From positions 30,623 to 94,622 of the forward strand of contig CALCCE010000251.1 of NCBI GenBank assembly GCA_937899835.1: 64,000 bases of DNA, in the 5' to 3' direction. Every line of letters starts with the position of its first letter. Position 1 is the first letter of the stretch. The DNA is from an uncultured Flavobacteriales bacterium (GTDB lineage: Bacteria; Bacteroidota; Bacteroidia; Flavobacteriales_G; Salibacteraceae). The notes beneath the pieces were generated by a model. The model was not told where the DNA came from, searched no databases, and was given only the letters and a program-made list of their open reading frames with translations. Of this stretch, positions 1 through 64,000 are shown in pieces. A program made the position numbers and the translations under genes.

Positions 1-1
1 T

Positions 2-1171
2 TCTACCCGCGTAGCGAGTAGTACGGTATTTACCGGGGCCTCCCTGAGCAAGCCCATCACGGCGATGGCTGCCCTGCGGCTGGTGGAAAGCGGAAAGTTG
101 AACCTGGACGAGGATGTGAACCAACAACTGACTTCCTGGAAAGTGCCGGAAAATGAATGGACGGCCACGGAGAAAGTGACCTTGCGTAGGCTCATCGGCC
201 ACAGCGCAGGCATCAAAAACGATATGTGGAGCAGTTATTTACCCGATGAGACGGTCCCAACCCTTACCCAAATGCTGGCTGGTAAGTCCCCCTCGGTGGA
301 TCCGGCCACCTCCCTTATTCGCGAACCGGGTAGTAAGGTCAGCTATTCCAATCCCGGATACAGCATCATTCAGCAATTGCTAATGGACGTTTCCGGCCAA
401 GCTTTCGCTCCGCTCATCGACGAACTGGTGTTTTCGCCCGTAGGCATGAAACACTCTTCCTTTCTGCAACCTTTGCCGGAACACCTGATGGCGCACCGGG
501 CCACTGGCTACACCGAAAACCTGGAACCTTACCCCTACCGCTTGTTTCCCTATCAAGCGGCCGGCGGCATTTGGACTACCCCCACCGATTTGGCCCAGTT
601 TCTCATCGCACTGCTCGACGACCACCACAAGGGCACCCAAACCCTCGTTTCGCAGCAAACCACCCAAACGGTATTTAAAAAATTCGGCGGTCGGTTTGTG
701 TTTTCCCTGTGGGACTGGGGCGAAGACATTGTTTTCATGCACTCGGGCAGCAATCAAGGCTTTAACTGCATCCTTTTCGGTTCTTTGGCCAAGAACCAGG
801 GCGTTGTGGTGATGACCAACAGCGACAACGCTTTCGGATTTTTCGACTACGTGCAACGGGCCATCAGCCACGAGTACCAATGGGAATATGTGCGACCTGA
901 AATACACGAACCTGTTACCAAGGCCTTGAATTGGGTCGATCCCTTCTTGGGGGAATACCCATGGAGAGACCAAAAGGTGCGCTTCAGACAGGTGAAAGAC
1001 CAGTTATGGTTGGCCATCGAAGATCAAAAAGTGTTGCTTACTCAAACCGATGAGCGCACTTTCATAGAGCCTGAACGGCCCCTCAAAATCACTTTTCCGG
1101 AAAATACGGAAGGCAGAATCACTATTTGGGAGCCCAGCGGCTACCCGTATCGCATAAAGGTGAATCCTTAA
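2..1171 (+). CDS. serine hydrolase, class C beta-lactamase/esterase-like family (5' end outside window)
   Basis: The frame is open from nt 2 to the listed ATG at 65. The upstream codons encode TGASLSKPIT, which contains the S-x-x-K active-site motif (nt 41-52). Downstream Y-S-N (VSYSNPGY) and H-S-G (FMHSGSNQG) motifs fit this family, so the true start lies upstream of the window. Confidence 0.8.
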   Translation, partial: STRVASSTVFTGASLSKPITAMAALRLVESGKLNLDEDVNQQLTSWKVPENEWTATEKVTLRRLIGHSAGIKNDMWSSYLPDETVPTLTQMLAGKSPSVDPATSLIREPGSKVSYSNPGYSIIQQLLMDVSGQAFAPLIDELVFSPVGMKHSSFLQPLPEHLMAHRATGYTENLEPYPYRLFPYQAAGGIWTTPTDLAQFLIALLDDHHKGTQTLVSQQTTQTVFKKFGGRFVFSLWDWGEDIVFMHSGSNQGFNCILFGSLAKNQGVVVMTNSDNAFGFFDYVQRAISHEYQWEYVRPEIHEPVTKALNWVDPFLGEYPWRDQKVRFRQVKDQLWLAIEDQKVLLTQTDERTFIEPERPLKITFPENTEGRITIWEPSGYPYRIKVNP

Positions 1172-1172
1172 A

Positions 1173-1634
1173 CTACCTTTGTTTTGCCTCCTTTTCGGCC
1201 AGTTGCCGCACCGCTTCCAGCGAAGCCTTCCACAGGGCCGGCGTTTCTGCAAATGCTTTTTGGCCGCCTTCCAACGTGGCAAAATCGCCTTGCTCGATGC
1301 TCAAGCGAATGCCTTTCCCTTCGGAAGTAAAACTTAAGGTGACCGTGGTGTAATTGTCCGGGATGTCGGCTCGGCCAGAGGAAATCCAAATGATGTCGTA
1401 CTGATACCGGCGGTAAGGATCGTATTCCAGCAGGGTGCCTTTCAAGATCAGGTGTTCTTCGCCTGCCTCATTGGGTCCATACCAGTTGACGGGCTCCCCT
1501 ACTTTCCAGGAAGATTGCACTCCTATACCATACATGTAGGTGCGGGTGGATTCGGCAGTGGTCAGGTGTTTCCAAATCGTTGCAGCAGGTGCTTCGATGT
1601 AGATGCTTTCGCGAACAATTAGTGGTGCAGACAT
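1173..1634 (-). CDS. SRPBCC / AHSA1-like domain protein
   Basis: A 153-aa product from ATG 1634 (MSAPLIVRESIYIEAPAATIWKHLTTAE...) has size and N-terminal pattern typical of AHSA1/SRPBCC proteins. The longer ORF-track start at 1688 adds an unlikely 18-aa leader. Confidence 0.65.
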   Translation of the reverse strand: MSAPLIVRESIYIEAPAATIWKHLTTAESTRTYMYGIGVQSSWKVGEPVNWYGPNEAGEEHLILKGTLLEYDPYRRYQYDIIWISSGRADIPDNYTTVTLSFTSEGKGIRLSIEQGDFATLEGGQKAFAETPALWKASLEAVRQLAEKEAKQR

Positions 1635-1699
1635 GTCTTCGTTTTTGGATGCAAAGGTGGGCACTCGCCCTTTTGAAAATGTACACAATCGGGATTAAA

Positions 1700-2617
1700 T
1701 CAACCCTTCGCTTTTCGGTAGTCCCGTGGGGATTGCTCGAACTGTTTGCGAAATGCGGTGGCCAAATGTTGCGGAGAACTGTAGCCCAACTCCACTGCAA
1801 TGTCTTTCACGGCCACTTGCGAGTCCAACAACAGTTGCCGGGCCTTTTCCAATCGCAATGCGGTGAGGTATTTAAAAATACTGGTGCCAAACCGAGCTTT
1901 GAAGCCCCGCTTCAACTTGTACTCGTTGAGGCCCACCGCGCGCGCAATCTCCGGCAAGGTAGGCGGATCGTTGAAACGGCTACGCAGCAATTCCCGCACC
2001 TCGTCCAATTGCTTTTGTTCTTTTGGCGACCATCCTTCTACGCGCACCGGGTCTTCAGCACCAAGGGCCTCGGCCTGCAATACCAAAATTTCGATGGTCT
2101 TGAACCAAATCCATTGCCGTTGTAAATTCCCGGAAAACGGGTTGTCGATCACCGATTGAATGGCCTGCCGCAGCGCACCATCCCAATTCCCCCACTTAGG
2201 GCGCAAAAGCCCCGCTTTGCCTTCCAAAATGCCATCGGCAAACCGGCGAATCGAATCGCTGGCGCTTTCCGTCAACTGCACAAAGCGGTCGCGGTGCAAT
2301 TGAATGCCAAAGGTTTCGATGGCCGTATCGTAGTGGTGCACCACCATATCGCCAAAAGGAGCATACAACAAATTGTGGTGGCCGGCCTGTAGCACATCGG
2401 TTTGCCCGATACGCTCGGCCTTGAAGCTGCAAGCTCCCTTCAAGGCAAAGTGCAGGTGAACGATATCGCGGTCGTCCTGCCAGCTAAAACGACCGGGCTG
2501 TTGAAAGCGCGAATGGGCGTGCGCTACTTGAACGCCTTCCAATTGCCATCGGCGGATGCTGACGCTTCCCTGGTCGGTGCGAAAATTATTGGCTTCAAAA
2601 GGCGGATCGATCTTCAT
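1700..2617 (-). CDS. AraC/XylS family transcriptional regulator
   Basis: The C terminus carries a double helix-turn-helix (LPEIARAVGLNEYKLKRGFKARFGTSIFKYLTALRLEKARQLL...GYSSPQHLATAFRKQF). The start was chosen at ATG 2617 (MKIDPPFE). The gene is divergent from the TonB-dependent receptor gene. Confidence 0.85.
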   Translation of the reverse strand: MKIDPPFEANNFRTDQGSVSIRRWQLEGVQVAHAHSRFQQPGRFSWQDDRDIVHLHFALKGACSFKAERIGQTDVLQAGHHNLLYAPFGDMVVHHYDTAIETFGIQLHRDRFVQLTESASDSIRRFADGILEGKAGLLRPKWGNWDGALRQAIQSVIDNPFSGNLQRQWIWFKTIEILVLQAEALGAEDPVRVEGWSPKEQKQLDEVRELLRSRFNDPPTLPEIARAVGLNEYKLKRGFKARFGTSIFKYLTALRLEKARQLLLDSQVAVKDIAVELGYSSPQHLATAFRKQFEQSPRDYRKAKG

Positions 2618-2804
2618 TGGCAAGAAATTTGGTGAGAGGGCAACCCAGATGCAACCTAAAAGGCATTGCGGTGTTCTACCTAACAAAGAAACATTTTTAC
2701 CTCCACCTTACCACGCCCTTGAAGCCTTCCTATATGCTCGGGAATTGCACCACTGGAAAACCGCCCTGCTTTGGTTTAGTTAGTACCTTCGAATTCCCCA
2801 AGTT

Positions 2805-5204
2805 GTGAATCAGAAACTTGTTTTGAACCCAAACCTGAGACATCTCCTCCTCGGTTTTCTCTTGCTGATCGTTTGGAGCAGCACCGCAGAAAAAAGCCTT
2901 GCCCAACGTTTTACTCTGAGTGGCTATGTGAAAGAAGCCGCCACCGGCGAAGTGCTGGTTGGAGCCAACGTATACGTCAAAGAACTACTCAAGGGCACCA
3001 CCACCAACAACTACGGTTTTTATTCCATGACCTTGCCCGAGGGCAACTACACGGTAGTCATCAGCTACATTGGCTTCACCGATACCAGTAGGGTCCTCGA
3101 ACTGAACAAGGACATCCGCTACAACATGGACCTGAAATCCAAGGCGGTGCTCACTCAGGAAGTAGAAATTACCGGCGAACGGGCCGACAAAAACACCGAA
3201 GATGCACAGATGGGCGTGGTGGAGTTGGAGATGAAGCAAATCAAAGAGCTACCGGCCTTTTTGGGCGAAGTAGACTTGCTGAAAACCATTCAGTTGTTGC
3301 CCGGGGTGCAATCCGCGGGCGAAGGCAACGCCGGTTTTTACGTTCGTGGCGGTGGCCCGGATCAAAACCTTATCCTGTTGGATGAAGGCGTGATTTACAA
3401 TGCTTCTCACCTGTTTGGCTTTTTCTCGGTGTTCAACTCCGATGCGGTAAAAAACATTGAACTGACCAAGGGCGGCATGCCTGCCCAATATGGCGGACGC
3501 CTGGCTTCGGTGCTGGACGTTTCCATGAAGGAAGGCAACAACAAAAACTACGAAGCTACCGGCGGCATCGGGCTCATTTCTTCTCGCCTTACCCTGGAAG
3601 GACCTATTAAAAAGGATACCGCTTCTTTCATGATCTCCGGTCGGCGGACCTACATCGACGTGCTGGCTGCGCCTTTCATTCCCGATTCGTCGGCTTTTTC
3701 AGGCTCAGGATATTTTTTTTACGACCTCAACGGCAAGGCCAACTGGACCATTAGTGACAAAGACCGGTTGTTTTTGAGCGGCTACCTGGGGCGGGATATC
3801 TTCACCTTTTCCAACAACGAAGACGATTTCAAAGTGCGGGTGCCCTGGGGCAATTCCACCCTTGCTCTACGCTGGAATCACCTCTTTAGCGACAAACTTT
3901 TTGCCAACACCACCTTCATCTACAGCGACTACGAATTTGCTTTTGAAGCGACTCAAAGCGACTTTGATTTCAAGTTGTTCTCGGGCATTGAAGACTGGAA
4001 CGGCAAGGTGGATTTCAATTATTTTCCCAGCATTCGGCACGATGTAAAATTCGGGCTGCACTACACCTTTCACACCTTCACGCCTTCCAGCGTTACCGCC
4101 CGGCAAGGTGAAACCACCTTCGACACGGGAGAAATTCTGAAACAGTATGCCCACGAAGCGGCCCTCTACATCAACGACGAGTTTGACCTCACCGAGAATC
4201 TCCGCATCAATGCCGGAGTGCGCTACTCGGGTTTCAGGCAAATCGGTCCCTTCAGCCGTTTTGTGAAAGACGAAATCGGCACCAGCATCGACACCATCGA
4301 CTATGGCCGGGGCGAAAATGTGGCCACCTACACCGGGCTTGAACCGCGCTTAACGGTGCGCTACCGCCTCAACAGCCGGTCTTCTTTAAAAGCAGCCTAC
4401 ACGCTCAACTATCAATACATTCACCTGGCTTCGCTGAGTGGTGTAAGTCTTCCGACCGATGTGTGGGTTTCCAGTTCCGACAAAGTGAAACCGCAACGGG
4501 GAGTCCAATATGCCGTGGGCTATTTTCAAAATTTTGCCGAAAACCGATGGGAGAGTTCTGTGGAGTTGTATTACAAGGACATGACCAACCTGGTGGAATA
4601 CAAAGAAGGTTCGCTGCCGGAGGACGACATTGCCGACAATGCCGATAACAATTTCACTTTTGGTGACGGTACGGCCTATGGTGCAGAATTTTTCATCAAA
4701 AAACGCACTGGAAAAGCCACCGGCTGGATTGGCTACACGTGGTCGAAAACCACCCGCCAATTCGATGACATTAACAACGGGGAGGCTTTCCCGGCCCGCT
4801 ACGACCGGCGGCACGACCTTTCTATTGTGCTGGCTTACCAACTGAACGAGCGTTGGAGCTTCGGCGGCACTTTTGTGTATGGCACCGGAAACGCCCTCAC
4901 CCTACCCGTAGCCCGCTACGTGATCGAGGGCCGAGTCGTCAACGAATATACCGACCGCAATGGCTATCGCATGATCCCCTACCACCGGGCCGACATCGCG
5001 GCCACGCTGCACGGCAAAAAAGGCAAACGTTTCACCTCCGATTGGGTGTTTTCCATTTTCAACATCTACAACCGGGCCAACCCTTATTTCATTTATTTCG
5101 ACAATACCGGAAACCTATCTCAGGGCACTTTGGACATTCAAGCCTACCAGGTTTCTCTGTTTCCCATTCTTCCCTCCGTCACCTGGAATTTTCACCTGAA
5201 ATGA
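2805..5204 (+). CDS. TonB-dependent outer-membrane receptor with N-terminal carboxypeptidase-regulatory-like domain
   Basis: It has a GTG start, a signal peptide, a CarboxypepD_reg pattern (RFTLSGYVKEAATGEVLVGANVYV...TTNNYGFYSMTLPEGNYTVVISYIGF), a plug region (LLPGVQSAGEGNAGFYVRGGGPDQNLILLDEGVIYN) and a long beta-barrel region. Confidence 0.9.
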   Translation: MNQKLVLNPNLRHLLLGFLLLIVWSSTAEKSLAQRFTLSGYVKEAATGEVLVGANVYVKELLKGTTTNNYGFYSMTLPEGNYTVVISYIGFTDTSRVLELNKDIRYNMDLKSKAVLTQEVEITGERADKNTEDAQMGVVELEMKQIKELPAFLGEVDLLKTIQLLPGVQSAGEGNAGFYVRGGGPDQNLILLDEGVIYNASHLFGFFSVFNSDAVKNIELTKGGMPAQYGGRLASVLDVSMKEGNNKNYEATGGIGLISSRLTLEGPIKKDTASFMISGRRTYIDVLAAPFIPDSSAFSGSGYFFYDLNGKANWTISDKDRLFLSGYLGRDIFTFSNNEDDFKVRVPWGNSTLALRWNHLFSDKLFANTTFIYSDYEFAFEATQSDFDFKLFSGIEDWNGKVDFNYFPSIRHDVKFGLHYTFHTFTPSSVTARQGETTFDTGEILKQYAHEAALYINDEFDLTENLRINAGVRYSGFRQIGPFSRFVKDEIGTSIDTIDYGRGENVATYTGLEPRLTVRYRLNSRSSLKAAYTLNYQYIHLASLSGVSLPTDVWVSSSDKVKPQRGVQYAVGYFQNFAENRWESSVELYYKDMTNLVEYKEGSLPEDDIADNADNNFTFGDGTAYGAEFFIKKRTGKATGWIGYTWSKTTRQFDDINNGEAFPARYDRRHDLSIVLAYQLNERWSFGGTFVYGTGNALTLPVARYVIEGRVVNEYTDRNGYRMIPYHRADIAATLHGKKGKRFTSDWVFSIFNIYNRANPYFIYFDNTGNLSQGTLDIQAYQVSLFPILPSVTWNFHLK

Positions 5205-6157
5205 TGCGCAAACGACATAGCATATGGATGCTCGGCCTGCTGCTGATGGGGTGGATGACGGCCTGCGAAGACCCCATTGAGGTAGACCTGCCGGACGTGG
5301 AACAGAAAATTGTGGTGGAAGGCTCTATTGAACAAACGCAACCGCCTTTTGTGGTGCTTACCCGCAGCACGGAGTATTTTGAGCCCACGAATTTGGAATC
5401 GTTTGAAAATTCCTTTGTACACGATGCGGTCATCACGGTGAACAACGGAGATGAGGAAATCACATTGGAAGAACTTTGTTCTGCCACCCTTCCCGACGAG
5501 TTTCGCCCCATAGCAGCTGAATTGTTAGGCGTTCCACTGAGCAGTTTGCAAAGCATCAATTATTGCATCTACACCGTTCCATTGCTCGATTTGCTGGGCG
5601 GCAACTTCTTTCAAGGAGAGATCGGTAAGCGCTACGACCTGCGGGTGCAAGTAGAAGGCAAAACCTTTACCGCGGCTACCAACATTCAAGAACCCATTCC
5701 GCTGGATTCTATTTGGTACGAGCCCCGTGGTGGCGACACTACCGAGATCGAAGGCGTGATCTGGGCCCAACTCACCGACCCTGATTCCATTGGGAACGCC
5801 TACCGCTGGCAGGCGCGTATTTTCAATAAGTCTACCGTTTTTGTGGCGCCCTTCAATTCTGCTTTCCGCGATGAATTCATCAACGGTACGACTTTCGATT
5901 TTGGCTACATTCACGGAGACGACCCCAACACCCTGGAAGGACAACGCTTTTTTCAAAGTGGCGACACTGTCATTGTAAAATTCAGTGCGATCGACCGGCC
6001 CTTCTATCGGTTCTTGCGGGTGTTTGAAAGCGAAGTGGCCAACAACGGCAACCCTTTTGCTGCTCCTACCACCATTCCCAGCAACATCGAAGGCGATGGG
6101 GGCCTGGGCATTTGGGGTGGCTACGGTGCCGATTACGATACGGTAATTTGCCGTTGA
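5201..6157 (+). CDS. DUF4249-family lipoprotein, copy 1
   Basis: ATGATG at 5201-5206 overlaps the receptor stop (TGA 5202-5204). It has a lipoprotein signal (MMRKRHSIWMLGLLLMGWMTAC) followed by EDPIEVDLPDVEQKIVVEGSIEQ..PFVVLTRS, the pattern I associate with DUF4249 partners of CarboxypepD_reg receptors. Confidence 0.75.
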   Translation: MMRKRHSIWMLGLLLMGWMTACEDPIEVDLPDVEQKIVVEGSIEQTQPPFVVLTRSTEYFEPTNLESFENSFVHDAVITVNNGDEEITLEELCSATLPDEFRPIAAELLGVPLSSLQSINYCIYTVPLLDLLGGNFFQGEIGKRYDLRVQVEGKTFTAATNIQEPIPLDSIWYEPRGGDTTEIEGVIWAQLTDPDSIGNAYRWQARIFNKSTVFVAPFNSAFRDEFINGTTFDFGYIHGDDPNTLEGQRFFQSGDTVIVKFSAIDRPFYRFLRVFESEVANNGNPFAAPTTIPSNIEGDGGLGIWGGYGADYDTVICR

Positions 6158-6210
6158 CAGCGCCATGCATTCATTTTAAAAAGTGGCAACATTTTTGCTA
6201 AAAGGCGGGC

Positions 6211-7170
6211 ATGCTGCCCAATGCTCCTCAATCCTTTAGAATTTCAATCTCCATGGCCTGCTTGGCCCTCTTTTTCCCGGCCTGCCAGGAATCCATCTCG
6301 ATCAACTTGCCCGATGAGGAAACGAAGGTGGTGGTTGAAGGGTACATCGAACAAAACCGACCACCTTACCTTTTTCTGACGCAAACCACCGAATATTTTG
6401 GTCCCACCGATCGCACCGCTTTTGAAGACAGCTTTTTGCACGAAGCCACGATCACGGTGAGCGATGGCCTGCAAACCACCCAACTGGAAGAGTATTGCAT
6501 GAACGACCTGAGTTCCCTGGAACGCTCCTTGTTTGCCCAGGCTACCAACATTCCGGTAGTGGAATTGCGACAAGCCAATTATTGTGTCTATTCAATACCC
6601 CGTGAAGATTTGCTCAACGGTACTTATATCCAAGGAAAGGTGGGCCGCTCCTACACCTTGCGCATTGAATATCGAGACGAAGTTTTTAGCGCAGTGACGA
6701 CCATTCCCGAACCGGTTCCGCTGGATTCTCTGTGGTTCGAAGTGCGCGATTCGGAGCTACGGGATGGGGTGCTTCGGGCCAAGATCATCGACCCGGCTAC
6801 GCCCGGAAACCACTACCGCTGGCAAGCGGATGTCATTGGTAAAGGAAGTGGATTTGTGGCGCCTCCTATTTCAGCCTTGAGCGATGAAACGTTCAACGGG
6901 AAGGCGTTTGAAATGACCCACGTTCACGGAGCCGACCCTTTCACTACCCAAGACACCCGTTTCTATGGTTCGGGCGAAAAGGTTGCGGTTAAATTCAGTT
7001 CGATTCCGGCAGATGTGTACCGTTTCGTGCGCAACTTTGAAAACGAAACCGCCAACAACGGCAATCCGTTTGCGGCACCCAGTTTTCCGGTAAGCAACAT
7101 CGACGGGGAAGGCGTTTTGGGCATTTGGGCGGGCTACGGAGCTACTTACGATACCATTCTTTGCCGGTAA
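6211..7170 (+). CDS. DUF4249-family lipoprotein, copy 2 (tandem paralog)
   Basis: It aligns end to end with copy 1, with roughly half of positions identical by eye. The shared C-terminal block is ANNGNPFAAP....SNI[ED]G.G.LGIW.GYGA.YDT..CR. The lipobox is FFPAC. An alternative start is ATG 6253. Confidence 0.75.
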   Translation: MLPNAPQSFRISISMACLALFFPACQESISINLPDEETKVVVEGYIEQNRPPYLFLTQTTEYFGPTDRTAFEDSFLHEATITVSDGLQTTQLEEYCMNDLSSLERSLFAQATNIPVVELRQANYCVYSIPREDLLNGTYIQGKVGRSYTLRIEYRDEVFSAVTTIPEPVPLDSLWFEVRDSELRDGVLRAKIIDPATPGNHYRWQADVIGKGSGFVAPPISALSDETFNGKAFEMTHVHGADPFTTQDTRFYGSGEKVAVKFSSIPADVYRFVRNFENETANNGNPFAAPSFPVSNIDGEGVLGIWAGYGATYDTILCR

Positions 7171-7358
7171 ACGGATGGAATAACTCGGAGCTGTGGAACA
7201 CATCCCATGCATTGAAGAGAAAGTAGCTTGATTTCCAACCCAAGCAATTGCCACCGACATCTATAAAATGGTGCAATCAACTCGCCAACTACATTGAGCC
7301 ATTTCTTGCTTTTGGAGAGTTGTACACCAGGAACCACAACCCCAATACAACCGATCTT

Positions 7359-8147
7359 ATGTTCCGCCTTGCTATCCTTTTTTTCTGCTTCCATCTCCTG
7401 AGTAGCTTATCGGCCTTCGCACAGACTCAATTGAGCACGGCCCCACCACAGCCCCAACCTTTCTACACCGGCAGCGCTTTGCCAACCCTTACCGAGGCTA
7501 ATGAAGATTCCATTTCCATCCCCAGCAATGGGCTTTTAAAGTTTACACTGCTCAAACCGCTACAACTCACCAATGCAGGTTTGGAGTTCGGCTACGAAAG
7601 GTGGTTTTCCCAAAAATATAGTGCCCAGGCCTCGTTGCTTTACTTGTTTCCGAACGGTACGCTCAACTTAAATTTACGGGATCCAGGGCCCAACATTAGA
7701 GGCTGGGGGTATTCCATAGAGACCAGGGCTTACCTCTACGAACCTACCAGTATCCTCTATCAAGCTTTCGGTAAACGTCTGAATTGGGTTTACCTTGGCC
7801 TGTCTTACGATCACGTGCGCCAAACCTTTGATGACGTCTACAATTTTGGAGAATATGACCCGAGCATTGACTCTGCCCTTGCCGCGGAAAACAATTATGA
7901 CGATAGCATTCAGGTAAGAAAGCGCACCCATACCGTTACTTTAAAACTGGGTTTTATTTTTCGGCACAAGCGCCTCTTTTTTGATGCCTATTACGGTTTT
8001 GGAATACGCGTGAAAAGAGCTGCTCACTATGGCCGCCTTCGTCCCGAAGATGAAATTGCTCCCGGAAATTCAACTTTCACAGATAGAAGCGGGATCAACA
8101 GTTATCCTCACTTTGCGCTCAACATCCGATTAGGGTATGCCTTTTGA
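7359..8147 (+). CDS. hypothetical secreted protein, possible small outer-membrane beta-barrel
   Basis: ATG 7359 gives a signal peptide (MFRLAILFFCFHLLSSLSAFAQ). The sequence has alternating aromatic/hydrophobic segments and a C-terminal ...NIRLGYAF ending in Phe, as in many outer-membrane barrels. I recognised no named family. Confidence 0.5.
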   Translation: MFRLAILFFCFHLLSSLSAFAQTQLSTAPPQPQPFYTGSALPTLTEANEDSISIPSNGLLKFTLLKPLQLTNAGLEFGYERWFSQKYSAQASLLYLFPNGTLNLNLRDPGPNIRGWGYSIETRAYLYEPTSILYQAFGKRLNWVYLGLSYDHVRQTFDDVYNFGEYDPSIDSALAAENNYDDSIQVRKRTHTVTLKLGFIFRHKRLFFDAYYGFGIRVKRAAHYGRLRPEDEIAPGNSTFTDRSGINSYPHFALNIRLGYAF

Positions 8148-8307
8148 GGTTACTTACCGAACAATTTATCGGCATTTCAACCCGCCAATCACTTTCTTCA
8201 GCTTTCCGATTAAATGCTAAAACCCACTAAATGAAACCGTTAGGCAACCTGCGTTGGACTTTGTGGGTTTTGTCGGTCAATTGTCATTTTCAGTTCCGCA
8301 TTCCTGC

Positions 8308-8315
8308 TATTTTTG
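8308..8315 (+). promoter_or_regulatory. candidate Bacteroidota -7 promoter box (TATTTTTG) for trxB
   Basis: This is an exact TAnnTTTG match 29 nt upstream of the trxB ATG. Confidence 0.4.
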
Positions 8316-8343
8316 TAGCATCATTTACAATCCCAAGAAGGAA

Positions 8344-9303
8344 ATGAGCGAAGAAACAGAACACGTAAAGTGCCTGATCATCGGATCGGGCCCCGCAGGA
8401 TATACCGCAGCCATATATGCTGCTCGTGCTGATTTGAAACCCGTGATGTACATGGGAATGCAGCCCGGTGGCCAATTGACAGAAACCACCGATGTGGACA
8501 ACTTCCCCGGTTACCCGGACGGCATCAACGGACCTCAAATGATGGAGGATTTACGCAAGCAGGCCGAACGGTTCGATACCGATGTGCGTTTCGGCTGGGC
8601 CAGTGATGTGGATTTCACCGGACCGGTGCACAAAGTAACCATCGATGGTAAAAAACAAATCACCGCTGATTCGGTGATCATTTCTACCGGAGCTTCCGCC
8701 AAATGGCTGGGACTGGAATCGGAACTGCGCCTGCGCGATGCTGGTGGTGGCGTTTCGGCCTGTGCGGTGTGTGATGGATTTTTCTACCGCGATCAAGACG
8801 TGGCCATAGTGGGTGGAGGCGATACGGCCGCCGAAGAAGCGACTTACCTCGCCAAATTGTGCCGCAAGGTGTACATGATCGTTCGCCGGGACGAGTTTCG
8901 GGCTTCGAAAGCCATGGTGCACCGCATCAACAAAACAGAAAACATTGAAGTGCTCTTCAACCACGAAACCGTAGAGGTTTTGGGTGATGAAGGGGTAAAG
9001 GGAGTGCGCCTCCTCAACAACAAGACTCAGGAAACGAAGGAAGTGGATATCACTGGTTTCTTCGTGGCCATTGGGCACAAACCCAATACCGACATTTTCA
9101 AAGGATGGCTCGACATGGATGATGTAGGCTACATCGTCAACAAGCCGGGCACCGCTGAAACCAACATTCCGGGCATTTTTGTTTCGGGTGATGCTGCCGA
9201 CAAAGTATATCGCCAGGCGGTAACCGCTGCCGGCACCGGTTGTATGGCTGCTTTGGATGCCGAGCGCTATCTCGCTGAAATTGAAGACGCAGTAGAGGTG
9301 TAA
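8344..9303 (+). CDS. trxB: thioredoxin-disulfide reductase
   Basis: It has the FAD motif (LIIGSGPAGYTAAIYAARA), the redox-active CAVC (SACAVCDGFF) and the NADPH motif (VAIVGGGDTAAEEA). ATG 8344 was preferred over the extended ORF start at 8254. Confidence 0.95.
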   Translation: MSEETEHVKCLIIGSGPAGYTAAIYAARADLKPVMYMGMQPGGQLTETTDVDNFPGYPDGINGPQMMEDLRKQAERFDTDVRFGWASDVDFTGPVHKVTIDGKKQITADSVIISTGASAKWLGLESELRLRDAGGGVSACAVCDGFFYRDQDVAIVGGGDTAAEEATYLAKLCRKVYMIVRRDEFRASKAMVHRINKTENIEVLFNHETVEVLGDEGVKGVRLLNNKTQETKEVDITGFFVAIGHKPNTDIFKGWLDMDDVGYIVNKPGTAETNIPGIFVSGDAADKVYRQAVTAAGTGCMAALDAERYLAEIEDAVEV

Positions 9304-9335
9304 GTACAGAACACTAACCAACATGATAGATTGAA

Positions 9336-9363
9336 GAGGCCGACTCCTACCAGAGCCGGCCTC
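9336..9363. terminator. hairpin between convergent trxB and the 649-aa gene
   Basis: GAGGCCGACTC-CTACCA-GAGCCGGCCTC forms an 11-bp stem with one mismatch. It is followed by TTTGCATTTC on the plus strand. Confidence 0.5.
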
Positions 9364-9547
9364 TTTGCATTTCTATTTCTACAAACCTTCTTCTTCAACA
9401 ATTAGAGCAGGTTTGTGAGTTTCATTTGAAGACGGAAAGCTGAAGACCTCCCTCATAATACCTGCTCATCCATTAAACACAATTTACCTAGGTTTGGCAA
9501 GTACCAACCTTTCGCAGCGAATGGGTTTTAGAGCTGCGGCATTCCGC

Positions 9548-11497
9548 CTACTGAACAATAATTTTCTGTAAATGGTCGGGCTGGTTTTTGAAGGAAACCT
9601 TGAACAAATAAACAGCGGGAGCGAGCACTGGTGTTTCAATGATATTTCCACGTAAGTTAACCGGTATTTCTCTCCCTGAGAGATCCAACATTTGAATACG
9701 CTGAGCCGCTTCTTCGAATTGAATTCGATAAGTATTTCCATACTGATGCAGCACCTTGGTTTCTACGATCTGAGCTTGCTCTATTTGATCCGATGCAGAT
9801 GCTTTTCGCTCAGAATGCTCCTCCTGACCGGGACGGGGATTAAACCCGCACCCGGAATAAGTAGCTGTAATATCATTGACCTCTAAAACAAAGTAGGGAT
9901 CAGTGATCAAATCAGTAAAGGTTGATTCCACTACTCCAGGGGAGCCAGCAACATATTCCTCCAGCAAACACGAGACGGATTCTATATTTGCCGAGATGCT
10001 GTTGTGGCAAAGTTGTACGTATTCATCGCCATAACTGGAAAATATACTTACCCTCGAGGCGCTTGCCGGTTTATTATAGCCATCGGCCATGAAATATTCT
10101 TGCCGCCCGTTGTAATAATAGGCCCCGGAAACACCTTTAATTTGCCCTTCAGAATGGCCTGCGAAAGAGTTAAAGCCATGAGACCACAGTTGGTCAACGG
10201 TTAGCGGGCTTGCTCCTATGTTGTTGGGGTCTATTTTTAGAATTCCTATGGAGGTATTGTTGGGAATAACGCTTGTTCCCGATTGTCTTTCCAGTTGAAA
10301 CATCAACTTGAAAAAGCCTTCCTGATCCATGGCCTTGTAGCACATCATGTTCACATTAAAATTGTTGGTGCTGACGGTATATAAATTGGCTGCATTTCCA
10401 AATCCACTAAAGTGAATGAAATAGGAAAGCAAGCTGCTGCTGGTTCTTGGAAAAAACAGGTTATGAGTGAAGGTTACAATCCCCTCCTTTTCTCCCCAGG
10501 CATCATACACCAGGCTCATCGGACCATCGTCCTTATAAAAGTCGGGGTATAGTTGTAGTTTGCCGGAATATATCGCCTGGCCTTTCTTGAGGGCAATGTC
10601 GTTGCTGCCCACATCATAGGTGAATTCGCAAATCGCTACACCATGAACAATTGAGTTGTTATTGTTGCATTGCAACCTGACATTGGGCTCTGGGTATTTA
10701 TAAATTCCTGCCGTAAAAACGCTGGTGCCCGTAAATATGCTGTTGACCGCTTTGGGGAGATAGCGGATGTCAAAAGTTTCAGTGCGAAGTACGGTCATGT
10801 TTCCTTGGTGGTCTACCTCAAATGCCACCGCAATGGGACTGTCCAAACCTTCCTCTGATTGCATTATTTGCCCCACCGCGAGATAGCGTTGGTCCTGTTC
10901 ATCCAAGGGCTGCAGACCAACCCCTTTGGATTCATTTGTTTGAATTTTGTCCTGGCTGTTGTAGAACCCGGTAAACTGTTTGATTTTAATTTCTGTGTCT
11001 CCCGTAGTTAGGTTGTAGGTGCCGATGAGCATGATGCTCTTCCAATTACCATTCCCTCCATACATAGTGCCTGTGAATACTAACAAATCATGTTGGTTAT
11101 ACTGCAAGCTTGTGATGGTGATAATATTTTCATATATACCACCCCCGTAATTGTAAGGGCTAATGAAATCAATCTTTTTCGACAGCACTTCATTTCCATT
11201 GGGGTCGAAACCCAACAGCCATGTACCCTTATCTACAGGGTCTACCAAGTTTATGGGTTCATCCGTTGAAGAATAAGCCATGTATACCGTGCCTTGTGGG
11301 TGAACAGCATTTGAATTGTATTGGTTAACTGCCACAGCATCTGGGTTGAGTTTTAATCCTCCACGATCAGGGCCGAAAAAGGAACTTTTCTCGATCAAAG
11401 AGAAATGGCTGGTGGTTGCAATTTTGCTCCAGGGTTGTGCAAAAGCACTCGTACCAAGGCTTCCCCACAGCATGAGTAGAAAAAGGGCTCTTTTCAT
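9548..11497 (-). CDS. hypothetical secreted protein with probable T9SS C-terminal sorting domain
   Basis: It has a signal peptide (MKRALFLLMLWGSLGTSAFAQ). The last ~80 aa (...YRIQFEEAAQRIQMLDLSGREIPVNL...APAVYLFKVSFKNQPDHLQKIIVQ) resemble a T9SS type A sorting domain. I did not recognise the body. G+C is markedly lower than in the flanking genes. Confidence 0.7.
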   Translation of the reverse strand: MKRALFLLMLWGSLGTSAFAQPWSKIATTSHFSLIEKSSFFGPDRGGLKLNPDAVAVNQYNSNAVHPQGTVYMAYSSTDEPINLVDPVDKGTWLLGFDPNGNEVLSKKIDFISPYNYGGGIYENIITITSLQYNQHDLLVFTGTMYGGNGNWKSIMLIGTYNLTTGDTEIKIKQFTGFYNSQDKIQTNESKGVGLQPLDEQDQRYLAVGQIMQSEEGLDSPIAVAFEVDHQGNMTVLRTETFDIRYLPKAVNSIFTGTSVFTAGIYKYPEPNVRLQCNNNNSIVHGVAICEFTYDVGSNDIALKKGQAIYSGKLQLYPDFYKDDGPMSLVYDAWGEKEGIVTFTHNLFFPRTSSSLLSYFIHFSGFGNAANLYTVSTNNFNVNMMCYKAMDQEGFFKLMFQLERQSGTSVIPNNTSIGILKIDPNNIGASPLTVDQLWSHGFNSFAGHSEGQIKGVSGAYYYNGRQEYFMADGYNKPASASRVSIFSSYGDEYVQLCHNSISANIESVSCLLEEYVAGSPGVVESTFTDLITDPYFVLEVNDITATYSGCGFNPRPGQEEHSERKASASDQIEQAQIVETKVLHQYGNTYRIQFEEAAQRIQMLDLSGREIPVNLRGNIIETPVLAPAVYLFKVSFKNQPDHLQKIIVQ

Positions 11498-11930
11498 AAT
11501 AAAGGTTTTTGTTTTGAACGTTTAGCACATCAATTCCGAACCACCTGATCTACTTCGGATAATTGTCCTTGCTCACTTCTTTTGGGGCTGGGACCTATAG
11601 CATAAAATACTTCTATAAACAGGTTAGGCAATTCATGCGCATGCCTTGCAAAGAACTTGTGGTCAGCCTTACTCGTCAAGTCACAGTTGATGAACTCAGT
11701 ATGGCAGGCAATGAAATACCCCAAATATTGAATGAAACTTATTTTGGCACCTTAGTCGATACCTTAAGAAGAGGTAAAAAATTCCACTGTTGTGATTTCC
11801 CTCCTCATATTTGCGCGCTTCTATACATTTCTTGAGCGATCTACTCTGGTGCAGTCCGACTCCCAAATCGATTGGTCAATTTTTCTATTTTTGTTTCCCT
11901 ACATTCTTAGTGCTAAAACCAACACAATAC

Positions 11931-13979
11931 ATGAGAAATTCCACTTTTTGGAGCATCTGTTTGCTGGCAGGGCTCGTTTGGTCTTGTGCCCCCGCTTCTA
12001 CGGAAGAAAAGGGAGCTGACACAGCTACGGAACAAGATTCCGCAGAAATGGCAGAGGAAAACTCGGGATTCAAATACCTGACCGAGCAGTTTGCCGACCT
12101 CAAGATCATCCGATATCAGGTTCCAGGTTTCGACCAGTTGAGCCTCGACCAGAAAAAACTGGTGTATTACCTCAGCCAGGCCGCGCTTTCAGGCCGCGAC
12201 ATTATCTACGATCAAAACTACCGGCATAACCTAACCATTCGCAAGGCGCTCGAAAATGTGGTAAACAACTACCAGGGCGACAAGACAACACCAGACTGGG
12301 AAAGCTTTATGGTGTATACCAAAAGGGTGTGGTTCTCCAACGGTATTCACCACCACTACTCTACCGCCAAGTTGAAACCCGACTTTAGCCAGGCTTATTT
12401 TGAAGGTCTTTTGACGGAAACCAAAACCGAATTGGACGCCGAGGCACTCAAGGCCATTTTCGATTCAGAGGTGGACGCTAAACGGGTGAACAAGAACCCT
12501 GAAATAGATCTGATTGCAGGTTCAGCCAACAACTTCTACGAAAGTGGCGTTACCGCCGAGGAGGTAGACAATTACTACCAAGGTATTATTGATAAAAACG
12601 ATCCCAACCCCATTTCCTATGGCCTCAATACCACCGTGATGCGCGATGGTGATGGCTTGAAAGAAGTGGTGTGGAAAGTGGACGGCAAGTACGGTCCTGC
12701 CATCGATAAGATTGTTTTTTGGCTGGAAAAAGCGGTTACCGTTGCTGAAAACGATCAGCAAAAGGCAGCACTGGAATTGCTCATCAAGTATTATCAAACC
12801 GGTGACCTAAAAGTGTGGGACGAATACAACATTGCCTGGGTAGCTGCCACCGAAGGCGATATCGACTACATCAATGGTTTTATTGAAGTGTATGGCGATG
12901 CCAAAGGCTTCAAAGCCAGCTACGAGTCGGTGGTGCAAATCAAGGATTTTGAAGCTTCGGCAAGGATGGAAAAGATGGACCAGACCGTGCAATGGTTCGA
13001 GGACAACTCACCCATCATGGACGAACACAAAAAGGCCGAAGTAAAAGGGGTGACCTATAAAGTGGTTACCGTGGCCATGGAGTCGGGAGACGCTTCTCCC
13101 TCCACCCCGATCGGTATCAACCTGCCGAATGCCAACTGGATTCGCACCGATTACGGTTCTAAATCAGTGAGTTTGGGCAACATTGTGAATGCTTACAGCA
13201 ATTCCAGTGGATCAGGCTATACCGACGAGTTTGCTTATTCAGAAGAAGAAAAAGCCCGCTCTAAAGAACATGGTGAGCTGGGCTCAAAACTACATACCGC
13301 TTTGCACGAGGTAGTGGGACACGCCTCCGGAAAATTGAACGAAGGTGTAGGTACTCCAAAGGAAACCCTAAAAAACTACGCTTCTACCCTTGAAGAAGGA
13401 CGTGCCGACCTGGTTGCTCTTTACTATATCATGGATCAGAAAATGATCGATTTGGGCTTGATGCCTTCTTTGGAGGTAGGAAAAGCGGAATATGACGGCT
13501 ACATCCGTAATGGCCTGATGGTACAACTCCGCCGGTTGGAACCGGGAGAATTGATTGAGGAAGACCACATGCGCAACCGGCAACTGGTAGCCGGCTGGGC
13601 TTATGAAAAAGGAAAGGCCGACAACGTGATCGAACGCATTGATGAAAATGGCAAGACCTATTTCAGAATCAACGATTATGAAAAACTTCGCGATCTGTTT
13701 GGCCAGTTGCTGCGCGAAATCCAGCGGATCAAGTCGGAAGGCGACTATGAAGCCGGAAAAGCACTGGTAGAAAACTACGGTGTGCAGGTTGATCAGGAGC
13801 TTCACGCACAAGTGTTAGAACGGGCCGAAAAGTTAGGCATCGCTCCTTACGGTGGTTTCATTAACCCAAGTTATGAAGTAGTCGAAGAAAATGGGGAGAT
13901 CGTCGACATTAAAGTGATGTACCCCGAAGATTTTACCGAACAGATGCTCGGTTACGGCCGAGCATATTCTTTCCTGTAA
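11931..13979 (+). CDS. M49 family metallopeptidase (dipeptidyl-peptidase III-like) lipoprotein
   Basis: It carries the HExxGH motif (ALHEVVGHASG) and a second EExRAD motif (LEEGRADLVALYY), both diagnostic of M49. ATG 11931 gives a lipoprotein signal (MRNSTFWSICLLAGLVWSC). Confidence 0.85.
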   Translation: MRNSTFWSICLLAGLVWSCAPASTEEKGADTATEQDSAEMAEENSGFKYLTEQFADLKIIRYQVPGFDQLSLDQKKLVYYLSQAALSGRDIIYDQNYRHNLTIRKALENVVNNYQGDKTTPDWESFMVYTKRVWFSNGIHHHYSTAKLKPDFSQAYFEGLLTETKTELDAEALKAIFDSEVDAKRVNKNPEIDLIAGSANNFYESGVTAEEVDNYYQGIIDKNDPNPISYGLNTTVMRDGDGLKEVVWKVDGKYGPAIDKIVFWLEKAVTVAENDQQKAALELLIKYYQTGDLKVWDEYNIAWVAATEGDIDYINGFIEVYGDAKGFKASYESVVQIKDFEASARMEKMDQTVQWFEDNSPIMDEHKKAEVKGVTYKVVTVAMESGDASPSTPIGINLPNANWIRTDYGSKSVSLGNIVNAYSNSSGSGYTDEFAYSEEEKARSKEHGELGSKLHTALHEVVGHASGKLNEGVGTPKETLKNYASTLEEGRADLVALYYIMDQKMIDLGLMPSLEVGKAEYDGYIRNGLMVQLRRLEPGELIEEDHMRNRQLVAGWAYEKGKADNVIERIDENGKTYFRINDYEKLRDLFGQLLREIQRIKSEGDYEAGKALVENYGVQVDQELHAQVLERAEKLGIAPYGGFINPSYEVVEENGEIVDIKVMYPEDFTEQMLGYGRAYSFL

Positions 13980-14011
13980 GAGCGGAGCTAAATTGGCTCA
14001 CCTCTTTAAAA

Positions 14012-14037
14012 GGCCCGGCGATGCCGGGCCTTTTTTT
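14012..14037 (+). terminator. intrinsic terminator after the M49 peptidase gene
   Basis: GGCCCGGC-GAT-GCCGGGCC is a perfect 8-bp GC stem followed by TTTTTTT. Confidence 0.75.
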
Positions 14038-14125
14038 GTGCGTTTTTGAGCACTGAAGCGGCTTTTTTCGTATGAAGGAAAAGTGGCATAGTCTTTATAA
14101 AACCTGAGGCGCATCACTTTTACGA

Positions 14126-14145
14126 TTGAAGCTACCCCGTATTTT
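14126..14145 (+). terminator. weaker second hairpin plus T-run upstream of the giant gene
   Basis: CCCGTA-TTTT-TACGGG is followed by TTTT. Its function (backup terminator or leader element) is unclear. Confidence 0.3.
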
Positions 14146-14284
14146 TACGGGTTTTACCTCTCTAAAAATGGTGAACTTTTAATAATCAGCGCTTTAGGTC
14201 ATAAAACTTAGCCAAAATATCAGTTATTTTGCGGTTCGTTCTTGATCAATTTACATAGCCCCAAATCCGACATATCCTATTTCT

Positions 14285-17200
14285 ATGAAAAAATGGTTAC
14301 GCCCAAACTTTTTGGCCATTCTATGTTTTGGTTTATTCTGTTTTATTGCCAAATCCCAAGATCAATCCGGAAATCTGTATGCGTCTGAATCGACTTCCGC
14401 CAGCACCATTCCCAAAGGTGCAGTGGAAATCGTAGAAATGCGTGATGGCCACAGCCGTACCTATCAAAACCCCGATGGCTCTTTTACCCGTCGACAGTCC
14501 TATGGTATCCTGAATTTCAAGGATGAAAAAGGCCAGTGGACCCCCGTTGATGAAACCATAGTCATTCGCCCTGAAGCAAATCAGGTGGAGCTGGCCAACG
14601 TGCCTTTTCCCATTTCGGTAGACCTCGCCAATGGCCGTACCAACATGGTAATGGCGGAAGGCGCTGCCTTGGCGTTTGGCGATCAAGCGGAGTTGCGTTT
14701 TGAAGCCTCCGATGGTTCGTTGGTGAGCCAAAGGGCATTCGTACCTACGGGCAACAGCTCAGTTTCGGGTGAAGCGCTCACTTTTCAGGATGTTCTACCC
14801 GGCATCGATCGGGTTCAAAAACTGCATTACTATTTGGTCGAAACCGACTATGTGCTGAAACAGGCCCCTTCCGTTCCGGCCGGGGCAGAGTATTTGGTCA
14901 TGCGAGAGCGCATCGATCTGCCTTCAGGATGGAGCATTGCTACCGCTGCCAACACGGAAACGCCAGAAGAACTCTTTTTGAAAAATGCCGCTGGAGAAGT
15001 GAAGGGCACTTTTTGGACACCGGTAGTATTTGATGCCTCTGAAACCAAAGAAGGCGCCACTGTTGCCCAATACCGGTTATCAAAAGATGGGCAACATACC
15101 TACCTGGACGTGCTTCTGTCGGTGGATTGGCTACAACAGCCCAATCGCCAATACCCGGTTACCATTGAGCCCACCCTAACCAATACCTACAATTTTACTA
15201 TTGGCACCAAGCTTGGTTCAAGTGTACCTTGCTCGGCCACTCTGCCCATTGTTTTTAGTGCAGCTTCTAACATTTCGAATACCAACTGGAATTACAGTTT
15301 CCGGGCACTTGGTTCTGCTTATCGCAGCGAACAACGCTCAAGATTGGTAGGGCCGAATTCTACTTCTACCTGGGTTTCCGGTTGCTGCTCCAGTAACGGA
15401 ACACAATCGTATAATTACAACTCTGGTACTGTATCTCCCGCCAGCACACCTGCAGGAACGCTGAACTACGTGCTGCAAGCTTACCGGACCTGGGGCAGTG
15501 GCAGTTCGTGCGCCACTAACTTCAACTACATTGTAGCCAACACCTGGGATGTTACGGTTACCTACACCGCTTCTACGCCCCCATCGAGCCCAACCGGAAT
15601 AACCGCATCTGCATTTACGGTATGTCCAGGCAGCAGCGTTACCTTCACCGCTTCGGGCGTTTCGGGCACAGCCCACTGGTTTGCCGGTAGTTGTGGCTCA
15701 GCCAACCCCATTGCCACCGGTACTACCGTTACCCTCAACCCCACGAGCAACACCACTTATTATGTGCGCAACTTCAATGGCCTCTACAGTGCCAGTTGTG
15801 CCTCGGTCATTATCACCATGACCTCCTCTCCATCCGTCAGCATCATTTCGAGCAACTCGCCTACGTGTAATGGATTGAGCAACGGTTCGGTGGCAGCCAA
15901 TACTACCAGTGGTTTATTACCTTACACCTACAACTGGTCAAACGGCTCATCGGGCAATGTCATCACCGGGGTAGGTGCTGGTACTTATTCGGTCACGGTC
16001 ACCGATGGCAACGGTTGTACTGATTCTGCCTCTACTACTTTGGTGAATCCTGCTGCTATCTCCGGCACCTTCAATTCCACCATGCCTTCCTGTCCGGGAG
16101 GGAGTGATGGAAGTGCTTCCATTACCGGCTCAGGCGGATTCGGCTCCGGGTACTCCTACATTTGGTCGGGTGGCTTCTCGGGAGCTAACCGTACAGGTCT
16201 TTCTGCCGGAACTTACACCGTAACCATTACCGACGGACTCGGATGTTTGGGCACCGCCAGCGTTACCATCGCCGACCCTCCGGCTTTACCTACTCCGAAT
16301 GTCACCGCCAGTCCGAGTTCGGTTTGTGCGGGAGCAGGAACCAGTGTGACCCTCTCCAATTCGACCAACGTGTCGAACGCAACTTTTAGTCAAACCACTC
16401 CTATACAGTGTACCTTCACTACTGGTGGGGTGCTGAATTACGCCTTTACCGGAGTTCCTTCCGGAGCAACCGGAAATGCTACCCTAACGGTATTTTATCG
16501 GGGTGACTTGAATTTGTCGAGTGAGTTCATTGCCTACGTAGGTGAGAACTCCTACACGCTTGGCAACTCCTTCGCAGTATCCGCTTGTCAGTCCACTTAC
16601 TCTTCCCGTACCTTCACCGTGCCCATGTCAGTGATCAATACCTGGGCCTCGGATGGAATTGTAAACGTTATTGCAGATGCTTCTTCTGCCGTAGGTGGTT
16701 GTTCTTTCGGAGCTTATTGTTCTTACATGTCGCTGACCTTCCCTTATGGAGGCACCACCACCGGAACCACTTATTGGTATGCGGGCAATTGCCCTCAAAG
16801 TATCTCGGGTAACATTGGCACTGGCGACAGCTTGTCAGTAGTTCCTACCACTACTACCACCTATTACGCTTCGGTTTTTGACGGTTCTTGCTGGAGTGTT
16901 TGCGACAGTGTAACGGTTCCGGTTAATCCTCTACCGGCAGTAGTTTCAGTAGCTTCTAACTTCACCATTTGTGAAGGTGCTTCAACCACCATTTCGGCCT
17001 TAGGAGCCAATACATATGTGTGGTCTCCTGCCACAGGTCTCAATACCACGGTTGGTGCTACGGTACAAGCCAGCCCTACCACCACCACTACCTATACAGT
17101 GGTTGGCACCGATGCTAACGGATGTTCCGCCAGTTCCAACACTACGATTACAGTAAATCCAGCCCCTACACTGGCTCCAATTTCTACTTCACCGACTTGT

Positions 17201-20200
17201 AACGGAGGAAACAATGGAGTAGCTGGCGTTACCGCAAGTGGAGCAACTGCTCCATATTCTTATAACTGGATCGGCGGTATTTCCACTTCTTCTGTAGTTG
17301 TTGCTGCCGGTACTTACACAGTCACCGTATCGGACAACCAAGGTTGTTCCAGCACTTTACCGGTAACGGTTACCAACCCTGCAGCCGTAACCGCTACTTT
17401 CTCATCGGTCAATGCTTCCTGCTTCACCGCCAGCGATGGAATAGCTACCGCTTTCGGTTCGGGTGGAAGTGGTTTTGGATATTCCTACGTTTGGCCAAGT
17501 GGCACTACCAATGCCTTGGAAAGCGGCCTCGCTGCGGGTACCCATACCGTAACCATCACCGATGGAATCGGTTGTACAGGAACCGCTACGGTCACCATTT
17601 CATCTCCTCCGCCAGTCACTCCACCATCGGTCAGTACCAGCACGAGTTCAGTGTGCCAGGGCAACACCAATCCCGTCACCCTTTCAATCACAGGGGGTGG
17701 AAGCGGTTCTTTCAATCAAACGCTATCGGCCGCCTGTTCCTTCACCACTGGTGGTACCGTCAACTTGCAATACACGGGTCTTCCTCCCAACCCTACCGGC
17801 AACGGCACACTTACCGTATTTTACCGAGGCGACCTTTCCAGTACCACTGAAACCATCGGTTATTCTTTAGACGGCACTTTTATTGGTAGTTCGTTGGGCA
17901 CTGGAGGAAGCGATTGCCAGGCATTGTATACCTCGCGCACCTTCACGATTTCGAACAGCCAGTTGACTTCTATGGTGGCGGACGGTACTATCAACATACT
18001 CGCCGATGCGACCTCTGGGGTCAACAACTTTTGTTACAGCAACAATACTTCTTTCTGTACCTATACAACCCTGACCTACAATTATGTAAACAGTACCTCA
18101 GCCTACTGGTTTGCCGGTTCATGTTCACAAAATGTATCTTCTGCGATTGGTACCGGTAGTTCGGTTAATGTTACACCGACCACCACCACCACCTACTATG
18201 CCGCCAATCTGGACAACGGTTGTTGGAGCGTGTGCGACAGTGTTACCGTAACGGTTAACCCGCTGCCCACAGTTTCAGCTTCGGTTACTACTTCTACCAT
18301 TTGCCAAGGTACTTCCACTACCCTTACTGCCACCGGAGCTTCTTCCTATAGTTGGAGCCCAACTAACGGTTTGAGTTCCAACATTGGTGCTACCGTTACA
18401 GCTTCGCCATCCACTACAACTACGTATACCGTAACCGGAACGGATGCCAATGGATGTTCCAACACTGCTACTGTACAGGTAATTGTAAGTCCAGCACCTA
18501 ACATTGTCAATATTTTACCGACCCAGCCTTCTTGTGCTACCGGAAGTGACGGCTCCGCTGTGGTTACTGCTTTTGGGACAGGCACCCTTACTTATGCCTG
18601 GTCCAACGGTGCTACCACCGCCTCCAATACCGGCCTTGCAGCTGGCGTTTACACCGTAACCGTTACTGATGCGGTAGGATGTACTTCCACACAAACGACT
18701 ATTGTGAATGCTCCAGCGGGAGTTTCGGCCAACTTCTCTTCCGTAAATGCAACTTGTGCTACCACCAGCGATGGCCTTGCCTCAGTGTTTGGTACCAGCG
18801 GTGCCGGTGGTCCTTTTACCTACCTGTGGCCTTCGGGCAACACCAACCAAACGGAGAGCGGCCTTAGTGCAGGGACCCATACGGTCACCATAACCGACGG
18901 TAATGGCTGTACAGGTACTGCTGCTGTCACCATTAGTGCTCCGGCCCCTCTGGCCACTCCTTCCATTACGGCCACCAACACCACCCTTTGTCAAGGCTCT
19001 ACTACTTCCACTACCCTATCGGCAGTGGGCGGTGTAGGAACCGGAACGTATACGCAAACCAAGTCCATTTCTTGTTCGAGCATCACCGGCGGTACCCTCA
19101 ACTTTACCTTTACCGGAACGCCCACAGGAGCGGTGAATAATGCCACCTTAACCGTCTTTTACCGAGGCGATCTGGCCAGCTCAGGGGAAGTCATTTCTTA
19201 TTCCTTAGACGGTACTTTTGTAGGATCTTCTCTTCCTACAGGTTCGCCTGATTGCCAAACTACGTACAGCTCCCGGGTTTTCACTCTTAGCGCCAGCCAA
19301 ATCAACAGCATGGCTTCTAACGGTTCGATCTCCATGTTGGCAGATGCGGCTACTTCGGTCAACAATTTCTGCTACGGATCCAACACCTCGTTTTGTACTT
19401 ACGCAACGCTTACCTACAATTACAGCAACAATACCGGCTTGTATTGGTTTGCCAACAGTTGTGCCATGAGCACCACTGCGGCAATTGGGTCCAACGCTCC
19501 GATCACGGTAAGTCCTACGACTACTACTACTTACTATGCGGCACTTTACGATGGCAGCTGTTGGGGATTCTGCGACAGCATTACCATCAATGTGGGTACT
19601 CCGCCAGTAGTTTCGGCTACGGCTTCCCCAAGTTTCGTTTGCAACGGGGCAAGTGCCACCCTCACCGCAAGCGGTGCCAGCACTTATGCATGGTCTCCTT
19701 CTTTTGGTTTGAGTTCTACCTCTGGTAGCACCGTGACTGCCTCCCCTACGGTATCCTTCACTTATACTGTTGTAGGAACCGATGCCAACGGCTGTACAAG
19801 CTCCACCACGGTTCCGGTAACGGTGCTTTCCGGTCCTTCGGTGAGCATTAATCCCTCATCGGTTTCTTGTGCTGGTGGGAATGATGGTTCGGCCACCTCC
19901 AATGTTAGCGGAGGCCTCACTCCTTACAGCTATAACTGGAGTAATGGCAGCAGCAACAGCAGTGTTAGCGGCTTGAGCGCTGGCTCGATTAGCGTTACCG
20001 TAACCGATGGCAATGGATGTACCAACACTGCTTCTGCAACGATCTTTCAACCATCGGCACTTAGTTTATCGGTCTCTACTTCTGCTGCTTCCTGCTTCAC
20101 TTCAACCGACGGTTCAGGTTCAGCATTTGGCTCCGGGGGTACCTTCCCGTATACCTACAGCTGGTCCAACGGCAGTACCGGCCAAACGGTCAACAACTTG

Positions 20201-23200
20201 CCATCAGGTTCAGTAACCGTTACCGTCACCGATGGCAATGGTTGTACCACAAGCTCTACTGGATTTGTGGGTGCTCCTCCGGCCATTGGCGCTCCGGGCG
20301 GAATCACCTCGAGTAACGGTAACTCCTTCTGCTCCAACGGTTCCACCGCTACTTTGCTGACGGTACCAGGGGGTTCAGGCGTACAAACTTTTACCTTCAC
20401 TACTGGTACAGCCTGTTCCTTTACCACCGGTGGAAATCTGAACTTCAATATTCCCAACACTCCGACCAATGCAAGTGGATCAGGGGTACTTCGGGTATAT
20501 TACGACGGTGACATTGGTCAGGCTTCTGAAGTCATCACTTACTCCGCAGACGGCACTACGCTGGGCACTTCCAACCTCTCCCCAAGTGGTGACTGTCCTA
20601 CGGTATTCTATTTCAAAGATTTTACGGTGAGTGCTACTCAACTCAACAGTTGGGCCTCTAACGGCTCGATCAATGTGTTTGGAGATGGAGCAACCAGCAT
20701 CAACAACATTTGTATAGGTGGCCGTTCCTGGTGTGGTTATGTAGAACTCACCTATCCCTACATCGGTGGTGCTACCACTTATTGGTTTGCCAATTCTTGC
20801 TCGTACAATGTATCGGCCAGCGTGGGCTCAGGAGATTCGCTCAACGTGGCTCCTACCACTACTACCACCTACTATGCGGCTACTTTTGATGGTACTTGCT
20901 GGAGCTTGTGCGACAGTTTGACCATCAATGTAAACCCTACGCCAACCATTGGGGTAACCTCCACCGCGGCCATTTGTCCGGGTGTTTCGGCAACATTGAC
21001 CGCCACCGGAGCCTCTACCTACGTTTGGAGTCCTGTGACAGGATTGAACACCGGTACTGGTAGTACAGTAACCGCTGCTCCAACTACGACAACGACTTAT
21101 ACCGTCACTGGTACGGACGCCAACGGCTGTACTGCTTCGGCCTCCACCACGGTAACGGTAAACCCTGGCGTAACCGTAAGTGCCAGTTCGCCCACGTTCG
21201 GCTCAGGAAACAACATTTCCTGCTTCGGTGCCAACGATGGTAGTGTTAACCTTTCGATTACCTCGGGCGCTTCGCCTTACACTTTTGCCTGGACCGGACC
21301 TGGTTCTTTTAGCTCTACATCACAAAACATTACCGGATTAGCAACAGGCAGTTATCAAGTGACGGTGACTGATGCCAACGGATGTATCGATAACACTTCC
21401 ATCACACTCACTGGCCCTTCGGGAGCACTCACGGCTTCGGCCAGCTCCAGCTTGCAGGCAGGTGGTTTCAACCTCAGCTGTAATGGTGGCAGCGATGGTT
21501 CCATTACCTTGGCCGTGAGCGGAGGGTCTCCAACTTATACTTACAACTGGTCTGGCCCTTCCAGCTTCAGTGCCACGGTACCCAACCCAGGAAACCTTTC
21601 GGCGGGTGCCTATTCGGTCACCGTAACTGATTTGGCGGGTTGTTCTACTACCACCTCCATTTCACTTACTGAACCTACCACAGTTAGTGCTACGGTTACT
21701 CCGGTGGTTCAAAGCAATGGTTTCAACCTCAGTTGCGCCAACAGCAGCGATGGCGATATTACCGCCAATGCAAGTGGTGGTTTAAGTCCTTACACGTACG
21801 GTTGGTCTGGCCCGGGTGCTTATACCGGTAGTGGTGCTAACATCACCGGTTTAGTAGTAGGTACTTATAGCCTCACCGTAACCGATGCCAACGGATGTAC
21901 TTATACCGATTCGCAAGTGCTTACCGCGCCTACGGGTGTAACCACCAGCATCACTTCTCCTACCTTCACCGGTGGTTTCAACATCAGTTGTGCAGGAAAT
22001 ACCGATGGTAGTGCCACGGTTTCGGCTTCTGGTGGAGCTGGAAACTATACCTTCAACTGGTCTGGCCCAGGTGGGTTTACGGCCACTGGTGCCAGCATCA
22101 ACAACCTTGCTGCCGGTTTGTACATCTTGACCACCACCGATGGTGCGGGATGTCAGTTTACAGATTCTATCACGCTGACTGAACCGGTTGTATTGCAAGC
22201 CGGGCTTTCTTCAGTGGATGTAACATGTGTGGGTGGCAACGATGGTAGCATTGCCGCTACCCCAACTGGAGGAAATGGGCCATTTACTTTTAACTGGTCG
22301 CACGACGGTACTTTGACCGGCAGCACCGCCGGTAATCTAACGGAAGGTACCTACCTCATCACTGTGACCGATGCCAATGGTTGTGTGGCCAATGACAGTA
22401 TCACGATTGGCTTCATCAACAACTTGCCGGTGGTAAACCTGGGTAACGATACCAACATTTGTGACGGTGCTACCCTCACACTGAACCCTGGAAGCTTTGT
22501 ATCCTATTCCTGGTCGGGCGGCACATCGAACCCCACGTTAGACGTTACTACCACCGGTTTCTACTCGGTAACAGTAACGGACAACAACACCTGTTCCAAC
22601 ACCGATACTATTGCTGTATTTGTGAATTCAAATCCTGTGGTGAACCTCGGCAACGATACTTCAGTATGCGGAAGTCTCACCCTGGATGCAGGATCAGGAT
22701 ATAGCTCCTATTTGTGGAACGACAACTCAACGGCCTCCACACTAAATGCAGCCAGCGGTGGAACTTACACCGTAACCGTATCCGATGGAAACGGCTGTAC
22801 GGGAAGTAGCTCCATCAATGTAACCATCTCCCCTGCTGCGGCAGTCAACGTGACCACAGTAGATGCCTCTTGTGGCAACACCGACGGAGAAGCTACGGCT
22901 GCACCTGCCGCCGGAAACGGCCCTTACACCTACAACTGGAGCAATGGAGGTACTTCAGCTTCCATCTCCGGACTTGCCGCTGGAACTTACCTGATCACCC
23001 TTACTACGGCCGATGGTTGTACTACGGTGGGCACCGGATCGGTGAACAACAGTGGTGCTCCAAGCTTGAGTATAATTGGATCGGATGTGAGCTGTGCCGG
23101 AGCGGCTGATGGCAGTGCCAGCGTTACGCCAACCGGTGGCGCAACACCTTATGCTTTCCAATGGAACAGTGGACAAACCTCAGGAGCCATCAGCAACTTA

Positions 23201-24235
23201 TCTGGCGGCACCTACATTGTGAATGTGACCGATGCCAACGGATGTGTGGCTTCTGCCTCGTTTGTGGTCAACGAACCCACTCCACTAGTGGCTTCCGGGT
23301 CATCTACGCTGGCCTCCTGTGGCCAGAGCAACGGTAGCGCTACAGTGGTGGTCAGTGGTGGTATTGCGCCACTTACCTACTTGTGGGACGATCCTACTGC
23401 ACAAAATATGAACCCTGCAGTGAACCTCAATGCTGGCCTGTATACCGTTACCGTTACGGATGCTGGTGGTTGTTCAATTGTTACTTCCATAGGGGTCAAC
23501 AATGCCAATGCGGCTACCTTGTCGGTATTGGGCAACAACACCACTTGTGCGGATGATACCGATGGTTCTGCGGTTGTTTCGGTAGCGGGTGGCCTGTCGC
23601 CTTTCACCTATCTGTGGGACGATGCAGCGGGACAAACGACTCCTACTGCCTCCAACCTTGGTGTAGGTACCTACAACGTGGTGGTTACCGATAGCTCAGG
23701 CTGTGTGAGTACCGCTTCAGTAAACATTACGGCCAGCAACCCTGCGCCTATCGTGGATCTCGGTGGACCTTTCGCAGTAATTTGTGAGAACAGTACCTAT
23801 GACATTGATGCTGGAAGTGCTTTCCAAACCTATCTTTGGTCGGACGGTTCTACCAATCAGATATTGTCGGTAAGTACACCTGGAACTTACACGGTAACGG
23901 TAACGGATTTCAATGGCTGTGAGGGAATCGGAGAGCTCACCCTGGTGACCGATCCATGTGTGAGTGTTGCTACGTTGAGTGATCCTTTCTCACTCAATTA
24001 TTTTCCGAATCCAACCTCAGGAGAATTGAACATTGCCATTAAAGGCTGGACGGGCAAAGACCTGCACCTTCAGGTATTCAACCTTCAGGGACAGGTAGTT
24101 TACGCCATGCGCCAGGATCAAATGCCGGCTAACTTCCAGTACCAAATCGATCTCTCTTCTGAAGCGCAGGGCATTTACTTGCTTCGGGTAAGCAACGGTG
24201 AAACGATAGAAACCCGAAAGGTTTCGATAAAATAA
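14285..24235 (+). CDS. giant (3316 aa) T9SS-secreted cell-surface repeat protein (SprB-repeat / Ig-like adhesin)
   Basis: It is a single uninterrupted 9951-nt ORF with a signal peptide (MKKWLRPNFLAILCFGLFCFIAKSQ). It contains about 17 SprB-type repeats (C.G..DGS...GG..PYTY.WS....GL.AG.Y.VTVTD.NGC), Ig-like repeats and a T9SS type A C-terminal domain. Intrinsic terminators flank it on both sides. Confidence 0.9.
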   Translation: MKKWLRPNFLAILCFGLFCFIAKSQDQSGNLYASESTSASTIPKGAVEIVEMRDGHSRTYQNPDGSFTRRQSYGILNFKDEKGQWTPVDETIVIRPEANQVELANVPFPISVDLANGRTNMVMAEGAALAFGDQAELRFEASDGSLVSQRAFVPTGNSSVSGEALTFQDVLPGIDRVQKLHYYLVETDYVLKQAPSVPAGAEYLVMRERIDLPSGWSIATAANTETPEELFLKNAAGEVKGTFWTPVVFDASETKEGATVAQYRLSKDGQHTYLDVLLSVDWLQQPNRQYPVTIEPTLTNTYNFTIGTKLGSSVPCSATLPIVFSAASNISNTNWNYSFRALGSAYRSEQRSRLVGPNSTSTWVSGCCSSNGTQSYNYNSGTVSPASTPAGTLNYVLQAYRTWGSGSSCATNFNYIVANTWDVTVTYTASTPPSSPTGITASAFTVCPGSSVTFTASGVSGTAHWFAGSCGSANPIATGTTVTLNPTSNTTYYVRNFNGLYSASCASVIITMTSSPSVSIISSNSPTCNGLSNGSVAANTTSGLLPYTYNWSNGSSGNVITGVGAGTYSVTVTDGNGCTDSASTTLVNPAAISGTFNSTMPSCPGGSDGSASITGSGGFGSGYSYIWSGGFSGANRTGLSAGTYTVTITDGLGCLGTASVTIADPPALPTPNVTASPSSVCAGAGTSVTLSNSTNVSNATFSQTTPIQCTFTTGGVLNYAFTGVPSGATGNATLTVFYRGDLNLSSEFIAYVGENSYTLGNSFAVSACQSTYSSRTFTVPMSVINTWASDGIVNVIADASSAVGGCSFGAYCSYMSLTFPYGGTTTGTTYWYAGNCPQSISGNIGTGDSLSVVPTTTTTYYASVFDGSCWSVCDSVTVPVNPLPAVVSVASNFTICEGASTTISALGANTYVWSPATGLNTTVGATVQASPTTTTTYTVVGTDANGCSASSNTTITVNPAPTLAPISTSPTCNGGNNGVAGVTASGATAPYSYNWIGGISTSSVVVAAGTYTVTVSDNQGCSSTLPVTVTNPAAVTATFSSVNASCFTASDGIATAFGSGGSGFGYSYVWPSGTTNALESGLAAGTHTVTITDGIGCTGTATVTISSPPPVTPPSVSTSTSSVCQGNTNPVTLSITGGGSGSFNQTLSAACSFTTGGTVNLQYTGLPPNPTGNGTLTVFYRGDLSSTTETIGYSLDGTFIGSSLGTGGSDCQALYTSRTFTISNSQLTSMVADGTINILADATSGVNNFCYSNNTSFCTYTTLTYNYVNSTSAYWFAGSCSQNVSSAIGTGSSVNVTPTTTTTYYAANLDNGCWSVCDSVTVTVNPLPTVSASVTTSTICQGTSTTLTATGASSYSWSPTNGLSSNIGATVTASPSTTTTYTVTGTDANGCSNTATVQVIVSPAPNIVNILPTQPSCATGSDGSAVVTAFGTGTLTYAWSNGATTASNTGLAAGVYTVTVTDAVGCTSTQTTIVNAPAGVSANFSSVNATCATTSDGLASVFGTSGAGGPFTYLWPSGNTNQTESGLSAGTHTVTITDGNGCTGTAAVTISAPAPLATPSITATNTTLCQGSTTSTTLSAVGGVGTGTYTQTKSISCSSITGGTLNFTFTGTPTGAVNNATLTVFYRGDLASSGEVISYSLDGTFVGSSLPTGSPDCQTTYSSRVFTLSASQINSMASNGSISMLADAATSVNNFCYGSNTSFCTYATLTYNYSNNTGLYWFANSCAMSTTAAIGSNAPITVSPTTTTTYYAALYDGSCWGFCDSITINVGTPPVVSATASPSFVCNGASATLTASGASTYAWSPSFGLSSTSGSTVTASPTVSFTYTVVGTDANGCTSSTTVPVTVLSGPSVSINPSSVSCAGGNDGSATSNVSGGLTPYSYNWSNGSSNSSVSGLSAGSISVTVTDGNGCTNTASATIFQPSALSLSVSTSAASCFTSTDGSGSAFGSGGTFPYTYSWSNGSTGQTVNNLPSGSVTVTVTDGNGCTTSSTGFVGAPPAIGAPGGITSSNGNSFCSNGSTATLLTVPGGSGVQTFTFTTGTACSFTTGGNLNFNIPNTPTNASGSGVLRVYYDGDIGQASEVITYSADGTTLGTSNLSPSGDCPTVFYFKDFTVSATQLNSWASNGSINVFGDGATSINNICIGGRSWCGYVELTYPYIGGATTYWFANSCSYNVSASVGSGDSLNVAPTTTTTYYAATFDGTCWSLCDSLTINVNPTPTIGVTSTAAICPGVSATLTATGASTYVWSPVTGLNTGTGSTVTAAPTTTTTYTVTGTDANGCTASASTTVTVNPGVTVSASSPTFGSGNNISCFGANDGSVNLSITSGASPYTFAWTGPGSFSSTSQNITGLATGSYQVTVTDANGCIDNTSITLTGPSGALTASASSSLQAGGFNLSCNGGSDGSITLAVSGGSPTYTYNWSGPSSFSATVPNPGNLSAGAYSVTVTDLAGCSTTTSISLTEPTTVSATVTPVVQSNGFNLSCANSSDGDITANASGGLSPYTYGWSGPGAYTGSGANITGLVVGTYSLTVTDANGCTYTDSQVLTAPTGVTTSITSPTFTGGFNISCAGNTDGSATVSASGGAGNYTFNWSGPGGFTATGASINNLAAGLYILTTTDGAGCQFTDSITLTEPVVLQAGLSSVDVTCVGGNDGSIAATPTGGNGPFTFNWSHDGTLTGSTAGNLTEGTYLITVTDANGCVANDSITIGFINNLPVVNLGNDTNICDGATLTLNPGSFVSYSWSGGTSNPTLDVTTTGFYSVTVTDNNTCSNTDTIAVFVNSNPVVNLGNDTSVCGSLTLDAGSGYSSYLWNDNSTASTLNAASGGTYTVTVSDGNGCTGSSSINVTISPAAAVNVTTVDASCGNTDGEATAAPAAGNGPYTYNWSNGGTSASISGLAAGTYLITLTTADGCTTVGTGSVNNSGAPSLSIIGSDVSCAGAADGSASVTPTGGATPYAFQWNSGQTSGAISNLSGGTYIVNVTDANGCVASASFVVNEPTPLVASGSSTLASCGQSNGSATVVVSGGIAPLTYLWDDPTAQNMNPAVNLNAGLYTVTVTDAGGCSIVTSIGVNNANAATLSVLGNNTTCADDTDGSAVVSVAGGLSPFTYLWDDAAGQTTPTASNLGVGTYNVVVTDSSGCVSTASVNITASNPAPIVDLGGPFAVICENSTYDIDAGSAFQTYLWSDGSTNQILSVSTPGTYTVTVTDFNGCEGIGELTLVTDPCVSVATLSDPFSLNYFPNPTSGELNIAIKGWTGKDLHLQVFNLQGQVVYAMRQDQMPANFQYQIDLSSEAQGIYLLRVSNGETIETRKVSIK
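15830..21165 (+). repeat. four in-frame copies of a ~1.33 kb (~445 aa) multi-domain super-repeat
   Basis: Approximate copy boundaries are 15830, 17156, 18488, 19826 and 21165. The conserved Y-[RD]-G-D codons recur at 16499, 17825, 19163 and 20504, giving spacings of 1326, 1338 and 1341 nt. A partial unit with an uninterrupted Ig-like domain precedes the array at ~15575-15829. Confidence 0.75.
21166..23960 (+). repeat. tandem SprB-type repeats (5 + 4) interspersed with three LG[NG]D..C Ig-like repeats
   Basis: Units of ~65-70 aa recur, such as GFNLSCNGGSDGSITLAVSGGSPTYTYNWSGP...AGAYSVTVTDLAGC. Three units resemble NLGNDTNICDGATLTLNPG...YSWSGG...GFYSVTVTDNNTC. Confidence 0.65.
23990..24232 (+). 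other. T9SS type A C-terminal sorting domain of the giant protein
   Basis: SLNYFPNPTSGELNIAIKGWTGKDLHLQVFNLQGQVVY...AQGIYLLRVSNGETIETRKVSIK matches the usual Por_Secre_tail / TIGR04183 pattern. Confidence 0.8.
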
Positions 24236-24262
24236 CTCGCTTTCCGGCGAACACCTATCGAA

Positions 24263-24294
24263 GGCTGTACTAGTGAGTACAGCCTTCTTTTTTT
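24263..24294 (+). terminator. intrinsic terminator of the giant gene
   Basis: GGCTGTAC-TAGTGA-GTACAGCC is followed by TTCTTTTTTT. Confidence 0.7.
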
Positions 24295-24298
24295 ACCC

Positions 24299-24327
24299 AA
24301 AAAGGGCCATCTCCGAAGAGATAGCCC
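24299..24327 (-). terminator. intrinsic terminator of rnpB
   Basis: On the minus strand, GGGCTATCTC-TTCG-GAGATGGCCC forms a 10-bp stem (one G-U pair) with a UUCG loop, followed by TTTTT. Confidence 0.65.
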
Positions 24328-24329
24328 TT

Positions 24330-24711
24330 GTACAAGCCGATAAGCCGGATTCTGTCGTGTTCTATCATTTATCTGGGATGCCAGTCGCCTGACACCTCCA
24401 TCGACCTACCCACCTTCATTGCCTGCAGTTGCAGGCCGGAAACGAGCCGCTTCCGTCAAAACCGGAGTTTTTTCATGAAGGTCTATTTGGCCTTTCAACC
24501 CGTGAGGTTTACCCAGCTGCTCCGATCACCCGGAACACTGGTAGGCTCTTACCCTACCGTTTCACCCTTACCCCAACGAGTCGGGGCGGTTTGCTTTCTG
24601 CTGCACTTGCTGTTCCGCCTAAAGGCGGCCCTTCCTGTTAGGAAGCACGGTGCCCTGTGTTGTCCGGACTTTCCTCCCTCCGATTGCCGAAGAGCGATAG
24701 AATAGCTTGCC
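24330..24711 (-). ncRNA. rnpB: RNase P RNA, bacterial type A
   Basis: The reverse complement contains GGAGGGAGGAAAGTCCGGACAACACAGGG (universal P4 5' strand, plus nt ~24661-24685). Near the 3' end it contains ACGACAGAATCCGGCTTATCGGCTTGT (P4 3' strand, nt 24332-24358). The 5' CAAGC (24705-24709) pairs with the 3' GCTTG (24333-24337) as P1. TTCTATC (24696-24702) pairs with GATAGAA (24360-24366) as P2. Ends are approximate to within a few nt. Confidence 0.9.
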
Positions 24712-24730
24712 GGGCAAAAGTAAGTGTAAA

Positions 24731-25309
24731 TCAAAGAAAAACCACCTCGGTAGCGCCACGACCATACCGGCGGAAAGAGGCATCGTAGTAGTCTATTTTT
24801 AGATAATCGTTTAGCATTTGATGCACTTCGGTGCGCAATACTCCTTCTCCTACTCCATGAATGATGATGATCTTCCCCTCTTTTTGGCGAATGGCGGATT
24901 CAATGGCAGACCGGCAATGCTCCAATTGAATTTGCAGCATTTCTCCGTTGGTCAGGTTTCGATAAGAGTCGGTCAGGTTTTGAATGTGCAGGTCTACTTC
25001 GCGAACACCTTTGTCGTTGAGGCGACCACGACGGCTATATTGCACTGGATTGGCCTCTGGAAACTCGGGCTCATTTAGTTTTTGACGTACTGCTTTGAAG
25101 CCGGGATGGCTTTTGTTGGCCTTGGAAACTACGGTGGACGTGTCGCGGCTTTCTCCGTCATTGGGAATGCGCACCAACTGATCAGAGATGTAGGGGAAAA
25201 CAAAGTCGTCTATTTCGACCATCACCTGCCCTCGGGTAGTGATTTCAATCACTACTCCCTCTCCCTTTTCATTCAAAGGTCTAACTTTATCGCCTATTGA
25301 TAGCTTCAC
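24731..25309 (-). CDS. Smr (MutS2 C-terminal-like) domain protein
   Basis: The C-terminal Smr pattern is VDLHIQNL...LEHCRSAIESAIRQKEGKIIIIHGVGEGVLRTEV. A GTG start at 25309 (VKLSIGDKVRPLNEKGEGVV) is the only start that avoids a long overlap with the NUDIX gene. Confidence 0.7.
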   Translation of the reverse strand: MKLSIGDKVRPLNEKGEGVVIEITTRGQVMVEIDDFVFPYISDQLVRIPNDGESRDTSTVVSKANKSHPGFKAVRQKLNEPEFPEANPVQYSRRGRLNDKGVREVDLHIQNLTDSYRNLTNGEMLQIQLEHCRSAIESAIRQKEGKIIIIHGVGEGVLRTEVHQMLNDYLKIDYYDASFRRYGRGATEVVFL

Positions 25310-25330
25310 CTGACAAAAATACGGAACGGC

Positions 25331-25894
25331 GTGAACCAAGACCCAAAAGCTCCCACTGAATCCCCTTGGAAAACCTTGAATAGCAAGGTGGTATATGAAA
25401 CTCCCTGGATCAAAGTAAAACACCACGAAGTCATCACCCCTGGCGGTAGTGAAAGCATTTACGGCACAGTACATTTTCAACACCTGGCCATTGGAATAGT
25501 TCCCGTAGATGCTGAGGGCAATACCTGGCTGGTGGGCCAATACCGTTACCCGATTGCCGAATACTGCTGGGAAATACCGGAAGGTGGTGGCAACCTCAAC
25601 GATACGCCACTGGAGTCTGCACAGCGGGAATTGAAAGAAGAAACGGGTATCGTTGCTCAGCGCTGGGAATTGATTCAGGAAATGCAGGTGAGCAACTCGG
25701 CTACCGACGAGTACGCTTACATTTACCTGGCCCGGGATTTAACCTTTCATGCACCATCCCCTGACGAGGATGAAGACCTGAAAATTTGGAAGTTACCGTT
25801 AATCAAAGCCATCGAGATGGTGATGGATGGCACAATAAAAGACAGTCTTTCGGTGGCTGGTTTGCTACGTGCCAAGGTAGCGCTTGGCCTGTAA
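25331..25894 (+). CDS. NUDIX hydrolase (ADP-ribose pyrophosphatase-like)
   Basis: It has a Nudix box (GGGNLNDTPLESAQRELKEETGI). The start is GTG. An in-frame stop at 25301-25303 limits any upstream extension. Confidence 0.85.
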   Translation: MNQDPKAPTESPWKTLNSKVVYETPWIKVKHHEVITPGGSESIYGTVHFQHLAIGIVPVDAEGNTWLVGQYRYPIAEYCWEIPEGGGNLNDTPLESAQRELKEETGIVAQRWELIQEMQVSNSATDEYAYIYLARDLTFHAPSPDEDEDLKIWKLPLIKAIEMVMDGTIKDSLSVAGLLRAKVALGL

Positions 25895-25900
25895 ACTCCA

Positions 25901-26800
25901 TTACATGTTGATCCAATCGACTTCTTTTCGGAGTAGGTTGAGGGTGGCTTCTTCTGCTGATCCGGCTTCGGGTTGATAATCGTATGGCCATCCCGCCCGG
26001 TTGGGCAGGCTCATCAATATCGACTCAATTCTGCCACTGGTATCGAGGCCAAACTTAGTGCCTTTGTCATACACTAAATTAAATTCAACGTAACGCCCTC
26101 GGCGAAAGAGTTGAAAGTTGCTCTCTTGGTCTCCAAAGGTCAGGTGCTTGTTGCGTTGCACCAGTTCAGTATAAGTTGGAGCAAATGCGGCCCCTACTGC
26201 CTTTACATATTCGAAAAGTGCGGTTTTATCATGGGATTCATTCGCTACCATCCGGTCGAAGAAAATACCGCCTATACCGCGGGTCTCATTCCGATGACGA
26301 ATAAAGAAATAGTCGTCGGCCCAGGTTTTGAACTTGGGATAGTAGTTGGCATCAAAACGGTCGCAAACGGCTTTTAAACTCTGGTGGAAAAAACGGGCAT
26401 CTTCCGGAACTATGTAATGTGGCGTAAGGTCAATTCCACCTCCAAACCACCAAGTGGATTCTGAGAGTTCGAAGTAACGCGTGTTCATGTGAATGATGGG
26501 CACACGTGGACTTTGGGGATGAATAACAATGGAGATTCCGGTGGCAAAAAAGTCGGCCTCGTCCACCTTGAGGGCCTTCTGAATGGTTTCTGGCAGTTGA
26601 CCGTGCACTGCGGAGAAATTGACCCCTCCTTTTTCAAATACGGCTCCATTTTGGATAACCCGGGTTCTTCCCCCGCCTCCGCCATCCCGTTGCCAGAGGT
26701 CTTCCTGAAATTTCACCTTTCCATCTTCGGTTTCCAGGGCTTGACAAATTTGATCTTGAAGGTGCCGAAACCAATCGGCAATTTGCGCCTTGTCGGGCAT
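25901..26800 (-). CDS. hemF: oxygen-dependent coproporphyrinogen III oxidase
   Basis: The full-length product matches the characteristic HemF sequence (WQRDGGGGGRTRVIQNGAVFEKGGVNFSAVHG...GGIFFD...RRGRYVEFNLVYDKGTKFGL). Confidence 0.95.
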   Translation of the reverse strand: MPDKAQIADWFRHLQDQICQALETEDGKVKFQEDLWQRDGGGGGRTRVIQNGAVFEKGGVNFSAVHGQLPETIQKALKVDEADFFATGISIVIHPQSPRVPIIHMNTRYFELSESTWWFGGGIDLTPHYIVPEDARFFHQSLKAVCDRFDANYYPKFKTWADDYFFIRHRNETRGIGGIFFDRMVANESHDKTALFEYVKAVGAAFAPTYTELVQRNKHLTFGDQESNFQLFRRGRYVEFNLVYDKGTKFGLDTSGRIESILMSLPNRAGWPYDYQPEAGSAEEATLNLLRKEVDWINM

Positions 26801-26802
26801 GC

Positions 26803-28770
26803 TTAGTTGGCTTTTTCCAGTTGAAAATCCTGGTACCGCAGGATAAACACGTTTTCGTTTTCAAAGCCGTGTTCCATTCCGGTTTTGAAGTAGTCGAATT
26901 TGATGCTGGTTGTCACTTCATCCATACTGCCTAAGTGCTCTTGAAAAGCAATGCCGTGTTCTTGTAAGGCACGCAGATAGAAATAAGTTACATCAAATCC
27001 AAGGAAGGAATACTTAGCGGGATCGGTATGAAAGCGGTTGCGGTAGCTGCGTAGGTATTGCACCACCGCAGGCGATTGGTAATCAACAAAGGAGGAAGTT
27101 ACCAAATGGACCTTTAAATCGTGTAGAAACTCCGCTTCGAGGTTATCGTAGTTCTGCCACTTTTCAAGGCCGAAAATGGTAATCTGATAGTCTTCTTTGA
27201 GTTCGTTGAGGTGAATCATGACCTCGCTCACAAAAGCGCGGTTGTTGGAAGGCAGAAGAATCACGTTTTCGGTATCCTTCTTCAGAACAGTTTCCAGCAA
27301 GTCTTGGCTCACCTTATAGATTTGTAACTCAGGAAGGGTATCAAGGGAATTGGAGTCCGTTTGAAGGTACATTTCGCGGCTGTCGCGCTTCAATGCATCT
27401 ACCCAATATTGATCCCTGAGCTTCATGCTGTTGAGCAGCACTAAATTATCGTTCCGGTATTTTTTAAACACATATTTGGTGAGGGCTTTGCTTTGCACGG
27501 GCAACGAAGGGGACACCTTGCTCACCCGTGGGTTGCCCAACAACAGGCGGTTGGATTGATGGACCGGAGATACAATGTTGATCTGACGGCTTTTGGCGAA
27601 AGCCGCCACCAATTCAAAGTTCGAGCGGTACAGGGGGCCGATGAAAAGGTTCATCTTTTCCATTTCCTCACGGTGCAACAAGTCGATGATGGTGGCCGAA
27701 TCGTTGCGGGTATCGTACACATGGAATTTTACCAGCATACCCGCTTTTTCCAGGCTATCGACCGCCATTCGTGCTCCTAAATAAAAATCGAGTGCCACTT
27801 TGGAGCGCGGGTAGATTTGCAGACGCAGAGCTTTCGTTGGGTCTTCCTCCTCCATCTGAGCCGTATCGTTCTTGTCCAAATAAAGCGGAAGCAACAGGGC
27901 CACGTTATAAATGGGTTTGAGGATCACGGTATCCGGTTGAAAGTCCGGGTCGCGTGGCGGAATCAGGGAAGCCGGTTTGGGCCTGATTTTCTTTTCTGCT
28001 GTAACCGGCATTAGCGTTCCGGTAGCAGGAATACGAACGGTCGCGCCTGCATTGAATCCTTCCGGCCAATTGTCGTTGGCTGCGTCCAAGGCCTCAATGC
28101 TTACTCCATAGCGCTGCGACAAGGAAAACCGGGTTTCACCGGCCTGTATCACATGGTCTTGCGCCTCATTAGAAACCACCGTATTTTGAACTGTCGGAGC
28201 AGGTGGCGATAGGGCTGGCGCTGGTACGGTAGGTGCGTTACCGGGAATCACAATTTTACTGCCCAGCTTCAAGCCTTCGGCCAAACCTCCATTGGCTTTT
28301 CTAATGGCCTCGACCGACACATCGTATTTCCGCGAAAGCGAAAACAGGGTTTCTTTGGGCTGCACTGCGTGCCAACGTTCTCCAGGTTGTAGCTCCCTTT
28401 CGTTTTGAGCGGGTGTTTCCGGAGCGGCTTTTTGAGTGGTGGCTTTCGGCTCTTCAAGCCGTTTGATGGTCGCCTTTTTATTCTTAACCACCGGGATGTA
28501 AATCACCTGATTGGGCTTCACCCCTTGCTTCACATCAGGATTCTGTGCTACAATGGTTTTGATGGCTACCCCATAATGTTTCGAAATGCCATAGAGGGTC
28601 TGCCCCTTCCGTACGGTGTGCACATATACCTTTTGGCCGTTAATGACTTCGGTCACTTTCGGATCATCGTATTGCGCCTGGGCGGCATTTGGAGCCACCA
28701 TCAACACCAACAGCACGATCAACGTACTGGTTACGAAGGCTTTCGCCAGATATATCAACTTACTGGTCAA
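26803..28770 (-). CDS. LysM-repeat protein with C-terminal periplasmic-binding-protein-like domain
   Basis: It has a signal peptide and three LysM units (HTVRKGQTLYGISKHYGV..., HAVQPKETLFSLSRKYDV..., HVIQAGETRFSLSQRYGV...), followed by a ~370-aa PBP type 1-like region. The start is TTG. The stop lies 2 nt before the hemF ATG. Confidence 0.75.
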   Translation of the reverse strand: MTSKLIYLAKAFVTSTLIVLLVLMVAPNAAQAQYDDPKVTEVINGQKVYVHTVRKGQTLYGISKHYGVAIKTIVAQNPDVKQGVKPNQVIYIPVVKNKKATIKRLEEPKATTQKAAPETPAQNERELQPGERWHAVQPKETLFSLSRKYDVSVEAIRKANGGLAEGLKLGSKIVIPGNAPTVPAPALSPPAPTVQNTVVSNEAQDHVIQAGETRFSLSQRYGVSIEALDAANDNWPEGFNAGATVRIPATGTLMPVTAEKKIRPKPASLIPPRDPDFQPDTVILKPIYNVALLLPLYLDKNDTAQMEEEDPTKALRLQIYPRSKVALDFYLGARMAVDSLEKAGMLVKFHVYDTRNDSATIIDLLHREEMEKMNLFIGPLYRSNFELVAAFAKSRQINIVSPVHQSNRLLLGNPRVSKVSPSLPVQSKALTKYVFKKYRNDNLVLLNSMKLRDQYWVDALKRDSREMYLQTDSNSLDTLPELQIYKVSQDLLETVLKKDTENVILLPSNNRAFVSEVMIHLNELKEDYQITIFGLEKWQNYDNLEAEFLHDLKVHLVTSSFVDYQSPAVVQYLRSYRNRFHTDPAKYSFLGFDVTYFYLRALQEHGIAFQEHLGSMDEVTTSIKFDYFKTGMEHGFENENVFILRYQDFQLEKAN

Positions 28771-28785
28771 CTATTCAAATATAGT

Positions 28786-30315
28786 TTATTCCCATTCGAT
28801 GGTGGCCGGTGGCTTGGAACTGATGTCATAAACTACCCGGTTGATTCCCTTTACTTTGTTGATGATGTCGTTGGACACCTTGGCCAAAAAATCATAGGGC
28901 AAATGGCACCAATCTGCGGTCATGCCGTCGGTAGAAGTTACCGCCCGCAGGGCTACTGCATTTTCATACGTACGTTCATCTCCCATCACGCCCACGGATT
29001 GTACCGGCAACAAAATGGCACCGGCCTGCCAAACTTCATCATACAGACCAGAGGTTTTCAAGCCGCTGATAAAGATGTGATCAACTTCTTGCAAAATCCG
29101 GACCTTTTCGGCGGTGATGTCACCTAAGATACGAATGGCCAACCCTGGACCTGGAAAAGGATGGCGGCCCAAAATATCGGGTGCCAGTCCAATGGCTTTG
29201 CCCACCCGGCGAACTTCATCTTTGAACAAAGTATTGAGGGGCTCTACGACTTTCAGTTTCATGAAATCGGGCAATCCGCCAACGTTGTGGTGGCTTTTAA
29301 TGGTAGCAGAGGGTCCTTTCACCGATTTGGACTCGATCACATCCGGATAGATGGTGCCTTGCGCCAACCACTTTGCATTTTCAATTTTCCCGGCTTCTTC
29401 GTCGAACACCTCTACGAATACCCGACCAATGATTTTGCGTTTTTTCTCGGGATCAGAAACACCGGTCAATTCACTGTAGAACCGCTCGGCAGACCTTACG
29501 CCTTTCACGTTAAGGCCCAATCCCTGGTACTGTTCCAACACCGCATCAAATTCGTTTTTACGCAGCAATCCGTTGTCGACAAAAATGCAATAGAGCTGAT
29601 GCCCAATGGCTTTGTGCAGGAGCATGGCGGCTACGGAACTGTCTACGCCACCCGAGAGGCCTAAAACTACCTTGTCATCGCCCAATTGAACTTGCAAACG
29701 TGCTACAGTATCGTCGATGAAGGAAGCCGGTGTCCAGGAGTCTGAACATCCACAAATACCATGTACAAAGTTACCGATGATTTGTTTGCCGTCGGTGCTG
29801 TGGAATACTTCAGGGTGAAACTGGAGTCCAAAAGTGGTTTCGTCGGTAGCTTGAAAACCCGCCACTTCTACATCCGAGGTACTGGCAATTACGCGGTAGT
29901 TGGCAGGAATTTTTTTAATGGTGTCGGCATGCGACATCCATACTTGTGAACCGGTATTGACCGAATTCAGGAGCGCATTGTCGCCGTCGATGAAGGCCAG
30001 GTTGGCCCGGCCATATTCGCGGGTTTCGGAGGGCATTACTTCACCACCGTAAAAATGTGTGAGGTATTGGGCACCATAACAAATGCCCAGCAACGGTAGT
30101 TGGCCCTTAATATGGGTCAAATCTGGTTGTAGAGGCGCTTCCTGACGCACAGAAAAAGGGCTCCCGGATAGGATAACTCCCTTAACTTCAGGACCGGGAG
30201 TTGGAAAATCGTTGTAGGGATGGATTTCGCAATAGACATTGAGCTCTCGTACTCGTCTGGCAATCAACTGGGTGTATTGCGAACCGAAATCAAGAATGAG
30301 TATGGTTTCCTGCAT
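28786..30315 (-). CDS. guaA: GMP synthase (glutamine-hydrolysing)
   Basis: [31 protein letters not shown] marks the GATase domain. SGGVDSSV is the ATP-PPase motif. The C terminus ends [12 protein letters not shown] 30315 was preferred over ORF start 30375. Confidence 0.95.
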
Positions 30316-30435
30316 GCGCAAAAATAGAAGGATTGTAGCGGTTGAAAAGCCCTTTGTGGGGTTACTTTTCAACAAAAAAGTGCACGATAAAAATGAGAGT
30401 TAGAAAGCTAGAAAAACTGCTTTTTTTCTTCAGAA

Positions 30436-32085
30436 TCAGAGCTTTTCGACCAAAACGGTCATCCGCGTATCAAAGGGCTGAAAGTGGAGAACCAACGCTT
30501 CAATGAAACGATCACCCCATTGGAGGTAGTGTGGCAAGAAGTTGTCATAGCGCTCCTGGAGTTTTCCTTCCGGGAAAAACCGTTGGTGTAAACTCTGCAA
30601 TTGTCGGATTGTGGTTTCCTGATTGCGCTTTTCGGCTTTTACCAGCTTGTTTTCCAACTGTGCCAAGCCGTTGATCGAACGTTGTAACTCGCCTTCAACT
30701 GCTTTCACCAGCGTAGGGTCTACTTTGCTTACACGGTCAGATAAAGTGGTAAAAAGGTGCTTCAGCGCCTCTTGTTCGGGCTTGGTGGATAGCAATCCAT
30801 CGCTCTCGCCCTTCACATAGCCGGACAGCAACTGGTCGACCGGTTGAAAAAAGTCGTGGACTTCTACACCGATCTTTTGCATCTTTTTGGCCACAAACCC
30901 TGGAACCAATGCCCCAGAGTTGCGCACGATTACCACCGGGTAAGGAATGTTAAAGTGATCAAAGGTGGACTTCAGTTCCAACCAGTAGGCCACCTCGGAT
31001 CCTCCTCCGATGTAGGCGAGGTTGGGTAAAATGGCTTCTTGATACAGGGGCCGCAACACCACATTCGGACTAAATCGCTCCGGGTGCTGCTCGAGTTCCT
31101 GAAGGATTTCCTGACGGGTAAATTGGATGTCAGTGCCAGCCAGTTGAAATTTTTCGCGGTTTTCTACGGGGTCAATGCGCAACCGCTGCCCTTCATGGTG
31201 ATAGAACAGGTTAACCGCTCTGGGATGCACCGGAACTTTATAATCTTGCTCTAAAGCTTCTGCCGTTTTTCCCACCAGAGTTTCGGCATCACCAACCGCA
31301 AGATCGTTGCGCATTACCTCAAGGAAGTTGGCTTTCAATCGACGGTCATTCGGATCAATGACCAACAAACCATAGCGGCCAAAGAGATGATCTACCAACT
31401 TGGCGGTGGCCTGTGCCAAGTTTTTAGTTTCCAGGTAACAGTTGCGCAGCACGTCAATTACTTCCTCCGCCTGCGGCCGATCCCCCATCCAATCAGCCAA
31501 TTCCTGTAGGACCGAATCCAAGCCTTCCGGGCTCATTTCACCCACAAAATTTCCGGCCTCTCGCTCCCAGGTCAACGTTTTACCGGGCAAATGCAAGTGG
31601 TTGATTTCTGCAAAATCGTGGTCTTCGGTCGCCATCCAGTACACAGGAACAAAATGGTGACCAGGGTAAAAGTTAGACAGCTCTTTAGCAACTACCACTG
31701 CCGAAACCAGTTTGTAGATGAAATAGAGCGGTCCGGTAAAAAGACACAATTGGTGCCCGGTAGTAATGGTGAAAGTGTTGTGGCGAATCAGCAAGTCGAG
31801 GTTAGTGGCCACGGCAGGTTTGATCGGACCAAGTGCTTCGTATTGCGTTTTGAGCACTTCCATCAACCCCTTGCGATCAATTGAGTGCTGTTGTTTGCGC
31901 TCAATGGCCTGTTTGAAGTTTACTGGCTTGGGTACATGCTGGTACTTCCCTTCCAGCTTGCGGTCCACCTCCAAATAATCGTTGGTGAGCTTGGGCAAAT
32001 GCTGGGTAGTAGTGCGGGCTAAATAATGGGACTGAAACAGGGTTTCGGTGGCGGTTTCCTGTGGAGTGTCAGTTGAAATGGTCAT
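30436..32085 (-). CDS. bshC: bacillithiol biosynthesis cysteine-adding enzyme BshC
   Basis: Blocks match the B. subtilis BshC sequence as I recall it: TGHQLCLFTGPLYFIYKLVSAVVVAKEL, PVYWMATEDHDFAEINHLHL and EQHPERFSPNVVLRPLYQEAILPNLAYIGGGSEVAYWLELK. Confidence 0.85.
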   Translation of the reverse strand: MTISTDTPQETATETLFQSHYLARTTTQHLPKLTNDYLEVDRKLEGKYQHVPKPVNFKQAIERKQQHSIDRKGLMEVLKTQYEALGPIKPAVATNLDLLIRHNTFTITTGHQLCLFTGPLYFIYKLVSAVVVAKELSNFYPGHHFVPVYWMATEDHDFAEINHLHLPGKTLTWEREAGNFVGEMSPEGLDSVLQELADWMGDRPQAEEVIDVLRNCYLETKNLAQATAKLVDHLFGRYGLLVIDPNDRRLKANFLEVMRNDLAVGDAETLVGKTAEALEQDYKVPVHPRAVNLFYHHEGQRLRIDPVENREKFQLAGTDIQFTRQEILQELEQHPERFSPNVVLRPLYQEAILPNLAYIGGGSEVAYWLELKSTFDHFNIPYPVVIVRNSGALVPGFVAKKMQKIGVEVHDFFQPVDQLLSGYVKGESDGLLSTKPEQEALKHLFTTLSDRVSKVDPTLVKAVEGELQRSINGLAQLENKLVKAEKRNQETTIRQLQSLHQRFFPEGKLQERYDNFLPHYLQWGDRFIEALVLHFQPFDTRMTVLVEKL

Positions 32086-33392
32086 GCTACTGGAGTTCCA
32101 AACAAATCGTAGTGCTCTGCGGAAGTTATTTTAACCGGAATAAAATCGCCAATCCTGGCGTAGGTGCCTGAAGGCAACAAGACTTCGTTGTCTACTTCCG
32201 GCGAATCAAATTCAGTTCTGCCTACAAAACGATCACCGTCTACCTTATCAACCAATACCTGAAGGGTTTCACCTACTTTTCGTTGATTCTGGTCCCAGGA
32301 AATTCCGCTTTGAATTTCCATAACTGCTTCCGCACGTTCCTGCTTCACGAATTCCGGCACATCGTCTTCCATGGCAAAGGCACTGGTATTTTCTTCGTGG
32401 GAATAGGGAAAAATCCCCAAACGGTCGAAACGATAGCTTTCTACCCAGCGCAACATGGCTTCATGGTCAGCCTCGGTTTCACCAGGGAATCCGGAAATTA
32501 AAGTAGTACGAAGCGCGATATCTGGTATTTTTTGCCGGATGGCATCTACCAGGTCATTGGTCTTTTTGGCGGTGATGCCTCTGCGCATGGCCTTCAGCAT
32601 TGAATCAGAAATGTGCTGCAAAGGCATGTCCAGGTAATTGCACACCTTGGGTTGCCGTTTCATCACGTCCAATACATCCATCGGAAAACCGCTTGGGTAG
32701 GCATAGTGCAAGCGGATCCAATCGATTCCCTCTACATCACAAAGACGGTCCAGCAACTCTGCCAGGTTCCGTTTTCTGTAAAGGTCGAGGCCATAAAAAG
32801 TAAGATCTTGTGCAATCAAGATCAATTCTCGGGTGCCTTTGGCCGCAAGGGATTTTGCATTTTCCACCAATTGTTCGATCGGTGTAGAAACGTGTTTCCC
32901 CCGCATGAGCGGAATGGCACAAAAGGCGCAAGGCCGGTTACAGCCTTCAGAAATTTTGAAATAAGCGTAGTGGGCTGGTGTGGTCAGCAACCGTTCACCC
33001 ACCAATTCTTTTTTGTAATCTGCCTTGAGGGTTTTGAGCAATCGCGGAAGCTCACGGGTTCCGAAATAGGCGTCTACTTCGGGAATTTCTTTTTGCAATT
33101 CGGGCTTGTAACGCTCCGAAAGGCAACCGGTTACCATCAATCGGTCCACCCGGCCATCCTTCTTAGCCTCAGCGAATTGAAGAATGGTATCAATCGATTC
33201 CTGCTTGGCATTTTCAATAAAGCCACAGGTGTTAATGATCACAATACTGGCATCTTCCTGCTCCGATTCATGGTCTACCTCATAGCCGTTGCCTTTCAGC
33301 TGGGCCATCATCACTTCGGAGTCGAACAAGTTTTTAGCGCACCCGAGGGTCACCACATTAACCTTGTTCTTTTTTAGCGTTTTGGTACGCAT
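32082..33392 (-). CDS. rimO: ribosomal protein S12 methylthiotransferase
   Basis: It has an N-terminal MTTase domain (VNVVTLGCAKNLFDSE), a radical-SAM CxxxCxxC (CNRPCAFCAIP) and a C-terminal TRAM domain. The stop overlaps the bshC ATG (ATGA). Confidence 0.9.
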   Translation of the reverse strand: MRTKTLKKNKVNVVTLGCAKNLFDSEVMMAQLKGNGYEVDHESEQEDASIVIINTCGFIENAKQESIDTILQFAEAKKDGRVDRLMVTGCLSERYKPELQKEIPEVDAYFGTRELPRLLKTLKADYKKELVGERLLTTPAHYAYFKISEGCNRPCAFCAIPLMRGKHVSTPIEQLVENAKSLAAKGTRELILIAQDLTFYGLDLYRKRNLAELLDRLCDVEGIDWIRLHYAYPSGFPMDVLDVMKRQPKVCNYLDMPLQHISDSMLKAMRRGITAKKTNDLVDAIRQKIPDIALRTTLISGFPGETEADHEAMLRWVESYRFDRLGIFPYSHEENTSAFAMEDDVPEFVKQERAEAVMEIQSGISWDQNQRKVGETLQVLVDKVDGDRFVGRTEFDSPEVDNEVLLPSGTYARIGDFIPVKITSAEHYDLFGTPVA

Positions 33393-33410
33393 GCAGGGGC
33401 TTTCAGTTTT

Positions 33411-34364
33411 TTATTTAGCGAACAGAGAATCGACGAATTCGTGCTTGTCGAAAACCTGCAGGTCTTCAATTTGCTCGCCCACCCCGATGTATTTTACAGG
33501 AATTCGAAACTGATCGCTAATGCCGATCACTACACCTCCCTTAGCGGTACCGTCTAACTTGGTCAGCGCCAAAGAAGAAACTTCAGTCGCTTTGGTGAAT
33601 TGTTTGGCCTGCTCAATGGCATTTTGCCCGGTGGAGGCATCCAAAACCAATAAAACTTCATGCGGAGCATCGGGAATCACCTTGGTCATCACGTTTTTGA
33701 TCTTAGTGAGCTCGTTCATGAGGTTGATCTTGTTGTGCAACCTTCCGGCAGTATCCACCAACACGATGTCTGCGTTTTGCGCAACGGCTGATTTCAAGGT
33801 ATCGAAGGCTACCGAAGCAGGATCAGCCCCCATACCTTGGGTAACAATAGGTACGTCTACCCTTTCGGCCCAAATTTTTAGCTGATCTACCGCAGCCGCA
33901 CGAAAGGTATCGGCTGCACCGAGAATAACGTTTTTCCCTTGCTTTTTGAATTGATGCGCCAGTTTGCCAATGGTGGTGGTTTTACCTACACCATTCACGC
34001 CAACTACCATTACTACGTAAGGGCTGTCTTTCTTGGGCATTTCAAAATTGGTGGCGTCTCCACTGTTGTTTTCTTCCAGCAGGGACGAGATTTCTTCTCT
34101 TAGAATTCGGTTGAGTTCGCTCGTACCGAGGTACTTATCGCGGCTAACGCGTCCTTCGATGCGTTCAATGATTTTGAGGGTTGTATCTACGCCTACATCA
34201 GAAGTAACGAGCACTTCTTCCAGGTTGTCCAATACCTCATCGTCTACCCTCGATTTGCCCACCACCGCGCGGGTCAGTTTGGAGAATACGCTTTCCTTGG
34301 TTTTGGAAAGGCCTGCATCCAGACTTTGCTTTTTTTCTTTGGAAAAGAGGCCGAAGAGCGCCAT
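33411..34364 (-). CDS. ftsY: signal recognition particle receptor
   Basis: It has SRP54-type GTPase motifs (VVGVNGVGKTTTIGKLA, DTAGRL, TKLDGTAKGG). Confidence 0.95.
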   Translation of the reverse strand: MALFGLFSKEKKQSLDAGLSKTKESVFSKLTRAVVGKSRVDDEVLDNLEEVLVTSDVGVDTTLKIIERIEGRVSRDKYLGTSELNRILREEISSLLEENNSGDATNFEMPKKDSPYVVMVVGVNGVGKTTTIGKLAHQFKKQGKNVILGAADTFRAAAVDQLKIWAERVDVPIVTQGMGADPASVAFDTLKSAVAQNADIVLVDTAGRLHNKINLMNELTKIKNVMTKVIPDAPHEVLLVLDASTGQNAIEQAKQFTKATEVSSLALTKLDGTAKGGVVIGISDQFRIPVKYIGVGEQIEDLQVFDKHEFVDSLFAK

Positions 34365-34438
34365 GCGAATGGGAATGAAGGTTAAAAATCGAAATTACGG
34401 AATCTGAGACGGTTAACTTGATCTTGGAGGGCCTAAAA

Positions 34439-34471
34439 GCAAAAAAGCTCTCTTCCTGATGGAAGAAAGCT
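34439..34471 (-). terminator. intrinsic terminator after the DUF4295 gene
   Basis: On the minus strand, AGCTTTCTTCC-ATCA-GGAAGAGAGCT forms 11 bp. One pair is G-U only on the minus strand and would be a C/A mismatch on the plus strand. It is followed by TTTTT. Confidence 0.65.
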
Positions 34472-34495
34472 ATTCATACGTTTGGCAAAGAAAAA

Positions 34496-34651
34496 TTAGT
34501 TTTTCGCCAAGTAATCTTTCACCGCGTCTTTCGGCACTACTTCTTCAGAAAAGGAGTAAGATCCAGACTTGGGCGATTTTACCATTTTGATCACTTTGGT
34601 GAAGTCTTTGGCTCCACCCTTACCAAGGGTTGCAACGGTTTTCTTTGCCAT
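34496..34651 (-). CDS. DUF4295-family small protein (51 aa)
   Basis: Hand translation gives MAKKTVATLGKGGAKDFTKVIKMVKSPKSGSYSFSEEVVPKDAVKDYLAKN with no internal stop. This is the conserved small protein found downstream of rpmG in Bacteroidota. It falls below the ORF-track size cutoff. Confidence 0.75.
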   Translation of the reverse strand: MAKKTVATLGKGGAKDFTKVIKMVKSPKSGSYSFSEEVVPKDAVKDYLAKN

Positions 34652-34706
34652 GATGGTCGGTATTAGGACTGTAGGAATTCCGAAACGGAATGGCCAAACA
34701 GTGTCA

Positions 34707-34889
34707 TTACTTAATCTCTTTGTGTACGGTCATTTTCTTAAGAATGGGGTTGTATTTCTTCAACTCCATTCGGTCCGGGGTGTTCTTCCGGTTTTTGGTA
34801 GTGATGTACCGCGAAGTTCCAGGCATTCCGCTGGTTTTGTGCTCAGTGCACTCTAGAATGACCTGTACCCGGTTTCCTTTCTTAGCCAT
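34707..34889 (-). CDS. rpmG: 50S ribosomal protein L33
   Basis: The product is [60 protein letters not shown] (60 aa). ATG 34889 lies within the longer ORF. Confidence 0.95.
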
Positions 34890-34914
34890 GATTCGTATCC
34901 GTTTGAATATTTCG

Positions 34915-34927
34915 GGCTGCAAATATA
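34915..34927 (-). promoter_or_regulatory. candidate rpmG promoter (-7 box TATATTTG within TATATTTGCAGCC)
   Basis: An exact TAnnTTTG sits ~30 nt upstream of the ATG. The same 13-mer precedes rpmB at 37831-37843. Confidence 0.45.
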
Positions 34928-35128
34928 GCGATAATCGCATAAAGATTACAAGTGGATTTTTCTTATTTTAAAGCCTCCCCCCATCGTAGAAGTGCAAGGC
35001 CGTAAAATACCCTTCGCAGGGTATTTTGCAACTACACGCCATTTAGGACTTTTGGTCAGCTTGGAAGCCTCTTAAACCTTGCCCACTACATGGTTTTGTT
35101 TTTATACAAAACCAGATTATTAATTCTC

Positions 35129-35144
35129 ACCCAGCAAGCTGGGT
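35129..35144. promoter_or_regulatory. perfect 7-2-7 inverted repeat ACCCAGC-AA-GCTGGGT upstream of the response regulator gene
   Basis: This is a perfect palindrome ~100 nt upstream of ATG 35241. It may be an operator, but that is a hypothesis only. Confidence 0.3.
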
Positions 35145-35203
35145 AAGTAGTAATTCCTGTCCTAAAATATGCAGGGCATTAGCACAAAAGAACCTCAGGC
35201 GAT

Positions 35204-35217
35204 TTCGCTGTAGCGAA
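35204..35217. promoter_or_regulatory. perfect 6-2-6 inverted repeat TTCGCT-GT-AGCGAA upstream of the response regulator gene
   Basis: This is a perfect palindrome 24 nt upstream of ATG 35241. Confidence 0.3.
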
Positions 35218-35240
35218 CAAGGTCTGGTTGATTGTCATCC

Positions 35241-35870
35241 ATGGGGGAATATCGCATCGTTATTGTAGATGATCACAAGGTGTTTTTAGACAGCTTAGCA
35301 TTGGCTGTAGGGCAATGCAGTGATCACAAGATCGTGGGCACCGCTCTCAACGGCACCGATGCGCTGGATTTGATCAACAAAAAGGTGGATATGGTCATTT
35401 GTGACCTCAACATGCCCGGCAATTATAAATTGGAGTTTATTCGAGCGCTCAAAACCAACCACACGCATGTGAAGGTACTGGTGCTCACCATGTATGATGA
35501 ACGCCGGATCATTCGCCAATTGAGTCGCCTTAAGGTAGATGGCTACGTGCCTAAGGGAGCAGGATTGGAAGAATTACTCACCGGTATTGAAATGATCCGA
35601 CAAGGCAGGCGCTATTTCCGGCAATCCCCCGAAAGCCGACCTAAGGCCAAAAAGGTCGAGGATGATTTTGCCAAGCAGTTCAAGTTAACCAAGCGCGAAC
35701 TGGAAGTGCTGACCTTGATCGCCCGCGATTGCAGCAGCAAAGAAATTTCACAACAATTGAAGGTGAGCGTTGCCACCATTGCTACGCATCGAAAAAACGT
35801 GATGCGGAAACTAAACCTGCACAGTGCGTCTGCACTGACCAAGTTTGCCCTCGAAAATGGTTTGGTGTAA
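35241..35870 (+). CDS. NarL/FixJ (LuxR-type HTH) family response regulator
   Basis: It has a receiver domain (YRIVIVDDHKVF...VDMVICDLNMPG...VLVLTMYD) and a LuxR HTH (LTKRELEVLTLIARDCSSKEISQQLKVSVATIATHRKNVMRKL). There is no histidine kinase gene in the window. Confidence 0.85.
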   Translation: MGEYRIVIVDDHKVFLDSLALAVGQCSDHKIVGTALNGTDALDLINKKVDMVICDLNMPGNYKLEFIRALKTNHTHVKVLVLTMYDERRIIRQLSRLKVDGYVPKGAGLEELLTGIEMIRQGRRYFRQSPESRPKAKKVEDDFAKQFKLTKRELEVLTLIARDCSSKEISQQLKVSVATIATHRKNVMRKLNLHSASALTKFALENGLV

Positions 35871-35876
35871 TCCCGG

Positions 35877-37502
35877 TTAGCCTTCTCCGTCTTCAGCTTC
35901 CGGGTCGTCCGATTCCAGTTGCTCTTTCCCTGGTGCCGGACTTTCCTCAGGAAGTGCGTTTTCCGGCGGAGTTTCACTTTTGTCCTTCGGAGCGTTGGGA
36001 TAGTCTGGAATTTCTGGCTCCATCAGAACCGGCGATTTGTCGGGATTGGGCACAACATACTTTCCCGATTGTTGCATCAGCTGTTCTATCTCCTTCACCG
36101 TTTTGGGAACGCAAGCTGATAAAACCTCAGGACCTTTGGCGGTAATGAGCACATCGTCTTCGATGCGCACCCCGATGTTCCACCATTTGGGATCACAAGG
36201 CGATCCCTCTGGGATATAAATACCCGGTTCTACCGTGATGACATTACCGGGTTTGAGCGGACCAAACAAACCTGCATCGTGGACATCAAGGCCAAGGTAG
36301 TGGGATGTTCCGTGCATAAAGTAGCGCCCCACTTCCGAGGATTGTCCGATAATACCGTTTTCCAGCAAGCCCTGAGTAATGATGCGCGAAGCGACCCGGT
36401 GGGGTGTCCAAAAGCGGTTGCCAGCTTTAGCAGATTTTATTCCGGCAGCCTGGGCCGCTAAAACAATGTTGTAGATGATTTTTTCTTCTTTAGAAAACCG
36501 GCCGTCTACCGGCAAAGTACGGGTAACATCGGCTGTATACCCGTGATACTCTGCCCCAATATCGGAAACCAACAGGTTGTTACCAATAAGCGGTTTGCGG
36601 TTGGTGGTATAGTGCAGAATGCATGAATTCTCTCCTCCACCCAATATGGATGGGAACCCCTGATATTCTGCTCCGTTTTTCTTAAAAACATATTCTACAA
36701 TGGCTTCTGCTTCGTATTCGGGCATCCCGGGTTTGAGGTTGGCCATCAGCTCTTGTTGCGCTTCACAAGTAATGTCAATGGCTTTGCGTAGCAAAACCAT
36801 TTCTTCAGGGGTTTTCACCTCCCTCAGTTCAGCCATCAGGTCGCTCAACTGCCGAGGGTCGATGCCGTTGGGCAGTGTGTCTACCTTGCGAACAAAGTGC
36901 TTCACCATGCTGTAGAGGTCACCCAAGTCCCGGCCATCGTCCCGAACATCGTTTTGTGGTGTGAGGTAGTAGAGGTTGGAGAATTGCCCAAAATCGATCG
37001 GGAAGTGCGCAAAATCAATATTTTCATAGGCTTTTTCCAAACCTAACACCTGCTCAGTACCGGCTACCCCCATGCGCTTACCCGTCCATACTTCTGATCT
37101 CGGATTGCGGGGTTGCACAAACACCAACTCGCTATAAGACTGGCCATCGATCTCGATGGGTTGCTTAAAGATTACTACCACCGAATGGGGCTCTTTCAAT
37201 CCGGTGAGGTAATAGAAGTTGGGATCTTGGTGGTATTCAAAATCAACATCGTTGCTGCGGTTGCGCACGGGGTTGGCAAAAAGCACGGCCACCGAACTAT
37301 CGGGCATAAGATCGCGCAAGGCTTGCCTTCGTTGCTGGTGAAACTCAGCAGACAACAGGTCGGTGTCGTAGCGGTAGTCGTTCACTACCGTTGGAGCTTC
37401 TTCCTGGGTGAGGTTTAGCTCTGGTTCCTGACCGAAGGAGGAAAAGCTCCATCCGATTGGGAGCAGCACAAGCAAAGAAAGAAATCGCAAAAATGAGGGC
37501 AT
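35877..37502 (-). CDS. Xaa-Pro aminopeptidase (M24B) with signal peptide and acidic/Pro-rich C-terminal tail
   Basis: It has AMP_N and M24 motifs (VSDIGAEYHGYTADVTRT, HGTSHYLGLDVHD, ITVEPGIYIP, GVRIEDDVLI). ATG 37502 gives MPSFLRFLSLLVLLPIGWSFSSFGQ. An alternative TTG start lies at 37535. Confidence 0.85.
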   Translation of the reverse strand: MPSFLRFLSLLVLLPIGWSFSSFGQEPELNLTQEEAPTVVNDYRYDTDLLSAEFHQQRRQALRDLMPDSSVAVLFANPVRNRSNDVDFEYHQDPNFYYLTGLKEPHSVVVIFKQPIEIDGQSYSELVFVQPRNPRSEVWTGKRMGVAGTEQVLGLEKAYENIDFAHFPIDFGQFSNLYYLTPQNDVRDDGRDLGDLYSMVKHFVRKVDTLPNGIDPRQLSDLMAELREVKTPEEMVLLRKAIDITCEAQQELMANLKPGMPEYEAEAIVEYVFKKNGAEYQGFPSILGGGENSCILHYTTNRKPLIGNNLLVSDIGAEYHGYTADVTRTLPVDGRFSKEEKIIYNIVLAAQAAGIKSAKAGNRFWTPHRVASRIITQGLLENGIIGQSSEVGRYFMHGTSHYLGLDVHDAGLFGPLKPGNVITVEPGIYIPEGSPCDPKWWNIGVRIEDDVLITAKGPEVLSACVPKTVKEIEQLMQQSGKYVVPNPDKSPVLMEPEIPDYPNAPKDKSETPPENALPEESPAPGKEQLESDDPEAEDGEG

Positions 37503-37565
37503 AAAAAAACGTTGCTGCGAAAGTAATCGCAACAACGTTAGGGTGCAAATGCTATTGATAGAGCC

Positions 37566-37805
37566 TTAGTCGACCAGAAACCCTTTGGACCGGGCATCTT
37601 TCAGACAAGCTTCAATTCCGTTTTTGTTGATGTTACGGATGCCAGCGGCAGAAACTTTGAGGGTTACCCACTTGTTTTCCGAAGGAATAAAGAAACGTTT
37701 CACTTGGAGGTTGGGGTAAAACTTACGCTTGGTACGGCGTTTGGACTTGGAAACGTTGTTTCCAACCATAACTTTTTTTCCGGTGATCTGGCAAATTCTG
37801 GACAT
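37566..37805 (-). CDS. rpmB: 50S ribosomal protein L28
   Basis: The product begins [39 protein letters not shown]..., a typical L28 sequence. Confidence 0.95.
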
Positions 37806-37830
37806 CGTTTACTGCTTTTTTCTCGAACGA

Positions 37831-37843
37831 GGCTGCAAATATA
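37831..37843 (-). promoter_or_regulatory. candidate rpmB promoter (-7 box TATATTTG within TATATTTGCAGCC)
   Basis: An exact TAnnTTTG sits ~31 nt upstream of the ATG. The 13-mer is identical to the one upstream of rpmG. Confidence 0.45.
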
Positions 37844-37848
37844 TAGAA

Positions 37849-39111
37849 TTATTCCGTGTGCCGGGAAAGGTGTTTCAAAATTTCCTTTCGCAATAAACTC
37901 AATGCTGTAAGGGTAAACATGCGGATGTTTCGCTCGCGGTTTTTTCCAAACCTCAGCTCTCTGGAAACTACTCCATTCGGGCCGGCAATTCCAATACAAA
38001 CTAATCCTACAGGCTTGGTAGCGGTGCCTCCACCTGGACCAGCAATGCCGGAAGTAGCGACTGCAAAATCGGTATTCAAACTGGTTCGCGCTCCTCGTGC
38101 CATTTGCTCTACCACCGGCAACGAAACCGCGCCATGTTTGGTCAAATCACTTTCTGAAACCTGTAATAGGGATTGCTTCACAGCATTAGCGTAAGAAATG
38201 ATGGAGCCTTCGAAATAAGCTGAGCTTCCGGCCACACTGGTCAGCAAGTGCGCAATATATCCACCCGTGCAGCTTTCGGCGGTCGAAACGGTCATCTGAT
38301 GCTCACTCAACAGCCGCCCTACCACCTGTTGCAGGGTGACATCGTCATATCCGAAGATGTACTTCTCCAACAGCGGCTTCAGTTCTTCAACTTTTCGGTG
38401 CACTTTTTCTTGCAGGGCTTCGGGTTCGTTCCCTTCCCCGCTGATACGCATCCTTACACTGCCGGGGGAAGGCAAATAAGCCAACTTGAGTCCTTCCGCT
38501 GGCAGGCTTTCTTCCCAGTCGGTGACAATTTCCATGATGGAAGATTCACCGATACCCTGTGTCATCACCGTTTTATGATAGATTTCAGGGGTTTTAAAAT
38601 GCTTTTTGACCCGTGGTAATACCTCATCTGTCATCAGGCCTTTCATTTCATAGGGCACACCCGGCATGGCAACAAATACTTTGTTGCCTTTCTCGAACCA
38701 CATACCCGGGGCAGTACCTACCGGATTGGTGAGTACCTGACAGCCGGCGGGCAATTGCGCTTGTTTTCGGTTCACCGGAGGCATTTTATAGCCCCTTGAG
38801 GCAAATAGCTCTTCTACGTGCGCCAGCACTTCGGCATTTTCTTCCAACTCTGTTTCAAAATACTCGCACAGCGTGGGTTTCGTAATGTCGTCTTTGGTGG
38901 GCCCGAGTCCTCCGGTGATAAGGATCAGATTTGCACGCGCTTCGGCCAAAGCCAACCCTTCCAAAATTCCTTCCCGCGTATCGGGCACACTGGTGATGCG
39001 GTTGAGGGCGATGCCGGCCTGATTGAGCTGCTGGCCCAACCAGGCGGAATTGGTATCTACAACTTGTCCGATGAGGATTTCATCGCCAATGGTGATCACT
39101 TCTGCAAGCAT
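37849..39111 (-). CDS. cinA: CinA family protein (MoCF-like domain + nicotinamide-nucleotide amidohydrolase PncC domain)
   Basis: The N terminus is MLAEVITIGDEILIGQVVDTNSAWLGQQL. The C-terminal domain carries the TAESCTGGYIAHLLT motif. ATG 39111 was preferred over ORF start 39303. Confidence 0.9.
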   Translation of the reverse strand: MLAEVITIGDEILIGQVVDTNSAWLGQQLNQAGIALNRITSVPDTREGILEGLALAEARANLILITGGLGPTKDDITKPTLCEYFETELEENAEVLAHVEELFASRGYKMPPVNRKQAQLPAGCQVLTNPVGTAPGMWFEKGNKVFVAMPGVPYEMKGLMTDEVLPRVKKHFKTPEIYHKTVMTQGIGESSIMEIVTDWEESLPAEGLKLAYLPSPGSVRMRISGEGNEPEALQEKVHRKVEELKPLLEKYIFGYDDVTLQQVVGRLLSEHQMTVSTAESCTGGYIAHLLTSVAGSSAYFEGSIISYANAVKQSLLQVSESDLTKHGAVSLPVVEQMARGARTSLNTDFAVATSGIAGPGGGTATKPVGLVCIGIAGPNGVVSRELRFGKNRERNIRMFTLTALSLLRKEILKHLSRHTE

Positions 39112-39223
39112 GGCGCGAATATAGCCCATTGGTGGCGTTGGACTCGGCTCCTTTGGCGAGGTTTTTCCATTCGTTTTTACCCTTTCTACAATAGTCCGCT
39201 CTAAAAATGGGTAGTTTTGGCCA

Positions 39224-40126
39224 ATGCATTCTTCTACTTCCCCCACTTCGGGTAGCCGATTGGCCGAGTCTGAGCTGATTCTAAACACCGACGACGGTAG
39301 CATCTATCACCTCAAATTGCTTCCTGAGCACCTTGCAGATGATGTCATTGTGGTGGGTGATCCGGGACGGGTAAAATCCATTTCCGACCGCTTCGATTCC
39401 GTAGATGTACGCATTAGCAACCGTGAGTTTGTGACGCATACCGGCTGGCTCAACGGTAAGCGCATTACTGCTTTGGCCACAGGCATTGGCACCGACAACA
39501 TCGATATCGTGCTGAATGAGCTGGATGCTTTGGTAAACATCGATTTGGAGAGCCGCAGGATAAAGGCGGACCACAAATCCTTGAACATTGTGCGCATTGG
39601 CACCACCGGTGCCTTGCAAGGAGACTTTCCGGTAGACTCTTACCTGGCTTCTCGCTATGGTTTGGGCTTCGACAATGTGCTGCATTATTACCAATACCAT
39701 CCCGAAGCCGAAACGGCTCAACTGGAGCAAGCGCTGGTCGATCACCTCAATATGGGCGATGCAGCTTCGCGCCCCTACCTGGTACCTTGCTCCAATACCC
39801 TCCTACAAAAAGTGGGAGCGGATATGCACCAGGGTATTACCGCTACGGCACCTGGCTTTTATGGTCCTCAGGGCAGAACACTGCGACTTCCTTTGCGCAT
39901 TGAGGATTTGAACGAACGGCTGAGCTCCTTTGAAAATGGGAATTTGAAGGTCACCAATTTCGAAATGGAGACTTCTGCGCTGTATGGGTTGGGGCATTTG
40001 TTAGGACACCAATGTTGCACGGTTTGCCTGGTGATTGCCAACCGTATTAGAAATGAATACAGCAAAGATTACCACCCGGCAATGGGCCGTTTGATCGATA
40101 CGGTTTTAGAGCGATTAACACAATAA
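39224..40126 (+). CDS. nucleoside phosphorylase (PNP/UDP family 1)
   Basis: Its pattern fits family 1 (DVIVVGDPGRV...TGIGTDNIDIVLNEL...VRIGTTGAL...FEMETSALY). Confidence 0.75.
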   Translation: MHSSTSPTSGSRLAESELILNTDDGSIYHLKLLPEHLADDVIVVGDPGRVKSISDRFDSVDVRISNREFVTHTGWLNGKRITALATGIGTDNIDIVLNELDALVNIDLESRRIKADHKSLNIVRIGTTGALQGDFPVDSYLASRYGLGFDNVLHYYQYHPEAETAQLEQALVDHLNMGDAASRPYLVPCSNTLLQKVGADMHQGITATAPGFYGPQGRTLRLPLRIEDLNERLSSFENGNLKVTNFEMETSALYGLGHLLGHQCCTVCLVIANRIRNEYSKDYHPAMGRLIDTVLERLTQ

Positions 40127-40187
40127 TTGTGAATAATAAGCCCTGATGCAATTCTGATTAGCCTCTACCCTGGCTAATTTTGTTTTG

Positions 40188-41084
40188 ATGCACCTGCCTG
40201 ACGATCCTACTGAACTCAACGCCCTCATCAGTTTGTTGGACGATCCTGATGAAACCATTTACCTCCAAATTCGGAATCGGCTCCTTTCTATCGGTTCGGA
40301 AGTGATTCCTGCGTTAGAAAGCGCCTGGGAGCACAATGCTTTTGGCATGCTGTTCCAAAACCGGGTGGAAGCCATCGTTCACGACATTCAATTCACCTCG
40401 GTTTTCGATCAACTCAAAACGTGGGCTAGCCAAGGTGGGCCCGATTTGCTAGATGGATTGATGTTGCTCTCCCGGTATCAATACCCCGATTTGGACGAAG
40501 AGCCGATCAGAAAGCTGCTCGATCAAATCACACGGGATATCTGGTTGGAATTGAACGATAAGTTGACCGCTCTTGAAAAAGTGCGGGTCATCAATCATAT
40601 TTTGTTTGAGGTGTATGGCTTTGGCGGCAATACGACCAACTACCACGCCCCGCAGAACTCCTACATCAACAATGTGGTAGAATCCCGCAAGGGAAATCCC
40701 ATTTCGTTGTCCGCGATCTATACCATTTTGGCCAGTCGATTAGAGCTACCCATTTTCGGTATCAACCTGCCCAAACATTTTGTTTTGGCCTACGTGGACC
40801 TCATGACCATGCAGCCGGGAATTTCCATTGGGGAAGCGGAGATACTGTTCTACATCAATCCTTTCAGCCGGGGTGGTGTGTTTAGTCGCAAGGAAATCGA
40901 CTTTTTCCTCAAGCAGCTGGACTTAAAACCCGATCCGAAGTTTTTCTCGCCTTGTAACAATCTGACGATCGTTCGTAGGATGCTCAACAACCTGACTTAT
41001 TCTTACCACAAATTGGGTTATCCGGATAAGGTGGCAGAAATTGAAAAACTTGGGAATGCCTTACCGCCCGAAGATGCGGCCTAA
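40188..41084 (+). CDS. transglutaminase-like / SirB1 (UPF0162) family protein
   Basis: NYHAPQNSYINNVVESRKGNPISLSAIYTILASRLELPIFGINLPKHFVLAY is characteristic of SirB1-type transglutaminase-like proteins. The start is ATG 40188. Confidence 0.6.
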   Translation: MHLPDDPTELNALISLLDDPDETIYLQIRNRLLSIGSEVIPALESAWEHNAFGMLFQNRVEAIVHDIQFTSVFDQLKTWASQGGPDLLDGLMLLSRYQYPDLDEEPIRKLLDQITRDIWLELNDKLTALEKVRVINHILFEVYGFGGNTTNYHAPQNSYINNVVESRKGNPISLSAIYTILASRLELPIFGINLPKHFVLAYVDLMTMQPGISIGEAEILFYINPFSRGGVFSRKEIDFFLKQLDLKPDPKFFSPCNNLTIVRRMLNNLTYSYHKLGYPDKVAEIEKLGNALPPEDAA

Positions 41085-41651
41085 GGTGGTAAAAATGATT
41101 CTCAAATCAGTGCTGAGGCCTTGTTCTTTGATGTAGCGTAAGTTGAGTTGCAGCTTGGCCGGCATAATGGTTTGGATGTACAATTGCTCCGGGTCGGAGG
41201 CCTTGCCCAACAGTTCGTTTTCATCCAGGTATTCCAGGGAAGCAAAATCGGTGAGTCCGGGACGAACTGCCAGTACCTCCAACTGTTCAGGACTATAAAG
41301 ATCGACGTATTTACGCACTTCAGGCCGCGGACCTACCACGCTCATTTCGCCTTTCAGAATGTTGAGCAATTGCGGCATTTCATCCAGTTTGTATTTGCGC
41401 AACCAAAAGCCAACGCGGGTAATCCTCGGATCGCGGCCGCCTACGGTTAGTTGGCCTTTACGGTCGGCATTGGGTACCATGGTTCGAAATTTATACAAGC
41501 CAAAATCGTGGTTGTGGCGTCCGACACGGATTTGTTGGTAAAAAACACCTCCTTTAGAATCGAACACAATGGCCAGTGAAATAACAATCCACAGCGGGGC
41601 GGAGACCAGCAGCACGAGTCCCGAACTCAGCAGATCGAAAAGGCGTTTCAT
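41061..41651 (-). CDS. small monotopic phosphoglycosyl transferase (bacterial sugar transferase, PglC/WcfS-like)
   Basis: It has one N-terminal membrane segment followed by YKFRTM...DEMPQLLNILKGEMSVVGPRPE. The 3' end overlaps the convergent upstream gene by 24 nt. Confidence 0.85.
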   Translation of the reverse strand: MKRLFDLLSSGLVLLVSAPLWIVISLAIVFDSKGGVFYQQIRVGRHNHDFGLYKFRTMVPNADRKGQLTVGGRDPRITRVGFWLRKYKLDEMPQLLNILKGEMSVVGPRPEVRKYVDLYSPEQLEVLAVRPGLTDFASLEYLDENELLGKASDPEQLYIQTIMPAKLQLNLRYIKEQGLSTDLRIIFTTLGRIFGR

Positions 41652-42871
41652 GTAACTTTCCTAGTGAGCACACTTTCTACCGCAGCTGCCACTTCTTGAA
41701 TGACCGTTTCCTGGTCTTCGTTACTCAGGTTGAAGTATACCGGCAGGCTAATTTCGCTGGAATAGAGCCGAAAAGCATTGGGATAATCGGCCATTTGATA
41801 CCCTTGATTTTTGTAATAAGACAGCAAAGGCAAAGGCTGAAAGTGGACGTTAACGGCCACTTCACGTCGATAGATCTCATCAATCAAGGCATCGCGCTCT
41901 GCTTCCTCAATACCATCGATTCGCAACATGTAAACGTGGTAAGAAGAGCACTTATGGTCGTTTTCATAGGTGGGCACAATGGCCCAGGGATAAGCCGAGA
42001 AAGCTTCTGAATACCGATCGAAAATGGCCCTTCTGCGGGGCAAGGTTTCCCGAACGTAGCGTTCGAGCTCTACCAGACCAATGGCGGCCTGTATATCGGT
42101 CATGTTGCATTTGTAACCCGCTTCTACCACATCATAGCGCCAGCCACCTTTGCGAAACTTGGCCAGTGCATCTTTGCTTTGCCCATGCAAAGAAGACACA
42201 CACATTTCTTTGTAAATGGCAGCATTGTCAAATGGTTCTGGAAGGTTGAGGGCCAGAGCTCCTCCTTCGGCAGTAGTGAGGTTTTTTACGGCATGAAAAG
42301 AAAAGACCGAGATATCGGCCAGAATGCCGGTGTTGCGCCCTTTGTAAACGGCTCCGAGTGAGTGGGCCGCATCGGACAGCACCAACATTCGACCAAGTTG
42401 CTCTTGCTCGGGCGTGGTGGCTTTGAAAAGCGATTTGACCGCATCACTACGCACCAAATCGTTAATGGTATCGTAATCACAAGGCCATCCGCCAATGTCT
42501 ACCGGCATCACCACCTTGGTGTTCGAATTGATCCTGGCCTTGATGTTCTCAAGGGTAATGTTGAAATCGTTTCCTACATCGACCAATACGGGTGTAGCTC
42601 CGCAATGCTCCACTACATTTGCCGTAGAGCAATAAGTATAAGCGGGAAGTATCACTTCATCGCCCGGTCCCACACCAAACCAACGCAACCCCAATTCCAT
42701 TCCGGCAGTAGCTGAATTGAGGCAAACGGTATTGGGATTACCGTTGTAATCGCTCAAAAGTTGCTCAAAACGCTTGGTTTTAGGCCCGGTGGTGATCCAG
42801 CCCGATTGAAGGGTATCGGTTACCTCGTCAATGGTTCGCTGATCGATTCTTGGTGGGGAAAAAGGAATCAT
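41648..42871 (-). CDS. DegT/DnrJ/EryC1/StrS family sugar aminotransferase
   Basis: It has the PLP-lysine motif (SFHAVKNLTTAEGGAL) and family-wide similarity. The stop overlaps the ATG of the sugar transferase (ATGA). Confidence 0.9.
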   Translation of the reverse strand: MIPFSPPRIDQRTIDEVTDTLQSGWITTGPKTKRFEQLLSDYNGNPNTVCLNSATAGMELGLRWFGVGPGDEVILPAYTYCSTANVVEHCGATPVLVDVGNDFNITLENIKARINSNTKVVMPVDIGGWPCDYDTINDLVRSDAVKSLFKATTPEQEQLGRMLVLSDAAHSLGAVYKGRNTGILADISVFSFHAVKNLTTAEGGALALNLPEPFDNAAIYKEMCVSSLHGQSKDALAKFRKGGWRYDVVEAGYKCNMTDIQAAIGLVELERYVRETLPRRRAIFDRYSEAFSAYPWAIVPTYENDHKCSSYHVYMLRIDGIEEAERDALIDEIYRREVAVNVHFQPLPLLSYYKNQGYQMADYPNAFRLYSSEISLPVYFNLSNEDQETVIQEVAAAVESVLTRKVT

Positions 42872-42898
42872 ACCGTTCGTTTTAGCAAAATTACAGCA

Positions 42899-44203
42899 TT
42901 ATGAGGGGATGCCGGGTGTATTCTGGCTGGGATTGGGAAAGGCCAACACCAACAGGGATTGAAACATGGCAAAAAACACGACTCCGGCCTGCGTTTCTAA
43001 CATGGATTCTGTGAGCAAGCTAAAGCCAAATACAAAAATGAAGAAACCGTAGATGAGGTGGTTTTTGCGAAAACTTTGAATAAAGGGATAAGCCAAATTG
43101 AGTAACAGGATCAACAAGCCGATGACTCCCAGTGCCACACTGGTTTGCATGTATTGGTTGTGGGCATTGAGGTTTTTGATCAGGGCTTTGGTGAGGCCCA
43201 CTTCACGGTACTTTTTAATGAACTCATCGCCTACATCGCCAGTGCCCACTCCCGCTATCGGGTCTTGCTGAAAGCGGGAATACCCCAGTTTCCATATCTC
43301 TGCCCGAATACCTGCACTGTTTTGTTTGAGCACCGGATTATTGGAGGTCAACTCTTCGGCGGCTGAGGCAAAGCGGTTGATGCTGTAGTTGGAATTGTAG
43401 AGCACCAGGGTCGAAATCCCCAACGTGATGATGAGCCCAAGGAGGCTTTTTTTCCACTTGATGCGCGGCAGTATGAGGTAAAAAAACGTGAAGGTGAGAA
43501 TGGCAATCATGCACAGAATACCGTTGCGCGAAGCCAACTGAAAATTGGCCAGGATGAAGATGGTCATCATGATGAAATAGCGCAGCCGAAAACGATTTTT
43601 TTGATCGAAAATAAACTTGATGAGGATGCACAACGACAAGTTGATGTACATGCTGAAATAGCTCGGGTGATGCTCGAAGGTGAACTCATGATAATAGAAA
43701 TGCTGCAATTCGCCGGTGCGGTAGTAATAGTAAACCGCTCGAAAAAAGGAAACCAGCACCCCTACTAAACAGCCCATTACAAAGGTTGAAAGCACTTTTT
43801 CGGTGCGAAATCGGTTGAGGAACCCCGTTGTGAGCAAAATGATAGGAAAGATGAAAATGGAAAACTTGACTTCCAAATCAAACAAGCCGTAGTCCCAATT
43901 GGTAGAATAAAACATGCCCGCCACATGCACCAGGTAAAGACTGATGAACAAAAAGAAATACTGCTTGCGTTTCATGAGGTTGCGCCACTTCTGCACCGGG
44001 CTGCTTTCGAAGGCACTGGTGATCAAAAGCAAGGCGATGCACAAGGGCACCCATCGGCGGTTGAGCGGGATGAGGAAGGCCAGCAGGTGCACTAAATAAT
44101 AGGAGCACAAGCGGGCATAATAACGAGGCCGCTGGCGCAGATCGGCGTAGAATTCACCGGTTTGCAAAGTACGAAGGGCGGTTATGAAGTTGGAAGACGC
44201 CAT
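42899..44203 (-). CDS. O-antigen polymerase/ligase-like (Wzy_C) polytopic membrane protein, copy 1
   Basis: It has 10 or more hydrophobic segments and a Wzy_C-type loop (NLNAHNQYMQTSVALGVIG). Confidence 0.7.
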   Translation of the reverse strand: MASSNFITALRTLQTGEFYADLRQRPRYYARLCSYYLVHLLAFLIPLNRRWVPLCIALLLITSAFESSPVQKWRNLMKRKQYFFLFISLYLVHVAGMFYSTNWDYGLFDLEVKFSIFIFPIILLTTGFLNRFRTEKVLSTFVMGCLVGVLVSFFRAVYYYYRTGELQHFYYHEFTFEHHPSYFSMYINLSLCILIKFIFDQKNRFRLRYFIMMTIFILANFQLASRNGILCMIAILTFTFFYLILPRIKWKKSLLGLIITLGISTLVLYNSNYSINRFASAAEELTSNNPVLKQNSAGIRAEIWKLGYSRFQQDPIAGVGTGDVGDEFIKKYREVGLTKALIKNLNAHNQYMQTSVALGVIGLLILLLNLAYPFIQSFRKNHLIYGFFIFVFGFSLLTESMLETQAGVVFFAMFQSLLVLAFPNPSQNTPGIPS

Positions 44204-44208
44204 AAAAA

Positions 44209-45255
44209 CTAACGGGTGAGCCGTGCACTGCTTTTAGTGGGTTGTTGACGCAGCAACAAAAATCGTACAATGCCTTGCAGGTAGCCCAAACCGTAACCGA
44301 GATGCAAGATAAAAAAGGTAAAGGCTACCCCCAATGCCGTAGATGGATTGGAGGTGAGGCGGAAAGCTGAGAGCAAGGCCAGAATCAGATACAGGGCCAA
44401 AACTGATCCAAACCCAAAGGACAACAACGGATGCAACCAGGCAAGCAAACCACCCATGAGCACAAACAAGACAAATCCAAGCGGCACCAGCTGCCGAATG
44501 GAGGTCACTGCCTGGTGCTTGCGGTTGACAAAGACTTTCCAGTACCCGTATTGAAAGTACTGTCGAAATAACTTTTTGAAGGATGCCCTCACGTAGTACT
44601 TTGAACGAATCTTTGAGGACAACCAAATCTTAAAACCGCCCTTTAACACGCGATAATTGAACTCATCGTCTTGATTTCGGGTGAGGTCTTCGTCAAAATA
44701 CCCTACTTTTTCGAACACCTCCCGCCGGTAAGCACCAAAGGCCACGGTATCCACGTAGCCTTCTTTTCCACCGGTACGAAAATGAGCATTGCCCACTCCA
44801 AAAGACGAGGCCATGGCCTTGCTCACAATGGCCGCAGTGGTATTTTCCGCCACATTGTCGATGATGCCACCAATGCACCCCACTTCGGGATGCGCCTTGA
44901 GCTGTAACACACATTCGCGCAGATAATCCGGAGCGAGTTCTGCATGGCCGCCTAAAATGATGGCCACATCACTGTTCACCTCCCGGATGCCTAAATTCAG
45001 TGCGTAAGGCGTGGTGCGGTAGGGATTATCTACCAGCTTTACCGGTGCATGCTTTTGGGAAAGTTCTGCCACTATTTCACGGGTGCGGTCGTCACTTTGA
45101 CCATCGCACACCAAAACATGCAATAAATCTTTGGGATAATCATTGCCTACTACCGACTCTACACAAGCCCGAATGTATTGCTCCTCATTCCGGCAAGGAA
45201 TCACCACTGAGACGCTCAAGTCAAGGAGTTGTTGGGAAGTAGACGCCTGATTCAT
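44209..45255 (-). CDS. family 2 glycosyltransferase (ExoA-like) with C-terminal membrane segments
   Basis: Motifs are VSVVIPCRNEEQYI...VCDGQSDDRT...NQDDEFNYR. ATG 45255 was preferred over TTG 45267. Confidence 0.85.
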   Translation of the reverse strand: MNQASTSQQLLDLSVSVVIPCRNEEQYIRACVESVVGNDYPKDLLHVLVCDGQSDDRTREIVAELSQKHAPVKLVDNPYRTTPYALNLGIREVNSDVAIILGGHAELAPDYLRECVLQLKAHPEVGCIGGIIDNVAENTTAAIVSKAMASSFGVGNAHFRTGGKEGYVDTVAFGAYRREVFEKVGYFDEDLTRNQDDEFNYRVLKGGFKIWLSSKIRSKYYVRASFKKLFRQYFQYGYWKVFVNRKHQAVTSIRQLVPLGFVLFVLMGGLLAWLHPLLSFGFGSVLALYLILALLSAFRLTSNPSTALGVAFTFFILHLGYGLGYLQGIVRFLLLRQQPTKSSARLTR

Positions 45256-45288
45256 GCTGACCTCCAAAAGTACCGTACTTTTGTAGTA

Positions 45289-45777
45289 ATGCGCAGCAAC
45301 ACGGGCGAAACTATCAACACCGATTTAAACACTGAGGTTTCTATCGAAAACCGGGTTGAAAAGATATTGGCCGACCCGAACAGTTTTCTCATCCTTTTCG
45401 ATGGAGTGTGCAACCTGTGCAACTCTTCGGTCGACTTCATCATTTCGCGCAACGCAAAACAGAACATTTACTTCCTCACCTTGCAATCGGAGCTGGCTCA
45501 GCGCCTTACCCGGGAACGAAATATCGACCTCGAACACCTCTCCTCGATTGTAGTGCTGCAAGGAAAGGCATCCTATGTGCGCTCTACTGGCGTTTTAAAA
45601 GCAAGCTTGCATTTACAGCAACCCTGGGCCTTTCTGGCCCGCATCGGTCTGGTATTTCCAGCCTTCATTCGCGATGGAGTATACCGCCTGGTCGCCAGGT
45701 CGAGGTATACTTTCTTTGGAAAGAAAGACGCTTGCCGCTTGCCTACCCAACAGGAGGCAATGCAACTGTTGGGATAA
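45289..45777 (+). CDS. thiol-disulfide oxidoreductase DCC (DUF393) family protein
   Basis: It has the LILFDGVCNLCNSSVDFI motif (DGxCxLC). The start is ATG 45289. Confidence 0.8.
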   Translation: MRSNTGETINTDLNTEVSIENRVEKILADPNSFLILFDGVCNLCNSSVDFIISRNAKQNIYFLTLQSELAQRLTRERNIDLEHLSSIVVLQGKASYVRSTGVLKASLHLQQPWAFLARIGLVFPAFIRDGVYRLVARSRYTFFGKKDACRLPTQQEAMQLLG

Positions 45778-45883
45778 GCCTTCAACATTGGCCCATCAAC
45801 CGTATTTATTCATTTTGAGGAGGCAGGTGCAACCCTTTGATGTGTAGTTTCATCCTATAGCCAAACCATTCTTACGCCCCCTG

Positions 45884-46372
45884 ATGAAAGCAACTGCTCT
45901 TCATTCCCTATTCTTTCACAAACTTTTGATATTGGGTTGCCTTGTGGTTATATCACTGTTGGCCAGCTGCGGATCAAAAGGCGGATGTACCGATTGTTAT
46001 GCGATAAATTTTGATCCCGATGCCAATAAGGACGACGGCAGTTGTACCTACCTGAGTGATCGTTACCTGGGCCAATGGCGCATTGTTGATTCCTTGTCCG
46101 ACTTTCTAACTGCTTCGATAGATACCTACGACATTCAAATCAGTGCGGCCTACCCCAATGCCAGCCATTTGGACTTTAGCCGTGTTCGAGGAAATTATGG
46201 AAATATTGTTGCCATTCAGGGAGACTCTCTTTGTGTGTTGAGCTCCAGCCTGATATGTAATGGTCCTCACGGTTATTTCATCACCCAAGATTCTTTTTAC
46301 TTTAAAATCAATTGGGCCGCTGAGCCCAGTGGTGATGCACACTTTTCTGTGATCCGCGGAAGTAGGCTTTAA
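45884..46372 (+). CDS. hypothetical lipoprotein, tandem paralog A
   Basis: It has a lipoprotein signal (...ISLLASCGSKGG) followed by a Cys motif (CTDCYAINFDPDANKDDGSCTYLSD). It is a paralog of the next gene. Confidence 0.6.
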   Translation: MKATALHSLFFHKLLILGCLVVISLLASCGSKGGCTDCYAINFDPDANKDDGSCTYLSDRYLGQWRIVDSLSDFLTASIDTYDIQISAAYPNASHLDFSRVRGNYGNIVAIQGDSLCVLSSSLICNGPHGYFITQDSFYFKINWAAEPSGDAHFSVIRGSRL

Positions 46373-46424
46373 TTGCATTACAGAGGTTCAAATTGTCCTT
46401 ACGAAACCAAATTATGAGAGCAAT

Positions 46425-46919
46425 ATGAGTAGCTTTTCAGGAAAATTTTCAGGTCTGAAGACCTGTTCATTGTTAGTAATTATCAGTGTTGTCATCGGGT
46501 GCACCTCAAAAGATGGATGCACCGATTGCTTTGCCACCAACTACAACCCCGATGCCAATAAAGACGATGGCAATTGCACTTACCTCAGCGACCCCTACTT
46601 GGGTCAATGGGAGATGATTGACTCAACAGTCGACAACTTTCTTACTCCCTTTATAGATACCTACAACATTCAGATTACCGCTGGCGACCCCAATAAGAAC
46701 CATTTACAATTCAGCAGACTACCCGGGGGTTATGACAATCTGGTGGCCCTGTTCGGAGATTCGCTTTGCACTTTGGATGAAAGCTTACACTGCGAAGGTG
46801 GCCAAGGAGCATACAACGGTTATTTCATCACTCCAGATTCTTTTTATCTCAAAGTCAGTTGGTTAACGCCTACCTTTAGTGATGCTTATTATGCAGTGTT
46901 GCGGGGCAAGCGGTTGTAG
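46425..46919 (+). CDS. hypothetical lipoprotein, tandem paralog B
   Basis: It has a lipoprotein signal (...SVVIGCTSKDG) followed by CTDCFATNYNPDANKDDGNCTYLSD. It is collinear with paralog A through to the shared C terminus ...VLRGKRL / ...VIRGSRL. Confidence 0.6.
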   Translation: MSSFSGKFSGLKTCSLLVIISVVIGCTSKDGCTDCFATNYNPDANKDDGNCTYLSDPYLGQWEMIDSTVDNFLTPFIDTYNIQITAGDPNKNHLQFSRLPGGYDNLVALFGDSLCTLDESLHCEGGQGAYNGYFITPDSFYLKVSWLTPTFSDAYYAVLRGKRL

Positions 46920-46926
46920 GATAATA

Positions 46927-46960
46927 AACCTTCTGCCCAGGCAATCCTGAACAGAAGGTT
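46927..46960. terminator. hairpin between convergent lipoprotein and FG-GAP genes
   Basis: AACCTTCTG-(16 nt)-CAGAAGGTT is a perfect 9-bp stem, but the large loop and absent T-run make it weak. Confidence 0.35.
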
Positions 46961-46977
46961 GCTCAATTCTTATTGAC

Positions 46978-49395
46978 CTATCGATTCACAATCAGCTTTT
47001 TAACTTCGGTATTGGCTTGTCCAATAATTGACACAAAGTAAACTCCCGCAGGCATTTCACTTACATCAAAACTCAATCGCTTACCTGTCAATTCAGCATT
47101 TTTTTCTTTGATCAACTTGCCGTTGAGGTCGGTGATAACGATTTGGACGAAGGTGGATGCTGTAGAGTTGGCTTCCACATAAAATTGGGTAGCAGTTGGG
47201 TTAGGAAACAACTGAAAGGTTTCAGCTGCATCATTTTCCACTTCCAATGTCTCGGCTTGATCCGATGCTGTTACCGATTGCCTCAAAGCGTAACCGGTGT
47301 AATCCCAAAACCAATAATATCCCAATCCGGGTTTATAGTACTCAAAACTATTGCCCGTTCCTCTAAACATGTGGGTACGGGGTCCTGCACATTCTTCGGT
47401 ATAGTCATAGAACAAGGCAATGTCTTCATACCCATCGTCATTAAAATTACCGGCCACTACCCTTCCGGAAAAACGATCGGTATCGTACGCTGTGTTAATG
47501 GCATTGCACCAACCTGCCGAACCTTGGTATTGAAAATCGCTACCAGAGCTTAAGAAACTGTGCAAACGAGTAGTGTTGTCGGGCATTCTGTAATAACCTG
47601 CAATATCTTCAAAGTCATTATCGTCAAAATGACCGGCTACCAGCCGGAAGGTGAGGTTGTTGGATTCATATCCCGAGTTGATCACCGGACACCAATTGCT
47701 GTTGTAGTTAAATGCTCCTCCAGTGGACGTAAACACATCAATTCTGGAAGAATTACCCGGCAAATCCACCACCATGGCAATATCATCCAGTTGATCGCCA
47801 TTAAAATCTCCGGAAACCATACGACCCGTTACTGCATTGGCATCGTAAGGATTGTTCTCCAAATAGGTAGACCATCCCTGCGACCATTGATAATCAAATC
47901 CAGCTCCATTGGATAGAAATACGTGCAAGCGTGAGGTACCACTGCCGTAATCAAACAAGGTGGCCACATCATCCAAATTATCGCCATTGAAATCTCCGGA
48001 AACTACCCGGTGTTGGTATTTAGAGGCATCGTACCCACTGCCAATCAAAGCAGAACTCCACCCCAATTGTCCTTGATGAGTAAAGCCATGAGTTCCATTG
48101 GATAGAAAAACGTGCAGGCGGGATTCTCCATTACCGTTATCGTAAAATCCTCCAACATCATCGCGCCCGTCTCCGTTAAAGTCTCCCGAAAACATTCTTC
48201 CGGTTAGGCGTCCGGCATCGTAACCCAGCATGTAATCGGGCAACCATCCGTTTCCACCACGATAGATAAATCGATCCTCGTCGGTTGTCCAGGCATGCAA
48301 GCGAGAACCAACACCTGGGATGTAATGGAAAGCAGCCATATCCGTCATTCCATTGCCGTTCCAGTCTCCCGAAACAGTACGATAAGTAATGTTACTGGCT
48401 GAATAATTCAACCAAAGTGGGTCTACGGAGTATTCATCATAAGCAAAACACTTGTTGCCCCAACTGACCACACTAGCTGGTCCGATCGGATGCTTCAGCT
48501 CTATGATATCACCACAACTTTGAGGAGGATTACTATTGTCGTAAGCAATGTTCTCTGCCATCACATTGTCACACAAGGTATGCCATGGCCCTGCAGTGTT
48601 GTATTCAAAGAAAAAAGCGCGCTTATCAGGTCCCTTAACGTGCTCGGCAAAGTTGTTTTTCACAATACATCTTTTGGTGTATCCGTGGTTGCCATGAAAG
48701 GTCATCCCGGTAGGATAACGGCCCGTGTTGCGCAGGAGTTCATTGTCCCAGCTGCCCCGAGAAAGGTAAAGTGCATGATATCCCTGTGGATTATTGTCAA
48801 CCCGGCCGCCAATAAAGAGATTATCCGTTACTTGATTGAAGACACTCAATTGGTTGCTGACAGGATACACCGACGGATCCCATCCCTGACCTACTCCCAA
48901 CCAGAGCATCGCTCCGCCAAATCCTCCTTTTACATGGTCACCGTGAAATTCACAGAACTGCACTTTGCAGTAGTCAACTTGATCCAATTGTATACCAAGG
49001 CTGGCATTTTCGAAAATGACAGAAGTGATATTTACAAATTGGACGCCTCGCAAAACCAACATATAGTTCGAGTTCAAGACATAATCCTCTGGACGGGTTA
49101 CGGTAGCTCTGCACTCGACTGAACGGATATTAATGGGATGGGATTCGGTTCCTGACAAATCCCAGATCAGCTGATGACCGCCATTATTGGCCACATTGAT
49201 GGGTCCGTGGTTGGGGTCCAGCAGAACATTTATTGTCTTGCCTCCACCCTGTTGTTCTGCTTCTTTGAGCGCATCTTCAAGGGTCTTAATTGGAGAAGTT
49301 TCGGCATTGGAAACTAAAATGGTTACGTCTTGTCCTTTAACGAATGAAATGCAAAGGAACAGGCCGATTAGGGCCATAGAAAAATGTGTTTTCAT
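46978..49395 (-). CDS. secreted parallel-beta-helix + FG-GAP/VCBS-repeat protein with T9SS C-terminal sorting domain
   Basis: It has a signal peptide (MKTHFSMALIGLFLCISFVKGQ). The N-terminal ~330 aa carry beta-helix-like repeats (VQFVNITSVIFENASLGIQLDQVDYCKVQFCEFHG). Six ~62-aa repeats follow ([VF][SA]G[DH]F[ND]GD...D[DI]...SRLHVFLS.G..F.Y). The tail is FQLFPNPTATQFYVE...GVYFVSIIGQANTEVKKLIVNR. Confidence 0.8.
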   Translation of the reverse strand: MKTHFSMALIGLFLCISFVKGQDVTILVSNAETSPIKTLEDALKEAEQQGGGKTINVLLDPNHGPINVANNGGHQLIWDLSGTESHPINIRSVECRATVTRPEDYVLNSNYMLVLRGVQFVNITSVIFENASLGIQLDQVDYCKVQFCEFHGDHVKGGFGGAMLWLGVGQGWDPSVYPVSNQLSVFNQVTDNLFIGGRVDNNPQGYHALYLSRGSWDNELLRNTGRYPTGMTFHGNHGYTKRCIVKNNFAEHVKGPDKRAFFFEYNTAGPWHTLCDNVMAENIAYDNSNPPQSCGDIIELKHPIGPASVVSWGNKCFAYDEYSVDPLWLNYSASNITYRTVSGDWNGNGMTDMAAFHYIPGVGSRLHAWTTDEDRFIYRGGNGWLPDYMLGYDAGRLTGRMFSGDFNGDGRDDVGGFYDNGNGESRLHVFLSNGTHGFTHQGQLGWSSALIGSGYDASKYQHRVVSGDFNGDNLDDVATLFDYGSGTSRLHVFLSNGAGFDYQWSQGWSTYLENNPYDANAVTGRMVSGDFNGDQLDDIAMVVDLPGNSSRIDVFTSTGGAFNYNSNWCPVINSGYESNNLTFRLVAGHFDDNDFEDIAGYYRMPDNTTRLHSFLSSGSDFQYQGSAGWCNAINTAYDTDRFSGRVVAGNFNDDGYEDIALFYDYTEECAGPRTHMFRGTGNSFEYYKPGLGYYWFWDYTGYALRQSVTASDQAETLEVENDAAETFQLFPNPTATQFYVEANSTASTFVQIVITDLNGKLIKEKNAELTGKRLSFDVSEMPAGVYFVSIIGQANTEVKKLIVNR

Positions 49396-49480
49396 GACTT
49401 TTATTGAGGTTAAGAAGTTGAACGGGACAAGTTTCAGGCAAGACTAGAAACAGGGCAATTCCCGTTGATTAGATTGGCGC

Positions 49481-49488
49481 CAAATTTA
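49481..49488 (-). promoter_or_regulatory. candidate -7 box TAAATTTG for the FG-GAP gene
   Basis: This is an exact TAnnTTTG on the minus strand, ~86 nt upstream of ATG 49395 and immediately downstream of the GT4 stop. Confidence 0.35.
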
Positions 49489-49516
49489 CAGTTTCTTGTA
49501 GCTTTTTCCTATTCGC

Positions 49517-50611
49517 TTATCTGAACTTATTGTAAAATCCCTTCAACTTTTGGCCTTCGTTGCCCCAGTTAAAAGTGGTTTCAATCGCAATCCGGCCCGC
49601 CTTGCCCATCTTCTCTGCCTTGGGTACATCCGCCAGCAAGACCTCCATCGCTTCACGAACCGAAGCAGGATCGAGTGGATCAGCGACAATTCCTGCTTCT
49701 GCCTCCTTGAGAATTTGCTCCCAGTAAGAAATGTTGGACGCTACCACTGGAATACCAGCAGCCATGTATTCAAACATTTTCACTGGAAGGGCATCCAGGT
49801 AATTGATGATCGGATGCAAGGTCACCATGCCAGCTTGCACTTCTGCCAACAGCTGCGCCACCTGTTGACGGTCAAGAAAACCGAGGTAATCTACATTTTT
49901 CCATCCCGCTTCTTGTTCCAGTTCCTGTTGCAACTCGGGCGGAGAAAATTTTCCTGCCAGCTTTAAACGGATGTCCGTACCGGCCAGGGCTTGCACCAAC
50001 TCGCGTATGCCCCGCACCTCGGTGATGCCTCCAATGTAGGCCACCGAACGGCTTTTGACCACACCCTTTGCAGGTGGATCAAATTGATCCACGATCGGAT
50101 AGTTGTTCACATCCACCGTGCGGGGATTGAGTTTCAAAAAGCGGTCGCGAATGAAGGGAGTTGCAGTAACCACTCCCGACAGCCGGGAGGCCACATAATT
50201 TTCATACCGTTCAAACAACCAGGAGGTCAACTTGCGCACCGGTCCGGGAATCCAGTATTTGGCCAGAATTTGCCGGGGCACGTCTTCGTGCACATCATAC
50301 ACTACGATCTTCCCTTTTCGTTTCAAACGCAAGGCATAGGGCAAAAATTCAGGATCGTGAAAGTGGTATACGTCCGCATCTTGCTTCAGTGCTTCCTGAT
50401 ATACTTTACCGGGAGTGCGCAAAATGCGCTTTAACCGGCTTTGGGTGAAAGCGGGTACACCTACAATGACTACCCCCTGATCGGTTTCGTTGGGGCCATT
50501 GGCCACCAGCAACACCACTTCGTGACCTGCTTTTGCGAGCGTTGCGCACTCTTTGTGGAAAATTCGGGTGTCCTTAGCGGGATGTACCGTTGTGAGGTGG
50601 CAAACTTTCAT
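49517..50611 (-). CDS. family 4 (GT-B) glycosyltransferase
   Basis: The start region is MKVCHLTTVHPAKDTRIF. The C-terminal domain contains ALPVKMFEYMAAGIPVVASN. Confidence 0.85.
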   Translation of the reverse strand: MKVCHLTTVHPAKDTRIFHKECATLAKAGHEVVLLVANGPNETDQGVVIVGVPAFTQSRLKRILRTPGKVYQEALKQDADVYHFHDPEFLPYALRLKRKGKIVVYDVHEDVPRQILAKYWIPGPVRKLTSWLFERYENYVASRLSGVVTATPFIRDRFLKLNPRTVDVNNYPIVDQFDPPAKGVVKSRSVAYIGGITEVRGIRELVQALAGTDIRLKLAGKFSPPELQQELEQEAGWKNVDYLGFLDRQQVAQLLAEVQAGMVTLHPIINYLDALPVKMFEYMAAGIPVVASNISYWEQILKEAEAGIVADPLDPASVREAMEVLLADVPKAEKMGKAGRIAIETTFNWGNEGQKLKGFYNKFR

Positions 50612-51923
50612 CGTTTCCTGACCGGCTTACCATGTCTTCTTCCAGGTTACCGGTAAGTAATTTGTCGGCAAAGTAAGCCAAAAGCGTTAAAACCATCCAA
50701 TTGACTGGCATTCCGATAAAGGAACTGGCTGAATTGGAAACTAAGAAATAGCCAATGGTGGTCAACAAGCCATACTCTACAATGTAGAAGGCGTCCTTGT
50801 GGTAGTTGCGGTGCTTCCAAAATACTTTGAACACTTTTCCGATCCACAACAAGCACAAAACGGTGATCAATAAGCCATACTGAGAAGCAATTTCCACGAT
50901 CCAGCTGTGGGGATTCAGTGTTGTACCGGTATCGCGCCCAGTAACTTTCCGTTGGGTATAGACCCTAAAATTCCCGGCTCCAATACCAAAGCCAGCCGAT
51001 TGCCAAAAGTAGTCCCATCCGTTGAGCATCAGTTTGGCACGCACATTTCCTGAGCTGTGCGGATCGCTGGGAATTTCCAATGTGATGGGTTCTCCAAGAC
51101 GGCCCATCGTGTTAGACTTTTCGAAGGTGTTGGTTAAAAAGATGCTGCCCGTTATGCCGATTACCATCAAGATACCCACCACCGTTTTTTGCATGTTGAA
51201 TAAGTAGGACTTGATGTTGGGGTTGTAGTACGATAGGCCTATCCACCCAATGAGCAGCACCCAAAAAGCGATCATGCCCAAGCGGCTACCCGTTGAAAAA
51301 ATAAAGTAAAAGGCCACCGGCCAGGTGAGTACCGACCATTTCCAGCGGTCTTTGAGCAGGAAGGTAACAATGGGCAGCGCCAGAATGATGTAGGTGCTGT
51401 AGTTGTTGGGGTTGTCGAAGGTCACCACCGGAACGAGGTTCACCGGGTGATTCATGGCCAGGGTATTGAGTTTGTCAATGAAAGGGCCTGTGAAGTGAAA
51501 CCCGGTTTGAATCTCCCACAATGCAATTCCGTTGACGACCGCAAACCCACATAGAAAAGCGTATCCAACGGTTTTAAAACTGTTTTCAGCTTTCCGCAAC
51601 AGCGATACTACCACCAGGTAAATCACAATGCCCGTTGCGAGGTAAAACAGGTCTTTTAAAGAAGATTTTAGGCTCACCGACCAAAGCATGGAGAGGCACC
51701 CGTAGGAAAACCAAAGGATCAGCAGGTGGAACAAATTTTTCGAAAGTGGCCCTACATGGGTTTTCAGGTCCCGGTTCCAGATCAATAAGATCAGCGAAAT
51801 CAACAGCACTACCCGAAAGGCGTACACGTTGATAAACCCTAAATCTATGCCCAACAAGTAGCTTCCAAGGGGCATGGAAAACACAATTACAAACAACAAA
51901 CCGGCATACCAGCTTCTGAGCAT
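50574..51923 (-). CDS. O-antigen polymerase/ligase-like (Wzy_C) polytopic membrane protein, copy 2
   Basis: It has many hydrophobic segments and a Wzy_C-type loop (TLNPHSWIVEIASQYGLL). The 3' end overlaps the next gene by 38 nt. Confidence 0.7.
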   Translation of the reverse strand: MLRSWYAGLLFVIVFSMPLGSYLLGIDLGFINVYAFRVVLLISLILLIWNRDLKTHVGPLSKNLFHLLILWFSYGCLSMLWSVSLKSSLKDLFYLATGIVIYLVVVSLLRKAENSFKTVGYAFLCGFAVVNGIALWEIQTGFHFTGPFIDKLNTLAMNHPVNLVPVVTFDNPNNYSTYIILALPIVTFLLKDRWKWSVLTWPVAFYFIFSTGSRLGMIAFWVLLIGWIGLSYYNPNIKSYLFNMQKTVVGILMVIGITGSIFLTNTFEKSNTMGRLGEPITLEIPSDPHSSGNVRAKLMLNGWDYFWQSAGFGIGAGNFRVYTQRKVTGRDTGTTLNPHSWIVEIASQYGLLITVLCLLWIGKVFKVFWKHRNYHKDAFYIVEYGLLTTIGYFLVSNSASSFIGMPVNWMVLTLLAYFADKLLTGNLEEDMVSRSGNDESLPPHNGTSR

Positions 51924-53089
51924 CAGGCAGGGATTAGTGTTTGATAGATGTCTTGCAATTGCTTCACGGTTGAGCCTGGATCAAATTTTTCTACTACACT
52001 CTGACGGAGTGCTTCCATAGGATACGCCTCGGGGTGGTTCATCACGTTAGAAATGGCCTCTGCCAAGGCAGCCACGTTTCCGGGTTCGCAAAGTAAGCCA
52101 TTCTTGTCGGTCACAATATCTTCTGGTCCTCCCGATCGGGTAGCCACCACCGGGGTGCCGCAGGCAAGGGCTTCTACCAATACCACGCCAAATGTTTCCA
52201 CATAACTGGAAGATACCATCAAGTCGGCCGCCCGGTATTGGGCGGGCAAAGCGCTCTTGGGAAGCAGCCCTAAAAACCGGGTCTGCTCACCTACGCCAAG
52301 TTCTTGGGCCAAGGTTTCCAACGCTTTTCGAGCAGGCCCATCTCCAACGATCGAGAGGGTGCAATGCGGATGCGTTTCTACCACCTTCGCAAAAGCTTTG
52401 AGCAAAATATCAATGCCTTTGTTGGGGTTGAGCAAGGCCACCGTAAGCAACTTACCATTGGGTCGTTTTTGAATTTCCGGTAAGGAAAATCGACTCAAAT
52501 CCAAGAAATTGGGCACCACCACTACGTTGCCCTCATAGCCAAGACGGGAAATAGAACGGGTAAGGTCGGTACTTACGGCCAAGACCTTGTTCGCTTGTTT
52601 GTAGCAGTCCAGCAACAAGCGTTTTTCCCGGGGGCGCAGCAAGCCGCGTTTCAAGGCGGAAGAATGTTCGGTGATGACCAAAGGTATACGGTGTTCGCGG
52701 GCCAAGTCAACGGCAGCCCAACCCGCCCAAAGACCAACGTGCGCATGAATGAGATCGGGGAGGCCGTGTTCAGCAACATATTGGTCAAACAGCCGATGAA
52801 TTCCTTGACGATACACTTTTTGCTGGTAGCCTGAATGACCGGGCACCAAATTATAAGCTGCATAGCGCAACACCGGGAAGGGAGCTTCCTGCACAAAGAT
52901 TTCCCGAAGTGGCACAGGCAATTGAAATCGCTGTCGCAATTGCCCTACTGGCAACACCAAAGGAGCGGCTACACCCACCTGCATTCCCGCCGTGTGTAAA
53001 GCATCCACCTGATCGCGAAAAAAAGTACCTGCCGTGTTGTCGACAGAAGAAGGCCAGGTATTGGGAATTACCAAAACGTGCATGCTCAT
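51923..53089 (-). CDS. family 4 (GT-B) glycosyltransferase
   Basis: Its real start is ATG 53089 (MSMHVLVIPNTWPSS), which overlaps the wzx stop (ATGA). It carries the ETFGVVLVEALACGTPVVATRSGGPEDIV motif. The ORF-track extension to 53395 lies inside wzx in another frame. Confidence 0.85.
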   Translation of the reverse strand: MSMHVLVIPNTWPSSVDNTAGTFFRDQVDALHTAGMQVGVAAPLVLPVGQLRQRFQLPVPLREIFVQEAPFPVLRYAAYNLVPGHSGYQQKVYRQGIHRLFDQYVAEHGLPDLIHAHVGLWAGWAAVDLAREHRIPLVITEHSSALKRGLLRPREKRLLLDCYKQANKVLAVSTDLTRSISRLGYEGNVVVVPNFLDLSRFSLPEIQKRPNGKLLTVALLNPNKGIDILLKAFAKVVETHPHCTLSIVGDGPARKALETLAQELGVGEQTRFLGLLPKSALPAQYRAADLMVSSSYVETFGVVLVEALACGTPVVATRSGGPEDIVTDKNGLLCEPGNVAALAEAISNVMNHPEAYPMEALRQSVVEKFDPGSTVKQLQDIYQTLIPA

Positions 53090-54357
53090 TGGCTTTCGGG
53101 ACGGAAACGATTGATGAAGACAAAGGCCAACACAATGGCCAGCAAGTAAAACACCGACTGGGCAATGGTATAGCACCAAAGGGTGGGTTTTACGGTACCA
53201 AACCAGGCATATCCACCTGAAATACCCACCGCCACCATCAACAAATGCAGGCCATCGAAATACATCATGGTACGCTGCCGCCGGAGACGAATGTAAATAA
53301 ACGACAAAGAAGAAGAAACAAAGCTGATGCTGATCCAGATAATTACAATTCGCAGGTAATCCATCAGATTGGTCCATTGGTCGCCCAAAAGCCAAACCAC
53401 TACCGTAGACGGCACCAAATAAGCACCGATCACCAACGAGGCACTCACGGCAAACAGGCGCAGCATGTGTTTTTGATACACTTTTCTCAGTTCCTCTTGC
53501 GTGTGGAGGCCGGCCAGTTCTTTGTAATACACTTGGGCAAAAGAACGGCTGATGATGCCCAGACCTACCGACACATATCCCGTGGCCAGGCCCACATTGC
53601 CCAATACTTCTTTGCCAAAATAATAGCCCAGCAACCAGGCGTAGAGAAAGTTGATCAACGTGCTCCCCAGAAAGGCTGAAGGAGTTGAATAGCGCAAAAA
53701 GTCACGGTGTTTGACGGCAAGACTCCATACCTTTTGCCGCTTCACCAGTTTCCAATCCTGCGCCAGGCCGCGCCAGGAGAGCGTTACCATGTAACACAAG
53801 GCAGCGACTTCACCCACTACCCTGCCCCAAACCAAACCCACGCCCCACTGCCGCAGGCCTCCGCCAAGTTTGGCACCTTCGGCCAGGCCAGATTGCATCA
53901 GTTTACTCCCGGCAATGGTTTTGAACCGCCCTTGGCTGTTCATGCGGTAATTCAACACTTCGTAGGCACCCACTGCCACTACCGTTAAGGGCACTAAATA
54001 GAGCAAATGGCCCAATTCGTTCCAGCCTTGTTGATCGAGCCAGGGCCTTAATATAAAAACTGTGGCGCCCACCAAAAGGGCCATGCTGAAGGCAAGCAAC
54101 AAACCGAAAAAGGTGAGGTTGGCCCGGCCTTCCGGGTCTTTTTCCAACACGATAGCAAACTCGTATTTCAGAGAAGCCACGCGGGCAAACAGCAGAGAAG
54201 TAGCAGTGTAGGTGGTCAGCAAACCAAAATCGGCTTCCGAGTACAGGCGCGTGAGCACCGGCAACATCAAAAAAGGAATGGCCTGACCGGCGGTGGTTCC
54301 CGTCACCAAGGTCAATACATCACGACTAAAGCGGGAAACCTGAAAGCGGGACGCCAA
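53086..54357 (-). CDS. wzx: polysaccharide/oligosaccharide flippase (MOP superfamily, Wzx-like)
   Basis: It is a 423-aa protein with ~12 hydrophobic segments and an N terminus (LVTGTTAGQAIPFLMLPVLTRLYSEADFG) typical of Wzx flippases. Confidence 0.8.
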   Translation of the reverse strand: MASRFQVSRFSRDVLTLVTGTTAGQAIPFLMLPVLTRLYSEADFGLLTTYTATSLLFARVASLKYEFAIVLEKDPEGRANLTFFGLLLAFSMALLVGATVFILRPWLDQQGWNELGHLLYLVPLTVVAVGAYEVLNYRMNSQGRFKTIAGSKLMQSGLAEGAKLGGGLRQWGVGLVWGRVVGEVAALCYMVTLSWRGLAQDWKLVKRQKVWSLAVKHRDFLRYSTPSAFLGSTLINFLYAWLLGYYFGKEVLGNVGLATGYVSVGLGIISRSFAQVYYKELAGLHTQEELRKVYQKHMLRLFAVSASLVIGAYLVPSTVVVWLLGDQWTNLMDYLRIVIIWISISFVSSSLSFIYIRLRRQRTMMYFDGLHLLMVAVGISGGYAWFGTVKPTLWCYTIAQSVFYLLAIVLAFVFINRFRPESQ

Positions 54358-54377
54358 GAGCTGAACTTAGTACAATA

Positions 54378-55418
54378 TCAAGCTTGGGATTCTCCCGCAG
54401 CGTGAATGCGCTCAATGATCTCTACCACCTTCATGCCTTCAAGGGCGTTGGTAGAAATCACCGCTTTGCCCGTGAGCACGTCAATCACGTTTTGAATTAC
54501 ATAGTGGTGATTGGCCGCACTTCCTTTGTAATCCCCATAATCGTTGGGTGGGTTGGGTGGGGGCAACTGCGGCATATCGTAGTCGCCTACTTCCACATAT
54601 TCTACCGAATCCATGTATTGCCCGCTTACTTTCACGCTGCCTTTTGAGCCAATGATGGTGATGCTGCTCTCCATGTTTTTGCGGAAGATGGAAGTCGAAA
54701 AATTGATCGACCCCATGCCGCCATTGATGAAATCGAAACTGACCACTCCCGTGTCGATGAACTCCGTACTGTCGCCGTGATTGAAATTGACGAAGCGCGC
54801 CCGTATGTTATCAATGTCACCAAACAACCAATACATAATGTCGATGAAATGGCTGAATTGAGTAAACAGTACTCCGCCATCGAGTGCTTTGGTGCCTTTC
54901 CAGCCCCCTTTTTTATAGTAACGATCGTCACGGTTCCAGTAGCAGTTGAGCTGCACCATGTTGATCTCTCCGAGGCGGTTTTCATCAATCAAGGAGCGCA
55001 ACCAAACCGATGTTGGACTATAGCGGTTTTGCTTCACGCAGAATACGTGCCGTGAAACTTGCAACGACTTGAAAATGACATCCTCACATTTGGAGCGGGT
55101 CAACCCCATGGGCTTTTCAATCACCACGTGCCACTTGTTGCCCAGGGCACGAATCGACTGATCGGCATGTAAACCGTTGGGGGTACATACGCACACCACG
55201 TCCACCTCATTTTCCTGGAATCCGTCAGGACCGAAAATTACCGCTTCCTGTTCCAGTACTTTTATCGAATAAGTCTCACGAGCCTCTGCCGCCTTCGCCG
55301 GGTCGAGGTCTACTATTCCTACCAGTTCAGCATCGGGATTGCCCGCTACCATAGCGGCATGTTTACGTCCAATATGGCCGTAGCCCAATACCAGAAAACG
55401 GATTTTTTTATCGCTCAT
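54378..55418 (-). CDS. Gfo/Idh/MocA family sugar-nucleotide oxidoreductase
   Basis: It has an N-terminal Rossmann motif (IRFLVLGYGHIGRKHAAMV) and family similarity to WbpB-type UDP-sugar 3-dehydrogenases. Confidence 0.8.
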   Translation of the reverse strand: MSDKKIRFLVLGYGHIGRKHAAMVAGNPDAELVGIVDLDPAKAAEARETYSIKVLEQEAVIFGPDGFQENEVDVVCVCTPNGLHADQSIRALGNKWHVVIEKPMGLTRSKCEDVIFKSLQVSRHVFCVKQNRYSPTSVWLRSLIDENRLGEINMVQLNCYWNRDDRYYKKGGWKGTKALDGGVLFTQFSHFIDIMYWLFGDIDNIRARFVNFNHGDSTEFIDTGVVSFDFINGGMGSINFSTSIFRKNMESSITIIGSKGSVKVSGQYMDSVEYVEVGDYDMPQLPPPNPPNDYGDYKGSAANHHYVIQNVIDVLTGKAVISTNALEGMKVVEIIERIHAAGESQA

Positions 55419-55435
55419 GCTTGTCGATTTTGCGG

Positions 55436-55443
55436 CAAATTTA
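55436..55443 (-). promoter_or_regulatory. candidate -7 box TAAATTTG upstream of the oxidoreductase gene
   Basis: This is an exact TAnnTTTG on the minus strand, 18 nt upstream of ATG 55418. Confidence 0.35.
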
Positions 55444-55503
55444 GAAGATTTCGGTAGCTCTCATCCTATACTGTAGTGCATCCATAAACAGCAAGGTGTT
55501 CAA

Positions 55504-56502
55504 TCATTGGGCAGGTTGCAGACTGTGCCAATACCAATCAATAGCTTTTTCAAGCCCCTGGCGTAAATTGTATTGCGGATCGTAGCCCAACAAACGTTTC
55601 GCTTTATCAATCGAGGCCAGTGAGTGTTTCACATCTCCCACCCGCTCCGGGCCATAGGTGATTTCCACCGATCGAATGGCCGGGTCGAAGTTGCCCAGTA
55701 ATTCTACCAGCAATTGCACCAACTCGTTGAGGGTAGTGTTTTCACCGTAGGCTACGTTGTACACCTGATTGACGGCCTCTGGATTTTCGGTAAGGGCCGC
55801 CAGTTGGTTGGCTTGCACCACATTTTCGATGAAAGTAAAATCCCGGGATTGGGTACCATCTCCGTGAATGACCGGAGATTGATGCCCCATAAACGCCTTG
55901 ATGAATTTGGGGATCGCAGCTGAGTAGGCTCCGTCGGGAGTTTGGTGGGGCCCAAAAACATTGAAGTACCGCAATCCGATCACTTCTATCCCGTAGAGGT
56001 CGGCAAATACCTGAGCGTATAGTTCATTGACGTATTTGGTCACCGCATAGGGCGACAGCGGACGACCGATGTTCTCCTCTACTTTGGGCAATGCCTTATG
56101 GTCGCCATACGTGCTGGAACTGGCCGCATACACAAACCGTTTTAAACCTGCTTCTTTGGTGGCATACAGCATGTTCAGAAAACCGGAAATGTTTACCTCA
56201 TTGCTGGTAATCGGATCGTCGATGGAACGAGGAACTGATCCAAGGGCCGCCTGGTGCAATACATAATCTACCCCCTTCAGGGCCATTTGACAATCTGAAA
56301 GGTTGCGAATATCGCCCTGTTGAAACTCAAAGTTGGCGTGGGCCTGCAGGCGGTCGATGTTGGCTTGTTTGCCGGTAGACAAGTTGTCGAGGCAACGCAC
56401 CTCGTTGTTTTGCTCCAGCAACGCTCCGCAAAGGTTGGAGCCAATAAAGCCTGCTCCTCCGGTTACTAAAACCTTTTTTCCTTCTATTCGGGAATGGCTC
56501 AT
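55504..56502 (-). CDS. NAD-dependent sugar-nucleotide epimerase/dehydratase (SDR, WbpP/TviC-like)
   Basis: It has KVLVTGGAGFIGSNL, the YxxxK motif (SPYAVTKYVNELY) and the extended-SDR length of 332 aa. Confidence 0.85.
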   Translation of the reverse strand: MSHSRIEGKKVLVTGGAGFIGSNLCGALLEQNNEVRCLDNLSTGKQANIDRLQAHANFEFQQGDIRNLSDCQMALKGVDYVLHQAALGSVPRSIDDPITSNEVNISGFLNMLYATKEAGLKRFVYAASSSTYGDHKALPKVEENIGRPLSPYAVTKYVNELYAQVFADLYGIEVIGLRYFNVFGPHQTPDGAYSAAIPKFIKAFMGHQSPVIHGDGTQSRDFTFIENVVQANQLAALTENPEAVNQVYNVAYGENTTLNELVQLLVELLGNFDPAIRSVEITYGPERVGDVKHSLASIDKAKRLLGYDPQYNLRQGLEKAIDWYWHSLQPAQ

Positions 56503-56531
56503 GGTGCTTTGATCTGCAGCTCAGAAATTAA

Positions 56532-58073
56532 TTATTTGGCGAAGCTCACCGCACGGGTTTCTCGAATCACCGCTACTTTTACCTGACCAGGATAGATCAT
56601 CTCGTTCTGAATTTTCTGAGAAATTTCAAACGACAAGTTTTCAGCATCCTTATCGGTGACTTTGCTGGCTTCTACCATCACTCGTAATTCGCGCCCCGCC
56701 TGAATGGCGAAGGCTTTGGTTACTCCATCATGGCCTTGGGCCAGGTCTTCCATGTCTTTCAATCGCTGAATGTAGGATTCTACCACTTCACGACGAGCCC
56801 CAGGTCGGGCTCCTGAAATGGCATCACAAACCTGCACTACCGGCGAAATAAGCGAAGTCATTTCAATCTCATCGTGGTGAGCACCGATCGCATTGCAAAC
56901 CGCTGGTTTTTCCCCGTGCTTTTCGGCCAGCTTCATTCCCAGGATAGCGTGCGGAATTTCTGGTTCATCTTCGGGTACTTTACCAATATCATGAAGCAAA
57001 CCAGCACGTTTAGCTTGTTTCACATTGAGGCCCAATTCTGCTGCCATGGTAGCACACAAATTGGCTACTTCACGGCTGTGTTGAAGCAGGTTTTGCCCGT
57101 ATGAAGAACGGTACTTCATCCGGCCTACCATACGAATGAGCGCAGGGTTCAACCCGTGGATGCCCAAATCAATGGTGGTGCGCTTGCCCACTTCCAAAAT
57201 TTCTTCCTCTATCTGCTTGCCCACCTTGCGCACAACTTCCTCGATGCGTGCAGGGTGAATCCGTCCATCGGTAACCAGCTGGTGGAGCGACATCCGGGCA
57301 ATCTCACGCCGAACCGGATCGAAACAAGAAAGAATAATGGCTTCAGGAGTATCGTCCACGATGATTTCTACTCCGGTGGCCGATTCTAAAGCGCGAATGT
57401 TGCGTCCCTCACGACCGATGATCCGGCCTTTCAATTCGTCACTTTCGATGTTGAACACCGAAACCGAGTTTTCAATGGCGTGCTCGGTGGCTACCCGTTG
57501 AATGGTTTGCACCACAATTTTTTTCGCCTCTTTGCTGGCATTGATGCGGGCCTCGTCGGCAATGTCTTTCACATAGGCAAGTGCGTCAGTTCGAGCCTCA
57601 TCTTTCAGAGCATCGATCAATTGAGTTTTGGCTTCCTCAGCCGAAATGTTGCTAATGTTTTCTAAAGCTTCCACCTGTTTGCGGTGCAGCTTTTCCAAAT
57701 CACTTTGCTTTTTAGAGAGAATTTCGTTTTTCTTGGTCAGGTTTTTACGCTGATTTTCCAAGTCTTTGTCTTTGCGGTTGACCTCTGACAGTTTTTGCGA
57801 AAGGCTGCTTTCCTTTTGTTTGATCCGGTTTTCGGTCTGTGAGATGTGCTTGTTTTTTTCGTTGATCTTCTTCTCGTGTTCCGTGCGCATTTGCAAGAAC
57901 TTCTCCTTGGCTTGCAGGATTTTCTCTTTCTTGATCACCTCTGCATCCGTCTCTGCATCTTTTATGATGTGCTCCGAGCGCTTCTCAATGTTTTTCTTGA
58001 GAAGGACCCCGACCAAGATGCCGCCGATAGCCAACCCTCCGATCAATCCAATTACAATACTGATGACGTCCAT
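56532..58073 (-). CDS. rny: ribonuclease Y
   Basis: It has an N-terminal membrane anchor, a Lys/Glu-rich coiled coil, a KH domain ([15 protein letters not shown]) and an HD domain (LLHDIGK). Confidence 0.95.
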
Positions 58074-58107
58074 TCTATTTTGTCAGTTAGGTTTTGATTT
58101 TAAAAGA

Positions 58108-58318
58108 GCCCGCAGCAAATCTCACAAGGTTCTTGTAAACCCCGGAAAGTGAACTTTCGGTACTTGCTGTGTAAGGTCGAACTTCCAGTGTCTTCTCGTA
58201 AGAAAATCCCATCTCGCCGAAGCGGTAAGGTCAACAGGCCTGTTCTTGGGTCACACAAGCTTAGTCCCAACGTTTTGAATGTTGAGTTTACAAAACGTAA
58301 AAAGAGATTTGTGCGGGC
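58108..58318 (-). ncRNA. candidate structured RNA, 6S-like (hypothesis)
   Basis: Nt 58108-58123 pair with 58304-58318 (15 bp, one bulge). Nt 58133-58140 pair with 58286-58293 (8 bp). Nt 58163-58171 pair with 58252-58259 (8 bp, one bulge). Large unpaired strands lie between the second and third helices, giving a central-bubble-like shape. On the minus strand the 3' arm is followed by TCTTTT. The element lies directly downstream of zapA, as ssrS does in E. coli. I found no plausible protein in this 298-nt spacer. Confidence 0.4.
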
Positions 58319-58371
58319 ATGCATTAGAAAGGGCTTAGACAATATCACCCCTCCATGGTATGTAAAGAACG

Positions 58372-58662
58372 TTATTGCTGTTCGAGGTACTCCTGCAAAC
58401 GCTTTTCAATGTCGGCCAATTGGCCGGTAGTAGTTTCGTCAGCCACTCCTTTGTCCCCGGCATTCAGGGCTTGAGTAGCATATTCGAGCGCTGTCATGGC
58501 CAGCAGGTCTTGCCGGTCGCGCACAGCGTAATTTTCTTCGAGGTCCCTCATGTGCTCATTGATCATCTTAGCGGCTTTGCGAATACCTTCCTCCTCTTCC
58601 CGAAGGATGGTAAGGGGATATACCCGATTGGCAATGGTCACTTTGATGGAGAGTTCACTCAT
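58372..58662 (-). CDS. zapA: cell division protein ZapA
   Basis: MSELSIKVTIANRVYPLTILREEEEGIRKAAKMINEHMRDLEENY is a typical ZapA sequence. ATG 58662 lies within the longer ORF. Confidence 0.85.
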   Translation of the reverse strand: MSELSIKVTIANRVYPLTILREEEEGIRKAAKMINEHMRDLEENYAVRDRQDLLAMTALEYATQALNAGDKGVADETTTGQLADIEKRLQEYLEQQ

Positions 58663-58694
58663 AAGGGAAGGGTCAAAACGTTTCGTCAGGATGA

Positions 58695-58985
58695 TTATCG
58701 GTTCAGCATAGCAATGCACTTGTCTAATTCCCGCACAAGCTCATTGATCTTAAGCTTCAACTCCAACGCCCCTTTTGAGTCTTCGCCCACGCTGCGCGCC
58801 AGCGACAAAACCTTATTGCGTTCGGTCAGTTCTGCTACTTTTTGTTGTTCTTCTACCAACTGCAAGCTCAGGGCTTGATTTTCGTCCTTCAAGGCTTGCC
58901 GCGAAGCATTTGCCTCACGGTGCAAATCGACCAGCCGGTCCACTTTTCCATTAAGGCTTGCAACTACACTTGACAAGTCATTCAT
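58695..58985 (-). CDS. hypothetical coiled-coil protein (ZapB-like) upstream of zapA
   Basis: The ~96-aa product has heptad-rich sequence (LKDENQALSLQLVEEQQKVAELTERNKVLSL...). The start is ATG 58985, with a TTG two codons upstream at 58991. Confidence 0.5.
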   Translation of the reverse strand: MNDLSSVVASLNGKVDRLVDLHREANASRQALKDENQALSLQLVEEQQKVAELTERNKVLSLARSVGEDSKGALELKLKINELVRELDKCIAMLNR

Positions 58986-59034
58986 TTTCAAACAATTAAG
59001 AGAAGCAGCTTGAAGAGTTGATCCGCTCAGGGGC

Positions 59035-59042
59035 CAAAATTA
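59035..59042 (-). promoter_or_regulatory. candidate -7 box TAATTTTG for the coiled-coil/zapA operon
   Basis: This is an exact TAnnTTTG on the minus strand, ~45-50 nt upstream of the start codon. Confidence 0.35.
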
Positions 59043-59112
59043 AGTAAAATTTTTCACCCCCTTGTGTGGATATTTAAAGGCCATTTCCGCGTTTCGGTGG
59101 CAATCCTTCTGC

Positions 59113-59120
59113 TAAATTTG
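59113..59120 (+). promoter_or_regulatory. candidate -7 box TAAATTTG for the M23 peptidase gene
   Basis: This is an exact TAnnTTTG 33 nt upstream of ATG 59153. Confidence 0.4.
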
Positions 59121-59152
59121 GTTTCGTCCATCACACGGAAATTTGTTTGTCT

Positions 59153-60877
59153 ATGTTTTCTTTCTGGTCTCTGCTTGTGGCACTTTCCATGCAGGCTAAT
59201 GCCTTCTCTGCCCCGACCTATCCCAAAGATTATTTCTCTACTCCACTCGATATTCCCCTCTACCTTGCCGGCAACTTCGGCGAGTTGCGCACCAACCACT
59301 TTCATGCCGGACTGGACATCAAAACCCAAGGCAAGGAAGGCTTGCCGGTTTTTGCAGCGGCCGAAGGGTACGTTTCACGCATCAAAATTGGCTTGGGTGG
59401 CTACGGAAAAGCACTCTACATCGATCACCCAAACGGGTACACGACCGTTTATGCCCACTTACAAGCCTACGAAGGAGCCATTGCCGATTATGTGAAAAAG
59501 GTGCAATTCGAGAAAGAGAGTTTCACCTTAGAGGTCTTTCCTCAGCCCGGCGAACTCCCCATAAGCAAACGGCAGTTGGTGGCCCTATCGGGCAATACCG
59601 GTGGTTCGGGAGGTCCTCACTTGCATTTTGAAATTCGGGAAACCGAATCGGAAATCCCGGTCAATCCATTGCTCTTTGGCTTTCCTATCCGAGACAACAT
59701 CAAGCCCATCATTCGCCGGGTAGCCTTGTATCCCTTGGCCGATAGTAGTCGGATAGGACACATTGCTACGCCAAAATTTATGGAAGTGGAGGGCACCAAC
59801 GGACGTTACCACCTAAAAAAAGACGCGCCAGTAGAAATCAAGGGCGCCTTAGGGCTTGGCCTGGAAGTGATCGATAAAATGAACGGCACCTCCAACCGCA
59901 ACGGCGTGTACAGCATCGAGCTGCGCTGTGACGACCGGAGAATCTACTACCACGAAATGGAGAAGATCAGTTTTGCCGAAAGCCGCTACATCAACAGCCA
60001 TGCTGATTACCGCGAAAAAATATTGCGAAGCCGATGGGTGCAAAAAAGTTTTTTGCAACCCAACAACCAATTGAGCATTTACCGGGAAGTGGCAGAAAAT
60101 GGAAGACTGGAACTCAACGACGATCAACCACACCAATTGCAGTACATTGTAAAGGACGTTTATGGCAATACTTCCACCTTAGATTTTAAGGTGAGGCAAG
60201 TGCAAAAAGGAGCCCATCCGGCCGCGAAAACACCGGAGCACCTGGTGGCGCGCTTTCGTTTCGATCGGGAAAACCTGTACCAGGGCGAAAACATTAAGGT
60301 AAACCTGCCCAAAGGACTGCTCTATGACCACCTGAATTTTGAGTACCGCCAAGGTGCACCTACTCCAAACAGCTTAGGCCCAGTGCATCACGTTCACCAC
60401 CGCACCGTTGCCTTGCAAGGTTACCTGCGACTGGCACTCCGTTTGCCACCGGGTAGCGAAGCGCAACGCAACAAGGTATTTATTGCCCAGCTCAAATCGG
60501 ATGGTAGTTTTAGGTCTGCTGCGGGCGGCCAACTGGAAGGCGATTACCTGGTAACAGAAACCAAGTATTTTGGTCGCTACGCTATTTTAGTAGATTCCAT
60601 GGCGCCCAGTTTGGTTCCGGTCAACATCCGGCAAGGCGCCAACCTGAGCGGACAAAAAACCATTGCCTTCGAAATTCATGACGCACGCAGTGGTTTGGCC
60701 AGTTTCGACGGCTACATCGACGGCCAATGGGTGTTGATGGAATACGACCGCAAAACCCGTCGGCTACAATTTGATTTCGAGGCCCACGAAATATCCAGCG
60801 GTCCTCATACGTTTGAGTTGCGGCTCACCGACAATTGCAACAACGAGCGGACCTTCCGAGCAGAGTTTGTACGCTGA
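59153..60877 (+). CDS. M23 family metallopeptidase
   Basis: It has a signal peptide and the HxxxD and HxH motifs (NHFHAGLDIK; GGPHLHFEIR). Confidence 0.9.
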   Translation: MFSFWSLLVALSMQANAFSAPTYPKDYFSTPLDIPLYLAGNFGELRTNHFHAGLDIKTQGKEGLPVFAAAEGYVSRIKIGLGGYGKALYIDHPNGYTTVYAHLQAYEGAIADYVKKVQFEKESFTLEVFPQPGELPISKRQLVALSGNTGGSGGPHLHFEIRETESEIPVNPLLFGFPIRDNIKPIIRRVALYPLADSSRIGHIATPKFMEVEGTNGRYHLKKDAPVEIKGALGLGLEVIDKMNGTSNRNGVYSIELRCDDRRIYYHEMEKISFAESRYINSHADYREKILRSRWVQKSFLQPNNQLSIYREVAENGRLELNDDQPHQLQYIVKDVYGNTSTLDFKVRQVQKGAHPAAKTPEHLVARFRFDRENLYQGENIKVNLPKGLLYDHLNFEYRQGAPTPNSLGPVHHVHHRTVALQGYLRLALRLPPGSEAQRNKVFIAQLKSDGSFRSAAGGQLEGDYLVTETKYFGRYAILVDSMAPSLVPVNIRQGANLSGQKTIAFEIHDARSGLASFDGYIDGQWVLMEYDRKTRRLQFDFEAHEISSGPHTFELRLTDNCNNERTFRAEFVR

Positions 60878-60917
60878 GCCACAGGCCCATTGGTGATTCC
60901 TTCCTACCTTTGACTCA

Positions 60918-61556
60918 ATGAGAAATTTCTTCTGGTTACTTCTGCTGCTTGTTTCCTTCCCCACATGGGCCCAAGAGCAGGAACAAGTCGATCCTCCGAA
61001 AAAAATCCTGCAATTTTCGGGGGTAGTGGTTTCTGGTGACAGCCTGTCTCCGGTGCCTTACACCAGCATTCTCATTCGCAATACCAACCGCGGTACCATC
61101 AGCGACTATTACGGCTTTTACTCGCTGGTAGCGGAAACGGGAGATACCATCGACTTCACTGGAGTAGGATTCCGAAAAACCACCTACATCATTCCCGATT
61201 CACTGGATTTGAAGCGCTACTCGCTCATTCAAATCATGACCAAAGACACCATCTTTTTGCCCGAGTCGGTCATTTATCCCTGGCCTACCAAAGAGCAGTT
61301 TGCCGAGGCCTTCATGAATTTAGAAGTGCCGGAGGATGATTATGATCGGGCCAAGAAAAATCTGGAACGGGTAGACCTCCAAGAACGCATGGATAACCTG
61401 CCCAACTCCGGTAGCATCACCTACAAACAACAGATGCGTCAATACTCCAGCCGTTTGTACTATGCCGGGCAAGCTCCTCCCAACAATTTATTAAATCCAG
61501 TAGCCTGGGCCCGCTTCATTGAGGCCTGGAAACGCGGAGATTTCAAGCGGCAGTAA
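60918..61556 (+). CDS. carboxypeptidase-regulatory-like domain protein
   Basis: It has a signal peptide followed by FSGVVVSGDSLSPVPYTSILIRNTNRGTISDYYGFYSLVAETGDTIDFTGVGF. Confidence 0.7.
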   Translation: MRNFFWLLLLLVSFPTWAQEQEQVDPPKKILQFSGVVVSGDSLSPVPYTSILIRNTNRGTISDYYGFYSLVAETGDTIDFTGVGFRKTTYIIPDSLDLKRYSLIQIMTKDTIFLPESVIYPWPTKEQFAEAFMNLEVPEDDYDRAKKNLERVDLQERMDNLPNSGSITYKQQMRQYSSRLYYAGQAPPNNLLNPVAWARFIEAWKRGDFKRQ

Positions 61557-61806
61557 TCCACGATTGGGGTTCCTTTTAAGTAGGTGCCTACTACCCAGCT
61601 CACCCTATTTTTATTTCTATTTCAGTCCTGAAATACTCGTTTGTGCACAGGCCTAAGCCAGATGGCATTCATTGGGGAAACAAGAAGCGGTTTCTTTTTC
61701 CAAGACCTGGCAACAATATTTGTTCGATCCAACGTTTAAGACACGTTCTACACCCTTGGGTTTGATGACCACTGCAATCGGCGTTTTTCTCTACATTTGG
61801 CCTCCC

Positions 61807-64000
61807 ATGCGCGTTTTCCTGGTTTCAGTTCTCCTGCTCTGCGGTGCACTTCTGCCTCAACTTGGCTGGGGACAAACCGGCACCATCACGGGCACCATTA
61901 CCGACTCCACTGGCCAGGGGCTGGAATTTGCCAATGTCATTGTTTTGGGCACCACTTCAGGCGACCAATCGGACGTCAACGGACGCTATGCGGTTACGGT
62001 AGAGGCCAACCGACAGGTAACCCTGGTTTTTTCTTTTATCGGTTTTACTTCAGACACCGTTACCCTTTCGGTGGGTGCCGATGAAGTCAAAGAACATTCG
62101 GTGCGCTTGCGATCGGGCATCAACCTGGGACCTTTCGAAAAGGTGGAAGAACGTTTGCGGGTGACCACCATGAAACCCATTGACGTGGAGTTGGTGCAAT
62201 ATATCCCCTCTGCTTCGGGAAGTTTTGAAGCCATTCTGGCCTCTGAAATTGGGGTCAACATGGGCAACGAGTTGAGTTCTCAATATTCGGTGCGTGGGGG
62301 AAATTTTGATGAAAACCTGGTATACGTCAACGACATTCAAATCTATCGGCCTTTTCTCATTCGTTCGGGCCAACAAGAGGGCTTGAGTTTCATCAATGCC
62401 GAAATGGTGGAAGATGTGTCTTTTTCGGCGGGTGGTTTCGATGCCCAATACGGCGATAAAATGTCGTCGGTACTGGATGTAACGTATAAACGGCCTACCA
62501 AATTTGCGGGTTCGGTTTCGGCGGGAATTCTGGGGGCAGAAGCGCACATCGAAGATGCTTCTAAAATCCGCAACCGGCGGTTCACACAATTGCACGGCTT
62601 TCGCTACCGCACCAACCGCTACTTGCTCAATACTTTAGATACAGACGGTACTTTCAACCCGGTTTTCATTGACTACCAGGGCTTTCTCACCTATTACCTG
62701 CGCGACAATCTTGAAATCAGTATTCTGGGAAACTACTCCCGCAACCAATACAACTTTGTTCCCGAAACGCGGGAAACAGATTTTGGAACCGTGAATGAGG
62801 CCCTTCGACTGACCGTCTTTTTCGATGGTGAGGAAGTGGACGATTACCAAACGGGAATGGGCGCCCTTTCTTTTGACTACAAGCCATCGCACAACCTCAA
62901 CCTCAAATTCATTTCCTCCGGCTTTGTTACTCAGGAAAGTGAGACCTTCGACATCCAAGGAGCTTACCGGTTAGACCAGCTCGAAAACGACCTTAGCCAG
63001 GACAATTTTGGCGATGTAGCATTCAACCGAGGCGTGGGTGGATTTTTAGACCATGCTCGTAACTACCTTACCGCCAACGTTTGGGCCACGGAACACAAAG
63101 GGTCCTTGTTTGTGCGCGAAGGCCAAACCCGGGTATTGTGGGGAGCTAAATTCCAGAATGAATTCATCGATGATGAACTGAGCGAATGGCAGTTGGTGGA
63201 TTCGGTCGGCTTTTCAATACCGCAGGGGCCGGGCAATGAAGTGCGCCTGTTTGAAACCATCAAATCGGAAAATGCCATCTCCTCCAACCGGCTATTGGGC
63301 TATGCTCAGATCAATAACATTTGGGTAAAAGACACCCACGAAATCACGCTTCACGCCGGCTTGCGCGCCAACTACTGGGATTGGAACGAGGAGTTATTGT
63401 GGAGCCCGCGCTTCACCCTTTCAGTGAAACCGAATTGGAGGCAAAATTGGTTGTTTCGGGCTTCCTGGGGAGTGTATCACCAACCGCCTTTCTACCGCGA
63501 AATGCGCGACTTGTTTGGCCAGGTGAATCGGGACATTAAAGCCCAAACGTCTATTCATTATGTGCTGGGAGCGGATTACAATTTCAAGATCTGGAACCGT
63601 CCTTTCAAGTTCATCACAGAAGTGTATTACAAGGACTTGAACAACCTTATTCCCTACGAAATCGACAACGTGCGCATTCGATACTACGCCACCAACAATG
63701 CGGAAGGATATGCCACGGGAATTGATATGAAGTTGAACGGTGAAATTGTGGAGGGGGTAGATTCCTGGTTGAGCATTTCGGTGATGCAAACCGAAGAAGA
63801 TGTGCTGGACGATATCATCACCACTTACTTCAACAGCGAGGGCGACCGCATCATTTTTGGCTTCACTTCCAACGATTCCATTGCGGACAGCACCGTGGTA
63901 GAACCAGGAAGGGTATTCCGCCCCACCGATCAGCGGGTAAACGTGGGTCTGTTTTTCCAGGATTACGTTCCCGGAAGGGAAAACATCAAAATGCACCTCA
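61807..64000 (+). CDS. TonB-dependent receptor-like outer-membrane protein with CarboxypepD_reg domain (3' end outside window)
   Basis: Hand translation codon by codon from ATG 61807 to nt 64000 found no stop. The N terminus is MRVFLVSVLLLCGALLPQLGWGQTGTITGTITDSTGQGLEFANVIVLG...GRYAVTV..VTLVFSFIGF. A plug-like region follows (SVRGGNFDENLVYVNDIQIY...GGFDAQYGDKMSSVLDV). The ORF track omits it because no stop is reached. An alternative in-frame ATG lies at 61765. Confidence 0.8.
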   Translation, partial: MRVFLVSVLLLCGALLPQLGWGQTGTITGTITDSTGQGLEFANVIVLGTTSGDQSDVNGRYAVTVEANRQVTLVFSFIGFTSDTVTLSVGADEVKEHSVRLRSGINLGPFEKVEERLRVTTMKPIDVELVQYIPSASGSFEAILASEIGVNMGNELSSQYSVRGGNFDENLVYVNDIQIYRPFLIRSGQQEGLSFINAEMVEDVSFSAGGFDAQYGDKMSSVLDVTYKRPTKFAGSVSAGILGAEAHIEDASKIRNRRFTQLHGFRYRTNRYLLNTLDTDGTFNPVFIDYQGFLTYYLRDNLEISILGNYSRNQYNFVPETRETDFGTVNEALRLTVFFDGEEVDDYQTGMGALSFDYKPSHNLNLKFISSGFVTQESETFDIQGAYRLDQLENDLSQDNFGDVAFNRGVGGFLDHARNYLTANVWATEHKGSLFVREGQTRVLWGAKFQNEFIDDELSEWQLVDSVGFSIPQGPGNEVRLFETIKSENAISSNRLLGYAQINNIWVKDTHEITLHAGLRANYWDWNEELLWSPRFTLSVKPNWRQNWLFRASWGVYHQPPFYREMRDLFGQVNRDIKAQTSIHYVLGADYNFKIWNRPFKFITEVYYKDLNNLIPYEIDNVRIRYYATNNAEGYATGIDMKLNGEIVEGVDSWLSISVMQTEEDVLDDIITTYFNSEGDRIIFGFTSNDSIADSTVVEPGRVFRPTDQRVNVGLFFQDYVPGRENIKMHL

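Follow-up and report, generated by a model that had tools for sequence, protein, structure and literature searches.

A vWA domain interrupts a CnaB-type Ig-like domain in RrgA, the tip adhesin of the pneumococcal pilus, and in related tip pilins. Many CBM6, CBM35 and CBM36 modules bind Ca2+. The jelly-roll P-domain (Pfam P_proprotein) of furin and PC1 has a conserved RRGDL, whose RGD is regarded as structural and not adhesive. Here we describe a domain of ∼136 residues, the guest, that occurs four times in a giant protein encoded in a 64,000-nucleotide stretch of DNA (the window) from an uncultured Flavobacteriales bacterium, in each case within the B-C strand loop of an Ig_7 host domain.

As in RrgA, a module sits within a loop of a stalk domain with an Ig-like fold, giving a putatively continuous stalk with a head to its side. 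In contrast to RrgA, the guest is a predicted jelly roll and not a vWA domain, the host is Ig_7 or HYR and not CnaB, secretion is by T9SS and not by sortase pili, and one guest occupies three host sites and also occurs free-standing. CBM35, CBM6, CBM4, CBM36, an alginate-binding CBM (8zqf) and the carbohydrate-binding domains of BcsB, a cellulose-synthase subunit, match the guest in size (∼130 aa) and, by Foldseek hits at a probability of 0.97-1.0 (E down to 1e-5, TMq 0.37-0.61), in jelly-roll class, and CBMs share with it an extracellular, modular and often terminal or multicopy deployment and conserved acidic loop residues. However, the guest has no detectable sequence-profile relation to CBMs (Pfam, NCBIfam, PDB HMM; identity 8-17%), has its own signature and one or two predicted disulfides, and is hosted by adhesin-like giants rather than glycoside hydrolases. 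GBD_T9SS_assoc (PF23759), GEVED, MAM and further accessory beta-sandwich modules of T9SS cargo belong to the same kind of protein and the same broad fold class, and the three named are combined with the guest in the homologue P0013, but their models match other regions and none covers the guest.

The giant host protein and its four super-repeats

The 3316-aa protein has a hydrophobic leader at its N-terminus and matches Pfam SprB (274.8 bits; 17 repeats), Ig_7 (48.7 bits) and Por_Secre_tail as well as NCBIfam TIGR04183. To judge from its sequence, it is a T9SS-secreted cargo that carries SprB repeats and Ig_7 domains and ends in a type A C-terminal sorting domain (CTD), and because a Sec leader and this sorting domain are combined with SprB and Ig-like repeats it probably forms a cell-surface stalk. 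The four super-repeat units are spaced 1326-1341 nt apart (Table 1). Compared with the first copy, the inserts show 36-45% protein identity; units 2 and 3 share 59%, and in DNA the inserts are 47-60% identical. The original prediction had placed the inserts at ∼16380-16770 and three corresponding positions; all four exist, with true starts ∼4-6 residues further upstream. It had also described an unbroken Ig-like domain at ∼15575-15829, a region that gives a full-length Pfam Ig_7 match and serves as our internal reference.

Table 1. Coordinates of the features discussed, numbered along the window
Feature	Residues (aa)	Position (nt)	Strand	Evidence
Giant ORF, 3316 aa		14285..24235	+	ORF list, translation
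Uninterrupted Ig_7 domain (internal reference)	433-511	15581..15817	+	Pfam Ig_7, profile 1-81 of 84, 38.9 bits
Unit 1 split host Ig_7	670-882	16292..16930	+	Excised: local Ig_7 HMM 2-82 of 85, E 1.1e-22
Unit 1 guest, predicted jelly roll	694-829	16364..16771	+	Alignments, hmmsearch, translation check
Unit 1 core motif, Y-R-G-D-L-x4-E		16496..16525	+	Family conservation; AF2 secondary structure
Unit 2 split host Ig_7	1113-1326	17621..18262	+	Excised: Pfam Ig_7 35.1 bits; local HMM E 3.4e-24; AF2
Unit 2 guest, predicted jelly roll (copy modelled)	1137-1272	17693..18100	+	AF2, Foldseek, absence in homologue P0003
Unit 2 core motif, YRGDLSSTTE		17822..17851	+	Family conservation
Unit 3 split host Ig_7	1558-1772	18956..19600	+	Excised: Pfam Ig_7 21.6 bits (sub-threshold); local HMM E 4.4e-22
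Unit 3 guest, predicted jelly roll	1582-1719	19028..19441	+	Alignment, hmmsearch, translation check
Unit 3 core motif, YRGDLASSGE		19160..19189	+	Family conservation
Unit 4 split host Ig_7	2005-2218	20297..20938	+	Excised: local Ig_7 HMM 5-82 of 85, E 1.5e-20
Unit 4 guest, predicted jelly roll (DGD replaces RGD)	2029-2165	20369..20779	+	Alignment, hmmsearch, translation check
Unit 4 core motif, YDGDIGQASE		20501..20530	+	Family conservation
T9SS type A C-terminal sorting domain	3240-3316	24002..24232	+	Pfam PF18962 60.6 bits; TIGR04183 54.1 bits

Family, predicted fold and proposed role of the guest

The guest is an autonomous domain of a real and widespread extracellular family. Of 1.84 billion representative proteins, 357 match a profile of the four window inserts at E≤1e-3, and the family is found mostly in environmental metagenome proteins. 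Among the best 150 family proteins, 70 have the domain within their first 60 residues, 68 have at least two copies and 43 end in a T9SS CTD-like C-terminus. Copies are found after signal peptides, in tandem arrays of the guest alone (for example P0004, P0006, P0009 and P0010) and nested in three host contexts, namely the Ig_7 B-C loop, the Ig_7 F-G loop and HYR; the guest is nested in HYR in 28 copies and lies late in Ig_7 in two copies and at the MAG locus L001. The family has no name in Pfam or NCBIfam, although its fold class is already known: no model of Pfam-A (2025 copy) or NCBIfam (June 2026) covers the guest in the window copies, in 39 diverse members or in ten full-length homologues, so that for these libraries the earlier claim of an unnamed domain holds. 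PDB sequence-profile (HMM) searches were likewise negative. Individual members gave weak, sub-threshold Pfam hints that agree with the fold predicted below: CBM_35_2, the sugar-binding domain of GH2 and a turret domain of galactose-binding-like type.

AlphaFold2 (AF2) modelled the unit 2 insert alone with high confidence (pLDDT 93.5, pTM 0.86), and the predicted structure is a beta jelly roll of the galactose-binding-domain-like or CBM-like kind. Its top Foldseek neighbours in the PDB are BcsB carbohydrate-binding domains (E 1e-5, TMq 0.53-0.61), with the alginate-binding CBM, CBM35, CBM6 and CBM4 also found, mostly at probability 0.97-1.0. Similarity to CBM structures is moderate (TM 0.4-0.6). 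Viral capsids, Cry toxin domain III, Ena3A and other generic jelly rolls reach comparable scores, and the fold class alone cannot establish carbohydrate binding. The CBM-like jelly-roll class is a point that the original prediction did not contain.

The best explanation as a whole, and one that we consider reasonably probable, is that the nested jelly rolls are ligand-binding, probably glycan-binding, heads on an adhesin stalk. The chain would exit the Ig fold at the B-C loop, build the jelly roll and re-enter the Ig fold, a nested layout that would require both ends of the guest to lie close together. A family-wide Cys pair (∼78/∼117) would help hold the guest together, a subfamily pair (∼18/∼124) would tie its first strand to its last, and the near-invariant Gly-Asp with a Glu six residues on, in the beta4-beta5 hairpin, would stabilise it. 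The four jelly rolls, perhaps stabilised by Ca2+, would project sideways as ligand-binding heads with the continuity of the stalk kept, and their ligand would most probably be a glycan.

Alternatively, the jelly roll may have no ligand and may rigidify the stalk, possibly with Ca2+, or act as a lateral packing or polymerisation module of surface fibres. The residues kept across the family (Gly, Asp, Glu, Cys) look structural, unlike a conserved aromatic binding platform, the structural neighbours include the self-assembling BcsB crown, Ena3A endospore appendages and viral capsids, and the arrays of the guest alone point the same way. We nevertheless regard a purely structural role as unlikely, though it deserves some weight, because the frequent extreme N-terminal position of the guest in T9SS cargo that also bears beta-helix, PKD or MAM modules resembles the deployment of binding modules, the nearest small-domain structures are true CBMs, and the loops differ strongly among copies, as expected of diversifying specificity.

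The Gly-Asp...Glu core motif

The core motif forms the beta4-beta5 hairpin loop of the AF2 insert model and belongs to a family signature consisting of G-D-x5-E, [EN]-G-x2-[LI]-G, [DQ]-C, D-G and V-[ND]-x-[FI]-C. Across 277 domain copies the conserved positions are G49 (87%), D50 (96%), E56, the Glu six residues past the Asp (93%), G68 (90%) and C78 (92%). In the same copies the Arg position of RGD varies (Arg 29%, Asp 21%, Glu 10%, Asn 8%), and the preceding Tyr is also variable (Ala 37%, Val 18%, Tyr 15%). On this alignment the Arg of RGD is incidental and the conserved core is Gly-Asp...Glu, for which a structural or metal-binding role is plausible.

Like the guest, the P-domain of kexin and furin is a galactose-binding-like jelly roll with R-G-D-L at a strand end; the two share a similar local motif (TLxxxRGDL), and Kex2 (1r64) appears at rank 49 (E 6e-3) in the Foldseek search with the whole-unit model. 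A reading of the insert as a divergent P-domain of a proprotein convertase is nonetheless very improbable, given that the Arg is unconserved in the guest family and that hhalign of the 39-member profile against a furin P-domain sequence aligned 11 columns at a probability of 0.3%, with similarity spanning at most 11 residues. Furthermore, Pfam P_proprotein matched neither the window copies nor the 39 members, furin and kexin were missing from the PDB sequence-profile search even at E≤10, Kex2 fell outside the top 50 Foldseek matches of the insert-only model, and a Pfam search of the giant protein found no subtilisin domain adjoining the guest.

It is more improbable still that the RGD of the insert acts as a true adhesion motif, whether of integrin type or for host cells. 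Three of the four copies in the window carry the triplet, as do two of the three P0003 copies and the MAG copy L001, but it is replaced by DGD in the fourth copy of the window, by NGD in the third of P0003 and by QGD in P0018; Arg is far less frequent than the Gly and Asp that follow it, the family comes chiefly from environmental metagenome proteins, and in the model the triplet ends a beta strand entering the conserved hairpin instead of capping a free loop. The original prediction, whose RGD and DGD codon coordinates were exact (YRGDL and YDGDI start where the motifs of Table 1 do), had suggested that the constrained element was Y-x-G-D-[LI] and not a true RGD adhesion motif, and had named lack of conservation in orthologues as what would refute adhesion. 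The residue frequencies and the NGD and QGD of homologues uphold and sharpen that argument for x-G-D-[LI]; the triplet is unconserved in paralogues and orthologues alike, which refutes the adhesion reading.

Nesting in the Ig_7 domain and the cysteine pairs

With the insert left in, Pfam reported no Ig_7 match across the units. Excision of the insert restored Ig_7 in unit 2 over positions 4-84 of the 84-position profile, above the gathering threshold, and in unit 3 at full length below it; Ig_7 was not reported by Pfam in the excised units 1 and 4. In a second test, with a locally built Ig_7 HMM of 85 positions, all four excised units matched over positions 2-82 (5-82 in unit 4) and across the junction, which in unit 1 falls at approximately position 32 (E-values 1e-20 to 1e-24). 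In the AF2 model of the whole of unit 2 (pLDDT 93.1, pTM 0.79) the insert is flanked by Ig strands (model residues 8-29 and 166-218), and the flanks have a pLDDT of 84-96 in ten-residue blocks.

The collinear homologue P0003 shares ∼50% identity with the giant protein, window aa 432-1138 aligning with its residues 175-877 and window aa 1274-3316 with 882-2920. Because these blocks leave out only the window segment between aa 1138 and 1274, P0003 lacks exactly the unit 2 insert, and it carries an intact Ig_7 of the same subtype at the orthologous position. In unrelated proteins, removal of the guest restored Ig_7 at 72.7 bits (1-84 of 84) and HYR over 6-81 of 81. The excision tests, the confident model of one unit, an experiment that the original prediction had proposed, and the insert-less orthologous Ig_7 together confirm its claim of a domain nested in an Ig-like domain. 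An artefact, in which the SVC.G..VTLS piece is foreign to the downstream Ig and each unit is a linker, a new domain and a truncated Ig, draws on the lack of a Pfam match in the excised units 1 and 4, but is scarcely credible against the whole-profile match of unit 2, the end-to-end local matches of all four units, the intact P0003 domain, the confident flanks and the restored domains of unrelated proteins.

Each insert has four conserved Cys by alignment and hmmsearch, and not the five counted earlier. The members of the family-wide pair ∼C78/C117 (C77/C116 in the co-occurrence count) occur together in 132 of 136 copies, are jointly missing from 4 and are never found singly. For the second pair, which characterises the subfamily of the window copies (insert positions ∼18 and ∼124; C17/C121 in the count), 31 copies have both residues and 94 have neither, while C17 occurs without C121 in 11 copies and C121 without C17 in none; all of these are raw counts, uncorrected for shared ancestry. 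This co-occurrence indicates two putative disulfides in the insert.

Nesting of the insert in an Ig_7 domain

Each of the four super-repeat units of the giant protein carries a segment of some 136 residues that interrupts an Ig-like domain, and it is very probable that this segment is an autonomous jelly roll, nested in an Ig_7 loop and presented four times by a T9SS cargo protein of stalk-type repeats. Alignment of the units gave the layout split Ig-like domain with insert, Ig/PKD-like domain, SprB and SprB, with a period of 1326-1341 nt. Because the inserts share only 36-45% protein identity with the first copy (59% between units 2 and 3) and 47-60% DNA identity among themselves, they appear to be old duplications and not a recent repeat. 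Tandem Repeats Finder found nothing in the ORF, an uninformative result, since the tool stops at periods of 500 nt, against ~1330 nt here, and DNA identity between the copies is only ~50%. All four copies lie where the original prediction had placed them and contain the sequence blocks quoted from them, with the correction that boundaries set from the secondary structure of the AlphaFold2 (AF2) model move the starts 12-19 nt further upstream (see table).

Four independent lines of evidence agree with the earlier claim that the insert sits inside a single Ig-like domain. The first is excision in silico, in which the guest domain is cut out, the flanks are joined and a full-length match to Pfam Ig_7 (PF19081, gathering score 27.3 bits) is looked for. 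With the insert left in, Pfam had no Ig_7 match across the units; after excision unit 2 scored 35.1 bits over profile positions 4-84 of 84, above threshold, unit 3 matched over the full length at 21.6 bits, below the gathering score, and units 1 and 4 gave no Pfam Ig_7 match. The second is a local Ig_7 HMM, grown by jackhmmer from the window's own intact Ig_7 domain, which matched 4/4 excised units across the junction (positions 2-82, or 5-82 for unit 4, of 85; E 1e-20 to 1e-24) and put the insertion at about profile position 29-32, corresponding to the B-C loop. On this profile evidence the host would count as Ig_7 strictly in one unit, and by the local profile in all four.

The third line is a natural control. 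P0003, a collinear homologue of 2920 aa with ~50% identity, aligns at residues 175-877 with aa 432-1138 of the giant protein and at residues 882-2920 with aa 1274-3316; exactly the unit-2 insert is missing (P0003 aa 877-882), and an intact Ig_7 domain of the same subtype stands in its place ('ICQGSGSSVNLISTGGTGTTYWFANTC'). The alignment of the two proteins thus points to natural presence and absence of a whole guest domain at an orthologous site. The fourth line is structure prediction of one unit, as had been proposed at the outset: the AF2 model of unit 2, built from a 36-sequence alignment, is confident (pLDDT 93.1, pTM 0.79) and has Ig strands at model residues 8-29 and again at 166-218, to either side of the insert, with a separate all-beta domain in between, from which we infer that the flanks pair as one Ig sandwich around the insert. 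As a side observation, the whole-unit model (17621-18262) weakly matched a fragment of GhpA, the grappling-hook protein of Aureispira (9g8b_A; E 1e-3, 18% identity, rmsd 25), which probably reflects only generic Ig-array similarity.

Features of the window discussed in the text (nt, window coordinates)
Feature	Position	Strand	Protein	Remark
Giant ORF	14285-24235	+	3316 aa	
Unit 1 insert	16364-16771	+	aa 694-829	
Unit 2 insert	17693-18100	+	aa 1137-1272	
Unit 3 insert	19028-19441	+	aa 1582-1719	
Unit 4 insert	20369-20779	+	aa 2029-2165	
Upstream ORF	7248-8147	+	299 aa	upstream of giant gene; no Pfam match at E<=1e-4
Upstream ORF	9548-11497	-	649 aa	upstream of giant gene; no Pfam match at E<=1e-4
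Internal ORF	17344-17850	+	168 aa	other frame, inside giant gene

Family, fold and hosts of the guest domain

An exhaustive HMM search with a profile of the four inserts against 1.84 billion representatives returned 357 proteins at E<=1e-3, of which 88 also passed E<=1e-10 and 8 passed E<=1e-30; one homologue, P0001, is a fragment of the giant protein itself from another assembly. Such a search was needed because a word index misses this low-complexity, Thr/Ser/Gly-rich family: word-indexed homology searching with the four inserts produced 0 matches, and with a 39-member profile only 3 short proteins. Within T9SS cargo the guest domain occupies the extreme N-terminus after the leader, alongside beta-helix, PKD, MAM or GEVED modules; it also forms tandem arrays (P0004, P0006, P0009, P0010 and P0014) and occurs together with Peptidase_C39-like domains (P0019, P0025) or LRRs (P0004). 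Among the best 150 of the 357 representatives, 70 carry it within the first 60 residues, 68 have at least two copies and 43 end in a T9SS CTD-like C-terminus. Five homologues (P0006, P0014 and P0151-P0153) bear single or tandem copies with long Pro/Ser/Thr-rich linkers between, and look eukaryote-like or otherwise non-Bacteroidota.

That the insert belongs to no named family, as first proposed, was borne out in the libraries searched. The window inserts had no match at E<=1 in Pfam or NCBIfam; 39 diverse members gave scattered single matches in the two libraries (E 4e-4 to 0.1), with no family hit by more than two members; and Pfam left the guest-domain region of ten full-length homologues uncovered, the one sub-threshold match being to Glyco_hydro_2_N at 25.5 bits against a 28-bit cut-off. 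Weak sub-threshold Pfam hints among members were to the GH2 sugar-binding domain, CBM_35_2 and a galactose-binding-like viral turret domain, and sequence-profile searches of the PDB yielded only noise above E 0.1. The source names of homologues ('hypothetical', 'HYR domain-containing', 'LRR domain-containing') never name the guest domain, and we found no description of it in the literature on domains nested or inserted in adhesins of the Ig-like, HYR or T9SS kind. By sequence, then, the family is absent from the curated libraries tested and cannot be shown to belong to any named CBM or GBD family.

The fold class, as modelled, is a familiar one. An insert-only AF2 model from a 39-sequence alignment (pLDDT 93.5, pTM 0.86) shows some nine strands and a single short helix, and its best Foldseek matches in the PDB were the BcsB carbohydrate-binding domains (E 1e-5, TMq 0.53-0.61), accompanied by an alginate-binding module (8zqf), CBM35 (2vzp, 2w1w, 2w47), CBM6 (8j3x, 5fui, 5la2) and CBM4. 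Across these CBM-type matches the probability was 0.97-1.0, TMq 0.37-0.61 and sequence identity 8-17%, and the predicted structure is assigned on this basis to the known galactose-binding-domain-like, or CBM-type, jelly rolls. Further PDB matches, within the same range of identity, were to domain III of Cry toxin, to PorU and Ena3A, and to jelly rolls of viral capsids, and a search of viral structures found only generic jelly rolls of capsids and tail fibres, which is uninformative.

The guest domain is found free-standing as well as nested, and the nested copies occupy three distinct host sites. In a signal-peptide protein of a Bacteroidetes MAG (locus L001; JAQCBQ010000007.1, ~9700-10400) it interrupts the first Ig_7 domain after 'TTYYVEAQ', at about profile position 69 and therefore in another loop than in the window, with YRGDL kept; excision there extended the Ig_7 match from positions 1-69 (58.1 bits) to 1-84 of 84 (72.7 bits). 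Excision from P0005, an HYR-repeat giant, likewise extended the HYR match from 26-81 to 6-81 of 81. Over the best 150 representatives and the window protein, nesting could be demonstrated for 39 copies, spread over 13 proteins: 28 in HYR (about profile position 31-41), nine early in Ig_7 (about position 28-32, the four window copies included) and two late in Ig_7 (about position 67-68). The HYR-repeat giants with nested copies are P0002, P0005, P0011, P0020, P0080, P0087 and P0094, with up to 8 copies per protein.

Conserved residues and cysteine pairs

Conservation was counted over 277 copies from 146 representative proteins, in which G49 (87%), D50 (96%), E56 (93%), G68 (90%), C78 (92%), G101 (86%) and V113 (82%) stand out (insert numbering), and E63, D77, D100 and N/D114 are frequent besides the near-invariant D50 and E56. 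The codon positions first given for the R-G-D and D-G-D triplets are exact (nt 16496, 17822 and 19160 for the start of YRGDL, and 20501 for that of YDGDI); the Tyr of the proposed Y-x-G-D motif is not conserved, this position being Ala in 37%, Val in 18% and Tyr in 15% of the copies. Before Gly-Asp stands Arg in 29%, Asp in 21%, Glu in 10% and Asn in 8%, and the triplet is DGD in the fourth window copy, NGD in the third copy of P0003 and QGD in the homologue P0018. The doubt already cast on an RGD cell-adhesion motif was therefore well placed: R-G-D is not kept among paralogues and orthologues, and the adhesion reading is rejected on the very survey of homologues by which it was to be judged. 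The constrained element is instead G-D-[LFYI]-x4-E, which the model places in the beta4-beta5 hairpin, and which may plausibly have a structural or Ca2+-binding role.

The P-domains of furin and PC1 hold RRGDL within a jelly roll. Homology to them was rejected: when the family profile was compared by hhalign with a hand-typed furin P-domain sequence, only 11 columns aligned, at a probability of 0.3%, Pfam P_proprotein did not match, the giant protein has no peptidase S8 domain, and the guest domain is thus not a demonstrable member of the P-domain family.

Each insert has four conserved cysteines, and not the five originally counted. In 136 near-full-length copies from outside the window, and in counts that ignore phylogeny, Cys was present at both profile positions 77 and 116 in 132 copies, at neither in 4 and never at one alone; for positions 17 and 121, under the same limit, Cys stood at both in 31 copies, at 17 only in 11, at neither in 94 and never at 121 only. 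This pairwise co-occurrence argues for two disulfides in the insert, with 77/116 family-wide and 17/121 a subfamily feature. The latter pair is found in 4/4 window copies, whereas the L001 copy and the first of the P0003 inserts lack it; its disulfide would tie the first strand to the last, near the chain entry and exit of the host domain.

Export, possible working and setting

Pfam and NCBIfam domain content, together with an N-terminus (MKKWLRPNFLAILCFGLFCFIAKSQ) that is signal-peptide-like as judged by eye from the translation, identifies the product as a giant repeat protein that a Bacteroidota bacterium exports by T9SS. Pfam matches 17 stretches of SprB repeats at 274.8 bits, Ig_7 ('Ig-like domain CHU_C associated') at 48.7 bits with aa 433-511 as the best stretch, a K319L-like PKD domain and, at the C-terminus, Por_Secre_tail (PF18962, aa 3240-3315, 60.6 bits); NCBIfam matches the T9SS type A sorting domain TIGR04183 (54.1 bits). 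The protein is thus a T9SS cargo whose C-terminal domain is of type A. That type A domain occurs alongside SprB repeats, and the NCBIfam matches include no type B model. From its sequence the protein would work like a repeat-built surface fibre, and we do not file it as an SprB orthologue.

We propose that the jelly rolls, probably stapled by disulfides to judge from the cysteine pairs, would project sideways from a continuous Ig/SprB stalk and serve there as ligand-binding heads. We rate ligand or glycan binding by the insert at somewhat short of an even chance, with carbohydrate the most likely ligand because of the nearest structural neighbours and because secreted multi-module proteins carry the domain at their N-termini; Ca2+ may be held by the G-D…E hairpin together with other conserved acidic loop residues. 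The main rival, a purely structural or assembly role, we consider unlikely; it is favoured by conserved residues that are structural in type and by the presence of self-assembling jelly rolls among the structural neighbours. As ligand-binding heads, the guest domains would work like CBM-type modules and like RrgA-type tip pilins, which are nested-domain adhesins.

The guest domain forms an unnamed family; its fold class and the kind of protein that carries it are both well known. Annotation is largely lacking for the giant repeat proteins of Bacteroidota, and one more unannotated beta-sandwich in such an adhesin would not surprise a specialist; what merits a Pfam entry is the size of the family, the nesting at three sites and the precise presence or absence at an orthologous site. 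A name for it would bring annotation to hundreds of protein clusters, among them T9SS cargo, HYR-rich giants, LRR proteins and Peptidase_C39-like proteins, and the present result clears away a tempting but wrong 'RGD adhesion' annotation. Recurrent nesting, with three host sites and an orthologue without exactly one copy, is a clean natural case of domain-insertion tolerance, of possible use for protein-engineering scaffolds, and could help to explain how stalk-like adhesins gain lateral binding heads. A bolder reading, which we hold as a tentative and rather doubtful possibility, is that this widespread undescribed extracellular family ('GD-x5-E, two-Cys' jelly roll, at least 357 clusters at 50% identity) is a portable guest, inserted independently in at least three loops (Ig_7 B-C, Ig_7 F-G and HYR) that belong to two unrelated families of host beta-sandwich, precisely gained or lost between orthologues, and a new CBM family with its own specificity. 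Should the CBM assignment prove true, it could hint at the targets of the adhesins.

The genes flanking the giant gene are housekeeping in type (thioredoxin-reductase-like, peptidase M49, Smr, HemF, a LysM protein and GuaA), and its neighbourhood offered no operon or functional clue. The N-terminal ~400 residues of the giant protein (window 14363-15574, aa ~27-430) have no Pfam or NCBIfam match and include a Cys-rich stretch, 'VSGCCSSNGT'; the N-terminus of P0003 differs from that of the giant protein. The 168-aa ORF inside the giant gene is probably a by-product of biased composition.
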